A DNA stretch of 64,000 nt, counting the filler, from Basidiobolus ranarum (Eukaryota), in the NCBI GenBank assembly GCA_040143965.1. It is 12 parts of 12 records of this genome, joined end to end, with 100 filler letters (N's around TTAATTAATTAA, not from the genome) between each part and the next. Parts side by side here need not be neighbours in the genome. Positions count along the whole stretch, not along the records: positions 53,631 to 58,866 come from JASJQH010001658.1; 11 more parts are not named here. One strand, 5' to 3'. This document shows, one piece after another, positions 1 to 64,000 of the stretch (position 1 is the stretch's first letter; the number at the start of each line of letters is the position of its first letter). The notes beneath the pieces were generated by a model that had not been told where the DNA came from, ran no database searches, and was given only the letters and a program-made list of their open reading frames with translations. The position numbers and the translations under genes are program-made.

Positions 1-700
1 ACGAATGCAACCCATTAAACTGCATCACTAGATGGATCAGAACTCAGACTACCAGTTACACGAAATCAACTAAAGTTAATCAGGACTGGTGGGAACAACT
101 CAAGCTGGTGAGTTTGTTTTTCACTTGTGCTCAAGATTCAGAGGGGGGTGGATGCGGTGGGGCAGCATTGCTAACCACTGAGGGGTTGACTTATATCCAC
201 TCCAAGCTCATCTCTTTACTATTGCACAATTTCATTTTTATTATCAATATTTGACTTGCACATATTTTCTAGCCAATCATATCACATAATTAGTATTATC
301 CCCAATTATTTGAGATTTATCAGTATCAGCCCACATTAGCCCTATTGTTTGCCGGAAAATTCTACAATCTTCCCAAACATTCCACAAGATTCTTGGAATA
401 TTTGATGATTGATTGAATTTTGACCAATCTAAACTTGATTTGCCAGAACATTTCATGGCTTTCTGGATTACTCTACAATCTTCCAGAACATTCAATGGAG
501 TACTAATCTCATCATTCACAATGATATCATAACCCCAGATCCCACCAATAGAATTCTCTGTAACTTTCCAGAAATTGTCATTAGTCATCATTTCTATCTT
601 TGGAAAAGTATAAAGAGGAGACATACCTTTTCAAATAAAAATCATCCTGGTTTTCAACTATAAATTACTAATTGTGATCACCTCTTATTTTCATCACTGC
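1..700 (+). mobile_element. Possible 3' end of a Ty3/Gypsy element (integrase tail, PPT, start of LTR)
   Basis: Degenerate 'ASLDGSELRLPVTRNQLKL' resembles a Gypsy integrase C-terminal tail. It is followed by the purine tract AGAGGGGGGTGGA and then TG at ~153. Right boundary uncertain. Confidence 0.35.
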
Positions 701-1245
701 TTACAAGACCTCTAAAGAGGAAGCTCAGGAAAGACTACTAGAAACAGTTACAGGCTGCTGTGGTACTAGAAAGGACTTGACCAGCTCAAAGGAAGTACTG
801 ACAGGTAGGTGTTATATTTCTGATAGTTTGTATTTTTCCCTTGCTTTGTCGGCATAGGCAAGGAACTTTTTATATCCTTGGATAAATCACTACTAGTGCA
901 TCCTTGTTTAAGACCCTGCAAGCTGAGTTTACAGTTGTTTTTGATCGGATATACCCTTTTTATCAGATCATTCTCAAATGATGTTGAAGCCAGTATATTC
1001 TTTTGTCAGATGCCAGCATCATATTCAACAGAAAGCTGGCCATTGCATTGTGGTTTATCAGGCCTTAGATACTTCTAGAGGCTTGATTCTCTTTTGCAAA
1101 GACCCAAGAGGCAAGAGATGACTCATATGATAGTACATCCCAGAGTTATTCAACCATGATTATTGCACCCTTCCAATACCTCACAAAACCCTTAGGATAT
1201 TGCAGTTATAGTTGCTACTTTCACCCTAAATCAACTACTGAAAAC

Positions 1246-2201
1246 CTGTGGTGAAATGATGCTTTGTGTGAAATTGTCAGTGTTACCGTGTGCTAATCTG
1301 ATTAACAATTTATAAGCAAAATCAGTAATGGATGTAAGGCAATGGGTTAAGGAGGCTCCAGAGTAGATTAACCTTCCAACAAAGGGCTCTTTTCCATGTT
1401 CTCATTGGTTTTTGCACTGTTTAAGCATAATAACAGCAACAAAACAAAATCAATGGATGCAGAGTAAGTACCTCCATAAATTGGACTAATTTGTTTATGT
1501 GCTGATCTGATGGTATTTTGAGCAAAGCTGCAAGACAGACTTCTTGGTGAGATAGACCAAGATATGCAGCATTATTGTTTAAGCCCTATGGTAATCTATC
1601 CAAGCAGTGACAAATCTCCTTGTGGCAGGACATTTGTTGACTGCAAGTTGGGATATTTTGCTTGAATTCTTTAATGGAAATATGCCAAAATCCAAGAGCT
1701 TATTCTATTTTGAATGGTAACAAGAGTCAGTGCTGTTTAAAATATCCGTTTTTTAGCAATTTTTCCACTATTAATTTGCTGGTTAAGCATATTGAAGTTG
1801 TTGCGTTGTCTCTGATCAGTCAAATATGTGCATATGTAGAGATCAAAAACAACAAGATTCTTGTATTTTTTGATTCTCATTATGGCTGAAATACCAAGCC
1901 TAAAGTATCTAAATAAAGGCATGCATATTAATTTGAAGACCTGCAGTAGTAAACCTTGAGATATGCCATTCAAAAATTAAGTATTTGCAAAAATAACCAG
2001 AAATTAAATAATGCATGCCAAATATGATGTTCATATTATAACATGTACAAATACCATCAAAATACCATCAACAATCTACCATGACACCATCAAAATACCT
2101 GACTGAATGTCAGCTACCAAGTTTGAGATGGCTCACTGGTTGTATTGCAATCCAGTAGGGTTGATCCAATCTGCATCAAATTGAGTTTGTATTGGTTAGG
2201 G
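1246..2201 (+). mobile_element. Degenerate CMC/CACTA (EnSpm-like) transposon, 3' part with terminus
   Basis: Alignable by eye along its length to 43313-44287. Both copies end at ...GTTAGGG (CCCTAAC on the reverse strand). Confidence 0.8.
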
Positions 2202-2797
2202 TCCACTATACAGTTTGGAAGGTATTTACATGCCACAAGCCATCTCAAGTAATGCTGAAGCATTATTCTATTTATTTGATGCCTCCCTTTCCAGCAATAG
2301 TGCCAGTGAATAGATTGTAATCCCCAAAGCATGTATTATATCAATAGTTGAGAAGAGTTCAACAGAAAGACCATGAAGACCATCAACTTCCAAAATGCCT
2401 TCTTTGCAAACCATTGTAAACCTCTCCATAAAAAATTTGGATGGAAATATTACAAGGGAATTTTGGGCAGAACACCATAATGATTTGTATACAATCAAAA
2501 GTACATACTACAAGGTTGCTATAAAGGCCATGACAAGCAATAATACCACAATATTGCAAATTTATGCAGCATTCTGGGGCAACTAGTCAACAGATAGAGA
2601 GTCACTCATCAACAACAGAAGATCTTTAGAATGCTATACTTCAGCTTCAGCAACATGCTGCTCTCTCTGTCCATTCTCATATGGGGTATCAATCAATCTC
2701 ACACCATACTTATGAATGTCCCTGAAACAATCTGGCAGAGCAGATTATGCATTGGAATATTTAGCTATGAAACCACAAAACACCCACATCAATGTCA

Positions 2798-3078
2798 CAT
2801 TTTAAGGATGTATAAATATAGTAAAAGTGTGTGAGGAGTCTTTTCAGCAGTATGAAGGGAAAAACACAGCATAAGTATGCCCAAGGTGGCTTCAGAAGAA
2901 GAGCATTTGACTTGACATTCTGTCAGGTGTTCACTGTATTTTAAGGATGTACAAAAATAGTCAAAGTGCTTGAGGAGTATTTTCAAAAGTATGAAGGGAA
3001 AAACAAAGTGTAGGTATGCAGAAAGGGGCTTCAGAAGAAGAACTTTCAACTTGACATTCAGTCTGGTGTTGACTGTGC
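2798..3078. repeat. Imperfect ~140-bp tandem duplication
   Basis: ATTTTAAGGATGTA...AGTATGAAGGGAAAAACA...GGCTTCAGAAGAAGA...CTTGACATTC occurs at ~2798 and again at ~2938. Confidence 0.8.
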
Positions 3079-3899
3079 AGATATCTGGGAAGAACCTAAT
3101 ACAGAGTGGCACAATATTGTGTGATATTTGCCAGATAGCTGGAAGAGTGTTGATTCAGCAATGTGAATACAATGGTGGACTATCATAGAGAAATTGATAC
3201 AAACTCATGTTGTATATGATCTAAACCTTGGGTATGAAGAACTCTATAAAAATATTCAGGAGTATATACATTAAAACTACAGATTTCAAAGGTGATAAAT
3301 TAGCATTTAAGTAGAAAGTGTGTAAAACTTGAGTTACATTTTTTGCACTTGTGTGGATCCACAGTTTTCTGAGATTGTGGCTAATCATATACAACTATTT
3401 TGTGAGAGCTTGAAATTTCACTCATGAAACTAAAAAGACTGATTAATATCAAATTGAACTTGATGATATTGTGATGGCAAGTAAACTGTCAATCTAAGAT
3501 GGATTAAAATGGTGATGTTTTTGTCATAATAACAATCCACAAGTTTCCTTTAGGGTAATATTAGTGTTTTGATATGCATTTCAATGTTAAGCCACCCACT
3601 TATAGCTTGTATACTCAGCAACCAATTGAGAGCTTTTAATCTTTTATAGCCATAGAATATACTTCACTCTTTAATAGATTTTTGGTTAAACATGAAGAAC
3701 AATATCTTTTCTTCAAACTTCTAGTTAGAGAAACCACCAGAGTTATATCTACCAATGAGAACACATATCATCATGCTTTAGCATTGGCTTGGGATGGTTT
3801 CTCACTAAAATAATGTACTAATGGAAAGGCTTGCTGGCTAATAGTTTTGATTTACTCAAAGCTCCCTCCTTTTGAACAGTTGGAGTCATAATATTTAAT

Positions 3900-4905
3900 A
3901 ATATCCATCAGATTGGGACCTTAATCACCAGTGCTTATAGATAGCTTCTTGGAGCCTCTGATTGCAGAATTTGAATGGTTATTTAATGGGTTGCAGATGA
4001 TGAGCATTTTTCTAATACTAATATCATTATTTGGATTGGTGAAACTCCTGCCAACAGTAATCTTATAGATTCTTGTGGGCATACAGCACCATCTTCCTAT
4101 AGATTCTGTCAGATCAATGGAGCTTACTTTACCAGGCATGCACATTGCTACTATCCAAATACAACACTAAACTACCTGATCTTACCAGCAAGAGCCCTGT
4201 CAAATTTCAACATGCCTACTGATATCAATCTACCAAATGGTTGGTGAAATATCAGACTCTGGATGAGCCTTAACCCTAAGATTATATTGCTGCAGATAAT
4301 CAGCTGGAGCAAGAGCTTCTCATCAGGCACTATGCACTTACTATTAAAAAATATTCCAGTACTACTTGCTCAGCTCTATAGTAAAGATTATACCTGAATG
4401 AGCTATATGAGATAAGATAAAAGTTAGATTCAATTGGGAAAGTGCTGGAAAACTTCAAGGAACCATAATTTGTACCTGGACCCCATATCAGTATCCCTCT
4501 TCTAGATATTTTTATAAATGCAAAGACTGCAAATAATTGATTCGTTTATGTTGAAGTGGAATCTTGAAGAGGTCTTGACCTTATAAGTACTAGCATTATC
4601 AAGAGTTGCTGTTATATTGTATTATTATAATTTTATGACATCAACTCATATTGGTGGATCTTAGGCAGATGCAGCAACTGTGCAAAGATTTTGTAATTGA
4701 ATATGAAAACCTTCATTAGATTTTTAGAAAATTGACTAAATTTATGCTGGTATTCAATACATTGGCTGTTGCATCTTTCACAATGCTTCAAGATTATAGG
4801 TGCTTGCTATACATTCCGGGATTTCACATTGGAGTGTACCTGGGGTGAAAAGATGCTCCATATAAAATTGTCATTTTTACTCTATGCTAACCTGATTAAC
4901 AATGA
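3900..4905 (+). mobile_element. Degenerate CMC/CACTA transposase remnant
   Basis: Fragments CGHTAPSSYRFCQING (Gh..C..C motif) and TMHLLLKNIP (D.MH motif). 4660-4900 is homologous to the DUF4218-like region at 43130-43380. Confidence 0.65.
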
Positions 4906-5282
4906 ATTGTTGAAGTGTATTGTCTTTATCATATTTGTTATCTCTATTCTGATACACCTAACTTCATATATCACATATAAGTTAGTTAACATTACTCATT
5001 GAAATATTGCTTAACTGAAAATTTGGACATATATATTATATATATTTGTGAATAATGGGAGAATTAGCAATTCCGTATTGTAAATTTCAAACTTGTCCAA
5101 ATTGCCCCAAAAATAGCTTGTTTTACTCCCACAGATGTTCTGAACACAACTGCAGTGTTATTTTTTCTGTATTTCCACCAAAATGTACCCTAACAGAAAT
5201 TTGAGGATTGTTATCGTAGGAAAACCGTCACAATTTTAATCCATTTGGGGTTGACCATTTACTTACGGTCATAAAATCATCA

Positions 5283-5382
5283 NNNNNNNNNNNNNNNNNN
5301 NNNNNNNNNNNNNNNNNNNNNNNNNNTTAATTAATTAANNNNNNNNNNNNNNNNNNNNNNNNNNNNNNNNNNNNNNNNNNNN
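5283..5382. other. Artificial contig linker N44-TTAATTAATTAA-N44. Identical linkers at 10663-10762, 16041-16140, 21414-21513, 26782-26881, 32145-32244, 37501-37600, 42851-42950, 48194-48293, 53531-53630, 58867-58966
   Basis: Identical 100-nt spacer with stop codons in all six frames. Contig lengths fall monotonically (5280, 5278, 5273, 5268, 5263, 5256, 5250, 5243, 5237, 5236) and genes are cut at the junctions. Confidence 0.98.
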
Positions 5383-6522
5383 GGCCATCGTTCCAAGGGC
5401 GAGGTTAGATACGATGCTGGCCTTACAGAAGAGCAGTGGCTGGCTGCCATAGAGAACGATGATGTGGACTTGGCGGAGTTAGTCACAGAGAAACGAAAAC
5501 GTCGCCAAAGCAAAGATGACGATGGAGAGGATACAGATGGCTCGGAAGCCAAGCCTCGCAGACGTGGTAGACCCAAGAGATTCGACCAGTATGATGATGA
5601 TGCTAGTAGTAATGATCCAATTAAGCGGAGCAGACAGAAAACGAAGACGTTTGATGACGATTCAACAAGAAAAAAGAGGAAAGCTAAGGATCCATATGGG
5701 CCGGATCCACTTGCCCCACACGTTCGTGAAGCTATGACTCGCTTATTCCAACAATTATATGATACAGTGGAGAATTGTATCGACCCGGAAGAAGATGATC
5801 GCCAACGTTGCCTATTGTTCCTTGAATTGCCGAGCAAAAAGATCTATCCACAGTATTACATCATGATTCAGCAGCCTATTGCTATGAATATCATTAAGAA
5901 GCGAATGAAAACCTCGTTCTACAAAACAGTTCTTCAATTTCGCGAAGATTTTCATTTGATGTTCAACAACGCAAGGTACTTTAACGAGGAAGGTTCTTGG
6001 GTTTACATAGATGCAAATAAAATGCAGGAGGCCTTCGACAGTAAATTTCAAGAGTTATGCCCTAACGGATCTCTACCTGGCGTCCATGACAACAATGGTG
6101 CAGACACCCCAGACGGTGATAAAGATCTTCAACACGCTACTTCCAAGCCTTTACATGTGAACTATAGTGGATCGGAACATACAAGCGTAGCCAATAACTA
6201 CGATCCAAATCTGCTAAGACCTACATATCAAGGCCCACCAAATCCTCTCAAAGCTTCCGAGGATATATCCCCCCATTACCCGGTGTCCCAAGTTGCCAGC
6301 GTTCCCATCAATCCTGTTGGTATCCCGCAATCAGCACATCCCGAGAATGTACCCCCTTATACGAACTCGTATACCAATTCTGCTGCGAACTTTGATGTCC
6401 GCACCATGCCAAACGTCGATAAGAGCACTACCTCATACCGCAACAATCCAATAGCCAGTTCATCTGGCAACATGCCACCACTCTGGCGCATGATGGATGA
6501 TGATAATTACGACGAAGCCTAA
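5383..6522 (+). CDS. SNF2/STH1-family chromatin-remodelling ATPase, C-terminal part (SnAC end, AT-hook, bromodomain); 5' truncated by the contig edge
   Basis: Frame open from 5383: 'EVRYDAGLTEEQWLAAIE' (SnAC end), 'RRRGRPKR' (AT-hook), bromodomain 'FLELPSKKIYPQYYIMIQQPIAM...FHLMFNNARYFNEEGSWVYIDA'. Confidence 0.9.
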   Translation, partial: GHRSKGEVRYDAGLTEEQWLAAIENDDVDLAELVTEKRKRRQSKDDDGEDTDGSEAKPRRRGRPKRFDQYDDDASSNDPIKRSRQKTKTFDDDSTRKKRKAKDPYGPDPLAPHVREAMTRLFQQLYDTVENCIDPEEDDRQRCLLFLELPSKKIYPQYYIMIQQPIAMNIIKKRMKTSFYKTVLQFREDFHLMFNNARYFNEEGSWVYIDANKMQEAFDSKFQELCPNGSLPGVHDNNGADTPDGDKDLQHATSKPLHVNYSGSEHTSVANNYDPNLLRPTYQGPPNPLKASEDISPHYPVSQVASVPINPVGIPQSAHPENVPPYTNSYTNSAANFDVRTMPNVDKSTTSYRNNPIASSSGNMPPLWRMMDDDNYDEA

Positions 6523-7141
6523 GCACGATGGGAATTAATTTTGTTCAGCTTTATCGCCACCTAACCCCGTGTGGATTACCTCAAAATCATAGAATTTTTG
6601 GTCACCTTTCCTTTGTTGAGCAACTAATTTTCTGGTTCAACCTCTGTATTTATACTTTTATCTAACAATATCTCGTCCGTATCATAATGTGCTGAGTGTA
6701 CAAAAATGGCATCATTCAGATCTCCTTCGTAAAAGTAGCACAAATTTACTTCATAATAAATTCATACATATCGCATAAACCAAAATGTCTTTTATGATTG
6801 GTATCTTTGTAACTCCAACCCCTGCTGAATATAGTTCGAACTGTAATTCAACAGGATAAGGCATATAAACGGAAGAGATCTAACTTCTCGGCATTTGCAA
6901 GCAAGGCAAGAAACCATGAAACTTGGTGAGTAAAAAGGCACGAGAGTAGCCTCTTTTGCTAGCGTATGCCTGTAAAGTGAAGTGCATGGTTTATAATCTA
7001 TAAAGACTAAATTGGTTCGTTGAACCCTAGTCCTAGTTAGAATGAATGATGATATTAATCTGCTTTATTTGAAGTAAAGACGAAGCTTCAACATTAACTT
7101 ATATATATATATAACTCTTCTATAGGTTTAGTGCAATCGTT

Positions 7142-10100
7142 CTACACATCAATCATCTGTGTAACGATGGAATATGCAGGTTGATACTGAAATTGTTCTT
7201 GACCAAAGTTGCAAATCGACCGAGGAACATATCGAATATAAGGTAAAAGTAGGATTTGGTTGGGAACAGGTATACGAGCTGTAACAAAGAAGAAGAGTTA
7301 GAAATTCTGAAGTAGTAATGGTTCATTGAAAGTATAACTTACCCAAGAGATTCCCGTTGAGGGTAAAGAATACGGTTCTTTCTTCTGCAGAATATCCACA
7401 GCCTACATAATCGCCGTGAGTGATTGGGTTGTTGTCGTTGATTATTTCAAACGATAGGATATCGCTATGGACGGCCTGGTCTTCGTCTGAACGAGGCTCC
7501 ATTATGTCACGGGGTATGCTTCTGAAGAATGTTTCGTCAAGATGCGAGTGTTGGATAGTGGCAGTGCAGGATTCACGAGGACCCATAATCAACATATAAA
7601 TAGTGTCGTCTCGATCAATCATGCCAATTTGTGGGTACCTAAAAGAGTAGTTTAGTATTGATTTAGCAGGAGACACTTGACATAATACTCACAGTCCATC
7701 AATCAGTCCCCTCAATCCAAGGCAGACTTCAAAGTAAAAGGCGTCAACAAAATTCGGCTCTGGTAGATCAACATTTGGATGGATTCCTTTTAATCGTAGC
7801 ATTCGAGAGAAGGGTAAATCAAGATCTGCATCGGAGAACATCATCCCAGAGTTTTCTGCAAGTTCGTCGTCTAGTGTTAAGTGGGGCAGCTTGTCAGGAG
7901 TACAACTCTCATTCTCAGCTGCATTCTTTGAGGAGCTATAGTACTGGTCTGCTTGAGCTGAATTACCTGTTTGTTGATGGTTGCTTTCTTCATCTATGAG
8001 TGTTTGGTGATGAGTTGTGCTACTAGCATCACGGCTTTCAGAATGTATCTCATTGCTTTCCGTCAACTTGCAAACATCGTTGTCACTTGCACATTTTATC
8101 TTGGATTCAACTTCTGATTCACTTTCAGAAGGCGTGGAGGGTAAAGCTGACTGATCTTGAGTGGTCGGTGATGTTTCCTCGGATAAACTAATGAAATCTG
8201 GTTCTTCAGTTAAGTAAGATGCAGAAGAGAGCATTACTTGTCCCAGATACGATGGTATTGTGTCTGAAGTCGTATGGTTAGTTTCAAACAGTGAACTTGG
8301 CCTATTGTTCGAAACAGATACGACATTCATGGAGCCTAAACCAGGGCTAAGCGAAATATCCAGTTTTCCTTCTGTGTTGGTATTTGGATCGATTTTACCT
8401 ATCTCCAAGATAGAAGCGACCGGCTTGTAGCCTTTTGGCAGATATCTTAGAGGATCTAATTTCCCACCGAAGTAGGTTCTACATCCTTGGCCTGATGCAA
8501 GCGATAGGGCTGGGTACCATATCGTATCGGAGGAGACATTTGTAAATGCCACTCCGAGGCATAAGCCATTTCTGTAGTACTCGATGGTTCCGTGATCAAG
8601 GTCGATGCACGAAGTGATTATATCACCAGCACTCCATTTGTCTCCATATTGATTATTGACAGGGCATATTCCATGCCATTTCTTGCTTCTTTGACCATCA
8701 TATGAGTAGGAGTGAATATCGTCTCCCACCCCGGAGCCTCCCTCGGGGTCAAATCTACACAACTTTGAGGCCCACCCTAGTTGCACCAGACCATCAGTAT
8801 TTAGTTTGACTTCATAGGCATATCTTCCATTTCCTTGGACTCCTCTGGTTGCTCTGACACTTCCAAAGGTCCACAGTTCATTTCGTACTTCCAAGTTGTC
8901 TTTCAACATCATTAAATGCTTGGTTCTGTCAGCCCGCCTTAAGCCCAAGTATCGAGTTCTACCCACAGATTCACAGGCTGCGAGTGAGTAATTAGAGCAA
9001 TGACTAAGCAGCATTTGAGTGTAGAACACGATCGTTGACGTCTGTGTGGACGGTTTGAAAAGGCCGCGCCAAGCGTTAACTAAGATATTGGGTGATTTCA
9101 AGCATTTTTGAAGTTGGCTTTTGGATAGAATTATGGATATAGCGATGATGGAATTTTCAAGTGCTGGTCGACAAAGTTTTTGAACCAGCAAAGTGGTCTT
9201 CAAGAAATCATGCTCGATCAAATAATTCCTAACGATACTATACTTTGACAACGCTACCAATACATTTAGTGCGTAATTGCACAATGCCACCTTGGTGGTT
9301 TTAACGTCGATCTCCATATCATTGGTTTTCTTGACATCATCCCCATCTATGTCGAAAGACAGTCCGAAAACTCCTTCGGACTTGGGTGAAAAGTGAGGGG
9401 AATTCTGGGAGTCGGCAGTTACCGAAGATTCCTCTAGAAAGTATTCACGAACCATAAATGAAAGGTTGTTTCGAGCGTCGCCCTCCATTTCCCAAGGTTT
9501 ATACATGGGAGAATCCTGATTCCCAATCAACCTGGGCATTTGACTGTTGACTAAAGGTAGGGAAGTCTTATCTATTAGAATACGAAGCAGCTTAAGTAGC
9601 TCGCCTTCGAATAGCTCTCCGCTTTGAGGGTCTTTGTTTTGTGAGATGAAGTCCTCGAATGCACGATCGTATTCCACAAATATATGCAATGTCCGGATGA
9701 AATTTATGAACCGCTCTGCTAGTAGAGCAGAGGGAATGATTATTCTGGAATCAAACCCATCGGTGTTTCTTATCTCGTTCAACGTTATTCTACGTAGTTG
9801 TAGCGGCCGATCAGTCCGATGCTCATTGGAGATGAAGAGCTCTCTGTTCAGGTCGATCGGATAGAGGTCCGGCTCCAAGCTCAGAATGGTTTCCTCTCCC
9901 AAATCAATTGTGTGCTCAATCAAAGGCTCCACAATCATCGTGAAAATTCTTTGAAAAAAGCTGGTTTCTAATGGGAAGTCAGTTATATGCAATCAGGAAG
10001 GATGGAAGTGTTTGTGGAATTACCGTGGTTAGCCAGTATGACCAAGGTTTTGGCACATGTTCTCTGGATTTTTCCGTGATCTCCGTTTAAGATATGTAGC

Positions 10101-10662
10101 ATGAGTTGATTAGTGCACGGGGATTGAATGATCTTTTGGGTCATCGTATCTTGGAAAAAGCTGTTAGCCTGATATGAAGTTTCAATGGTTATGAACTTAA
10201 ACCTCACTGGACATGGACGCTAAATTGAAGAGAATCGCCGTAGCTGAGTATTGAAGATCGTAGTCGCTTGACCTGAGAAATTGATATATAACATCCAGTA
10301 ACTCTGGCTGGTTTACCAAGGCCTCGTGGTTCTTGACTATATCAAACAATGGATCAGAAGAGTGACCTGATGGGAATCAGACTATGCTTAGCAGTACCTG
10401 AAGAGCATAAGTAAGCCAGAATTTCCACCAAGTACAGTTGAACTATAGTATTGGTGGATGAGTCGAATTCCAGAAGCAACGGCAGCCCTCCAGCATCAAT
10501 GATCTCAGAATGGGCCTGCGCTAAATTCCAAGAATATCATGAGAACATTGTTCACTGCTGTGCGTGATATCCTGCTTACCATGGCTTGTCACCTCGTGTA
10601 ATAGAGCCAATGCCCTGTACTGAACATCCTCATCTTCACTCGTCAGACATGTTACATTCTTT
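7142..10662 (-). CDS. Armadillo-like repeat plus two SPRY domain protein (RSPRY1/RNF123-like SPRY); multi-exon, 5' truncated
   Basis: SPRY motifs 'FGSVRATRGV..GRYAYEV...GLVQLGWA...GVGDDIHSYSYDG...GDIITSCIDLD'. Second SPRY 'YFEVCL...GDYVGCGY...VFFTLNG...CNFGQEQFQY', stop at 7142-7144. N-terminal ARM-like 'IIDAGGLPLLL'. Several GT-AG introns. Confidence 0.8.
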
Positions 10663-10762
10663 NNNNNNNNNNNNNNNNNNNNNNNNNNNNNNNNNNNNNN
10701 NNNNNNTTAATTAATTAANNNNNNNNNNNNNNNNNNNNNNNNNNNNNNNNNNNNNNNNNNNN

Positions 10763-11981
10763 CTGATGTCTATATTGTGGTTATTTACTGTCAAGTTGGT
10801 AGATAGATACGGCTATCGTACATTTGAATTTATCGTCAGTGTGCTTATAATTGGCAGTCTCATCGCTGCCTCTTTCGCGAAAGAGGTAATGTATTATGCT
10901 TTACTTTTGGTCATGATGGAAGCTAATGCAGTTAGATAGGCATGGCATCTTTATCTAACCCAAGGCATACTGTATGGTGTAGGTGCATCATTATGTTTTT
11001 ATCCGGCTGTAAGTATACCCGCTCAATGGTTCAAGAAACGTCGTGGACTCGCAACTGGGATCGCTGTGGCTGGTACTGGAGTAGGTGGCTTGGCCTTAAG
11101 TCCATTGACCAGGAAACTGATAGATTCATTTGGAATACAATGGACACTGAGAATCATGGGAATCGGGTCATTCGTAATTCTGTTAGTAGCATGTGCGCTG
11201 CTACGTACTCGTTTACCACCACCACCTCGTGGAAAGTTCATCAACCTTCAATTGTTTAAAAATTCATATTTTCAGTTGATGGTTTCGGGTGGATTTATAC
11301 TTAGTCTTGGATACATGATCCCATTCTTTTACATCCCATGTCAGTAGAGTTTTTTTAATGAGTTTGCCTTATTTAAATCATGCATACTGAATGTTTCTGC
11401 TATGTAGCGTATGCTGTGAGCCAAGGTTTAAGCTCAAATCAAGGTGCTCTGATCATTGGAGTTGTGAATGGAATGTCCGCAATCGGTCGCATTGTACTTG
11501 GTTCAATTGCCGATAAAGCTGGTCGAGTGAATATGCTATTCGTTTGCATAGTCATTGGAGCCTTAGATATTCTGTTGTTCTGGAGCTTTGCGCATGAGTT
11601 TGGAACAATATTAGGCTTTGGTATGGTCTACGGGTTCTTCGCTGGCGGATACATTAGTTTAGTACCTGTTGTTACTGCTGAACTATTTGGTAGGTCGCTT
11701 AACTGATGAAAAAAGGTTGATTTTAATGTCCGTCATAATATTAACAACCCTATGATCCAGGTATTCAAGGTATTGCTACTACCACTGGTCTAGTTTATGC
11801 TTCATCAGGTGTGGGCTATCTAGTAGGTATCCCAGTAGCTGGACTAATTTTGGATTCCACAAGCCCAAGAACAACGTATACGGGAGTCATTCTATACTCA
11901 GGAATTACCATGCTTATAGGTGCACTACTGTTGCTTGTGTTGGGAATAAACAGATACCGTAGAGTTCGGAGAGAACTATAA
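10763..11981 (+). CDS. MFS monocarboxylate-transporter family (MCT/Mch-like) permease; 5' truncated, 3 introns
   Basis: 'WHLYLTQGILYGVGASLCFYPA...QWFKKRRGLATGIAVAGTGVGG', 'GRIVLGSIADKAGR', 'YGFFAGGYISLVPVVTAELFG'; stop TAA at 11979-11981. Confidence 0.9.
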
Positions 11982-14900
11982 ACCCTACTCGGAGCCTCTG
12001 CTCTAAAACTAATGCTCATGTAATAATGTATATTAACGGGAATTGTAGTACTCTCGATTTAACTGTATAGGGTCTCTACAATAGCTTATAGAATAAAATA
12101 ATAGTTGATACAAATATATACCAAACTACTTCCAAAGTAAAGAAATCTACATCCTAAGGTGACATTCTTCTCAACCCACAGTAGTGTTCTTCTCTAACTC
12201 GAACAGTAGGGGCGTAATCCTCAATATACAAACACATCATGAGCTTCTATGACAATTATGTGTTATGTATTCATACAATTCTGCCCGAGCATCCCTTGAT
12301 TTTTGAGATTCCGATCATCGTTCAATGGCTGAGTGTTCTGACCTGGTAAAAACTGTAGTATCACTTTTAGATCTTAACTCCAACATAGAAACATAATAAA
12401 GAAAGCATCATTTCTTTCAATGACTTTCATTTATATCTCTGTTCCCAGAATGTAGATAAAACTTGAATTCTCTCCATCCTTAGTTCCCATATCCTACATA
12501 CTTTCAGTAGATACACCTAGAGTTGATATGCAAGTGAGTTCCATGTTATGCATTTTTCTTTCATTATTGTTGATAATTTTTGCAAACATATGTACCCAGC
12601 TGGAGGTCATATTTTAGGAATCAGTAGTAGTGACTGCTTTTGGCGCTTACTACTACATCCTAAAGAAAATGGAGTGAAAGCTGGCACATCAATGATTGAG
12701 TTATTGAGTTCGGATGATATTCATCGATATACTTTCCCTCGATGACCATGCTTACTTGAATTCTTGCCAACAAGCCTCTGATGAACCTGCCATCAAACTA
12801 TATTTTGTCATTCAGCAACCTATTCTCAATGATGATTGGCATCCTACTACCTCATAGTCCTAGCTCGCTTTATAAGTAATGCTGCATAGTCAGATTTGTA
12901 TACAAATGCAGAAAACTGAGCAGACTAACCATGAATATATAAATATATATGTTTATACACATATATACATAATATGTTGCCACATCATCTATGATTGTCA
13001 TACAATGACTCAGGCTGTTGTACTACACCAGTCGATTGCTGAAAACACAGTAAAAAACCATCGGATCATATATTATGGGTATCAAATTTTATCTGTACAT
13101 GCTGACAACTTTATATACTCGAGTTGGATACATTAATATATGTAGGAAATTTGTAGAAAGAACCAATATTTATCATTGCTCAAAGTCAACAAATTCTTCA
13201 TCGTACAGCAAAACTAACAAGGACATAATCTCCATTCAGCTCTCATGGGGGAAATTTTCGTGCACATACCAAATGGGGTTGACTTCAAAGCCAAGTAGCA
13301 AAATGTCACAAAATATAAAATCCGACACCGTGAATATAGAAGGTTTAGATTCTATTTCATAATCTCCTGTATGTTGTGTGACTCACATAGTAATGCCAAG
13401 CAGCTTTTAGTGAGGGAAAGTGTAGCACCATGGATAGAATATTCAAACCAAAAAATCAGCAACTTGTGAATGTATATGAATCGCCTTGAAGCTTAAAGTT
13501 CCACTTGAATGATTGAAGACATGACATACATCATTATTGAGTCTAACATAGTCTAACATTGAACTTATAGTTAATAGTGAATAATCCCTGTTTGACATCT
13601 TCATAGCTATTACCAAAGGCAATATTTTTTTTGGTACTTCACAGAGTGGTATTTAATTGGTTTGAGCAAAGAAAATTGCACTCTTTGCTTTATATCTCCT
13701 AGTAATGATACGTGTTCAGGCTTTGATTGAAATAACATTCATTAATGGAACATTAAGCAGGCTGAGTCTATATTCTAACCTTAACTCTCGGACTAACGAG
13801 TTTGAATGGTGGATGTCATTTCTTTCCCTCAATGAACAACGACAAATTCATACTCGTTTGATAGTTGTTAAGCTATGCAAAGGATCTGCTATATACATCC
13901 TGAGGTCCTCGTCTTAATGCACAGGTGCCTAAATGGTGTAAGATAAGACTAGACCTGTATTATGATCAAAGGTTTCTAGCATAGGCATGTATTTGCCAAT
14001 ATCCTGTCAGAAGGGAATCCCACAATAATAACAACACATGAACCATTTTCAATGATAATACACCTGGATACTTCATAGGTACAAACGAAATTGTGTCACT
14101 TCTGCCTGAAATATAGATCACAAAACTTCAAAATTGTTGCGTTTAAAAGCAAGTTAGAGACCTAATTCATCAAGAACATAAATTTATCATGTAATTAGTT
14201 CGTCAATAAATACAAATCAATGAAACTGCATTTTACCGAGTACAGTGACAGTAAAACCGAGTACTTTAGCCCTAGATGGACACACCAATGCGAGCTCCAG
14301 AATCAACCCTAACCCTTCTTGAGTTACGTCGCACCAATCATACTATACTTTCCATCAGCTGTCCAAGAGGTCATTCAACCATTTCCTACAGCGCCTAACT
14401 CTAAGGAGGGAAGGAAACGGACGAGGGACAGAAATGCTGGATGAATGCTACTTTGCAGTTTCTGGATTTACAATGTATGCATGCTCTTCACCTATACCAG
14501 ATCCCCATCCATCTATTAGTTGAGAATAGTCTCAGAATCCATGCAAACTTATTGTGTGCAATATCTTCTTCCTGTTGTGTTGTTTGGCTGCATCAGACCA
14601 TAGACCCCATTGTATGCTTCATTGAGATGCAATTCATACGAGGCCCAATGATAATGTCCAACAGTCCATACATCTATTTGATTTGGTAAGATTCATCGCA
14701 TCTATAAACTCGGCAATAAAATTAGGTCAATATAGATATTTTCCTAGTTGTGAAGCAGCGGTGAAACGATTTTAAATAGCAATCAGTGAACCTATTTTAG
14801 TTTTGAAAATAACCAGTCATTTGTTGCTATACTTCGTTCTACCTGGGCCTATATCGGAAGTTTAATATGGAATCGAACGATTCAAGTTCGAAATTTTAAC

Positions 14901-15031
14901 GCATGAAGCAGTAATCTAGATGAGGATTACTTCTGCAAATACTGAATAGGAGAAGTTTGCCTTTTAAAAGATATAAACTCGCTCGGTGCCTACCAACACA
15001 TACTATCCTCTACTCTATCGTATTTGTCCAG

Positions 15032-15666
15032 ATGGACCTTAACCAGATACTTAATAAGCCTACACTCACTTCCCATGAAATCCCTGTCGAGTCTATATTG
15101 AAAGAGCAAGAACTGAATTCGTCTACATTTCCTTGTACGTGTTAGTTTGCTCAAAAGTGTTTCCAACCAGAGGATCATTAAATAAACATTTGAAAAATCA
15201 CCCCGAGATATGTACAATTCCTTCCGATCCATACGTTGAGTCTTCGTCGAAGCGATTTTCATGTACTTGGATAGGATGTGAGAAGAAATTCTCTCGTAAG
15301 TCTCAAATGGAACGACACTACCGTACTCACACAAATGATCGACCTTACAGCTGCGACATATGTACCAAGCGGTTCATTCAGCGGTCTGCTTTATTTGTTC
15401 ATCTACGTACTCATACTGGAGAAAAGCCATATCGTTGTGAGTATCCTGATTGCAATCAGTCATTTTCGGACTCTTCCGCACTAGGTCGTCATAGGAAATC
15501 CCATCTAGGTATTCGTCCATATGTCTGCGATCACTCAAAATGCGATAAATCATTCACTAGAAGAATTGCACTACGAAAACATCAACTCAAGCACCAAGAA
15601 GGAAATATTGTAATGTACATGCCAAAGGAAACGAAGTTTGTCAAACCGGCCACTGTTACGCATTGA
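15032..15666 (+). CDS. C2H2 zinc-finger transcription factor (five fingers); apparent frameshift at ~15135-15145
   Basis: Tandem C-x2/4-C...H-x3-H fingers with HTGEKPY and HTNDRPY linkers. The ATG frame (MDLNQILN) stops at 15145 and the fingers continue in another frame. Confidence 0.85.
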
Positions 15667-16140
15667 GATTTTATTATCAGGAAACCTCCATCTCTTGTAA
15701 ATTTACATTCATCGCATAAGAGGACCCAATCTCTGTCATATATAGTGGACTAATTCATCCATTAGAGAGTACCGATCTCTGATCACACAGCGCCTAGTAG
15801 CTCTTTCTGTAACCACTCATACAATTATCCAATTGAATATAAGATCGTATACTAAATCGAATTTATCATTTATAAATGCGTACTTCAAAAGCTAAGCTCA
15901 TCGTAGGTTGAAGGACTTCCTAAATAGGAAGGATCAGAAATGAGTAGTCATCGATTTCATGTTGCTTATCATCAGTGGGAGGAGATCGAATATCAGCTAT
16001 GGAATCGTTCGATTCAGAGCCAATTTCTTATGCTAGTTAGNNNNNNNNNNNNNNNNNNNNNNNNNNNNNNNNNNNNNNNNNNNNTTAATTAATTAANNNN
16101 NNNNNNNNNNNNNNNNNNNNNNNNNNNNNNNNNNNNNNNN

Positions 16141-16300
16141 ATCATTGTATCTGATTGTGGTGGGATAGCGCCATATTGTTTCTTATAGTGTCTGATCAGG
16201 TGTTATAGGACCCAGCCATGGTAATTGACAGATCATGCCAGATGGTGTACTAGCAGGCTGGATCAAGCGGCACAATCTGACCTGGTCCGATGGAACAAGT
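16141..16300. repeat. Unclassified dispersed repeat, second copy at ~47338-47500
   Basis: Shared 'GCCATATTGTT.CTTATAGTGTCTGAT...AGGACCCAGCCATGGTAATTGACAGAT...CTAGCAG.CTGGATC'. Confidence 0.8.
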
Positions 16301-16499
16301 CTAGTCATGTTACTACCTTGCTGCCTACCAGACAAGTTTGGGAACTTCATAATTATCATAGAATGTAGTTCAGAGCTTTTAACAATGGAATATGTTGTAG
16401 CTAGGCTTATAAATGAGAAATTAAGCAGATCTACTTCTCAGCAAACTAATGAAGATCAGGCACTTTAGGAGCAGTAAAAATCTGACAGACTTCAATAAT

Positions 16500-17720
16500 T
16501 ATGCAACTGAAGGGAAATTAATCTTTTGGAAGCATTGCAAGCAATCAGGTCATGTGGTCTCCATTGCAAGAAAAAGATTATTGTCAAATACTAAAATCAC
16601 AACCAGCAAATCATGAAAGCACTGCAAGGGACCAGCTATTTGTATCTGCCTATTGGTAACCACCAAGGAATACTGAGAAGCATGGTACATTGATTCAGGA
16701 GCTTCCCAGCATATCTAAAACAGGAATGATTGATTTTCTAGCTTAACACTCATCCAAGCAAAGAAAGCCTACTTTGGAGATGACTATGTGTTATATGCAG
16801 TTGGTAGGGGCAGAGTTGTGCTTAGTTAAGACCAAAATTCTGCTACACCATCTGTATAATTGGATGTTGTACTCTATGTATCAAATATCGCCCTTAATCT
16901 ACTGTCACTAAGCTAAGCAACAGCACAAGGACCAAATGTCATGTGCAAAAAGGCTGGATGAACTATCACAGCTTTGAATAATACCAAAGTAGCTTCAGCA
17001 ATCAAAGCTCAATACTTATAAGCTTAATATTAACAAATTACATTGTGAGCATGCAAACTAGCCAAATCAAGTGAAATAAGTAGCCAAATGTGGCCTAAAT
17101 ATTAGGCAACATTGGTGAACATAAACTGACCTAAAATGAATCAAAATCAGCTAGCATCAGCCTTGTAATTTGAAAATATCATCAATTGAATCTGTTTGAA
17201 GATTTAGCATATGGAAAACATCACCGGCAGCCAGTACCAAGCTCTGTAGAGATCATATCCATTAGAAATATTGCCCTAATTATTTCTGACCTATGTGGGT
17301 CCTTGAAAAATATCTCACTAGGCAGCTGAAGATACTCTATTACCTTTATGGAAAAACTACTGTACCTTATATGCCACAGCAAAACAGAGTTGCAGAATGT
17401 GCCAATAGGAGCATAGTGGAGAAGGCAAGATCAATGTTACATGATCAAAAGCAAGAATACTAATATTGGGCTTAATCTGTCACAAAGCCATTCTATATCA
17501 AAAAAAGAAACAAAAAAGATTGATACCAAATTCTACTCCAATGGAAGCTCTATATGTATCATAGTAAGCATGGATTCTTGCAGGAACTTTAGTTGTACAG
17601 TGTATTGCCTGAATTGACCTTAAAGTGCTCTAAATTGAAGCCTGAAACATGTAGGTGCATGTTTCTTGGTTACTGTAATGACTCTAAGGCCTACAGCCTG
17701 TTTGATACTAAAAATTGACA
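16500..17720 (+). mobile_element. Degenerate Ty1/Copia gag-pol fragment (protease, integrase)
   Basis: WYIDSGASQH protease motif at ~16683. Integrase TVPY(M)PQQN(R)VAE(C)ANRSIVEKARSML at ~17359-17440. CMFLGYC at ~17656. Many stops and frameshifts. Confidence 0.9.
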
Positions 17721-17760
17721 TTAAATTAACTGCTTGATTTGATAATTACCTCTAATTAAG

Positions 17761-18112
17761 TGTGATAAAGGTGTGTACAGCATATGGAAGTGTTTTGGAC
17801 AAGATTTAGATTTATGAATAAGACACTTAAGTTTTATAGAAATAGATATGACCTATTTTTGGTTTACTATGAAAAATGACTATTGTACATGCTTATATTG
17901 TAACAAACATGCCTGTTAAGCATGGGTGTAAATTTGAGATGATTTGGAAATGTTTTGACAAAATAGTGAAAAGAGCAAAATTGATCTATTGACCTATCTA
18001 TCTATTAGGGCATTAAACACACATTTTTAAGTGGCAGAATTCAGTGCTAAATAATCAGAAAATTAATAGGCTAACTACTAAATAATGAGTTGCTATATAC
18101 ATAGTTTTGACA
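17761..18112 (-). repeat. Copia LTR family B (3' LTR of a minus-strand element); other copies at ~19812-20202, ~50370-50710 (opposite orientation) and ~53410-53530
   Basis: TG...CA ends; purine-rich tract immediately adjacent on the minus strand; RNase H remnant next to it; shared blocks GGACAAGATT..GATTT.TGAAT.AGA and ACTAAATAATGAGTTGCTAT. Confidence 0.75.
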
Positions 18113-19400
18113 TTGCCTCTCAACTTACTATTTAGTATATCTCTCAAACCTAACATTTATCTGAATAATGCAAATTGTGCATTAGCTAAAGCTTTGGTTA
18201 AGATGTCAGCAATCATTGCTTCAGTAGGGAAATAGACTAGTTTAACTATATCATTCTTTATTGCTTCTCTAGCAAAATGATGCTTGATATCTATATGTTT
18301 TGTTCTAACATGAAATGTAGAGTTTTTAGCTAAGGGAATGTAACTTTGATTATCTTTAAATACAGTAATCAGCAGGTCTTTTCATGTATCCTAAGTCCGT
18401 AGATTACTACCTTAGCCATGCAGCTTCTTGTGTAGTAGCAGAGGTAGCTATATACTCTGCTTCTGTAGTGGAAAGTGCTACATTTGGTTGCTTCTTGCTA
18501 TTCCAAGTTAAAGCTCCTTTACCAAGGTGAAAAGTATATCCAGTTGTTGATCTTGTATCATCAAATTTTCTTCCCCAGTTTGCATCACAGAAGCCGTAAG
18601 AATTTTGTGGATCAGGAGTGTTACTAAGTTACTGTGAGATTTGTCATCTCAAGTTGCACAGAGAACTTCTTCATAGTAATTACAGTTTTGTTAGATTGCG
18701 TTATACCAGGATCAGACCAGTCATATATAGGTCAACAGTCAAGCTATAGTCTTGTGTGAGCACAATTTAATCACTTTGGCTGCATGAGAAATATGGCTTT
18801 GTGGAGAATTAGTTCAACATATTATTCTAGTTTCTTAGGGCTCACTCCACTCCTCAAAAAATGTCTTACCTAGCACAAAAAATTTAGTTGCTTTTCCTAT
18901 GCAGGAGGCTAAAAAGTATAAGTCTCTTCTCTCAAGTCCCTTTTCAGAGATGCTATCTTGCCATTTACTTGATAAATCTCCCAGTCTTCTTGAGCTTATA
19001 ATGCTAGTATACTTCTGATGGAAGTATAAGCAGTCATTGGAGTGTTTGTCTTCTTAAAACTTACACCCTCAACCTGTAAGTATCCTTTGGCAATAAGGTT
19101 TGCTTTTTCTTGGTTTGGTGTTTTGATGGCATTTCTCTTAATTTTAAAGATCCATGGGTATCCAACAGATTTCTGCCTGGTTGGTAAGTATAGCAAATCT
19201 CAAGTTAATTTACAATTACACAGCTACATTCTTCATCAATAGTCTTATATTATAGTCCTTTAATTTCACTTTGGAGCACTTGAAATACTATTTTAGGCTC
19301 ACCAGTTTGCACATTCATAGAAAAATTGGTAGGCTTCAACAATTCAGGGGGAGGCTACTTCAGGTGATGGGATTTTCTTCTTGTTTTTGTTTTTTCTTCA
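18113..19400 (-). mobile_element. Degenerate Copia RT/RNase H
   Basis: 'LAKNSTFHVRTKHIDIKHHFAREAI', 'ALSTTEAEY', 'WIFKIKRN...KANLIAKGYLQVEGV' on the minus strand. Confidence 0.9.
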
Positions 19401-20202
19401 ACAAATTCCTTTAAAACTCAAGCTCATCACCAGAAACTTCATCTATAATATAAATAGATTTGGTGAATGCATCCAAACACTCTTCAGCTGCTTAATCATC
19501 TTTTTTCCACATCTTCAAAAGTGATACAGTCCAAATCCTGAGTATTACACCAATTTTTGTTGAATGCCTCATGACTATTGCTGAGCATAGGTCTGACTTC
19601 AAAGGCTCTGCACACAAACACTGTGAAGTAAGAAACATATGATTTTTGACTATTCAATTGTTCATAGCGGATCATTACATACACAGCTTAAATATCTCTT
19701 CTGTGCATCAATTAAATAGCTGTGCATTTAGCTCCTGGCCAGAATTAATAGCCAGATTGTGGGTAAGGTTATGTAGCCATGGCAGTGTCTACAACAGTGT
19801 TGCAATTTTTTTCATGATAAAAGTGTTTATGGAATTTGGAATTGTTATGGACAAGATTTGGATTTGTGAATTAGAAACAGAAGTTTTATTAAATTTGATT
19901 ATGTCCTATTACACTGCTATTGTATTGACTCAAGTATGAGCTAACTATAGCTTACTATGAAATAGGCCTATTGGATTTGCTTAGATCACAACAAATGTAC
20001 CTGTATAACATGGGTGAAAATATGAGATGATTTGCAGAAGATTTCAGAAAATGGTCACAATTGGAAAAAATAATCTAATTCAAATTTCTATCAATGAAAC
20101 CAAGAATCACATGTTTTCAAATGGCAAAATTAAGTACTAAATAAGTAGAATATGAATAAACTTATTACTAAATAATGAGTTGCTATTTACCTCATTTCGA
20201 CA

Positions 20203-21300
20203 TTCCAACTCAACAAATTAATATATATTTCTACTAAACCCAATTTATTTAATAATGATTAAAATTGTGTTATGGCTAAAGGTTAGGATAAGATGTCTGC
20301 ACTCATTTCCTAAGAAGGGCAATATTCAAACTCAAATGTATAGTTCTCTATTGCTTCTCTTACAAAATGAAGCCTGATATTGATATGTTTGGTTCAAGCA
20401 TGAAGTGTAAGTCTTTAGCTAATGAAATACAACTTTGATTATCCTCAAGTACAGTTGTAATACATTTTTGTATGTATCTGAGGTCTATGGGTAGCTTCCT
20501 TAACCACATAGCTTTTTGTGCAGTAGCAGAGACAGCCATATACTCTACTACTCAAGTGGAAAGTTCTATAGTACATTGCTCCTTACTAATCCAAGTTGTA
20601 GCTCCATTGCCATAGAGAAAATTGTAGCCAGTTGTGATCTTGTATCATCATGGTTTCTTCCCCAGTCTGCATCACTACAGCCTTCAGAAGCTTGTGCATC
20701 CACAGTGCCAGAGTATTTCAGAACTAGATCTACAGTTCCTCTTAAATACCTGAATATTTGTATTACTGCAATTTTTTGCTCAGAACCTGAATTTATGAGA
20801 AATTTGCGGACAGTTCCCACTGTGACAGCAGTATCTAACTCATGGCCTTGAGTTGAGTCATTTTGAGCCAAATATGAAAATATTTTGATTAAATTCTAGC
20901 TGGGATCTGTTGGTATTGATACAGGTTGGCTATTCTCCATGCAAAGCATGTTAGGATATCTAGGATGTAGCAAGACTGATTCAGCATGATTTTCTGACTG
21001 GGATTTTCTCTCTTGATTTGGATTCCAAAGAAACAACTTATTTCACCATTATTGGTCATCTGAAATTGGTTTGATGATCTGCATTTTGCCTGATTAAGTG
21101 TGTCTAAAGCATTTGTAGCTATGATCAAGTCATCAACACATAGTGTCAAGATTAAAATCCTATTTCCAGTGGTTTTGACATAAATGCTGTCATCTGCTGC
21201 ACATTTTGAAATTCCCGTGATTCCAACTAGGTATCTATCTATTTGTACCATGCCCTGGATGCTTGCTTGGGCTCCAATTTAGAGTGTTTTTGAGCTGAAT
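20203..21300 (-). mobile_element. Degenerate Copia RT/RNase H (second copy)
   Basis: 'LILTLCVDDLII' (YVDD), 'IFRYLRGT', 'GCSDADWG', 'KHINIRLHFVREAI'. Confidence 0.9.
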
Positions 21301-22389
21301 TAAGCAATATGTGGTGCAACCAAAGATCCGGAGATGACTCACATTTAGTTTTAATTCACATATAGCTTCAGATGGTGTAGAATATGTGGCAATTCTGGTG
21401 GGCTTGTTACTTTNNNNNNNNNNNNNNNNNNNNNNNNNNNNNNNNNNNNNNNNNNNNTTAATTAATTAANNNNNNNNNNNNNNNNNNNNNNNNNNNNNNN
21501 NNNNNNNNNNNNNTTCCACCAAAAAGTATAAATGCTTTATTTCTGGACAATAAACAATTATCTCACAAAGCTATTCACAACTCCACTTTTCTAAAGTTCC
21601 TCCAAACAGCCCATATTTTCCCAATAACCAGATCATCTATACCCTAATGTGTGAAGAGTTTGGGACTTCTAGAATAAGTTTAAAGAAATGTATATATGTG
21701 AGAACTTCAAAGTTGGTAAAAATATTCAAGGTAAATTCCAATTAAGAATAATGAGTTATATCTTAGTAAAATTTAGGAGAACTAAATACTAAGTTATATA
21801 TGATTATACAGATGTTTAGGCATTGCTAATTTCAACAATTTCTACATTTCTCAAGCCAAGGTACTCCATCCTCCTACCTTCATTGTGATTGATGAAATCT
21901 GGGACATCACCTTAAAAAGATCATAGTTGGCTATTTCTTACAAAATTTGTTTCTATCTTGGCTTCTTAGTTTATTTGTGTTGTATAATTTGAGATAAATA
22001 CAGAATATAGCTCCTGGTGCTTTTCATCCTCCTATCCTTCTGGAAAACTCTACTTAGGCCCCATTTCTTCTGAAATTCTATACTCTTGGCTCCATCATAG
22101 CAGACTAGGAAACTCAGCTTTGTCAACATCTTATCTTTATGTTTGAATAGTATATTCTAACTTCGCTTATTTATTTATTAACTTGGTTTTAATTGATAAA
22201 TGAATATTATACCTTCTGGTGTTTATAACCCCCCCCTAATGATTTATTCAATCATATCATAGGCTATATGAATTTGTCATCTTTAAAGACTCAAATGCTA
22301 TAGGACAAATTTTAACAAGTAATGATGATTATATCCACAACAGAGTCAATCACTATGTAGTAATAAGATTAATGGAAAACAAAGGATTT

Positions 22390-24397
22390 TCATACATATG
22401 GCGTGAAACAAGTATGGAAATCTACATCCAATAGGCATTGAGAAAGATAAGCAGCCACCTCGTCATATTCGCAATCCTTAGCAGCTTCTAAGGCACCGTG
22501 AAGAGCCGGAGATGTACAATAGGCCCAGTATTGTTTCCATGCAGTCAGACACTCCTGAGGGTTTTGAGAAAGAGGTATGCCAACGCCCCGAGACAGGATG
22601 AAAAGCTTAACAAATGAGCATAGATCGTCTTCAGGCAAACAAGGAAAGACATAATCTCCATTGGAAAGAAGCGTTAGGATTCTATCGGATGCTGTCTTTA
22701 TCGTCCCTTGATATACGGCGCTAACCCCATTCTTGACTGCAAACCCCCAGTCGTTTATAACAACGGAGGTTTTGGCAATAAGGATATTGGCTTGACGCAA
22801 ATCACGATGGATAATATTTTTGGAGTGAGCATGCTTCAAGATTTTGACTATTTCTTCGCAGTCCTTGGAGGTAATTTTCCTAATGGGTTGACAATATGGA
22901 GTCATCAGAATTGAAGGGGGGTTTCCCTGAGCGATAAACTTTGGTATGCCAGCTCCATAATCAGCGAGGTCTAGAAGTTTCTGTTTTTCGTCTTCCATTA
23001 GATAGCTATAGTCATCGAAATAGGCCTTGATTACACCACTCTTTTCAACTGGTCCCAACGATGGGTCCGTTAGTTCAACTTTGTACACCGTAGATGTCGC
23101 ACCTTCACCTAAGGCCTTCATATATTTATAAGTAGTGTTTGGAAATGTGATGGGTGGTAGATCATTGAAAATCTTCGCATTTGGTGTAGTCATGAGGTAC
23201 CATAGAAATTCCAATCCCTGCTTAATAAACATTCCGCTATGAATGAAAGCCTGTGACCTGGTTACTTCCAATATTTTTACTGTACGAAGGTCCGTCAGCA
23301 CACAAAAGGCACATGTTCGAAAAGGTTGAAGCCCAAGAAGAATACGGCAATAATCCATTGCTTGATCTGTATCTTTTGCTTTAGGCGACATTGTAGCCTT
23401 GAGCTCCATAAATCCTACAAGACCAATCTGATAAGGAACTTTTTTCTCGGCAATCTTAAAATCTGGCGCCCTGGCGCTACTCCCCCTCCTGTAACCAGGC
23501 ATTCGAGCCATAAGCATATCGAAGGCTAACAGCTCCCGTTTCGTCGATTCTACATTATAGAAAAAGTGTTTGACTAAATATTTCTGAGAGTAAAAGAACA
23601 TTATTAGGCTTACCATCTATCAAGAAATGTTTGTCATGTGTATCAACGCACTCATTGAGGATCCGAGAGTCTTTGAAGCTCGCAAATGCTTTGCAGGCAT
23701 AATTCTGAAGTGTCTTTTTGCTCTTGGTTTTGGGTACTTTCATGAATTTTTTTTTTAACTTGGATGGTAGCGAAGTAGAAGGCCGAGGTAGAGTTCTTGT
23801 ATCTCCAGATTCCTGAGGTATGATCTTTTCGAACCTATCCATCACTGTCAGAGATGCAACTTGAGTAGCAAATAATATTGATGGCAATATTCATGAAAGT
23901 TTTACTTTGATTAATTGCAAGCATCGCAGCAGCTGTACTCGCAGAATCACTTTTACTCCATGAAGTTGATTGAATTTTCGCACGTGCGGTTCTTTCCGCT
24001 TCAATTATTCGTTTCGTTTTTTCTTCCTCTATCTTTCGTTTCGTTTCTTCTTTCCTTCGCATCTCTTCTCGTTTAGTTTCTTCTTCCTCTATCTTTCGTT
24101 TCGTTTCTTCTTCCTCTTTCTTATTAGCTAAATTTTCTAACTTATCGTAAAGAATTTTTACTCGCTCATTTAAGCTTTTCTATATATAGATCCACGTAGT
24201 AGTAAATAAATAAAAAGTTCGAACAAAGCTTTGATGAGTTTTACGAACTCGATTTTCGGCGTCGTTAGATTCCTTTAATTGGTCAGAGACATCGCGTAGT
24301 TCTTGAGAAAATAACGCAATGAGCTAACAAAAAGCAATTTAGAAATAGTTTGTAACAGAGGAAAGAAAATCTCTGGCCTCACTGCTTCTGTATTCAT
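22390..24397 (-). CDS. Crinkler-like protein: coiled coil, PD-(D/E)xK nuclease-like domain, protein kinase domain; 5 exons
   Basis: ATG at 24397; four GT-AG introns join the frames. E/K/R-rich repeats (EEETKRKIEE). 'APDF...GFMELK' nuclease-like motif. Kinase motifs LGEGATSTVYK, VIK, HRDLRQANIL, INDWGFA, GTIKTASDRIL, DDLCSF. Confidence 0.8.
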
Positions 24398-25479
24398 GGC
24401 GAATAATTTGAAAAGGAATATTTAAGTGAAAGGAATTTGTTTGAGGGCAAACCGCTATATATCGCATCATAAATAAATTGGAGCATCAATTCCCATTTAT
24501 TGATTAAATTTAAACGGAATTGTATTTCTGGAACGGATCATTGAATTATATACCAATAATTAGTCGGATACTTAAACTATGATTGTAATCAAGACGCTCA
24601 TGACTACACTCAAGTATTTGCTTCAAATTCCACCCTTGCTATTAGTCTGATTTATAGAGAGTTTACTAACCTACGATGTACAACAAAATTGGTGATAGAA
24701 ATAGAATTGATTAACAGTATGAAACTAAGGGTGATGATCAAGGCTAGGGCTATAAAGTGAATGAGGCAGGTAAGGTAAAAACGATGTTCATTGGCGTATA
24801 GTGGAAATCGTTCCTGCAAATACTGAAAGATGAATTTAACCGATTAAAGCTGAAGTATGATTTATCATCTCCCTTGCCCATTTAGCAACGTCACGAGTAC
24901 TAGCAGAAGAATGTCTACTTGGTCTACCTTCCTTTAAGCATGCAGTAATCCAACTCATTTTTTGCGTCTATTTGTTTAAATGGCAATATCTTGTCATTTA
25001 CTCCATCTTTTAATGTGATATTTGTCACACTGCTTGAGCAGGGCCCAAATGATAGTCATTTATGTTATGAAGATGATTCCATTAATTGTGCCAATATTGT
25101 ACCCACTTATATTCAGTTCAGTGAGTAAATCAGATTTGAATACCACACATTCTTTACCTTAAATTTTGCATAGTTGGATATATTTCTGAATTCTACATTA
25201 TATAAGGGAAATACTATTCACATCATGGTTTTGGTGGTGATCATCACATGTCCCATATAAGCCTTGCAGCCTAGCACCAAGTAAGCCTTTAACAATCAAG
25301 AAATATTTTATAAATGTTTATCAAGATAGCAACTCTAAATAGACTTTTTTCAATATTTGCAAATTTCTGTTTAATTCTTCTTCATTCACCTTCTACACTT
25401 ACTACTAACTCATATTGCTTTACCTCTGCCAGAACCAATAACCTCTCTGGCATCTGCTTTCCTCTCCCTCTAACTGACA

Positions 25480-25930
25480 AAGCAAGTTCATCCCCTAATT
25501 TGTAACTTACCAATTATTGAATGTGTAACAATAAACAATTTATACAGTATCTTACCTATTCAAATTTATATTTGAAATATTCACATATTTTTGGCCAATC
25601 ATTTGTCTCTCACTCATATATTTTCCTGTTCTTCAATTGGACCCAACAGCTCCAGCATTATGAAACACCAGTAATTTTGGCTCACTGTTGACATATCACA
25701 GTAATCATTGATGGATTGATATGCAGTATGATAGTAATGATCAGGATTGCTTGATTCCTATTTTTTAGAGCAGCAAATGATTCATTCAATCATGTAAGCT
25801 TCCAATTGCATGAGAATGTGAACAGATTGAGACATAATGAGCAAATATGGTTGCCCAAGCATTTTTATTGAGAGACAGAGTTTATCTAATTGTAGTGAAA
25901 TTGCTATATATTAATAGCTATCATTGATTT
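25480..25930. repeat. Unclassified dispersed repeat, inverted homolog at ~46800-47260
   Basis: Blocks GGCCAATCATTTGTCTCTCACTCA and GCATTATGAAACAC match the reverse complement of 47070-47145. Confidence 0.75.
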
Positions 25931-25949
25931 TTTTGATAAATATATTGGG

Positions 25950-26781
25950 AAATTATGGGTGTTGTGTCCAAGAGAATAGTGTATAAAAAGTCTTGAACTT
26001 TACTGAACCAAAGAAACAGTTAAGTGCAGAATCTTAGAACTGTTTAAGCAGGATATATCAGCAGAGCAGATCTAACTAATATATGTCTTGGCAATAGCAG
26101 TGGGTTGCTATGTTACAGTAGAGAGTAGGTTTGCTAGGCAGCTAGGCTTGGTGTTCTGTAGGTGCTAGTAAATACTAGGCTTGGATAGGAATTAGAGGGG
26201 AATATTGAATCTGTTGATGAACACTAAGAAGTGTTGAGATCTTATATTTGTTGAGACACACACTAAACCAAAAGGTTCAGTTAGCTTTATTTATACTTTT
26301 TGATAGCAAAGTGAATTAGTCAGTGCCAAGATATTAGATTACTATTTCTGATAAAAGATATTGTGATTGGATAGATATATAGATTGATAAGTGAGTCATG
26401 CATCTGCTGAAGTCTTGGCAGTGAAAGATCATTGGTTATGAATCTTGTGACTCATATTGACTTGTGTCTGCACAGATGACTCAGAGGTTAACACTGATTG
26501 AATAATGATCATGTGATTGGTTGTATGATCTGATAGAAGGGATAAGGATATAGACAATTAGTCAGGTGATAGGTCACATGGTAAAATCACTGGATAAGGT
26601 CAGGTGACAAGTTAGCAATAAAGTTAAACTAAACATATATTCAAACAAGTTGTATAGATATGGTGTAAGTTGAAACAACTTTGTATGTTGGTGCACAACA
26701 TCATTCCCTCCCTGGATGAGGACTCTTCTTAGTAGATGATCCTCTACATTTCCAATATTGGTCAATGATAGAGATATCATC
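25950..26781 (-). mobile_element. Possible LTR retrotransposon 3' end (PPT plus LTR)
   Basis: Minus strand reads AGGGAGGGAATGA followed by TGTTG at 26700; CpG-depleted non-coding sequence follows. Left boundary not defined. Confidence 0.35.
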
Positions 26782-26881
26782 NNNNNNNNNNNNNNNNNNN
26801 NNNNNNNNNNNNNNNNNNNNNNNNNTTAATTAATTAANNNNNNNNNNNNNNNNNNNNNNNNNNNNNNNNNNNNNNNNNNNN

Positions 26882-27325
26882 CAAGGAGATGCATGCAATC
26901 TGAATGCAACCAACCCTGTTTACTTCAAATTCCATTGTATTTTAGCAGCCAACATCTTGGATCGTCTTTACAATCCTATTTCCTTCCTTGAAACTATACA
27001 TACACGTATTGTTGCGGGTGGATTTTTGGTTATTCTATCACCTAATACTTGGCTGTCTGATTTCACGCCCCACGAAAATTGGATTGGAGGTAAGAAAGTG
27101 GATGGAGAAAATGTCACAACGCGAGATGGTCTAGAACAAGTTTTAAGTCCTTGGTTTGATCTTGTTCGCATTAAGCCAAAAGACCCCAACTTTCGAGACG
27201 TTTTTGAAACCAAAAATACTAACGGCACATTAGACTCATTTCATGTTCCATTTGTACTTCGCGAGACTCAGCGTAAATACGAGTTTATTTTCGCAGAGTG
27301 TACAATTTGGAAAAAACGTGCTTAA
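26882..27325 (+). CDS. ovoA: C-terminal SAM-dependent methyltransferase domain of an OvoA-like ovothiol biosynthesis enzyme; 5' truncated
   Basis: Frame open from the contig edge: QGDACNL...ILAANILDRLYNPISFLETIHTRIVAGGFLVILSPNTWLSDFTPHENWIGGKKVDGENVTTRDGL...VPFVLRETQRKY...TIWKK. This matches the OvoA C-terminal motif series as I recall it. Confidence 0.85.
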   Translation, partial: QGDACNLNATNPVYFKFHCILAANILDRLYNPISFLETIHTRIVAGGFLVILSPNTWLSDFTPHENWIGGKKVDGENVTTRDGLEQVLSPWFDLVRIKPKDPNFRDVFETKNTNGTLDSFHVPFVLRETQRKYEFIFAECTIWKKRA

Positions 27326-28134
27326 ACTCAGATCTCCATTGAAATTTCCGTGAATTACTATGTAAAGAAAACATCTTAAAAAAATGTTACTTGAAATCTT
27401 GCGAAATTCTTTTCAACTATATATATATAACATCAAAGTAAGATTAGGGTTTTATCCAATTATTGAAGGGGGGCACAGTCAATTTGGACTTTGAACGAAC
27501 CCAAGTGTCACTTCTCAATGAGGAGCAACGCTCACTTTACGATTTGTTTATGCAGGCATTATCCATACGTAGCTAAAGACAGGTATTGAAAATGACGAGG
27601 AAATTCGTCTGAAATGGATTGAAACATGTAGGCAAATTATGAAGCAAGAAATTGTTTCGGACCAGCTTACAAAATATTCTTCCTGACCTCAAAGTAATCA
27701 TGAGATGTAGATTCTTAAAGGTTTGTTTTCAATTAGCTCGTATTTACAGCCCTCGGTTCAGCTAGGAGTTGAGTGCTAAAGGGAGGTGTGTGAGGGTCTA
27801 CGTTTAATATGGTCAACTCGTGCTTGAGACGTTAATTCACTCAATAACATATCAACACTCCTCTATTATAATATTCACTCTTCAAGTTCTGTAAATTCCT
27901 CAGAATCTCAATTCCTCGTGTAAACAGACCCTTCAAGTATTGATTGAACTGGATATCGCTAGTCTTGATCTGGTAGTGGAGCTCGGCCTCAATTCGTGAG
28001 TTATTTTACACTGTAATCAAGTAATGGGTATATACAAGATCTGGAGACAGTTAACCTGTACTTTAAGTTTTGAGTCCTCTGTACTATATCAACACCCTCA
28101 ATACGAATTGAACACTAATTCTTTGATGAAGTAG

Positions 28135-28710
28135 TTTGAGGAATTAAAAGAATTTATGGTTTCACTTATTGATTTATTGGGCAGAAAGTTGACATTTTTA
28201 GTTTTGTCAAGAGGTAAGCAAACAAATGTGTGAACTGTGTTAAAAAAGCTTTCAGGAACATGTGTGCAAATTTTGGGGCTTCTAGGACAAGTTTGAAAAA
28301 TCTATATATCTTCAAACTTCCAAGTAAATTCCGATCGAGAATAGTGAGTGATCTCTTAGTAAAATATAAAACAACTAAATACTAAGCTTTATATGACTAT
28401 ATAGATGTTTAGGCCAAGAAGAGTTGGTGGTTTTCACTTTCTGATTTATTAGATGCAAGCTGACATTTATAACTTTGTCAAGAATTAGGTAGACTGATGT
28501 GTAAAATATGTTTAGGAAGGTCCCAGGAATATGTGTATAAAGTTTGGGGTCCTTTGGACAAGTTTGAGGAAATCATACAATATTTTTACCAACTTGAAAG
28601 TTCTCAGATTATAAGTAAATTCCAAGTGAAGATATCTCATAATAACATAGTGAAATTTAGGTAGCTAGCTATATGACTATATAGATGCTTAAACTATGTC
28701 ATTTTCAACC
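28135..28710 (-). repeat. Two adjacent partial copies of Copia LTR family A (further partial copy at ~21645-21837)
   Basis: Shared blocks AAAGTTGACATTT.TA..TTTGTCAAGA, CCAGGAACATGTGTG, ACTAAATACTAAGC...TATAGATGTTTAGGC. Confidence 0.8.
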
Positions 28711-29386
28711 GAAATCTGAGCTCCAATAAAATTTTGCTTTACATCTTTGACTCTAGTAAAGCAGCTAATATGGTGGCTAGGTTTGTTCACACCAGCTTTG
28801 AGCAAACTTTTGGTTCAATATACTATTTCATTAAGTTTGATTATACCACTGAAGCTCCAACTTTGGCTTTAAAAACCCTTGGTGCATTTATTGAATAAGC
28901 AAGGGGATGTAATTGGGCAAAATATCCATTTGCAAGCTCTGCACAAAGGCCTACCACAAGTTTTGTCAATAAAGTACACGTGATTTGTTGTTAGACAGTC
29001 GATTTTCTTGTAACAGTCTAGGGAACAAAATGTGTCAAACTCCTGGAGAAATATGAATATGATTTACATTTATCTAACGAGGCAACAAGTGAAGTTGGCC
29101 AATTTAGAAGTCAAAGTTTTTTTGATGATTCTTTCTTACAACTGACAGAAATCTCACCATAATTGATGGAATCTTTATGATGTAGAAGGCTTGTCCTGCA
29201 AGAGAATATTTGCAGAGTTATTGACATTGTATATAGTCTAATTATATGTGTCAACAGAAAAGATTTCCACTTTCAAAACCCAAGTAGGATATAAATTATT
29301 TTACCTTTTCCTATGTCTTCAAATGATGAAAAGGTAGGAATTCTAAATGGTCAAAATACTGCATCCTATGAAAACAGCCTAGTAAC

Positions 29387-29716
29387 TGTTAAAGTTTTTT
29401 GGGAGCCTGTTGGAAGTGATTTGGAGAATTAGAGAAATTGGTGGTTTTCACTTAATGATTTATTGAGTAGAAAGTTGACATTTATAGTTTTGTCAAGATG
29501 TAAGCAAACTAACGTGTTGAATATGTTAAGGAAGGTCCCAGGAACATGTGTGCAAATTTTGGGGCTTCTAGCACAAGTTATCAAAATCTATATATCTTCA
29601 AACTTCCAAGTAAATTCCGATATCGAATAATGGGAGATATCTTAGTTCAATATAGGATAACTAAATACTAAGCTATATATGACTATATAGGTGTTTAGGC
29701 AATGCTAATTTCAGCA
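29387..29716 (-). mobile_element. Solo LTR (family A, 330 bp) with 5-bp target-site duplication GTAAC
   Basis: GTAAC(29382-29386)-TGTTAAAG...TTTCAGCA-GTAAC(29717-29721). Homologous to the LTR at 41817-42090, which abuts Copia RNase H. Confidence 0.9.
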
Positions 29717-30739
29717 GTAACAATCGACAACACCTGGAACGCTGTGAGTATTACTTTTTTTTAGAGTTCCAGTACTCTGACTGTATTTTGCAACTTTACT
29801 CCATGTCTGTTGACGATTTTCGGGGTAATTGGAGAGGTAACGAATAGAAGTGAGTGGCTACTCTGTGGAATCACACATCTTACATGTGTATTAATCGGAG
29901 CCAACGATTCTATCGAAAATCAACTCTTTAACCTCTTTAATCCCGCGAAGAGCACTGATGTCAAAAAAGAAGCCAAACTCAGAATGAGGTACATATCTCT
30001 ATCAGAATAGCCCGACCTTTTATTTGCCAATTGTCCTTGAGATTTTTCTACTCAATCTCGAGTATCGTTTGCCACAAAAAACTTTCAAAAATTAAAGCTG
30101 CTACATGAAGAGTTTATGTATTTTGATAGAAGCAAACCCTTCATATACAAATATATTCTAGAACAGGGTTTCATGTCGAGCATTAGAGGATGAATCTTAA
30201 AGCACTTGCAAAGGAATACTCGACAAAATCACCTACCTTTAAGTAAGTACCCAGTATAATGCTTCTCCACTTACACTAATTAAATATATGCCTTCAGGTG
30301 AGATAATCTTGACTTGAAGAGAGTTGATGATGTTCAAGACAAAGTTAGAAATAAAGCAACCTTTACTGTATCTCAGCTATTAGAACTCATCTCTGAAGAC
30401 TTACCCGAAAAACATTTCGAAGGTTTTGTGGTGTCTTAAATGGAGATGATTCAAAGTATCAGATATATTGTTGTATTTTATTCATTACTATTTTGATACC
30501 GCCTTACATCTGGTATTCAAAGTAAATTTCAAAGAATTCCTCACTCATATCCTAATGCTTTAGATTAAGCAGTGCTTCCTTAAATCTTCCTTATTATGGC
30601 TACATGAGTCATAATTGATCCCCTTCCCCAGCATTTATTGTGTTCGCTAGACCATCTCAGCAATCGACGGATATGATCTATAGTATTCTCTTGTTATTCC
30701 GAGAATCAATTAGCTTACAAGTATCACATATATACGAAG

Positions 30740-32144
30740 AATGATCATTCATGAGGCTGAACGAACATCGCAGGCCCTTGACTCCCTACCCTATGTCATG
30801 GGTTCTTCAGGTTTGATGGGAAACTTAATTTCAGTAAGCCAGTCAGAATGAGCTCCCGATTTGAATATCCACGACATTGTTCTCTCAACTCGTAGTTCAT
30901 TTGGAACATGATGGAGACAAACAGGAATTTCCAAAATGGTCTGTTCCGTATTAAATTCCATCCAAACCTGGGTTCCAGTCAGCCACCGTCAACATTTGAA
31001 ATACCACTCAAAGTCAACCAGTACATACCTACTGCCAAATCGCTCTTTCTTACCATGATTGCAACGATAGAGACGATTATGGCTGGATTGCCGGCTCGGA
31101 TCCCAAGTGCAGTAAGTAGCTCTCATGATTGTTCATGGAAGTGTACAAGGATACACAAATAATATTACGCATGCAGTTTCAGAATGAAGCATTGGAGACC
31201 TTTACTGACCTTAGCTGCGTCGAGTCGGCCTATATTGCAAGGGCCTTTCTGGTACGCAATGATACTACTCTGATGAATTCCCTTATATGTATGTATATAG
31301 ACACAGTCAAGGTGCAGAGAAGTGTTGCCGTTTCTCGCCTTTATTTACGTAAGCTCATTTGATTAACACTCGCTAGGCTATAAGTGGTTAGTTTCAATCT
31401 ACTCACTCACAATCAGAATACGCAAGCTGACACTGAGGCATCCCGTTTACAGCAACTTGTGCTTCAATCCAAGACATGCGATAATTAGCGTATCGAGCTA
31501 GCAATGTTTTGTTGCAATTACCTTAGCATCAAGGGTTCACTGGAACAAAATTTTGCCTGTGAGACCCTCAATTGAATATACGCTAGGAATCTCTGTTCTA
31601 ACCTTAAGAGGAAATATATCATCCCATGGAGAGATCTTTCATCAGGCAATGGACGAGTCAACTTCATCTCCGTGTTACATGGATTTTGGCGGATGTTGAA
31701 AACAACCGCCAGATCACCTCCTCATTTTCCGTTTGCGTAGATTTCAGCATACTATCCACATATTTCACATATCCCTTGATCGAGATCATACAAACTTCCA
31801 CCCCCTAACCAACCAATGAAAGTACTCCACAACCATAGATTTTCGTAGCCTTATCCGATCTTAGGATTGTAGGATACCATCGCTGCCGATGTATGCGGTA
31901 TTGCTTCCAAATCTATGGCTGTCTGCGCTTTCATGGGGGTAGTGCGGGATCTAGGAGGCAACATGATTATTCGCCCTGCCATAAGCCAGGCTCAAGGAAA
32001 GTCCAGCGGGGATTTCGTCGGTTTGGTTAGTAGCTATCTATAGGTGCTGAAATGCTTGCACCATGGAGACCGAAAAGGTCATGGGACCGCGCGACTGGCA
32101 GCGGTGGGGCATGAGGGTATCCGAGTTTCACGTGAGTGTTATCA
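30740..32144 (+). pseudogene. Unidentified spliced coding-like region with in-frame stops
   Basis: CpG-retaining, higher-GC sequence with GT-AG intron-like gaps (e.g. GTAAGC at 31349 to CTAG at ~31376) and open stretches, but internal stops. No family recognised. Confidence 0.3.
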
Positions 32145-32622
32145 NNNNNNNNNNNNNNNNNNNNNNNNNNNNNNNNNNNNNNNNNNNNTTAATTAATTAA
32201 NNNNNNNNNNNNNNNNNNNNNNNNNNNNNNNNNNNNNNNNNNNNAAGGATAATACACATGTGAGCGGACGTTAAGGGAATTTAACTGAACGATCAATGTA
32301 GGCAAAGTGATTGATTTTGTTTCCTTAAATCTTATACTTAATCGAATTCCATTCTACGTTTCTTGTATGTTGAAACAAGCCCTCTTCAGATTGATTCAGA
32401 TTGATCCTAATCTCGTACGTCATAGATATCGATTAATTACACAACTTTAGTTGGGTCAAGCTTGCTGAAATCCTCGACCCACCCCAACCCAATTTTATAA
32501 CCTGACCAGATCAATTGCTGAGCTGAACCGTTACATCTTTATTTTAATGTAGAACTCTGATATTGATTCAAGAAATTATCGAGTCGTGACCAACACCGAC
32601 TTTTTATAGATATTTGTGTGTA

Positions 32623-33678
32623 CTACACATAGCTAAATAATGCTGCCACAATAGCAAAGAACCATAGACCCAGGAAAACCCATACAGAGACGTACTTGTC
32701 CTCTGGGTCGTATTTTCTCGCCATGGGAAGCATTCCATTGATCACCGTATAAAGCAAAACCCCTGAGGCAAGCGCCAAAAGGGTAGCGCTGATTGCTTGA
32801 TTCCAATAGGTCACAAATAGCACATATCCCAACAGAGCTCCTAATAGCTGAACAACGATCCCCACACTGGCAGCTATAAAGAAGCTGATCCAACGTGAGT
32901 TTGTTGCATAATAAATAGGCAGCACAATCATCATTCCCTCTGGGAATTTGTGCAGTGCTAAAGCAATTCCAAACATAACTCCAACCTTTGTAGAGGCCAG
33001 CGTGGTTGTAAACGTGGCTAATCCTTCAGGGAAATTGTGGATTGCTAATGCGCAAGCAATCTGCCAACCAAGGGTTTTAAAATCTCCCCGGTTTTGAACC
33101 TGTGGCTGATGCTGGTGCTGTTCCTTATCAATTGTTGGTATCTCCTTCACTTCAATCACATGATGGTCTGCTACCTGACTAGAAGTAACCCCCTCTATCC
33201 CATGATCATGCTTGACAACGTGCTTACCAATGAACTTTTTGGCAACCATTACTATCACCACACCCATAATAAACACTGCAGTAGTAAGCAACGCTGCATG
33301 TTGAGGAGGTATGGAGCCGGAGTTTTTGTAATCCTGAATTGCTTCAGGGAGAAGATCCCCCAGTGTTAAAAAAAGCAGTACGCCAGAAGAAAAACCAAAC
33401 GAGCGAGCTAGGAAGCTTGGTGAATTGGTGATGCGAAAAGCCCATCCCATTCTAGCAGCAAGGTCATCCAAGAAGGGTAATAGAGAACCTATTGCACTGC
33501 ACACTCCACCCAATATAGCTAATCCAAAAGCCAAGCCAACATTTCCAGACGCAAGAACTCTATTACCAGTTTGATTCACTGAGGATTCCTCACTATGATC
33601 GTGGCCACCATGGGCTTGAATACCGGAAATGTGGCAGAACAAAGATTGCAAAATAATGAATAAGAACCATAACCTCAT
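32623..33678 (-). CDS. ZIP-family (ZupT/GufA-like) zinc transporter, intronless
   Basis: Signal-peptide-like N-terminus, HGGHDHS, multiple TM helices, ZIP motifs ALAIHNFPEGLATF and IALALHKFPEG..IVLPIYYAT. Confidence 0.93.
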   Translation of the reverse strand: MRLWFLFIILQSLFCHISGIQAHGGHDHSEESSVNQTGNRVLASGNVGLAFGLAILGGVCSAIGSLLPFLDDLAARMGWAFRITNSPSFLARSFGFSSGVLLFLTLGDLLPEAIQDYKNSGSIPPQHAALLTTAVFIMGVVIVMVAKKFIGKHVVKHDHGIEGVTSSQVADHHVIEVKEIPTIDKEQHQHQPQVQNRGDFKTLGWQIACALAIHNFPEGLATFTTTLASTKVGVMFGIALALHKFPEGMMIVLPIYYATNSRWISFFIAASVGIVVQLLGALLGYVLFVTYWNQAISATLLALASGVLLYTVINGMLPMARKYDPEDKYVSVWVFLGLWFFAIVAALFSYV

Positions 33679-34986
33679 AATACAAGTCCACTCGACGTCC
33701 AAATAAAGAAAAGATCTAGAATGTAAGGGAAGACACGGGAAAGTTGGCGGTGTTAAAATGAGGAAAAGTGTATTTAAGTTGAAGTCTTGACATCCATCTT
33801 TATTACTATTTTGAGGTCTATATTGTTGCTTGAATACAAATGAAGTCTTTTTATTCGTTGTAGCATAATTGAGTCAGGAGGTGAACCAAGACTTGAGTTT
33901 CAAGTTTTCCCATAGAACACTATTAATTGTTCTAGAAGCATGCAATATTTGAAATATACACCATGCAGTAGTCATTGATTAGAACTGAATAGTTATGGTA
34001 TTTAAGTACGTTGCTCATAGTATGCAGCTTGCATTTTAATTAAGCAGTACATAATGAACCAGCTCCCGTGCATCAGAGATACTACGAATGCATTGAGAGA
34101 GCTACATCAACTGGACAATCTGGTGGAAGTCAGTTGATTTCATTGATAATTTGACCCACTCTCAGTCCCGTCATATACCCCACCCCAGCATGAATTCCTA
34201 AGTCAACTATTGTCACGTCAAAACGCGTTTTCAGTTTTTGATGTTTAATTTAGTTAGTTTTTGAACTTTTATGAAAGGACGATTAATCTGGAATAGGATA
34301 TAATATAATCGGTAATAGGGTCTTGGTAGAAGAATGGAAATGAAGGCCGAGTAACTTCTAAAAAAGTGCATGTCAAAGTCATATATATTTGCATAGTAAC
34401 ATCAATTTAAAAACCCGTGTATATCAACACATCACAAAAATGATGGCGAACTTGTTTCGTATTGGATCAAGACCTAATAACTTAAGAGAATAACAAAAAC
34501 AATACTATTTAAGCCCAATCGCCATTATTAACCAGGATTGACTAATCCGATACCTTTACGATAATATAAAGTATGCTAAAATTTCAAGTTTAGATAAATT
34601 ATTGGACTGATGACTCAAAAAATATCTGCAAAAAAGTCAGACTTAGTTATGGAAGAACAACTAATAGGGATCTGTGGACGTGGTTGTTTTGTCCTTGTTT
34701 TTAATATCAACTTTCCTTCTGACATTCAGCTACGCTTATTGTTATCTCTATCTTCCTCAGTTTCTTGTGTTCCACTTGAACACTAGTTTATAGATTCCGT
34801 TATTTTAAAATTAAAAATAGTTACTATACTTCTTTAATTGGAGTTAGTCTTTCACCTCATTTTAACTTAATCTACCCTCTCGTAAACCTAACCTTAGTAT
34901 ATTTAACCCCTCATCACTAGGCCTAGATCCAGGTTGATATCTAAAAAACCCACATTCTGTCACAAACCAACATAAACTCACCGCAC

Positions 34987-35922
34987 ATGACCTCTGGATC
35001 CCCCCAGTTTTCTTCAACTGAAGAAGAAATCAGATATTGGAAGGATAAAGCGATAAATTTAGAACGTGAACTAATCGAAACACGGGATAACCTCGAGGAT
35101 TTTCAAGAATCTTCGCGAGAGTTGGAGGAAGAATTGGAAAAAGAACTAGCCAATACAGAGTCAGCTAATAAAGAGTTAAATCATAAATATCAAACGTTGA
35201 AACTCGAGCTGGACTCGTTACGTCAAAAGAATCAGGATTCTAAGCTGGATGCTAATCATACAATTAGCACGATGCAAAAAGAGATAGACACACTGAGGCA
35301 GGCATATGAACTTTACAAAAAGAGAAATAGAGAGCTGGAGCAGAATAACGATGATCTCGAAACGTACGGAAGAAGAGCTCAAACCAGTATCGAGGACTTG
35401 GAAGAGCATCTTAATAAAGCAGTGGAGTGGAAAATCAAATTAGAGCACGAAACCGAGGTGAAGAATCGTTTGATGGAGGAAGTTCAGCGGTTAAAAGATG
35501 AATTAAAGGATCTGCAAACCGAGCTGGAAATTGTTCGCTCGCGAGGAGGAGCTTTACCACCTCCATCACCAACCTTTTCACGGGCTCCTTTCCCTCATTC
35601 CTCCAAAAAACACTCACTTCTTTGCCCCCTACCTGAACCCCATAAGTCCAATAACCCACTGGCTATGGTTCAAGAGATCATGGAGAGAGTAAAATCCTTG
35701 GAAGGGAGACTGGCTAGTTCTAGAAGTTTGATTACACCTCTATTAACACCTTCTAGATCTAATTCTCCAATTCAGCCAACTACACCTACCACCCCAACTA
35801 AACCAGATTTGTCTGCCGCCTTCAATGCAAAATTACCATTTATGAGCCCTCCTTCGAAGCTTGGAAACCGGACGAAATCTCTGAGAGCAGATAAAACTAG
35901 ACGATTTAGCAATCTCATGTAA
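34987..35922 (+). CDS. nudE: Nuclear distribution protein NudE/NDE1-like (dynein/LIS1 regulator)
   Basis: 'FSSTEEEIRYWK...LEDFQESSRELEEELEKEL', 'RELEQNNDDLE', 'EEVQRLKDELKDL', C-terminal 'IMERVKSLEGRLASSRS'. Confidence 0.92.
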   Translation: MTSGSPQFSSTEEEIRYWKDKAINLERELIETRDNLEDFQESSRELEEELEKELANTESANKELNHKYQTLKLELDSLRQKNQDSKLDANHTISTMQKEIDTLRQAYELYKKRNRELEQNNDDLETYGRRAQTSIEDLEEHLNKAVEWKIKLEHETEVKNRLMEEVQRLKDELKDLQTELEIVRSRGGALPPPSPTFSRAPFPHSSKKHSLLCPLPEPHKSNNPLAMVQEIMERVKSLEGRLASSRSLITPLLTPSRSNSPIQPTTPTTPTKPDLSAAFNAKLPFMSPPSKLGNRTKSLRADKTRRFSNLM

Positions 35923-36764
35923 ACCCTTTTCCTTTATCCTTCTGTTTTGTACGTTTTCTTAAATGTGAGTACAGTTACTGCTCCACTTACTCTTCCTGAT
36001 ATCATTTACTAATGTTGATTCTCGCTTATAACCTTTATTCATTTACCGTGTACCAATCGTGTTCTATTGATTTTGAATTTTTCCTGTTTCATCCTCCATG
36101 TATTTTGAAAAACTCGACTAAAACATTAAACCAGAAATATCTCCATGTATAATAAGAGGAAGTAATCTGTCAAAAGAAATTGTGTGTATTATCTTATACG
36201 TGGTGTTACTTGGATAAATTGTGGCTCCTTGACTAATTAGTTTAAATTGAGCTGAGTACCCTTATAGCAGGAAAGATTGATGTTTCATAGTGAATATAAG
36301 CCACCTGTTTACCATATTGTATTAGACGAATTGAGAGGCTTGAGAAATAAGCTTCGAAATTAGCTGAATCTGCGTGATTCTCAAGTCAGAATCCCATCAA
36401 GTAAATCCCGAATTCAACAACGATCACCGTCGTGGACCTGGGCTAGGAGTCGATTAAATCTAGACTTGAAATCATCCAAGTTTCATAATGAATACAAGTG
36501 TAAAGGGGGACATGCCATGATCAGAAGACCATAAGAGTTATTCATAGGGGTTAGCATCACTCGGTTAGCCGCACTTAACCTCACCTTGCTTTTGGAGTGT
36601 TATTTACATGAACGTAAAATAATAACTTACGTTGAGCTCAGATTGCCGTATTTGTTCGTTCGCATTGATTGGAGCTCACATGATTTAACAGTCATCTCTT
36701 TCGAGGGTTATTTAAGCTTCGTAATGCTGCTTGTGCTTGAATTGAATCGTTCCTTTGCTTGATA

Positions 36765-37500
36765 ATGTTACCAAGAACTTTCACTCGCGCAGTGCCTGCT
36801 AGCCTCTTCATCTCTCGCAGAATTACCCAAAAGGTTTTTAACTCCAATCTCTTCATCACAGTCAATGATACCTGGTTAACATTCTATATAGGGTATTCGC
36901 TTGAACTCAGCCGCTTTATTACAACTCCGTAATCTACATCTTCATGAGTATCAATCGAAGCAACTGATGGACAAATACAATGTGGACACTCAAAAATTCA
37001 AAGTGGTAACTTCTGTGGACCAAGTGCTCAAGGCCACCCAAGACCTTCTAGATCAGAGTAAATGGTCCCATTGTAATGAATCCTATATCTCTCACAAGTA
37101 TTGATTCATCATTCCATTATAGACGCCCAAGAATTTGTTATTAAAGCCCAAGTTCATGCTGGTGGGAGAGGAAAAGGCACTCTAAGCAGTGGACTTAAAG
37201 GAGGCGTTCAACTTACAACTGAGTAAGTAGCAACTTTATGAAGGCTATTTCTGTTAGATGTGAGTTGTAACTTTTCCTTAGCCAAGAAAAGACAAAGGAC
37301 TTCGTCAGCAAGATGCTTGGATATCGTTTAGTGACACACCAAACCCCTCCTGAAGGTGTTCCAGTTCAAAAGGTGAGAAAAGTCCTCATTTAACGGAATC
37401 AATGGTTCTAGTCTTCCTGACACTTGCTTGTAGGTTATGATAGCTGAAGCATTGGATATCGCTCGCGAAACCTATTTTGCTATCTTGATGGATCGTTCCT
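36765..37500 (+). CDS. Succinyl-CoA ligase beta subunit, GDP-forming (SUCLG2-like), mitochondrial; multi-exon, 3' truncated
   Basis: Transit peptide MLPRTFTRA, then [66 protein letters not shown] across four introns. Confidence 0.9.
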
Positions 37501-37600
37501 NNNNNNNNNNNNNNNNNNNNNNNNNNNNNNNNNNNNNNNNNNNNTTAATTAATTAANNNNNNNNNNNNNNNNNNNNNNNNNNNNNNNNNNNNNNNNNNNN

Positions 37601-38006
37601 TTCAAGATATCATATCATGAAAGAACGTTATGCCAAGGACTTGATTGTGGAAGCAAACACTTTGAAGACTTTGGTACAACAACAGATCTTGCCTAGTGCC
37701 TACGAATATCGTAAGGACCTTGCTGTTGGAGCTAAAAATATGGTGGATATTGGAATAGATGCCTCTGCTGAGACTACCACTTTGACTGAGCTCTCAAAAA
37801 CCCTTTCAGGTTTCCAAGATCTAGTAACCAAGCTTACCGAGGTGGTTGATGAGGTTGAATCAAATGAACATGAACAAGCCAAAAATGCCTGTAAAAACAT
37901 TATTCCACTTATGGAAGAGATTAGAGTACGCACAGATAAGCTAGAAGAGGTAGTAGCAGACAAGCATTGGGCACTTCCCAAAAATACCGAGATCTTGTTC
38001 TATTAA
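37601..38006 (+). CDS. Glutamine synthetase type III, C-terminal part; 5' truncated
   Basis: 'ERYAKDLIVEANTL..LVQQQILPSA...IIPLMEEIR...DKLEEVVADKHWALPKNTEILF' follows the GSIII C-terminal pattern (E.Y.K.i.IEA...M..lR...D.LE..v....WPLP.Y.elLF). Confidence 0.85.
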
Positions 38007-38178
38007 TAATTCACATGGATACATTCTCACAACCTAATCATCTTTTTGAAATTCGTACATAAGCCTTTATTGTATCTCTATAATTAACTCGAGTTAGAAA
38101 ATAAACGTTTGTTCTAACTGCACCATGAATACTTGCGCATATGTTGTACAATGCTACCACGAGGCATTGATGTGAAAA

Positions 38179-40076
38179 TCAACGCTTCTTATTTCGGCGC
38201 CGATGCTGGCGCATTTCATTTTTAGAAATGCGTTCACTGGAATTGCCACCAAGTTTGTTGGCATCCTTCGATTTCTTATCAATGTGTTTCTTCCATATAT
38301 CCTGGATTATCATGGGCTTTGGATAATCTTCTCCAACAATACACCCATATTTTTGTTGCTCTTCGGGAGACATCTTCCAAGGGGAATGTATGTACTCAAC
38401 TGGAACATTTACAAGTTCTGGACACCATAGTTTCACATACCTTCCCTCAGGGTCGTAGTCCTTTGCTTGTTTGATCATGTTAAAGTGGCGATTCTCTCGT
38501 GGATCATTGCCCACTCCTGCAACTATAAACAAAGTTTCAGAGTTGAATTCCCATCTTTGATCAACTTGTGACTTACCATACTGCCAATTTCCGTAGTTTG
38601 AGCATGGATCGTAGTCTAGTAAATGTGTCTCAAACCATTCTCCACCGAATCTCCAGTCGATTGATAAATCTTTCGTCAAGAAACTGGCAACATTTTGTCT
38701 ACCACGGTTACTCATGTAGCTAAAAGATTTCAACTCTGTTAGACTTACGTAATAATTACGTTTACATGCGGACGTAATCAAGAATTACCCAGTTTTAATC
38801 AATTCTCTCATGTTTGCATCGACCCAAGGAATTCCTGTTTTTCCAAGGGTCCAAGCAGTCATCATACGTTTGTCAACCTTCCATGACTGATTACCAGGCT
38901 GTTTATGGTTGATTTGACTTAATAAACCATCTCTATAGAATAGTCCATTCCCGTATTTCCGACCAACAAGCCAAAAATAATCCCTCCACAATAATTCAAA
39001 CTGAATCCAGTATGTAGAGGTATTGGCCTCGTACTTCTCCTCGTATTTCCCCACTTCCCTCATGACCTCCCTTGGTGACACACATCCATGTGCTAACCAA
39101 GGCGATATTTTGCTAGAATACTCTGTGCCTATCAGGCCGTTGCGTGTTTCCTTGTATGTAGAAAGATTTCGTGAGTTCCATATCCAATCGTGAAGTCTTT
39201 TAATGCCTTCATCTTCGCCACCGCAGAACGGAAATGCCGATCGTTCATCAATTACAACGTCATTTCCTAGGGCCAACTGTTGAAATAATTCAGCATTATT
39301 TAGTGTCATCATACTCGTTAACTTCTCACTCTCTGGGAAAGGCTTGAGCTCCTTAGGAGAGGGTAAAACTTCTCGGAATAATGGTTCCAAGGATTCCACT
39401 TTTTTTCTGAATTGAGTATATACATCAGGTAGCTCGTTGATAGTGAAAGGAAGATCCTCTGGATGTACCAATGTCGCACCATTAAAAAATTTCACTGGAA
39501 CATCTAAATTTTTTACCAGCGTCTCTTGTACTTTAATCTCTTCGTCAGTCACCTAAATGATAAAAGTAAATATAAGTTTTCGGAATACCAAATATAAATA
39601 TTTATAGAAAGATCACCTCTTCTTGCAGATAGACTCCTTCAATGTTGTATTCAGTTAATATCTCTTTGGTTAGTCTAGGAAGAAACTCTTCGGGAGGTTC
39701 GTACGCTACAAGTAGTTCACTTCCCAGTTTTTTCAGGTTATTTTTCAAGTTCAGCACCGATTCCATCAGAAACCTCAAATAATTCGTAAAGAAAGTTGAG
39801 ATTATTTTGACTATTATAAATCAAAAGACAACCCACTTACTTGGTTCGCAGTTTACTACATTTTGGTAAACCAAACACTCCACTCTTGGGAGCTGTGTAA
39901 GCTTTATCTTTAACATTAGTCAGGTCCACTTGTCTGGGATCGAAACAGTAGATTGGAAGTAAATGAGAGACTTTAGGGTGCTTGTTTCCATGAAATAACG
40001 TAGGGTTGTCTCTCAACCGTAAGTCATTACGAAATAAACAAAGAATAATGGAGCGGGTGGTAGAGTTTGAAGTCAT
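38179..40076 (-). CDS. Cryptochrome DASH (photolyase/cryptochrome family), 5 exons
   Basis: [85 protein letters not shown]. Alternative ATG at 40106. Confidence 0.95.
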
Positions 40077-40706
40077 GCTTCCTTTCTTATCGTAACAACT
40101 TCCCATGGAGTAGTGGGATTTAAATGGGACTGAGGTCAGCTTTTACATAAAGTTACTTTGGGGATTATGAAACAGTAATAGGTTGAAGATCGATGATTAG
40201 AAATTACAAAGTAGATATTTACCTTTCATCGCAGGACTGTTACTTTTTTTCCTGGATCGAATATCAATACCACTTAGCATCACCTGCTGACAACTGAGAT
40301 TGAAATCGGGTTACTTGGACTAAAAAATCATTAGTATATAATGTATAGTCTTAAAGCACCATGACGAATGACTTGATGCATTGCGTCCACTAAAATTCAC
40401 TAGTTGGATCGGGATCCTCTTTCTCATGTAATGATTGGAAAGATTGATTTAATCCACGCAAGGTGCATTGATTGATCCTTTTATGATTACCTTATTGAAA
40501 TTATTAATGAATCCAATCTTCCGAATATCAATAATACTTTAATACTAACCGTCACCCTAACCCTAACCTAAACAACTCTTATTTATTTCTTTGTTGGATT
40601 TTACAATCCCCATCCCCATTCCCATTCATTAACCGTTAACCTCCTCAACCAAGTTATCAATATCTTTTTCTCTACTCTACTCTACACTACCTTTTCACCC
40701 TAGGCA

Positions 40707-41449
40707 ATGAGTAAAACTGTACTTCCTCTTCATAAAGTTATTATGGTGGGCAGTGGTGGAGTTGGAAAGTCCGCCCTAACTTTACAATTTATGTATGGAG
40801 ATTTCGTTGAAGAATATGACCCAACCAAAGCAGATTCCTACCGTAAGAAAGTAACGTTAAATGGGAGCGAATGTCAAATAGATATCCTTGATACCGCAGG
40901 TCAAGAAGAATATGCAGCCGTAAGTATTAACCAGTTCTATTATGATTGAGAGAATTACAGGAGGGGAAGAGAGAAAACCTTCTTCGTTACCCATCATTAA
41001 CCATTTCTACTTCCTTCTATTAGATTCGGGATAATTATTATCGTTCTGGTGAAGGTTTCTTATGCGTATTTTCTATATGTGAGGAAGAGTCCTTTCAACA
41101 TACTGAGGAGTTTCGTGACCAAATACTGAGAGTATTAGACAACCCTTCAGTAAGGTTTATCTTGAATATTTCCAGGATTTCTCCCAGATAACTAATGTTC
41201 TTACATATTTAGGTCCCATTTATATTAGTAGGTAATAAAAGTGACTTAACTCATTTACGTAAAGTAGATCGAGAACGAGCTGAAGCTAAAGCCCATGAAT
41301 GGAATTGCCCATACATTGAAACCAGTGCTAAAACCCGAGATAATGTGGATCTCGTATACACAGAAATTATGAGTAAAATACACATTCAAAAGTCCATACC
41401 TAAAACTTCTATCAAAGCTACCAAACAAGGATGTTGTATTTTACTTTAA
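40707..41449 (+). CDS. ral: Ral-family small GTPase, 3 exons
   Basis: [71 protein letters not shown]-terminal CCILL prenylation motif. Confidence 0.95.
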
Positions 41450-41816
41450 TTTTATTTCATTCTCTCGTACTATTTTTATATCTAATATTCCCTTTCTAAA
41501 TGGCTTTTTTTACTTCATATATTCGTAATTCTCTTGATTTACCATCAATCTATCTACCCCTTTAAAATAATTATTCTGCAGCCCTTTAACTTGCATATCA
41601 ATCTCGGAACTTAATGTTATCATAAATGTTTGTTTTCTGTAGAAACTATCCATTAAACTTTCTCCACCTTATATAATCATTTAAACTCACATTTGCATCT
41701 ATTATTTCGTGATAATCAGTTTCATATTTGGATAGTTCACATATATACAAAATTTATGTTTCAATACTCAGCCAAGCCATATTTTATTAAATATTGATAG
41801 CTAACTTAGATGCAAT

Positions 41817-42497
41817 TGTTAAAGTATTTTTGGAGCCCATTGGAAGTGGTTTTGAGAATTAGAGAAATTGATGGTTTTATTGAGTTGAAAGTTGACATTT
41901 ATAGCTTTGTCAAGAAGTAAGCAAATAAACATATAGAATATGTTAAAGAAGGTCCCAGGAACATTTGTTCAAAGTTTGGGTCTTCTAGCACAAGTCAAGA
42001 ACAATAGGCAATATCTTAGTGAAATATAGGATAATTAAACACTAAGCCATATATGGCTATATAGGTGTTTAGGCAATGCTAACTTCAACACTTTCCCTCA
42101 ACTAAGTAGTCATCTAAGCCAATCCTAAGGAAGGTTTAAACTTCTCAAATTTCTGCCAAGCTAATGGCTTGGTTAATATATCAGCACTTATGTTTTCTGT
42201 AGAGCAACAACTTGAGTTAATAAACTTATTCTCCATAGTCTCTATAATAGAATGATTTCTAATATCTATATGTTTGCTTATAGTATAAAATGTGGAATTT
42301 CTAGCTACTTGTGATGTAACATTGATTATCTTGAAATATTGTATTTGGCAAACTTTGTAAGTAGGCCCACTATGTTAGGTGTTTTATTAAGCATGTTGCT
42401 TCTTTTGTTGCTTCAAAAGCAGCCATGTATTCTGCTTTGGTTGTTGAAAGTGCAATAGTAGGTTATTACTTTGAATTCCAAGAAATAGCTTCATGAA
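41817..42497 (-). mobile_element. Copia 3' end: RNase H remnant, PPT and 3' LTR (family A, 41817-42090)
   Basis: Minus strand 'IALSTTKAEYMAA', 'KHIDIRNH', 'ADILTKPL'; PPT TTGAGGGAAAG directly before the LTR start TGTTGAAG. Confidence 0.9.
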
Positions 42498-42850
42498 CCC
42501 TAACAAAAATAAAATTGATTTGATCTGGATTGGATCCACCCTCCAAAATAGCAAAACCATCAGAGAGCCATCACAATATTGTTGGCTTGCATTCTGCCAG
42601 GGATTTTGATGGTGTGATGGCAGTTTCTTGACGGTATCTTAACAGTATTCATACATGTTAAAATATTGATCCTCAAATTTGGCATGCATTATTCAATATC
42701 CAGCAATTTTTGCAAAAATTTAATTTTTGAATGGCAAACTACTGGGTTTACTGCTGTAGGAATTCAAATTAATATGCATGCCTTTATTTAGATATTTTAG
42801 GCTTTGTATTCCAGCCATAATGAGAATCAAAAAATACAAGAATCTTGTTG
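42498..42850 (-). mobile_element. CMC/CACTA element terminus abutting the Copia remnant
   Basis: Reverse complement of ~43935-44287; begins CCCTAACAAAAATAAA exactly where the Copia RNase H homology stops. Confidence 0.85.
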
Positions 42851-42950
42851 NNNNNNNNNNNNNNNNNNNNNNNNNNNNNNNNNNNNNNNNNNNNTTAATT
42901 AATTAANNNNNNNNNNNNNNNNNNNNNNNNNNNNNNNNNNNNNNNNNNNN

Positions 42951-44287
42951 TTAGGCACTATTTATTTACTATTCAACAACATTCCAATACTACTACTTAG
43001 CTATATAATGGAAAATTCAATACTCAAGTGGTATTGTGACAAAATTTCTGCCTGATAAGTATTGGCAACAGTGGGAGTTGTATGTCAATATTGTTAATAT
43101 GTTCTTACACCATCAACTTACATTGGCAGATCTTGGGCAGATACAGCAACTGTGCAAAGATTTTGTAATTGGATATGAAAAATTTTATTTTGGTTTTAAA
43201 GAAGATAGAATTAATCTCTGCCAGTTTTCAATACATTCCCTGCTTCATCTTTCACAATGCTTAGAGATTATAAGCCCTTCCAAAACATTCTGGGAGTTCC
43301 CAATGGAGCATACCTGCAGTGAAATGATGCTCTGTGTGAAATTGTCAGTATTACCATATGCTAATATGATTAACAATGTATCAGCAAAGTCACTGATGGA
43401 TGTAATGTGATTGGTCAAAAAGACTACAGAGTTGATTAAACCTCCAACAAAGGGTTCTTTTTACTGTGCTCATGGGTTTTTGCATTGTTTGAGCATAATA
43501 ACAGCAACAAAGCTTGTCCATGTATACAGAGTAAGTACCTCTATAATTTGGACTAATTTGCTTGTGGGTTAATCTAATAGTATTTCTAGGTAAGCTGCAA
43601 CACAGTCTTCTGGGTGAGATAGATCAAAATATGCAGTATTATTGTTTTAGGCATGGGGTAATCTGTTTCAGCAATGACACATCTACTTGTGGCATGACAC
43701 TTGTTGACTGCAATTTGGAGATATTTTGGCTGAATTCTTTACGGAAATTTGTCAAAATCCAAGAGCTTATTTGCATTGTGAACGGTAACAAGAGTCAGCA
43801 ATTTGCCAAGTGTCAGTTGTGTTGAAAATTTCAGATGTTTGATGATTTTCCCACTATTAGTTTGCTGGTAAAGCATATTGATGTTGTAGAGTTATGTCTA
43901 TTCAGTCAAGTATTTACATATGTAGAGACTAAACCCAACAAGATTCTTATATTTTTAGATTCTTGTTAAGGTTAGAATACAAGGCCTAAAATATCTAAAT
44001 AAAGGCATGAATATTAATTTGAATTCCTAAAGCAGTAAACCCTGCAATTTGCCATTAGAAAATTAGATTTTTGCAAAAATTGCCAGATATTGAATAATGT
44101 ATGCTAAATTTGACAATCAATATTTTAACATGTATGAATACCATCAAAATACCATCAAGACACCACTGTTACACCATCAAGATCCCAGGCAGAATGCAAG
44201 CCACCAATATTGTGATGGTTCTCTGATGGCTTTCCTATTTTGGAGTGTGGATCTAGCTGGATCAAATCAACTTTATTTTTGTTAGGG
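42951..44287 (+). mobile_element. CMC/CACTA transposase 3' region (DUF4218-like) and right terminus
   Basis: 'FVIGYEKFY...IHSLLHLSQCLEIISPSKTFWEFPMEHTCSE...PYANMIN', a decayed H.llH...GP...W.fpmER.cG motif; ends GTTAGGG. Confidence 0.85.
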
Positions 44288-44399
44288 CCAAGAAATACAG
44301 TGGCTCATATACTACGGCATCTACCAGAAAGCAGCTAGTCAATTTGTTTTGTTACTAAAAAACTATTGTCCAATAAGACTGCAGTGCACTATTAATGGT

Positions 44400-44950
44400 T
44401 GTAAAAGTTGGAGAAGCTTCCATACCAGCCTTCAAGTAAGTAAGAATTATCTAGCTTCAATGATTAACAATGTTGAAGGTGCCTAGGACAAAAGATTCAC
44501 AGACTTTTATTTCCTTCCATTTCCAGTGGTACTTCCCAATAGTGTTCATATCAGAAGTATTCTTGACACATTTCATGTCAGAGTTAACAGGCCCAATAGC
44601 AACCAAAAGCTGTTCTTTTCTGGCAAGCACAAAGTTGGCTGTGTAAAGTTTCAAACTTTGACAGTTTTGAAAGGAAACATAATCTGGTTTAGTGGCCAAC
44701 ATATAGGGAGACACTATGACAAAAGCTTTGGGCTGAGAGGCATGAACAATTTGTAAGATATGAGAAGACTATGGCTCATTTGGCATATGTTAGACAAGAA
44801 TGCAAAATGCTAGAATGTCTCACCACTGACAAGGGGCCCAGACAAGAGATATTCACAGAGAGGCAAAAGCTTTATGATGACATTTTTTCCCATTGTAGAA
44901 CAAGAGTAGAACATAGCTTTGGTTTCCTATTCACTCTATCTTCTTGAAAC
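44400..44950 (+). mobile_element. Degenerate PIF/Harbinger-like (DDE_Tnp_4) transposase
   Basis: 'ILDTFHVRVNRPNSNQKLFFSGKHK..CVKFQ...GNIIWFSG.HIGRHYD', then DKG (~44828) and RTRVEHSFG (~44897). Confidence 0.75.
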
Positions 44951-44979
44951 CTGTAATTCAGTTTTAATATTCAATTACA

Positions 44980-46000
44980 AAATCTTTGCCCAGTTGCTGT
45001 ATCTTCCTGAGATCAGCCAATGTGAGTTAATACTGTAAGAATATATTAACAAAATCTACAAAAAACTCCAATTTTGCCAATACCTATGAGGTGGAAATCT
45101 TTTCAAGATTCCACTTGTATATATAGAAATCCAATACTTTCAGTCTTTGCATTTGAACAAACACCTAGATGAGTGGATTTCAATGGGAGTCCTGGTAAAA
45201 TATGATGGTATCTTGATGTTTTCAAGCATTTTCCCAATGATTCAAACTTTGATCCTATCTCAAATGACATTTAAGGTGATTAAAAGTACTGGCCAGCAAG
45301 ACTTTCCAACACTGTGCTTGTTTAGTGAAAAACCATCTGGAGCCAATGCAAATGCATGATCATACATGCTCTCAGAGAAACTTTGACTTTTCAGATTCTG
45401 ATAGTGATATCCATCAACTTTATTGGTAATACCTTCAGCTTTACAGTGAGCACTTTGGAATTGGATTTATGATCTCTAAATGGGGGACTTCATCAGAACT
45501 TTAAGATGGGGAATCAATGGCATGTAGGCCAAATATGAGCAATATTTACCAAATATGGTGATTGCCAATAGTGTGCAATCAGTACATGCCCTCAGGTTTT
45601 TCAGAGCACCAGTGAAAGACAAACAACCAATTGAACATGAAGGTAGTTTAATTACTGAAGGATTGTAAGTCATACAATTGACAAGTGATTTCCACTTGTA
45701 CCATGTCTGTGGCAAGCAACAGTTGCCAATCAACTGTGATAAAAGTGTTAGAAAACCAATGAGCACCTGGTTGCTAAAATAGGATTGACCTCTCCATTTC
45801 TCAATAAATCAAGCTGTTTCCTTTACTGTATGTGTTATGAGTGTACTAAAGCTTTCCAGTGACAAAGAGTCTGTAGCAAAACCATTTTCTTCTTAAACTT
45901 CTGATATACTTCCTTCAGTACTGTAATAGCCAAGGGCAACATCTAAAAGCATGTCGGCAAAGTTTTCTGGACTTACTGGTTCAACCAAAGATTCAGATCT
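44980..46000 (-). mobile_element. Degenerate CMC/CACTA transposase N-terminal region (Transposase_21-like)
   Basis: 'SCSIGCLSFTG...ACTDC...YMPLIPHLKVL' and 'AFALAPDGFS...SCWPVLLITLN'. Confidence 0.75.
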
Positions 46001-47809
46001 ATCTATATCATCATGGTCATATAACTTTGGTAACTGCACAGTTTCATGACTTTTGTTAGTGTGTGTAGTGGTTGAAGAGGCTAGAACTGGCAGACACAAA
46101 CCTCAAGGGAGACAACTTGAACAATGAGATACTGGAATGCAACCATTACAATGACCAGTCAAAAGAGGTGAAGCTTCCATTGTTGTTGAAGAAGCAATTA
46201 CTACCTTACACAAACCACAAAGTAGATGACTCACTTCAACATGTACTGCCATGTGACTGTGGCCACAACTGGTTGAAAGAGATGAAGCATCTACTGTGGC
46301 AGAAGAATAAATTACTGTCAAGCACAAATCTTCAAGAAAGTTGATGCAGAGAACTGCATGCCAGCTGCAATATATGATTAATCTATTAAGTGAAGGCACC
46401 ACATCTGAAGAAGAGACTGTTGATACAAACAAACCTCAAACTAGATTGGATGAGCCAATGCATACCACAGCACATCAACCTCAAGCTACAACTCATGCTG
46501 GCCAAGATACAGGCACTACAGCAGGATCAAACTAACCAACACAATGCAGAGATTCAAACAAAATTCCTTCCATGGAAATTTTGAGGAGACAACACATATA
46601 ACAGATGCAAATCAGCATGTATCACCTCAAACCTGGGCAACTGCTGAATGCTCTTGTCAATACTTAACTTATCCTATCTTCACTGCTTAATGTATCAAGT
46701 GTAATCATTATGGATTGTGGTTAGATGTAGCATAAATTGCTTTAGTTAAATCACAGTTGCTAGTGTCTTTATGAAATACTGATGGCAGGAATTTGGCAAA
46801 AATCAAAAAAAGCAATGATAGCCTATCATTGCAAGCAATTTCACTATAATTAATTGAAAAATATCTGTCCCTTCAAAGCTTGTGCAGCCATATTGGCTCT
46901 ATATGGCTTAATCCACTCACATTCTCACCTAAATAGAAGTTTGGATGATTGAATGCATAGTTTGCTAATCTAAAAATAATGAATCAAGATATTGTGATGA
47001 TTGCTATCATACAATCAATTGATCCATCATCAAGTACTGTGATTTGTCACTGGTGTGCCAAAACTACTAGTGTTTCATAATGCAGGAGCCATTGGGTCCA
47101 ACTGATGATCAGGACATGGTGTGAGTGAGAGACAAATGATTGGCCTAAAAACTTGTGAATAACTTGGTTAAGCATTTGATTGGGTAATTTAGAGTATAAA
47201 TACCGTATTGTTACATAATAAATAATTGGTTAGTTACCAACTAGGGGACAAACTTGCATTGTAAGTTATCTAATATCTGAATTTGGCAATACTAGATTTG
47301 GAACTTGGTACAAGCTGGCACAACATCCCCAAAGAAATCATTGTGTCCAATTGGGATGTGATAGTGCCATATTGTTCCTTATAGTGTCTGATTAAGTGGT
47401 ACAGGACCCAGCCATGGTAATTGACAGATTGTGCCTGGTAGTGTGCTAGCAGACTGGATCTAGTGGCATAATCTGACCTGGCCAAATGGAACAAGTATAT
47501 TGATACATAGTTTTCTGAGATTCCAGCCAATCATGTGCAATCAATTTCCCTGTGGTAAATATGGAAAGAATACCAGAGGAAGAAACATGAAAACCCAAAT
47601 ATAGGGGTAGGAATAGCATGAGAAAATGGGAGGAAAAAAAGACTGGTAGAGAAACCTCAAGATAATTGTTGCAATACTAGCATAATCCCATTATGAAATA
47701 GTCAGAAAATAGTTTGAAAGGCAAGTATTAATTTTTTTTGTTATGGATTTGTATCATCTTGAAATTTTACACTTACCATACATCACAATCTCTGCAGTCA
47801 TATGAAATA

Positions 47810-48193
47810 TTAAAGCTGCCCATTACACTCCTGCTACCAAATTACGGGTCAATAAAAACAACTGTACTTCTTGATTCAGGTGCTTCCTCCTGTTTTATTG
47901 ACTCTGCCTTGGTAAAATCCCACTCTATCCCAATAATCAAGAAATCTAGTCCACTCCTTGTACAAGTACTTGATGGAAGGCTGCCATCAGCAGGTGCTGT
48001 AACACATGAGACAACCTTTGCGACACTCATGTCCACTGCTCATCAAGAAGAAATAGCCTGTAATATCATTTCTTCACCTCACCACCCAGTCATCCTTGGT
48101 ATCTCATGGCTCATGCAGCACAATCCAGTAATCAATTGGAAGAAGAAAATTATGACATTCCAGCAAACTCCACCTCCTAGCCCACATTTGCCA
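47810..48193 (+). mobile_element. Ty3/Gypsy retropepsin (aspartic protease) fragment
   Basis: 'VLLDSGASSCFIDSALVK...PVILGISWLMQHNPVINWK'. Confidence 0.9.
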
Positions 48194-48293
48194 NNNNNNN
48201 NNNNNNNNNNNNNNNNNNNNNNNNNNNNNNNNNNNNNTTAATTAATTAANNNNNNNNNNNNNNNNNNNNNNNNNNNNNNNNNNNNNNNNNNNN

Positions 48294-50150
48294 TCATAAA
48301 AATCAGCTCCTGGTAATTACAAGTAGCCTTTTACTCCTAGTCTTGCTTTGTACCTTTGTATGGTTCCTTCAGCATAGTTTTTGACTTTGTAGACCCATTT
48401 GCAATCCATTGACTTTTTCCCTGATGGTAGAGGACTTAAAAACCCATGTTTTATTGTCCTGAAGTAAAAGAAAACTTATCAGATATTGCCTTTTCCTATA
48501 TTTTTGATTCTGGACATTCCAGTGGTTGATCTTGAGTCTGTGACTTGTCACTCAATGCTGCATAAGCAAAGTTTTTGCCAATATCCTGGCTTGTTTCTCA
48601 ATCTGGATGCTCTTCTGGGTTTGGAATCATCCCCAGATGTAGTTAGGATTGGAGTTTTGGCCTAATCTAGCTGAGATATAGCTGGAATTTTGTTGTACAC
48701 TTCTTGAATAGTGCTGATTGTGTTTCCTGGATTGAGAACTGCAATTTGAGGTGAAGAACTTGCTTCTTCATCTAAGATCACACCTCTGCACTTAGTTAAC
48801 ATCTGAGCTTTGGTATCAAACAGTCTGTGGGGCTTAGATCCATCACAGTAACCAAGAAATATGCAATTTCTGCTTCCAGGTACCAATTTAGAGCATTTGT
48901 GAGCTGGAATAAGGCTATATGTAGTACAACTAAAGAACCTGAGATGACCCACACTTGGCTTTGATCCATATAGGGCTTCCAATGGAGTATAATTTTATAG
49001 CAATCTTGCTGGGCATCTGTTTTTGATATTGACTGCAGTTTTTGACATAGGCTGCAGTGGAGATAGATCCAGCCTAATATTGGTGATGTAACTTTTGATC
49101 ATGTAACATTAATCTTGCCATCTCCACCATGGCCCTATTAGCACATTCTGGAACTCCATTTTGCTGTGGAGTATAAGGTACAGTAGTTTATGGCTTAATT
49201 TCATTTTTAGAACAAAAACTAGTAAAGTCTTTAGAGCAGTTTTCATCATCATTATCACTCCTTAGTACCCTTATTTTTTGTGCTGATACTTGCTCTACCA
49301 TTGCTTAGTCATGCTTGAATGTAGCTATGGCTTCAGATTTTTATTTGAGAAAGAATACTCAAGTATATCTTGTTCTTTCATCAATAAAGGTCATAAAGTA
49401 CCGTTTCCCACCAAGTGAGATGTCTTTCATGGCCCACATAGTTTGTAATGAGTCAGGGCAAAATTCAGAATGGATTTGATCTTTCCAGAGCTTGAAACAG
49501 GCTCTCTGTGGTGTTTTCCATTTATGCAACTTTCAAACAGATCCAGTTTAGTGATATTTACAATTTCTCAGCCTGAAACAAGCCAATTTCTAATCATTTA
49601 GGGCAGTTTTTGTTCCTCAATGAAGTCTAATTTTCTTTGCCATGTTTGCCAGCTTTTTTCACGGGTTTTGGCCAAGTTTGCAAGTTCAGAATGTGATTTG
49701 TTGATTTTTAGCATGTATAATTTTTGAGATTTGATCCTAGTAGATAATATGGCATTATTCTGATCTGCAGTAGTGCATTCAGCCTTGCTAAACATGAAAT
49801 TTAGTTGTTGCTTGGCTCACTGAGAGTAGATTCTTAGCTATATTTGGTACATTGAGTACATCATGCAATTTTCAAGATGATGTAGCTGAATTCTGGTCTA
49901 AGTTTAGCACAACTGTGCCCTTACCAACTGCATATAGTGCACAGTCATTACCTAAGTAGACTTTCCTTGATTGTATGGGTTTTAAGCTGAAAATCCATCT
50001 TTCTTGTTTGACATATGCTGGGAAGCTCCTGAATCAATGTACCAAGTTTCTGAGTCTTCTTTTGTGGTTACTGATAGGGCAGTTAAAGTATATGATCTCT
50101 AGCAGTGCTTACTTGATTTGCTTGTTCCAATTTTAGCTTTTGAGCAGTTA
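48294..50150 (-). mobile_element. Degenerate Copia pol (protease, integrase, start of RT)
   Basis: WYIDSGASQHM (~50015-50045), YFMTFIDE, TVPYTPQQNGVPECANR, 'KPSVGHLRFF...CIFLGYC'. Confidence 0.9.
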
Positions 50151-50710
50151 TGTGAATAGAACTTTGAAGGTAGAAGTGCAAGATCACTCAAGCCAGTGGG
50201 ACCAGAAAGGTTTGAGGAGATGTTGCTAGGTGTTGAGGTTCATTATCCCAGTGCTGATGGCAGAATATCTGTCGACTCATAACATTTACATTCAAGAAAG
50301 GAGGTTTAATTATTAAGAGTGGAGTGTTCAATCCAATTTTAGCTACCAGGTTTTTGATGGTTTTGTTTCATTTTTACTCTTGATATTAGCCAAATAGCAA
50401 CTCATTACTCAGTAGTTAGTTTGTTCATGTTTTAACAGTTTAACACTTAAATCCCATCTTTAAAAACAAGTATATATTTCACTTTGTTGTAGAAATAACA
50501 AATAGATTGCTTTTCCTAATTTTTGCTATTATTATGTATCTTCTCCAGATCATGGCAATTTTTGATCCATACTTTACAGGCAAGTTTGCCATGATTTAAA
50601 CTCACTCATTAGTCCTATTTATTAGTAAACTATAAATAGGACATAATTAATTCAATAAAACTTAAGTGTCTAATTCACAAATCACAATCCCCCAATCACT
50701 TTTATAGTGT

Positions 50711-51890
50711 TACAAGCCTTGAGCTAGCTGTCAAAGGCATATCTACCAGTAATATTACCAATGGTTTTGCATCTACAGAGGAGTTTGGTCTGGAGTACTT
50801 TCACCTTTGTAGTTTCTAGTTGCAAATAATACTAGTAGACAAGGACCTTTGGGTATTTGTTGGAGCACATGAAATAGAGCCAAAGGGACTGCCATAAGCT
50901 ATCCTTGCTCTTCACAAGAAGTGGAAGAAAGCACTATCCACACTTTGTCTACATCTCACAGACTCTCAAATTGGACTCAAGTGCTGCTAATAGGCTCTTT
51001 CTTAGACTAAAATTATCCTGAATTTAGATCAATTCTGGTGATTTTCTGGCTAATGATATAACATGGTACCAGCTCTCCTCCATTAAGGCATCTCGAAATG
51101 AACATGACATAGTTAAAACACTACTTGGCAGCCTGCCAGAAATGTTTGGAAACACTATAAATGCACCAGCACTAAGAACAAAGCCATTGACAGTTGAGGA
51201 TGTTGAAACTGGGCTTTTCAATAAGCAATTTACAAGGCTTAATTCTCAGAGACATCATCCAGGTCAGTCATTTTTTGGAGCCAAGAAATGTCTAAATAGC
51301 TGGAATAATAGTGCCACTACTGGCAAGTCAAACATAGGCAAATATTGAAAGCAATTAGGCCATTTCTTCAAAGTTGCCAGAAAGAGGATTCATCAAAATG
51401 TCAATATTGAAACTAGCAAATCAAGTAAGCACTGATAGTAATCATCTTTTTGTGTCTACCCTATCATTAACCACTAAGGAATACTTGGAAGCATGGTTCT
51501 TTGATTCAGCAGCTTCCCAGGCTATGTTAGGCAAGACAGATTGGTCTTACAGCTTGAAACCAATCCAAATCAGGAATGTCTACTGAGGCAATGACTATGC
51601 ACAAGATGCAGTTGGTAAAGCACAGTTGTGGTCAGCTTAGAGCAAAACTCAGCTACACCATTCACAAAATGAATAAAGTACTCCATGTACCAAAAATAGC
51701 CAATAACTCATATCAGTAAGCCTAGCCAACTGCTTAAGAACTTAGTTGCATGTTCAGCATGACTGGATGCTCTTTTCCAGAATGAAGTAATACCAAAGTA
51801 GCCACAAAGACTGAGCTCCAAACTTATACAAGCTTGATATAAACAAAATACACTTTTTGCATACAAACTTGGCTAAAATCAGTAAAATAA
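50711..51890 (+). mobile_element. Degenerate Copia gag-protease, plus strand, preceded by a family B LTR
   Basis: 'ILVDKDLWVFV', 'TLLGSLPE', 'WFFDSAASQAM'. Confidence 0.75.
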
Positions 51891-53400
51891 GCTGTCTATT
51901 GTGACATATGAATCGGGTGCAGATACAGCTGGAATCTCTTCAGACACTTCCTGAATTGTGCTGATTGTTTTTGTGGCTCAGAAACTGTGATTGGAGGCAA
52001 AAAATCTGCTACTTCACCAAAATTTACATCCCTGCAATTAAATAACTTCTGGATTTTGGTATCAAACATTTGGTAGGCCTTAGATCTATTGCAGTAACCA
52101 CAAAATATATATTTTCTGTTTTTAGGTACCAATTTGGAGCATTTTTGAGCTGGAATCAGGCAATATGCTGTGCAAACAATGTTCCCAAGATGAAGCACAC
52201 TTGATTTTGATCCAAATAGGACTTTAGATTGAGTATAATTTTGTAGTAATCTTGTTGGCTATTGGTTTTGATATAGACTGCAGTGGCGGCAGATTAGCCC
52301 ACTACTAGTAATCTAACTTTTGATCATGTAACATTGATCTTGCCTTCCCCACTGCGGTCCTAATAGCATGTTCAGTAAATGCACTTTGCTATGTTATGTA
52401 AGGTACAGTGTTTTGTTTTCAATTCCATGTATAGAACAGAAACTATTAAAGTCTTGGGAGCAGTATTGTCAACAATAATTACTCCTGAGTACCCTTATTT
52501 TTTGTGATGATTCTTTCTCTGCTGTTGCTTTGTAGTGCTTGACCATAGCTAAGGCTTAAGGTTTTGATTGAGAAAGAATACCTAGGTACATCTTTTTTGT
52601 CATCAAAAACAGTCATAAAGTAGCTTTTGCCACCTGGTGAGATGTTTTGCATGGGTCCATATAGGTCAGAATGAATCAGGGCAGGATTCTGAGTGAGTTT
52701 GACCTCTGCAGTGCTTGAAAATGGCCGTCTGTGATGTTGTCCTTTTATAAAGCCTTCACCCAAATCCAATTTGATGATGTTTCCATCTAAGTCTAAAACA
52801 AGCTAATTTAGGATCATTTGAGTTGCTATTTGTTCCTCAATGTGGCCTAATCTTTTGTGCTATACTTTATGGCTTATTTCATTGATTTTGGCTAAGTGTT
52901 CATGTTCAGATTGTTATTTGCTGATTTCTAGCCTGTATGAGTTATGAATTTTGATCCCAGTAGCTAATTTGTAGCATTCTAATCTGTGATAGTGTATCCA
53001 GCCTTGCTGAACAAAAAACCTGTCAGTGAGTGGTTGCTTGGTTCACTGAGAGTAGATTCTTTGATCTATTTACTAAATAGAGTTAATCATCCAATTTTTC
53101 AGATGGTCAAACTAAATTTTAGTGTAAATTCAGTACAACTGTGCTATTACAAGCTGCATCTAGTGTATACTTATCATGATGGTAGAATATCCTTGTTTAG
53201 ATTTGTTTTAAGCTGTACAACAAAATTTTCTGGTTTTACATATGCTGAGAAGCTCCTGAATCAATGTACCACATTTCTGAGTTTTCCTTAGTGGTTACTG
53301 ATAGGGCAGACACAAATAGATGATCCCTTTCTGTGCTTAATTGATTGGCTTATTCAGATTATAGTTTTTGGCAAGATTTTTTTTTTAAATCTTTGATTAA
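51891..53400 (-). mobile_element. Degenerate Copia pol (protease, integrase), minus strand
   Basis: WYIDSGASQHM (~53240-53270), 'LIHSDLYGPM...GGKSYFMTVFDD', 'YIFCGYCNRSKAY'. Confidence 0.88.
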
Positions 53401-54042
53401 GTGAGATGGTTGATAAAAGTGTTCAGGGGATATGGAAGTGTTTTGGACAAGATTAGGATTTGTGAATTAGACACTTAAGTTTTATTGAATTGAATATGTC
53501 CTATTTATAGTTTACTATGAAATAGGACTANNNNNNNNNNNNNNNNNNNNNNNNNNNNNNNNNNNNNNNNNNNNTTAATTAATTAANNNNNNNNNNNNNN
53601 NNNNNNNNNNNNNNNNNNNNNNNNNNNNNNACATTGGTCATCAGGTTAAGTATGGATATGATCCAGTATTGTCACAATATCTTAAAAGATTGATGTCTTG
53701 ATTGTCACTTTGTTTAGATTAGTATTTAAGCTAAATAAAGTACACACCATCTGGTGCTTTTCATCCCCCTAAGGTTTTGATGGCATTTCCAGATTCAGGA
53801 GTTTTGCGTAGTAAGGTGATAGCTCTATTCGTTGTTTACTGTGGAACTTGATGATTGAATATTACACTCTCTGGTCCTTTTCAATGGCCGCAATTCGGCA
53901 ACTATTCATACGCATATAAGCACTTCAGAAAGTACTACACTATTGTCGTCTTGATATTGATGGAAATTGGCTCGATTGAATAATTTGAAGAAGCATTTAT
54001 TTGTTGGATATATGCAGCTGATGTATTCACTACATTGAGTGA

Positions 54043-57000
54043 TTAAATATTTTGGGAGACATCTAGGTTATTCACCGGTTTTGTGATTGTACCGGCCTCG
54101 TCTATAGACCAGGAGCATGAACTCTGTCTCAACGTATACATACTGTAGTGGTATTGATTGGGGGGAAAGGTTACTCTCAAATCATCGAGATTGTTCCCGG
54201 GCTGATTATCCCAGTTAGTAAGGTAAACTTCGAAGTCCGTTTGCATCCCAGGACTTGCTTGTCTTGCAGCATTACGCCCTGTAATAATATACTCCAGGGC
54301 TCGTTTATTTGGATGCATGTATTGCCGATTACCTCCAGATATCATATAAATATCACCAACAAGATTTCTGAAATCCGCTTCACTTGAGGTCCGGGCTGAT
54401 GCGTGATGAGGAACCTTCAAAAAATCGTAGCGGCGCGCGTTAGCAGTTAAACCTGACCTCCACACGCTCTCCATAGCGGCACTAGTTGCATCCCCTAGTT
54501 CAAAATCAATATTGTGTAAACAATTGGATTCATAATGAGTAGAATGGCAGAATAATCACCAGTAAATAGCAAGGTTTTTCTAGCAAAATCAAACTGAGTC
54601 ATGATGGATATCATGTTTCTGGCTTCTGAAGCTTCAGGTTCCCCTAATGCACCCCCACCACACATATTTACGGAGTTGAGACTTCTTCTAATGACATCCA
54701 TCGAAGGCCCTATCACATTCATTGAAAGCCCGGTGACTTGATTATAATAGCCCAGCACACCCCTGTTCGAAACCACTTCATAATTACTTCGAGTGTACCA
54801 TAAAAAGTCTACCAAAGCGGCATCAATACCACGAATGGGCTGAGTTCCAGCCTTCCAATCAGCCAGTGATTCAGCGTACAGTGCATCCAGAGCATGCTCG
54901 CATTCAGCACTCATCGGTGCATTGCCAACACTACCGCGTAGTAAATTATCAAACGGGTGATCGCTAAGGAGAATTTACACAGATTTTAGATAGGTAATGC
55001 AAGTATACCACAGTAGCAAACTTACATCATTATATGAGCATGGGGGCCGATGTAATGAGTGCCTGCTGTTGCATCAGAACGTAATAGAGAGGTGATTCCC
55101 CCCAAGTGATCTACACATTTATGACAGAGTTAGATTTATGATGAGTGAAATAGTGTAAAGGTTGCGTTTATGCCGGAGTCATTGTAACTAAAACTGTGTC
55201 GATCCGTTTGGTAGTAAAACCCTAAGGGTCACCACAGTTCGGTTACCTTACTCAGATAGCGGTCTTACCTAAATCGAGATGAGTAACAACAACATAGTTG
55301 ACTTTATAGCCTTGATCTTGGTTATTGATTTTAATATTATCGGCTTGGTCGAGAAATTCCTTCAACTCGTTAATTCTTCTGCCACCATCTATCAACACGC
55401 GATCAATGTCTGTTGATGCACAACGATGTGGGTTCCAGGCAGAAGTGTCACAAATAAACTTGTAGAAAGTCAATACGAAACTGAAGGTATCAGAAGTAGG
55501 TTACAACAGTTAGTCTCTTAATGCTTGTGCCTGTGTTATAATTGAGTACATACCTGTCTCCAGGACCGGCTTGTACCATTGAAATTTGAGACCGGCGCAT
55601 TTCATAAAAGTTTCCTGCTGCAGCTTTGGAGCTGGCTGTCAGGATATTCGCTTGCAGGGAACACACTGTACTGTGAATAATGGGTAATGGGTCCTTGGTC
55701 ATACCAGCTGGTGGATTTACTGCCCCAATAGGCTGGGAGAGCGGTAAGTCTTTTTGAGTTAGACTAGCTATTGCCCATACCGAAGCAAGCAGGCCCAATA
55801 GTTTCCCAATTTCAGGCACAATGGATTTCAAAATCTCTGCCACCGGGGTTACCACTACCGTGCTTATATCACTCACAAACATTTTGAAAAGCAACCATTT
55901 AAGGGCCTTACTAATTACAATTGAGTGATGCGTGGGATCTGACGGGCTGGATACGAGCTGCGTGCTGGCATACATGGAGCGAATTGATTCAGAAAATGGT
56001 TGATTTGGACAGGTGGGAGTTTTGGAAAACTGTAGAACCGCATTTCTAAGCTCATCCAAATCGGAACCTGGAATGAACAGGTCTGTATTTACGAAATAGA
56101 ATGAAGTGGGTGTTAATGAAATAGAAGAAAGCGGATTTAAGTTCGGTTAAAGTTTCGCAAAGCAACATACTTTGTTTCTTCTGAAAATAGACATGGCCTG
56201 GACTTGAATGAGGCCCGTCGGTAGTGGCTCTTAAGAAAGAACACACCAGTGGCTGCTCTTTGTTCTTTTCATCGAGCTGCAGGTTGAATCCGACGCAATC
56301 AGAGGTTGCTGAGCACCAATCTGCGCAGAGGCCTCTTTTACCTGTGTTCATAGTGTATTCAACCTGGCCATTGAAGTATTGACTTTTTAGGATGTCATAT
56401 TCGAATAATCTACAACTACATCCACCGGTGTTCTCAATCATGCATAATGACTTGCATTTCATAGGTGAAAACCAACATTTGGCCATCAAAAAGCCACAGT
56501 CACATGGTTGACTGGCGGGTGCTTTAAGCGAATCACACGCATGAGGATTCACCAGTTTACCTCCTCTACTGCAAACCTGAGATTGCCTCGATCCAGGAGC
56601 ACCACAAGCATCCGACCAATAATACTCGGCACAACAGTTATTCTGAGATGCTGAACCCAAAGAGCCGGCAATGTCCAAATAGTAATTTGATGGGAGGCTG
56701 TTCCAAGCGGTATCGAAAACTGCTCCAAGAGCTGTTAGAGTAAGGCCGATCAACCCTATGAGGAATAATGCCAGAAGTGGAATAAATCGCGCTTGAATGA
56801 TACTAAGATGGGAACCGCCTTGAGCATTTACACTCTTAGTCATAGCTTCCTGGCCATGGTCAAATTGTTCGAAGCATGCACATATATTCTCACATGGGTT
56901 GTTAATAACGCACGAAGCAACTTGCCTGTCAGAGAGACCTAGGTTCAGGGAAAGTAAATGCATCTGGAAGCGCAACTTGCATGTTGAGTTGCTACCCATG

Positions 57001-57428
57001 CACTTCCCAGATTTCTCCACAAAGGCTTCATATTCTGGATTTTGAAGTTGGACAAGCTTACCGTTCTTCTTTTGCTTCTCAACACTCATCCAAAGTTCCT
57101 CAAAGCTCAAGAACCCATCACCGTTACTATCTATCGCTTTGATCATTCGGTAGAATTGCTTGAGAGAATCCGAGCGGGATTCAACTGCCGAACTCTGAGT
57201 AGAATAAAGCGAAGTTCCGCACTTGGAAAGATCATTGCTAATCCTGGATGAGCAAACCAAATCGTTATAACTCAGTAGTCCGTCGTGATCATGATCTAAA
57301 GCCTCAAAGACGGCATGCCAGGAATTATGTAGTCGTGCCGGAGTCTCAGTTGCAGAAGTCGGTATAGCATTGGTGACCCAATTCACAGTAATGAGTAACC
57401 ACAAAGATCCCAGCTGAAAGTACTTCAT
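54043..57428 (-). CDS. Secreted multidomain protein (~979 aa): signal peptide, 2 EF-hands, hydrophobic helix, Cys-rich/PAN-like region, C-terminal ComEC/Rec2-type metallo-beta-lactamase domain
   Basis: Exons 57428-56171, 56082-55554, 55480-55269, 55110-55026, 54963-54560, 54494-54043, all GT-AG, total 2940 nt in frame. Splicing assembles the MBL motifs AGPGDSFVL, VLIDGG, THLDLDHLGG, LLFTGDA, LKVPHHAS, ISGG..YMHP. EF loops DHDHDGLLSYNDL and DSNGDGFLSFEEL. Confidence 0.85.
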
Positions 57429-58018
57429 TCGATATGGGATTTGTAGCTGAATGAGTTTCACTTGAAAGGGACAGAATGTCTACTCTAAATAGTCAGCAAC
57501 CGGTGAGAAGATTCCAACCGTATGAAGAAACAACTTTCTCAGAGTCGTATCATTGGTGAGTAACGATTCTTTGAGTACTAATACCTCGAGTACACGTGCT
57601 TTGAGAACAAGTACTTTGAGCATCGTACTTGGAGTAGAAAAACTTTGGTGCAGCCACAATTTTCTATTTTGAAGTAGACCAGGCGCCTGATAGATGCACA
57701 AATTAATGCTGTCCATCCATGAAGCACGATTCCTAGGATAGGCTCCAACCCTTCTCTAATGGCAAATGTTCACAAAGTAAATACTTGTTGAAAGCACATA
57801 GGTTGAAAATCTCGTCATCGTGAATTCTCCCTTCAAGAGTCAGAATTTGGACGAGTTATTGTATACTTGAGTAACGTAATCTAACAAGGCACCGGTACCT
57901 CTTGTACCTGGGATTTTTTCTTACACGTGTTTTGTTTGCAATTGTTGTGGTTACTCGAGTTTTCTTGAATGCTATATAACTAGCTTTTTGAAGTCCTTAC
58001 AGTTCAACTATTTGTACT

Positions 58019-58866
58019 ATGCTCTGGCCAGTAGTGTTGACTTTTTTGGCTGCTAGCTTTGTCGCAGTTGGTAAGGTTTTTTAATATCCATCTTCCATTA
58101 TAGCAGTGATGTAACGCTTTTAACTTGTATACAGAGGCTCAAGATGCAACTTGCAGTTCGACAAAGCCGTGCGCAGTTGGCTGTTGCTCGAAATTTGGTA
58201 GTTGCGGTTTCGGGCCGGAATTTTGTGGAGAAAACTGTATTGGGACCTGTGACGCCAAAGCCAGTAAGAAGTTTTGGGATATTTCATTAGGGATTGGGCT
58301 TACGATCTTCATCAATTTAGTGTGTGGACAATATGGGGACAACCGTACATGTGAAAGTGGTTGCTGCAGTGCGATTGGATTTTGCGGGTATGAAACAGCC
58401 ATGTGCACCGAAATAGGAGTAGCATCCAAGTATCACTTACTAACTCCAAATTAAGGTTTGGTCCGGATTTCTGTGGAACTGGATGCCAAAGCAATTGTAA
58501 TGCTGTACCGCCCCGAACTGGTGAGTTAAGGCATGACTCTCTAGTTGCTTGTTCGTACTCAACTTTCTCATCGCTATAGAATGTGGTGCTAATGGAAATG
58601 TAACTGAATGTCCTCTTGGTGTTTGCTGCAGTCAATGGGGATTTTGTGGTGAGTATGTGGGTCTTATTACGAATCGCGGATGAGTACTAATGGGTCACTT
58701 CTCAGGGATTGGACCAGATTTTTGTAATGACAAATGCCAGAGTAACTGCGTGTTGAAGCCACCTCAGCCATCTTGCGATCCCAGTAAGTAGAACCGTACA
58801 AAGTTGAATTTGAGGATTAACTCCCCCAAGGGTTTGGCTCCGGCTCGAGAGCTCGAGGGGGCTCTG
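58019..58866 (+). CDS. Secreted chitin-binding protein with three hevein/CBM18 modules, probably the N-terminus of a subgroup C (killer-toxin-like) GH18 chitinase; 3' truncated
   Basis: Signal peptide MLWPVVLTFLAASFVAVEA. Spliced exons give CSSTKPCAVGCCSKFGSCGFGPEFCGENCIGTCDAKAMCG, CCSAIGFCGFGPDFCGTGCQSNC and CPLGVCCSQWGFCGIGPDFCNDKCQSNC. The catalytic domain is not visible. Confidence 0.8.
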
Positions 58867-58966
58867 NNNNNNNNNNNNNNNNNNNNNNNNNNNNNNNNNN
58901 NNNNNNNNNNTTAATTAATTAANNNNNNNNNNNNNNNNNNNNNNNNNNNNNNNNNNNNNNNNNNNN

Positions 58967-60099
58967 TGACGAACAAGAGCACGCTCTTTAGCCATCTTTC
59001 TAACACCAATAGCCATGGTAAAGGTGACAACAGCAATCAAACCACCAGGAATGATAGCAATTCCAATCGAGATAGCGTAAACGGCAATACTTTGGTTGAT
59101 GTGGAATTTGTTAACACCAAAGACAATAAGAATGAAAACAATTGCCAGGGCAAATAGCAAATACGCCATCCTATCTAAACTATTTCGTTATATATGTTAG
59201 TGATGCCAGTTGAGAAAATTTAAAATAATGCGGTGTACCTTTTTTGCAATGGGGTTTTACCAGGCTTGTTCTCGCTGTTAGCGAGTTCCTGAGCAATCTT
59301 TCCAATTTCGGTGGTCATACCTGTACCGATTACAACACCTTTGCCACGCCCTCTTGTTACACTTGTTGACGAGTAAACTAAATTTAAACGATCCCCGATA
59401 GGTTCATCTGGATCCTCAATGAGGTCGAGGCTGGAAAAAGATATTTGTTTAGTAAAAGAGTCAATATTGAGCGCACGAGTTACATACTTCTTCTGAACAG
59501 GGACGGTCTCGCCAGTGAGTAAAGCTTCATCACACTCCAAATTAGAAACTTCAATAAGACGACAATCAGCACCGATGATATCACCGTTCTCAAAGGCCAA
59601 TATATCACCGGGAACAAGCTCACGAGTCTGGACAGTAAGCAAATGCCCGTCTCGAAGAACTCTACAAGTAGGTGACGCCATCTTCCGTAAGGATTCTAGT
59701 GTCTTCTCGGCTTTATACTCTTGGAAAAACCCGATAGTAGAGTTCGTAACAATGACCAAGGCAATAACAGCTAATAGAATAACAATTAGAAATGGTAGTT
59801 TAATTTTATTACATACTTGAAGCTTTACCTCCTTCACCGTAGTTTCCACCTGCAGAAAAGGCAATTGCCATTGCAATAATTAGTACCAATGTTAAAGCGT
59901 TGGCAATCTGTCTAAAGAGTACTCGAAAAGCGCTAGGCCCCCCTTGGCCAGTCATCTCGTTAGGGCCATAGCTTTCGAAACGACTTTTAGCTTCAGCAGT
60001 AGTCATGCCCACTTGCACATCGGTTTTCAGTTTCGATAACACATCTTCATGAGTATACGTGTGGTAGGGCTCGGATACAGTTTGGTCGAGTTTTCTCAT
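58967..60099 (-). CDS. P-type IID (ENA-type) Na+/K+-exporting ATPase, N-terminal part; 3' truncated
   Basis: YGPNEM, GFFQEYKAEKTLESL, LVPGDI, DEALLTGET, DRLNLVYSST, TGMTTEIGKIA, KTPLQK, YAISIGIAIIPGGLIAVVTFTM. Confidence 0.9.
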
Positions 60100-61453
60100 T
60101 TGCGTATATATGTATTGAAAAGGATTAAGGGAATTAAAGCGCGAAGTAAACTATACCAATACGTAGGAGAAGCTTGGTTTTGATTGAACAAGTCCTTCAT
60201 CTCGCTCTATATATCTTTTACCAAGTTCTTGGATACTCTTTGGAGCGAGTTTGGAGTTATAATGGAAATGAAGAGCCCTTTTGGATGCTGTTTGGATGCT
60301 CTTTGGATCCCCTTCAAATACTTTTCCGGGATATTTGGACCAAATATAGTAATATCTTGAGTCATATTCTGCCGAGGAAAATACACTAGAAGATCTTGTA
60401 CAAAGAAAAAAGCAAGATTGTCAGAATGTAATTGGCCAATTCTAATAGTATTCTTATAGGAAAGGCAGCAAGAGTAATATATTTACAACCTGACCAAAGA
60501 ACGATTGGAATATTCTTAATTAAGAAACTGGAAATGTAAATACTCATACGTTCTTTGATCAAACTTTATTATTATATATATAATAATATAATCTTCATCG
60601 ATAATACGCCAAATTTACTTTATCCCCCATTATTTTTCACTGGAATGGATGATTTTTCCTCCACCTGATAATAATCACTAGGAACTACTCAGTTGTGCTC
60701 ACTTTATGCACTTAGTTATCCAACTTCTCGTCAACATTCGCTACTGCATTTGATGAATTCTATTTATACGAATTTGGAGCTTTTTCAATGTGTGCAAACC
60801 AATGATAATCTCTATTCAACTTACCCCATAGTGCTGCTTTTGTAAATTATCGAATTGATACAATTTGGTATGCATAATTAAGGGTTATATCTTCTAAGCA
60901 GAGGGGAAGCACGTTACATAAGCTGGATCATGTTGGGATTCGATAATCAGGTTTAGATGATTGTTCATCCACTTTATGCTTTATAGGCACGCATATACTA
61001 GATATTTCATTTCATCAACGTGCATTTGGTATACTAACCAGATAGATGCTATTACTTTAATGCAAATTAACGATAGAAATGTCCCGAACGTACAGAGCGG
61101 CTCTAGAATGCAGGATGCAGTGACTGAAAATAAGTAGTGTCTCTTAGGAGATCCGACTAGTTGGTACAATCGTTAGTTGCAAAAAGGGTGTTGTTAGGTT
61201 CAATTAATGCCTACCACCAAATACATGTTTAATTCAAGTTAATAAGGTAACAACATACTACACTTCTTTGATGCTTACTCGCTTAAATATTCATGTATCC
61301 ACTTGATACAGGCCAAATAATCTCCTTGTTACCCCCTTACATCAATCACTTTAACCTTGAAAAAGATTCCCACTTTGCTGAATGTATAAAATGAACCCGG
61401 ATTGAAAAAGACTAGTTTATTAGTGAACATTTCTTTCGTTTGATAGAGCTACT

Positions 61454-62526
61454 ATGACAAATTCCAAAGACAAATTCTACGTGATTCGTGCCGCTCTGAT
61501 ACGGAAGTCCGAACAAGACATTTGGCGTGCTGTTCTCGTGCCCAGTTCTTTTTCCTTACTACAACTTCACGTAGTTCTTCAAGATTTGTTTGGTTGGAAA
61601 GAAACCAAAAGTTCTTTTCATTACTTTAGCCACGGACCAGTTGACCAAACCTCTAATTTGGAAAACGAATTAACCCAACATCATCACAATTACGGTAAAA
61701 TTCCAGAGGTTGTATATCAAACGGTGTATCCAGAGGAATGTGATGGCTGGGTAAAGCAGATAGGACCAGGCACATATATCGGTATTATTTCTTTACTGCT
61801 GATATTGTTAGGATATAGCTAATTAGTAGAATTCTCCGTTTACCTATAGAACACACGCATCCTCACGATCCTGCTCCCTTGTTTACAGTGCATCATGAGA
61901 TGGCCTGTATAAGCGACGAACTAACTACAAGAGTTCTCCGCGATGAACGACTTTATAAAGTCCATCATGTATTCGATGTTTTTCCCCAACTTTTTTATGA
62001 GTTTGACTACGGTCTGGACCTATTCCCTAGTTTTCGTCTTTCACTATCTTATGAAGAAACTATTGTTGCAACACCTGAAGATTTTTCTATGGACTATTAC
62101 CTTTTCCCAGTAATTATAGATGGCAAAGGGGAATGTCCTACACCTTTCGAGAAACAAGAGCCGTTCCAACTGAATACTATGCAAAGACTTCTGAATAACA
62201 CCCATGTGGCACATAAGCGGGGGAAAATTGAAAAGTGTTACCTATGCCATCGGTTTGAATTTGACTGTCCCAAGTCGAATGTTCAGTGCACTCAGTACAC
62301 CTCTGAGATATGTTGTGCCTACTGTATCTGCAACCCTAGTCTACAAAGTATACAACCTTGTGACGAAGGGCTTAGCTCATTAGCTTGGGAGCAAGGTCTA
62401 AGTATATTAAACACTGAAAGGACAAGATTTCTCGAGGCAATAACTAATGGAGATGGTTTTGAGTGTCACTGGACTGAAAGTGATGGGCGTCCATGCGTTT
62501 TCTGTCACAATATCAACTTTCGGTGA
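61454..62526 (+). CDS. pRiA4b ORF-3-like (MM3350-like) domain protein with Cys/His-rich C-terminus, 334 aa, one intron (61782-61849)
   Basis: 'IWRAVLVPSSFSLLQLHVVLQDLFGW....HYF', 'FYEFDYG', 'FPVIIDGKGECP'; C-terminal CYLCH, CCAYCIC, CH..PCVFCH. Confidence 0.75.
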
Positions 62527-63187
62527 TTTAACTAAGAAAGCCTTATGTGCAAATATTTATTCAAGTCGCTCATGAACGATGAATATCGTACCGTATCCTT
62601 TAGAACTCTAAACACTGTCCTATTATCGTTCATTTAGAATAAATCAATAAACCATTGTCTGTGTTGACTAATTGCCCATTAAACTCAGATTGCTCTGTGA
62701 AATCAATTAGATGACAGATTGCCGAAATTAACTCCGAAATCTTTGATCACTTTGCTGGATTGAATCGATCAATGATTAAACTTAATTGAGTTTGAATACG
62801 ACCAAATAAAGCTGTGAAACTGAAAAATCAAATTGTATTGTGTGCATACTGTCTATATCAAATATATGTATGACTGGAACCACTCGGAAAACTGTCATCT
62901 TGTGATAAAATTAACACAAGACCTATCTCTACGAGTATTCTCATGTATGGTTATTCAAGAGCAAGAATGGTACCGTTTAGATCGGAAATACTTCACTGAT
63001 AGTGCAGAAATGGTAGATCTAATCTTTACTAAAATTCAATCTACTGGAGAGTGCTGTCAGGCATTTAGTATAAATTACGAGCTAGAGACAACATCAATCT
63101 CAAGCAACAGCTTGATATCAATTCCTTTGATTCTTGTAAATTAATCATACTATATCTAATTCGCAGATCAATCATTATATATTGAAA

Positions 63188-64000
63188 ATGTCTGTCCAGA
63201 GCTATTCCAACACCTTGACATTTTACGTCAACGGTACTCGTGTTGCTTTGCAAAACCCTGACCCAGAAATGACACTTCTCCAGTACCTTCGTGGCACCGG
63301 CCTCACAGGAACAAAGCTTGGATGTGGAGAGGGCGGTTGCGGTAAGTACAGGAGTTATTTGGAATTCACACGTATTCCAAAACTACAATAGGATTCAATA
63401 CTAACTGAATTTCCTTGAATGTTGATTTTTATCCAACTTTGCTGGAATTATAGGTGCTTGCACATTGTTAGTCTCCTCGTACGATCCCAAGACAAAGAAG
63501 ATCACTCACACCTCCACTAACGCATGTCTTGCTCCACTCTGTGCTATGGATGGAAAACATATCATCACCATTGAAGGAATCGGAAACTCCAAGAACCCAC
63601 ATCCTGTTCAAGAGAGAATTGCACTCGCTCACGGTTCGCAGTGTGGTTTCTGTACCCCAGGAATTGCGATGTCACTCTATGCTCTGTTGAGAAACAATCC
63701 AAATCCTTCCGAGCACGACATCGAAGAGGCTTTCGATGGAAATCTCTGTCGCTGCACAGGCTACAGACCAATCTTGGACGCAGCCAAGACCTTTGCCACT
63801 CCCGCTGGTGGCTGTTGTGATGGAGATAAAGCTGCAGGGGGCTGTTGTCTGGATCAGAAAGTGGAAGTGAAGGCGGAGAAAGCTCAGGTCAGAGGATGTG
63901 GAAAAGAAGGAGGCTGTTCCCAAGATAAGCAAGAGTACGATGATAAGCTGAATTTTGCCGTCGATACCACCAAGTTTGAGAAAGTCAAAGTCAAAAAGTA
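63188..64000 (+). CDS. xdh: Xanthine dehydrogenase, N-terminal 2Fe-2S domains; one intron visible, runs off the window
   Basis: [76 protein letters not shown]. Confidence 0.95.

Follow-up and report, generated by a model that had tools for sequence, protein, structure and literature searches.

A Basidiobolus ranarum gene joining an EF-hand/PAN front module to a ComEC-like MBL-fold domain

The ComEC nuclease domain is a characterised nuclease. In bacterial immunity, the MBL clade of HamM, Avs1a and CanC was described, as late as 2025, as a DNase activated by a protease; as pro-nucleases its members possess two insertions relative to ComEC, which block the active site and carry cleavage sites, and eukaryotic homologs are not mentioned in the main text of that report, where no word starts with 'fung' (Tuck et al. 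2025, PMC12799240). Genes acquired from bacteria are known in Basidiobolus (Tabima et al. 2020, PMC7466969). In the window, i.e. the whole stretch of 64,000 nucleotides of B. ranarum DNA that was analysed, a fungal gene with introns encodes a domain of the wider defence clade, preceded by a disulfide-rich, calcium-binding and probably extracytoplasmic module.

Gene model and family

The piece of JASJQH010001658.1 in the window (53631-58866) bears this single gene (Table 1), spread over five stop-to-stop ORF pieces on the minus strand (56052-57479, 55490-56146, 55252-55500, 54495-54974 and 54043-54555). A 35-aa ORF of the stop-to-stop list (55022-55129) contains the 85-nt exon. As the sequence-only reading had proposed, the five pieces and this exon, then unlisted, splice into one frame: the joined exons comprise 2940 nt, a multiple of three, with a single terminal stop and a product of 979 aa. 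GT..AG borders are found in all five introns, and since no intron length is divisible by three, any retained intron would break the frame. The metal-binding motifs do form across splice junctions as claimed, with split codons in GD/S (596), THLDL/DH (667) and FTG/DA (830; the slash marks the junction), and HIM/I/DH likewise spans junctions. Pfam yields zero matches on single exons of the MBL part, the domain being recognisable only after splicing, and intron-less bacterial homologs align gap-free over all four MBL-internal junctions.

The spliced product is residue-for-residue identical to P0001, which was retrieved independently from the public protein collection, where it is deposited as 'hypothetical protein K7432_014481 [Basidiobolus ranarum]'; P0001 here denotes the 979-aa product of 54043..57428. 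The contig of P0001 measures 5236 bp, as does the piece 53631-58866. The six-exon model (57428-54043) is confirmed as a genuine B. ranarum gene, and the same model is already annotated, as a hypothetical protein. Nor is the architecture unique, as EF-hand/PAN/MBL proteins are present in at least seven 50%-identity clusters. The paralog P0002 (67% identity) has the same order of parts, and so do the independent clusters P0003, P0008, P0012, P0013 and P0025; the fusion is therefore real.

Elsewhere in the window, an in-frame stop in a photolyase gene at 38785 was ruled out as an anomaly, being an ordinary GT..AG intron.

Table 1. Features of the Basidiobolus ranarum gene on JASJQH010001658.1 (window positions)
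Feature	Position	Strand	Description	Basis
Whole gene	54043..57428	-	6 exons, 5 introns; 979-aa product	
Exon 1	57428-56171	-	aa 1-419 plus 1 nt; signal-peptide-like N-terminus, EF-hand pair, hydrophobic helix, Cys-rich region, PAN/apple (56171..57428)	
Exon 2	56082-55554	-		
Exon 3	55480-55269	-		
Exon 4	55026..55110	-	85 nt, aa 667-694	ORF list and splicing
Exon 5	54963-54560	-		
Exon 6	54494-54043	-		
Intron 1	56083..56170	-	88 nt, GTATGT..CAG; divides front module from remainder	
Intron 2	55481..55553	-	73 nt; splits GD/S	
Intron 3	55111..55268	-	158 nt; splits HLDL/DH	
Intron 4	54964..55025	-	62 nt	
Intron 5	54495..54559	-	65 nt, donor GTGATT; splits FTG/DA	
Putative signal peptide	57366..57428	-	aa 1-21	read from sequence
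EF-hand pair	57093..57317	-	aa 38-112	Pfam and fold matches
Hydrophobic helix	56715..56786	-	aa 215-238, strongly hydrophobic	Kyte-Doolittle 19-residue window 2.45
Cys-rich region	56415..56645	-	aa 262-338, 12 Cys	sequence and alignment
PAN/apple domain	56172..56414	-	aa 339-419	VIA-align Z 11.2
Linker	55610..56082	-	aa 420-577, helical, low-confidence	predicted model
MBL-fold domain	54046..55609	-	aa 578-979, exons 2-6, interrupted by introns 2-5	

The front module

The EF-hands read from the sequence lie above the Pfam thresholds in exon 1 (EF-hand_7, PF13499, 36.7 bits vs cutoff 30; EF-hand_1, PF00036, 35.3 vs 25.4). Their loops D45-D56 (DHDHDGLLSYND) and D100-E111 (DSNGDGFLSFEE) are canonical 12-residue loops, with canonical residues at positions 1, 3, 5, 6, 8 and 12, and EF-hand pairs are fold matches over residues 28-124 (Z about 9, VIA-align). 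The calcium sensing that had been proposed becomes doubtful should the EF-hands be situated on the non-cytoplasmic side.

The hydrophobic helix is similarly positioned in all 12 family members (Kyte-Doolittle 2.05-3.41) and is preceded by Arg214, invariant in 12/12 sequences. The predicted model shows a helix at 212-241 with low pLDDT. The shortest hydrophobic stretch in the alignment has about 19 residues and the longest about 60, and in most members the flanks are basic before and acidic after. In the 11-sequence alignment A1 the preceding residue pair is KR (5), RR (3) or AR (3, P0001 and P0002 among them); a kexin dibasic site at this Arg is a possibility only.

The Cys-rich region (pLDDT about 80-93, about 57 for block 311-320) has invariant cysteines at 265, 275, 286, 309, 325, 329, 337 and 339; none of the solved-structure matches of VIA-align covers residues 262-338. 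The PAN-like region that had been suspected is borne out by its fold: residues 339-419 match plasminogen PAN (4a5t) and the HGF N domain (3hms) with Z 11.2 and rmsd 1.7-1.9 A over 75-76 residues, besides apple domains of kallikrein, factor XI and MIC4. C368, C372, C378 and C396 are invariant. PAN membership was checked against Pfam PF14295 and PF00024 and by fold. PAN_4 (PF14295) stays under its cutoff of 27 in P0001 (15.3 bits, E 0.022); the relative P0045 clears it in the aligned region (30.1 bits). Foldseek with the exon-1 model gave no match at E <= 0.001, the PAN and EF-hand matches being those of VIA-align, and ESM Atlas returned only sub-threshold PAN-like leads for residues 200-425 (score 0.78). 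In the linker, pLDDT is < 50 at 454-478 and 486-548, and stretch 507-525 is moderately hydrophobic (Kyte-Doolittle 1.63).

The front module also occurs with other C-termini. P0017 and P0079 possess four LysM domains upstream of the EF-hands, helix and Cys-rich/PAN part, and a papain-like protease (Peptidase_C1) downstream; P0001 and P0017 share 28% identity over 208 columns (E 5e-17). P0005, P0034 and P0045 have the same front module with a C-terminal part without assigned domain, for which in P0034 neither a PDB sequence match nor an Atlas hit was obtained. The profile search with alignment A1 returned, among the matches listed, the two Basidiobolus paralogs and two EF-hand proteins. The family shares the EF-hand, the invariant Arg, the hydrophobic helix and 13 invariant Cys in the Cys-rich/PAN part, and appears to be an undescribed, reusable eukaryotic scaffold to which other hydrolases are attached in relatives, with a membrane topology departing from the usual rules.

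The product would enter the secretory pathway. An extracytoplasmic location is suggested because hydrophobic N-terminal leaders occur in 11/12 family members (12-residue Kyte-Doolittle 1.7 in P0001), because eight Cys of the EF region are conserved in both paralogs, P0001 and P0002, and the PAN pattern C-x3-C-x5-C is invariant, because cysteines in or near the MBL domain (444, 560, 606, 616, 716 and 796) are each shared by 4-8 of the eight eukaryote-type proteins and by 0-1 of the 39 bacterial rows, and because the siblings carry LysM domains and a papain-family protease around the same module. The description of the protein as a secreted carrier had missed the 24-residue helix, and in view of the conservation of this helix a soluble secreted carrier is too simple a description. 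As a stop-transfer anchor behind a cleaved signal peptide, the helix would leave PAN and MBL parts in the cytoplasm, against an extracytoplasmic reading.

The MBL-fold domain and its relatives

Pfam Lactamase_B (PF00753) matches residues 623-679 of the spliced protein (29.3 bits vs cutoff 22.7). The AlphaFold model of 578-979 has block-mean pLDDT mostly of 75-95, with a dip to 58-66 at 721-740, and 681 of 998 Foldseek-ranked chains align over 579-976 at Z >= 8. Among solved structures, the nuclease domain of ComEC (9ic4) matches best (Z 23.7, rmsd 2.7 A, 252/266 residues, 21% identity; Foldseek E 8.5e-10), and the HxDxDH, TGD and KVxHHxS motifs align to the ComEC chains 9ic4 and 30bt. MBLs other than the ComEC domain and pneumococcal Pce reach Z 15.3 or less. 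The ComEC-like fold and the motifs quoted for it are thereby upheld. The ComEC/Rec2 label fits as the nearest solved fold, not as the nearest family: TIGR00361 (ComEC/Rec2) scores 28.3 bits vs its cutoff of 190.05, and the best profiles are the defence models of PADLOC (RTasMBL, PDLC03805, 1.8e-24; LmuA, PDLC03854, 7e-22; Avs1a, PDLC02158, 6.7e-13). NCBIfam Avs1a (NF041809) matches with E 4.9e-17 and 61.7 bits, under the equivalog cutoff of 420, and scores against all curated families are far under their cutoffs.

Fifteen positions do not vary among the 39 bacterial rows of alignment A2, and P0001 agrees with them at every one (D627, G629, H663, D667, H668, G671, N701, P781, N811, S814, D831, H859, H860, S862 and P891), and at G594, D595, D665 and K856 it has the residue held by 38/39 rows. 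The spacing from HxDxDH to NxxS is 148 in P0001, 80 in ComEC, 192-199 in Avs1a-type proteins and 135-183 in LamG-LamG-MBL proteins.

A scan of prokaryote genomes found MBL relatives encoded in 225 of 588 candidate stretches; the 80 relative loci retained are all bacterial (80/80), from many phyla. Pattern scans of metagenomes matched 293 (A5) and 80 (A6) stretches, none of which encodes a relative. Among the 34 nearest proteins scanned with PADLOC, the top model is LmuA in 29, Avs1a in three and RTasMBL in one, with none in one. P0104 ('LamG-like jellyroll fold domain-containing protein [Polyangiales bacterium]', from a Polyangiales MAG) aligns with P0001 from residue 620 onwards, right up to the C-terminal end of each protein (24% identity, pairwise E 8e-15).

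In the domain tree a 51-row clade with 100% support includes P0001 and the defence MBLs, ComEC sequences falling outside; P0001 lies outside the 39-row clade of stand-alone proteins (95% SH-aLRT). The tree is a polytomy and identifies neither donor nor sister group. By sequence, the domain is closer to the bacterial defence pro-nuclease clade and to LamG-fused MBLs than to ComEC proper. Its bacterial origin is likely, the direction of transfer being one we infer. The idea of a bacterial-type domain with acquired introns gains from the overwhelmingly bacterial relatives and the four introns inside the MBL-coding part; the polytomy and a composition of the MBL part like that of host genes (GC 0.443, GC3 0.403), which bears no trace of transfer, speak against it. 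The domain probably came from bacteria long ago and would then have gained its four introns and host-like composition.

Proposed function and comparison with known systems

The explanation that we hold slightly likelier to be right than wrong is a genuine gene with a secretory-pathway EF-hand/PAN front, a linker and an active MBL hydrolase, probably a DNase, of long-ago bacterial origin. The product would consist of a front module (signal peptide, a Ca2+-binding domain of two EF-hands with conserved cysteines, conserved hydrophobic helix, Cys-rich and PAN/apple parts), a flexible linker and a C-terminal hydrolase whose MBL fold belongs to the ComEC/Pce structural subclass. The last is most likely an active metal-dependent phosphodiesterase, since all clade-invariant metal-site and active-site residues are kept, and most probably a DNase, to judge by the HamM/Avs1a/CanC pro-nucleases and the nuclease domain of ComEC, its nearest characterised relatives. 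The enzyme's site of action would be extracytoplasmic, either a secretory compartment or the surface of the cell, where PAN and Cys-rich parts may bind a target and the EF-hands may have a structural or Ca2+-dependent stabilising role. The protein most likely functions as a metal-dependent DNase or phosphodiesterase outside the cytoplasm. Should it prove active, it would exemplify the recruitment of a bacterial competence/defence nuclease fold into the fungal secretory pathway, and it could matter for the way a fungus that lives in the gut handles bacterial DNA, biofilms or cell walls.

The bacterial W-H-N-S motif reads F-D-N-L in P0001, with Asp for the His of 26/39 bacterial rows, which speaks against the favoured explanation. 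The substrate could equally be a non-nucleic-acid phosphodiester, as for Pce.

Rather unlikely is a Pce-like esterase, which instead of cutting DNA would act at the fungal surface on teichoic acids, glycans or lipids of bacteria and strip off phosphorylcholine or another phosphodiester-linked head group. Pce/CbpE (2bib, 1wra) is second in structure (Z 21.0-21.4 vs 23.7 for ComEC; Foldseek ranks 2-4), the PAN and Cys-rich parts, with LysM in siblings, suggest glycan or cell-wall binding, and gut bacteria are described as surrounding Basidiobolus in its habitat. However, the PDB sequence search gave 12 matches at E <= 1, of which two are ComEC chains, the only MBLs, and none is a Pce chain; significant profile matches are all to nuclease-type families, and Pfam finds no choline-binding repeats.

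Improbable, too, is a eukaryotic protease-activated pro-nuclease, kept inactive until a protease switches it on in a fungal conflict or cell-death system. The nuclease of the defence clade is described as a zymogen opened by a partner protease (PMC12799240). The best profiles are defence MBL models, and of eight bacterial loci inspected, four have a subtilase gene directly upstream of the MBL gene and one an adjoining caspase-family gene. The activating protease might be a sibling with the same front module and a papain-like domain (P0017, P0079), and the HxDxDH-NxxS interval exceeds that of ComEC by about 68 residues. Yet in the sequence alignment most residues of both gate-forming inserts of Avs1a-type proteins are without counterpart in P0001, the spacing of 148 falls short of theirs, region 700-810 is modelled as ordered (pLDDT 58-88) and not as disordered loops, and P0001 stands outside the stand-alone clade.

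To a type I transmembrane receptor, with the EF-hand part (LysM in siblings) outside, the helix spanning the membrane, and PAN and MBL parts as cytoplasmic effectors, we likewise give a small chance. A signal peptide with one strongly hydrophobic helix behind it is most simply read in this way. The invariant PAN disulfide cysteines and the eukaryote-specific MBL cysteines suggest instead an oxidising compartment, the flanking charges are the opposite of those expected for stop-transfer, and the length of the hydrophobic stretch is inconstant.

Decidedly improbable is a eukaryotic re-use, in Basidiobolus-type fungi, of a bacterial nuclease-protease immune pair, a nuclease of the pro-nuclease clade and a papain-like protease both sitting on the membrane-associated EF-hand/PAN scaffold with or without LysM. 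Protease and nuclease would meet once Ca2+ or fragments of cell wall are sensed, either in a compartment or at the surface. The DNA degradation thus unleashed would be directed at bacteria, viruses or rival fungi, or would serve as a cell-death switch, with the conserved Arg and the helix as processing site and membrane anchor.

Loss of catalysis, leaving an inactive scaffold with a binding role only, is very improbable: W-H-N-S is degenerate across the eukaryotic branch (Asn in 39/39 bacteria but in one of eight eukaryote-type proteins, P0001 itself; His replaced by Asp in 5/8), but the other invariant residues, including H663, D665, D667, H668, N811, D831, H859 and H860, are all kept in P0001 and in the six complete eukaryote-type proteins. 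An annotation artefact, two adjacent genes or a chimeric assembly falsely joined over intron 1, is extremely unlikely, for although the contig has only 5236 bp and reading through intron 1 keeps the exon-1 frame to a stop at about 56052, the order of parts recurs in P0002 and five further independently predicted clusters, the sequence on either side of the junction is conserved in P0002 and P0003, and a second gene would have no plausible start (the first Met beyond the junction is residue 456) and no plausible room for a promoter.

Among known systems, Pce/CbpE, the teichoic-acid phosphorylcholine esterase of Streptococcus pneumoniae, resembles P0001 as a modular MBL enzyme, Pce itself being extracellular; the match is structural only, and P0001 is without its choline-binding repeats. 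The front-module siblings P0017 and P0079 differ in their C-terminal enzyme. LamG-LamG-MBL proteins (P0010, P0104, P0108, P0109 and P0135) are, like P0001, long fusions with the MBL domain at the C-terminus, similar in spacing and in aligning to the last residue of both (tail ...G.IT.P...V...I); they differ by the low identity and by other N-terminal parts (Laminin_G_3), and the domain tree does not recover a sister relation with P0001.

The defence MBL pro-nucleases (HamM, Avs1a, Lamassu- and DRT-associated MBL, CanC) share with P0001 the best profiles and the 51-row clade. P0001 is unlike them in its Avs1a score, its place outside the stand-alone subclade and the apparent lack, by alignment, of most of the two gate insertions, and in its secretory-type front module, whereas the bacterial defence MBLs are cytoplasmic stand-alone proteins. 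The C-terminal beta-lactamase-like nuclease domain of ComEC/Rec2 (9ic4, Moorella glycerini) possesses GD, HxDxDH, N..S, TGD, KVPHHxS and HP as does P0001. The Competence channel (PF03772) and DUF4131/OB, both carried by the true ComEC matches P0043 and P0103, are absent from P0001 in Pfam, and P0001 differs further by its longer HxDxDH-NxxS interval and by the placement of ComEC outside its clade; unlike ComEC, it is eukaryotic, intron-bearing and fused to EF-hand and PAN parts.

Gene model and its place in the window

The window consists of twelve pieces of ~5.3 kb, linked by N44-TTAATTAATTAA-N44 spacers, and is not one genomic stretch; features on separate pieces are not genomic neighbours. 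The studied gene mostly fills its piece (5,236 bp), and the genes on the remaining pieces are of ordinary eukaryotic kinds (bromodomain, SPRY, C2H2 zinc finger, kinase, ZIP transporter, NUDE, photolyase, P-type ATPase). The photolyase/cryptochrome gene (38179-39552, minus strand) appears as two ORFs split by an in-frame stop, which sits inside an ordinary intron of ~66 nt (GTAATT...TTTTAG).

The minus-strand ORF pieces named in the sequence-only reading are present in the stop-to-stop ORF list, and the single spliced frame proposed there holds: the exons join into 2,940 nt coding for 979 aa with one terminal stop, and the introns are all GT..AG, none with a length that is a multiple of three. 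The last exon as sole query retrieves, on a 5,236-bp contig, a 979-aa 'hypothetical protein K7432_014481 [Basidiobolus ranarum]' (NCBI name), identical to the spliced product, so that the hand-built model equals the deposited one (P0001 hereafter). Bacterial homologs, which lack introns, align gap-free over all four junctions inside the MBL domain. The gene is real, its assembly was correct, and it is already in public deposit.

Coordinates of window spacers, the studied gene and bacterial protease-linked MBL loci
Feature	Sequence	Position	Length (nt)	Strand	Remark
Spacers	window	5283-5382, 10663-10762, and so on, last 58867-58966			
Piece with studied gene	window	53631-58866			
Exon 1	window	57428-56171		minus	joined reading frame
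Exon 2	window	56082-55554		minus	joined reading frame
Exon 3	window	55480-55269		minus	joined reading frame
Exon 4	window	55110-55026		minus	joined reading frame
Exon 5	window	54963-54560		minus	joined reading frame
Exon 6	window	54494-54043		minus	joined reading frame
Intron 1	window		88	minus	
Intron 2	window		73	minus	
Intron 3	window		158	minus	
Intron 4	window		62	minus	
Intron 5	window		65	minus	
Subtilase (Peptidase_S8) + LmuA/Avs1a-type stand-alone MBL	L001	2549-5907		same strand	four phyla among these four bacterial loci
Subtilase (Peptidase_S8) + LmuA/Avs1a-type stand-alone MBL	L012	4070-7263		same strand	
Subtilase (Peptidase_S8) + LmuA/Avs1a-type stand-alone MBL	L016	4588-7239		same strand	
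Subtilase (Peptidase_S8) + LmuA/Avs1a-type stand-alone MBL	L025	4030-7257		same strand	
MBL gene, then caspase-family (Peptidase_C14) gene	L021	5920-8167			Chloroflexia MAG

Front module, its reuse and membrane topology

The front module of P0001 consists of a leader-like N-terminus, an EF-hand pair, a hydrophobic helix, a Cys-rich region and a PAN/apple domain. The EF-hands noted from the sequence are recovered as a Pfam pair above threshold (residues 38-112), and a separate model of exon 1 (pLDDT 66.3) matches EF-hand pairs at 28-124 (Z ~9). PAN_4 reaches a Pfam E of 0.022 only; the PAN-like region is borne out by residues 339-419 of the exon-1 model, which match the PAN/apple domains of plasminogen (4a5t) and HGF (3hms) with Z 11.2 and rmsd 1.7-1.9 A over 75-76 residues. 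Foldseek alone returned no match for this model at E <=0.001, and structure comparison yielded no fold assignment for its Cys-rich stretch 262-338. The full-length AlphaFold model (52-row alignment, pLDDT 72.9, pTM 0.51) is confident at 30-190, 265-420 and 578-979 and poor at 191-261 and 420-548.

The paralog P0002 (K7432_012029; 981 aa, 67% identity) has an identical order of parts, as have P0003 (a truncated model), P0008, P0012, P0013 and P0025; P0004 is a fragment. P0017 and P0079 combine the front module with four LysM domains and a papain-family protease (order: LysM, EF-hand pair, Arg with helix and Cys-rich/PAN, C-terminal protease), and the module thus carries different hydrolases. 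It also occurs with unassigned C-terminal parts (P0005, P0034, P0045). R214 and 13 cysteines are invariant across 12 family sequences, 11 of which have a leader-like N-terminus. The deposited P0002 reads LLFTVNEGDA at residues ~829-835, versus L(L/F)TGDA in P0001 and all bacterial relatives; because the five extra residues coincide exactly with the intron 5 position, a splice site is probably misplaced in the P0002 annotation.

The architecture is interesting, recurs in this small family and is undescribed in print as far as our literature searches reach. No paper combining 'EF-hand', 'PAN domain', 'metallo-beta-lactamase' and 'fung' was found, and a search on ComEC in fungi gave nothing relevant among the papers listed. 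The word 'lactamase' is absent from the main text of the two papers on gene transfer in Basidiobolus or early fungi, and the main text of Tuck et al. 2025 (PMC12799240) contains no word starting with 'fung'.

The helix at 215-238, missed by the sequence-only reading, is the most hydrophobic 19-residue window of P0001 (Kyte-Doolittle 2.45). A strongly hydrophobic window occupies the equivalent place in all 12 family sequences (2.05-3.41), with a stretch length of ~19 to ~60 residues and, in most members, basic residues before and acidic residues after it. It is possibly a hairpin or re-entrant anchor; a processing site directly after the invariant Arg and a non-membrane helix are possible as well. 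One hydrophobic helix behind a leader would ordinarily indicate a type I protein with everything past the helix cytoplasmic, but the PAN domain with its disulfide cysteines lies C-terminal to the helix, and the MBL domain has Cys positions specific to the eukaryotic branch (in 4-8 of eight eukaryote-type proteins versus 0-1 of 39 bacterial rows). Also at odds with that topology, eight cysteines N-terminal to the helix are conserved in both paralogs, and siblings add LysM domains there.

Cys 606/616 (window ~55422-55452) and 716/796 (54901 / 54661) are restricted to eukaryote-type MBL domains. An inserted loop lies between the cysteines of one pair, those of the other sit in the two loop regions that serve as gates in bacterial pro-nucleases, and both pairs may be disulfide staples.

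Relatives and origin of the MBL domain

Pfam recognises Lactamase_B only in the spliced protein (29.3 bits vs 22.7 threshold). The earlier assignment as ComEC-like stands by structure: 9ic4, the nuclease domain of ComEC, ranks first (Foldseek E 8.5e-10; Z 23.7 and rmsd 2.7 A over 252/266 residues), followed by the pneumococcal esterase Pce (Z 21.0-21.4), with all remaining MBLs at Z <=15.3. It does not carry over to sequence, where ComEC is weak (TIGR00361 28.3 bits vs 190; PDB chains E 0.0013 and 0.012) and anti-phage MBL models score best (PADLOC RTasMBL 1.8e-24, LmuA 7e-22, Avs1a 6.7e-13; NCBIfam Avs1a 4.9e-17), all far below their family cutoffs. Of 1.84 billion representatives searched exhaustively with phmmer, 620 match at E <=0.001; since only 6 reach 1e-10, the domain is well diverged from all sampled sequences. 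The top PADLOC model among 34 scanned matches is LmuA in 29, Avs1a in three, RTasMBL in one and none in one. Stand-alone relatives of 350-437 aa match the LmuA/Avs1a/RTasMBL PADLOC models end to end. P0001 retains all 15 positions that do not vary among the 39 bacterial rows of the MBL alignment, plus four held by 38/39; the His of the bacterial W-H-N-S motif is Asp in P0001.

In prokaryote genomes, pattern scanning gave at least 225 confirmed relatives among at least 588 candidate stretches; all 80 loci retained come from bacteria, of many phyla, with 22-40% identity. A quick IQ-TREE tree was calculated from 63 of 135 near-complete domains (all 19 from proteins >470 aa and the 44 top-ranked shorter ones), with SH-aLRT as the only support measure and several long branches flagged by a tool warning. 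It places ComEC outside a 51-row clade (100%), which is a polytomy of five lineages: P0001 with P0002; P0008, P0012, P0013 and P0025; five LamG-fused proteins; P0007; and 39 stand-alone rows (95%). The alignment of P0001 with one LamG-fused protein, named from a Polyangiales MAG, starts at residue 620 and extends to the C-terminal end of both proteins. The 63-domain tree gives no donor of the MBL domain. Acquisition from bacteria is the likelier direction, given diverse bacterial relatives and a small eukaryote-type group.

The MBL part has a GC/GC3 of 0.443/0.403, equal to the front module (0.448/0.442) and to other window genes (0.42-0.46/0.39-0.45), and contains four introns; for transfer candidates in Basidiobolus, Tabima et al. 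2020 (PMC7466969) give a median intron number of 0. A transfer, if it happened, would therefore be old. P0001 most likely works outside the cytoplasm as a metal-dependent DNase or phosphodiesterase carried by a Ca2+-binding scaffold with a PAN domain; we infer its substrate, topology and origin.

Gating and bacterial gene context

HamM, Avs1a and CanC are shown by Tuck et al. 2025 (PMC12799240) to be DNA-specific pro-nucleases whose active site is gated by two insertions (relative to ComEC) that a partner protease (trypsin-like, caspase or of another family) cuts. The HxDxDH-to-NxxS spacing is 80 in ComEC, 148 in P0001, 135-183 in LamG-MBL proteins, 163-184 in the protease-linked loci, 192-199 in Avs1a-type proteins and 227-277 in P0008, P0012, P0013 and P0025. 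Protease gating of P0001 appears unlikely from its sequence and model, because of this spacing, because P0001 lacks counterparts for most residues in both Avs1a-type inserts, and because the region between the motifs is ordered in the AlphaFold model; the longer relatives of P0001 may be gated.

Gene context was inspected in eight of the 80 bacterial loci, chosen by longest matches. ORF picks resolved the context in five of the eight: a subtilase gene lies directly upstream of the MBL gene in four, and a caspase-family gene adjoins it in one (L021). P0062 (1,152 aa) is a fusion of the protease-nuclease pair: one chain holds a subtilase, a lamin-tail domain and an MBL domain of this clade. The subtilase-MBL loci appear to be a counterpart of the published trypsin- and caspase-nuclease pairs with a subtilase as the protease, and L021 is similar to published caspase-nuclease (canu) loci. 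The protease-adjacent MBL loci found here are consistent with the protease-nuclease partnership presented in the main text of Tuck et al. 2025 (PMC12799240).
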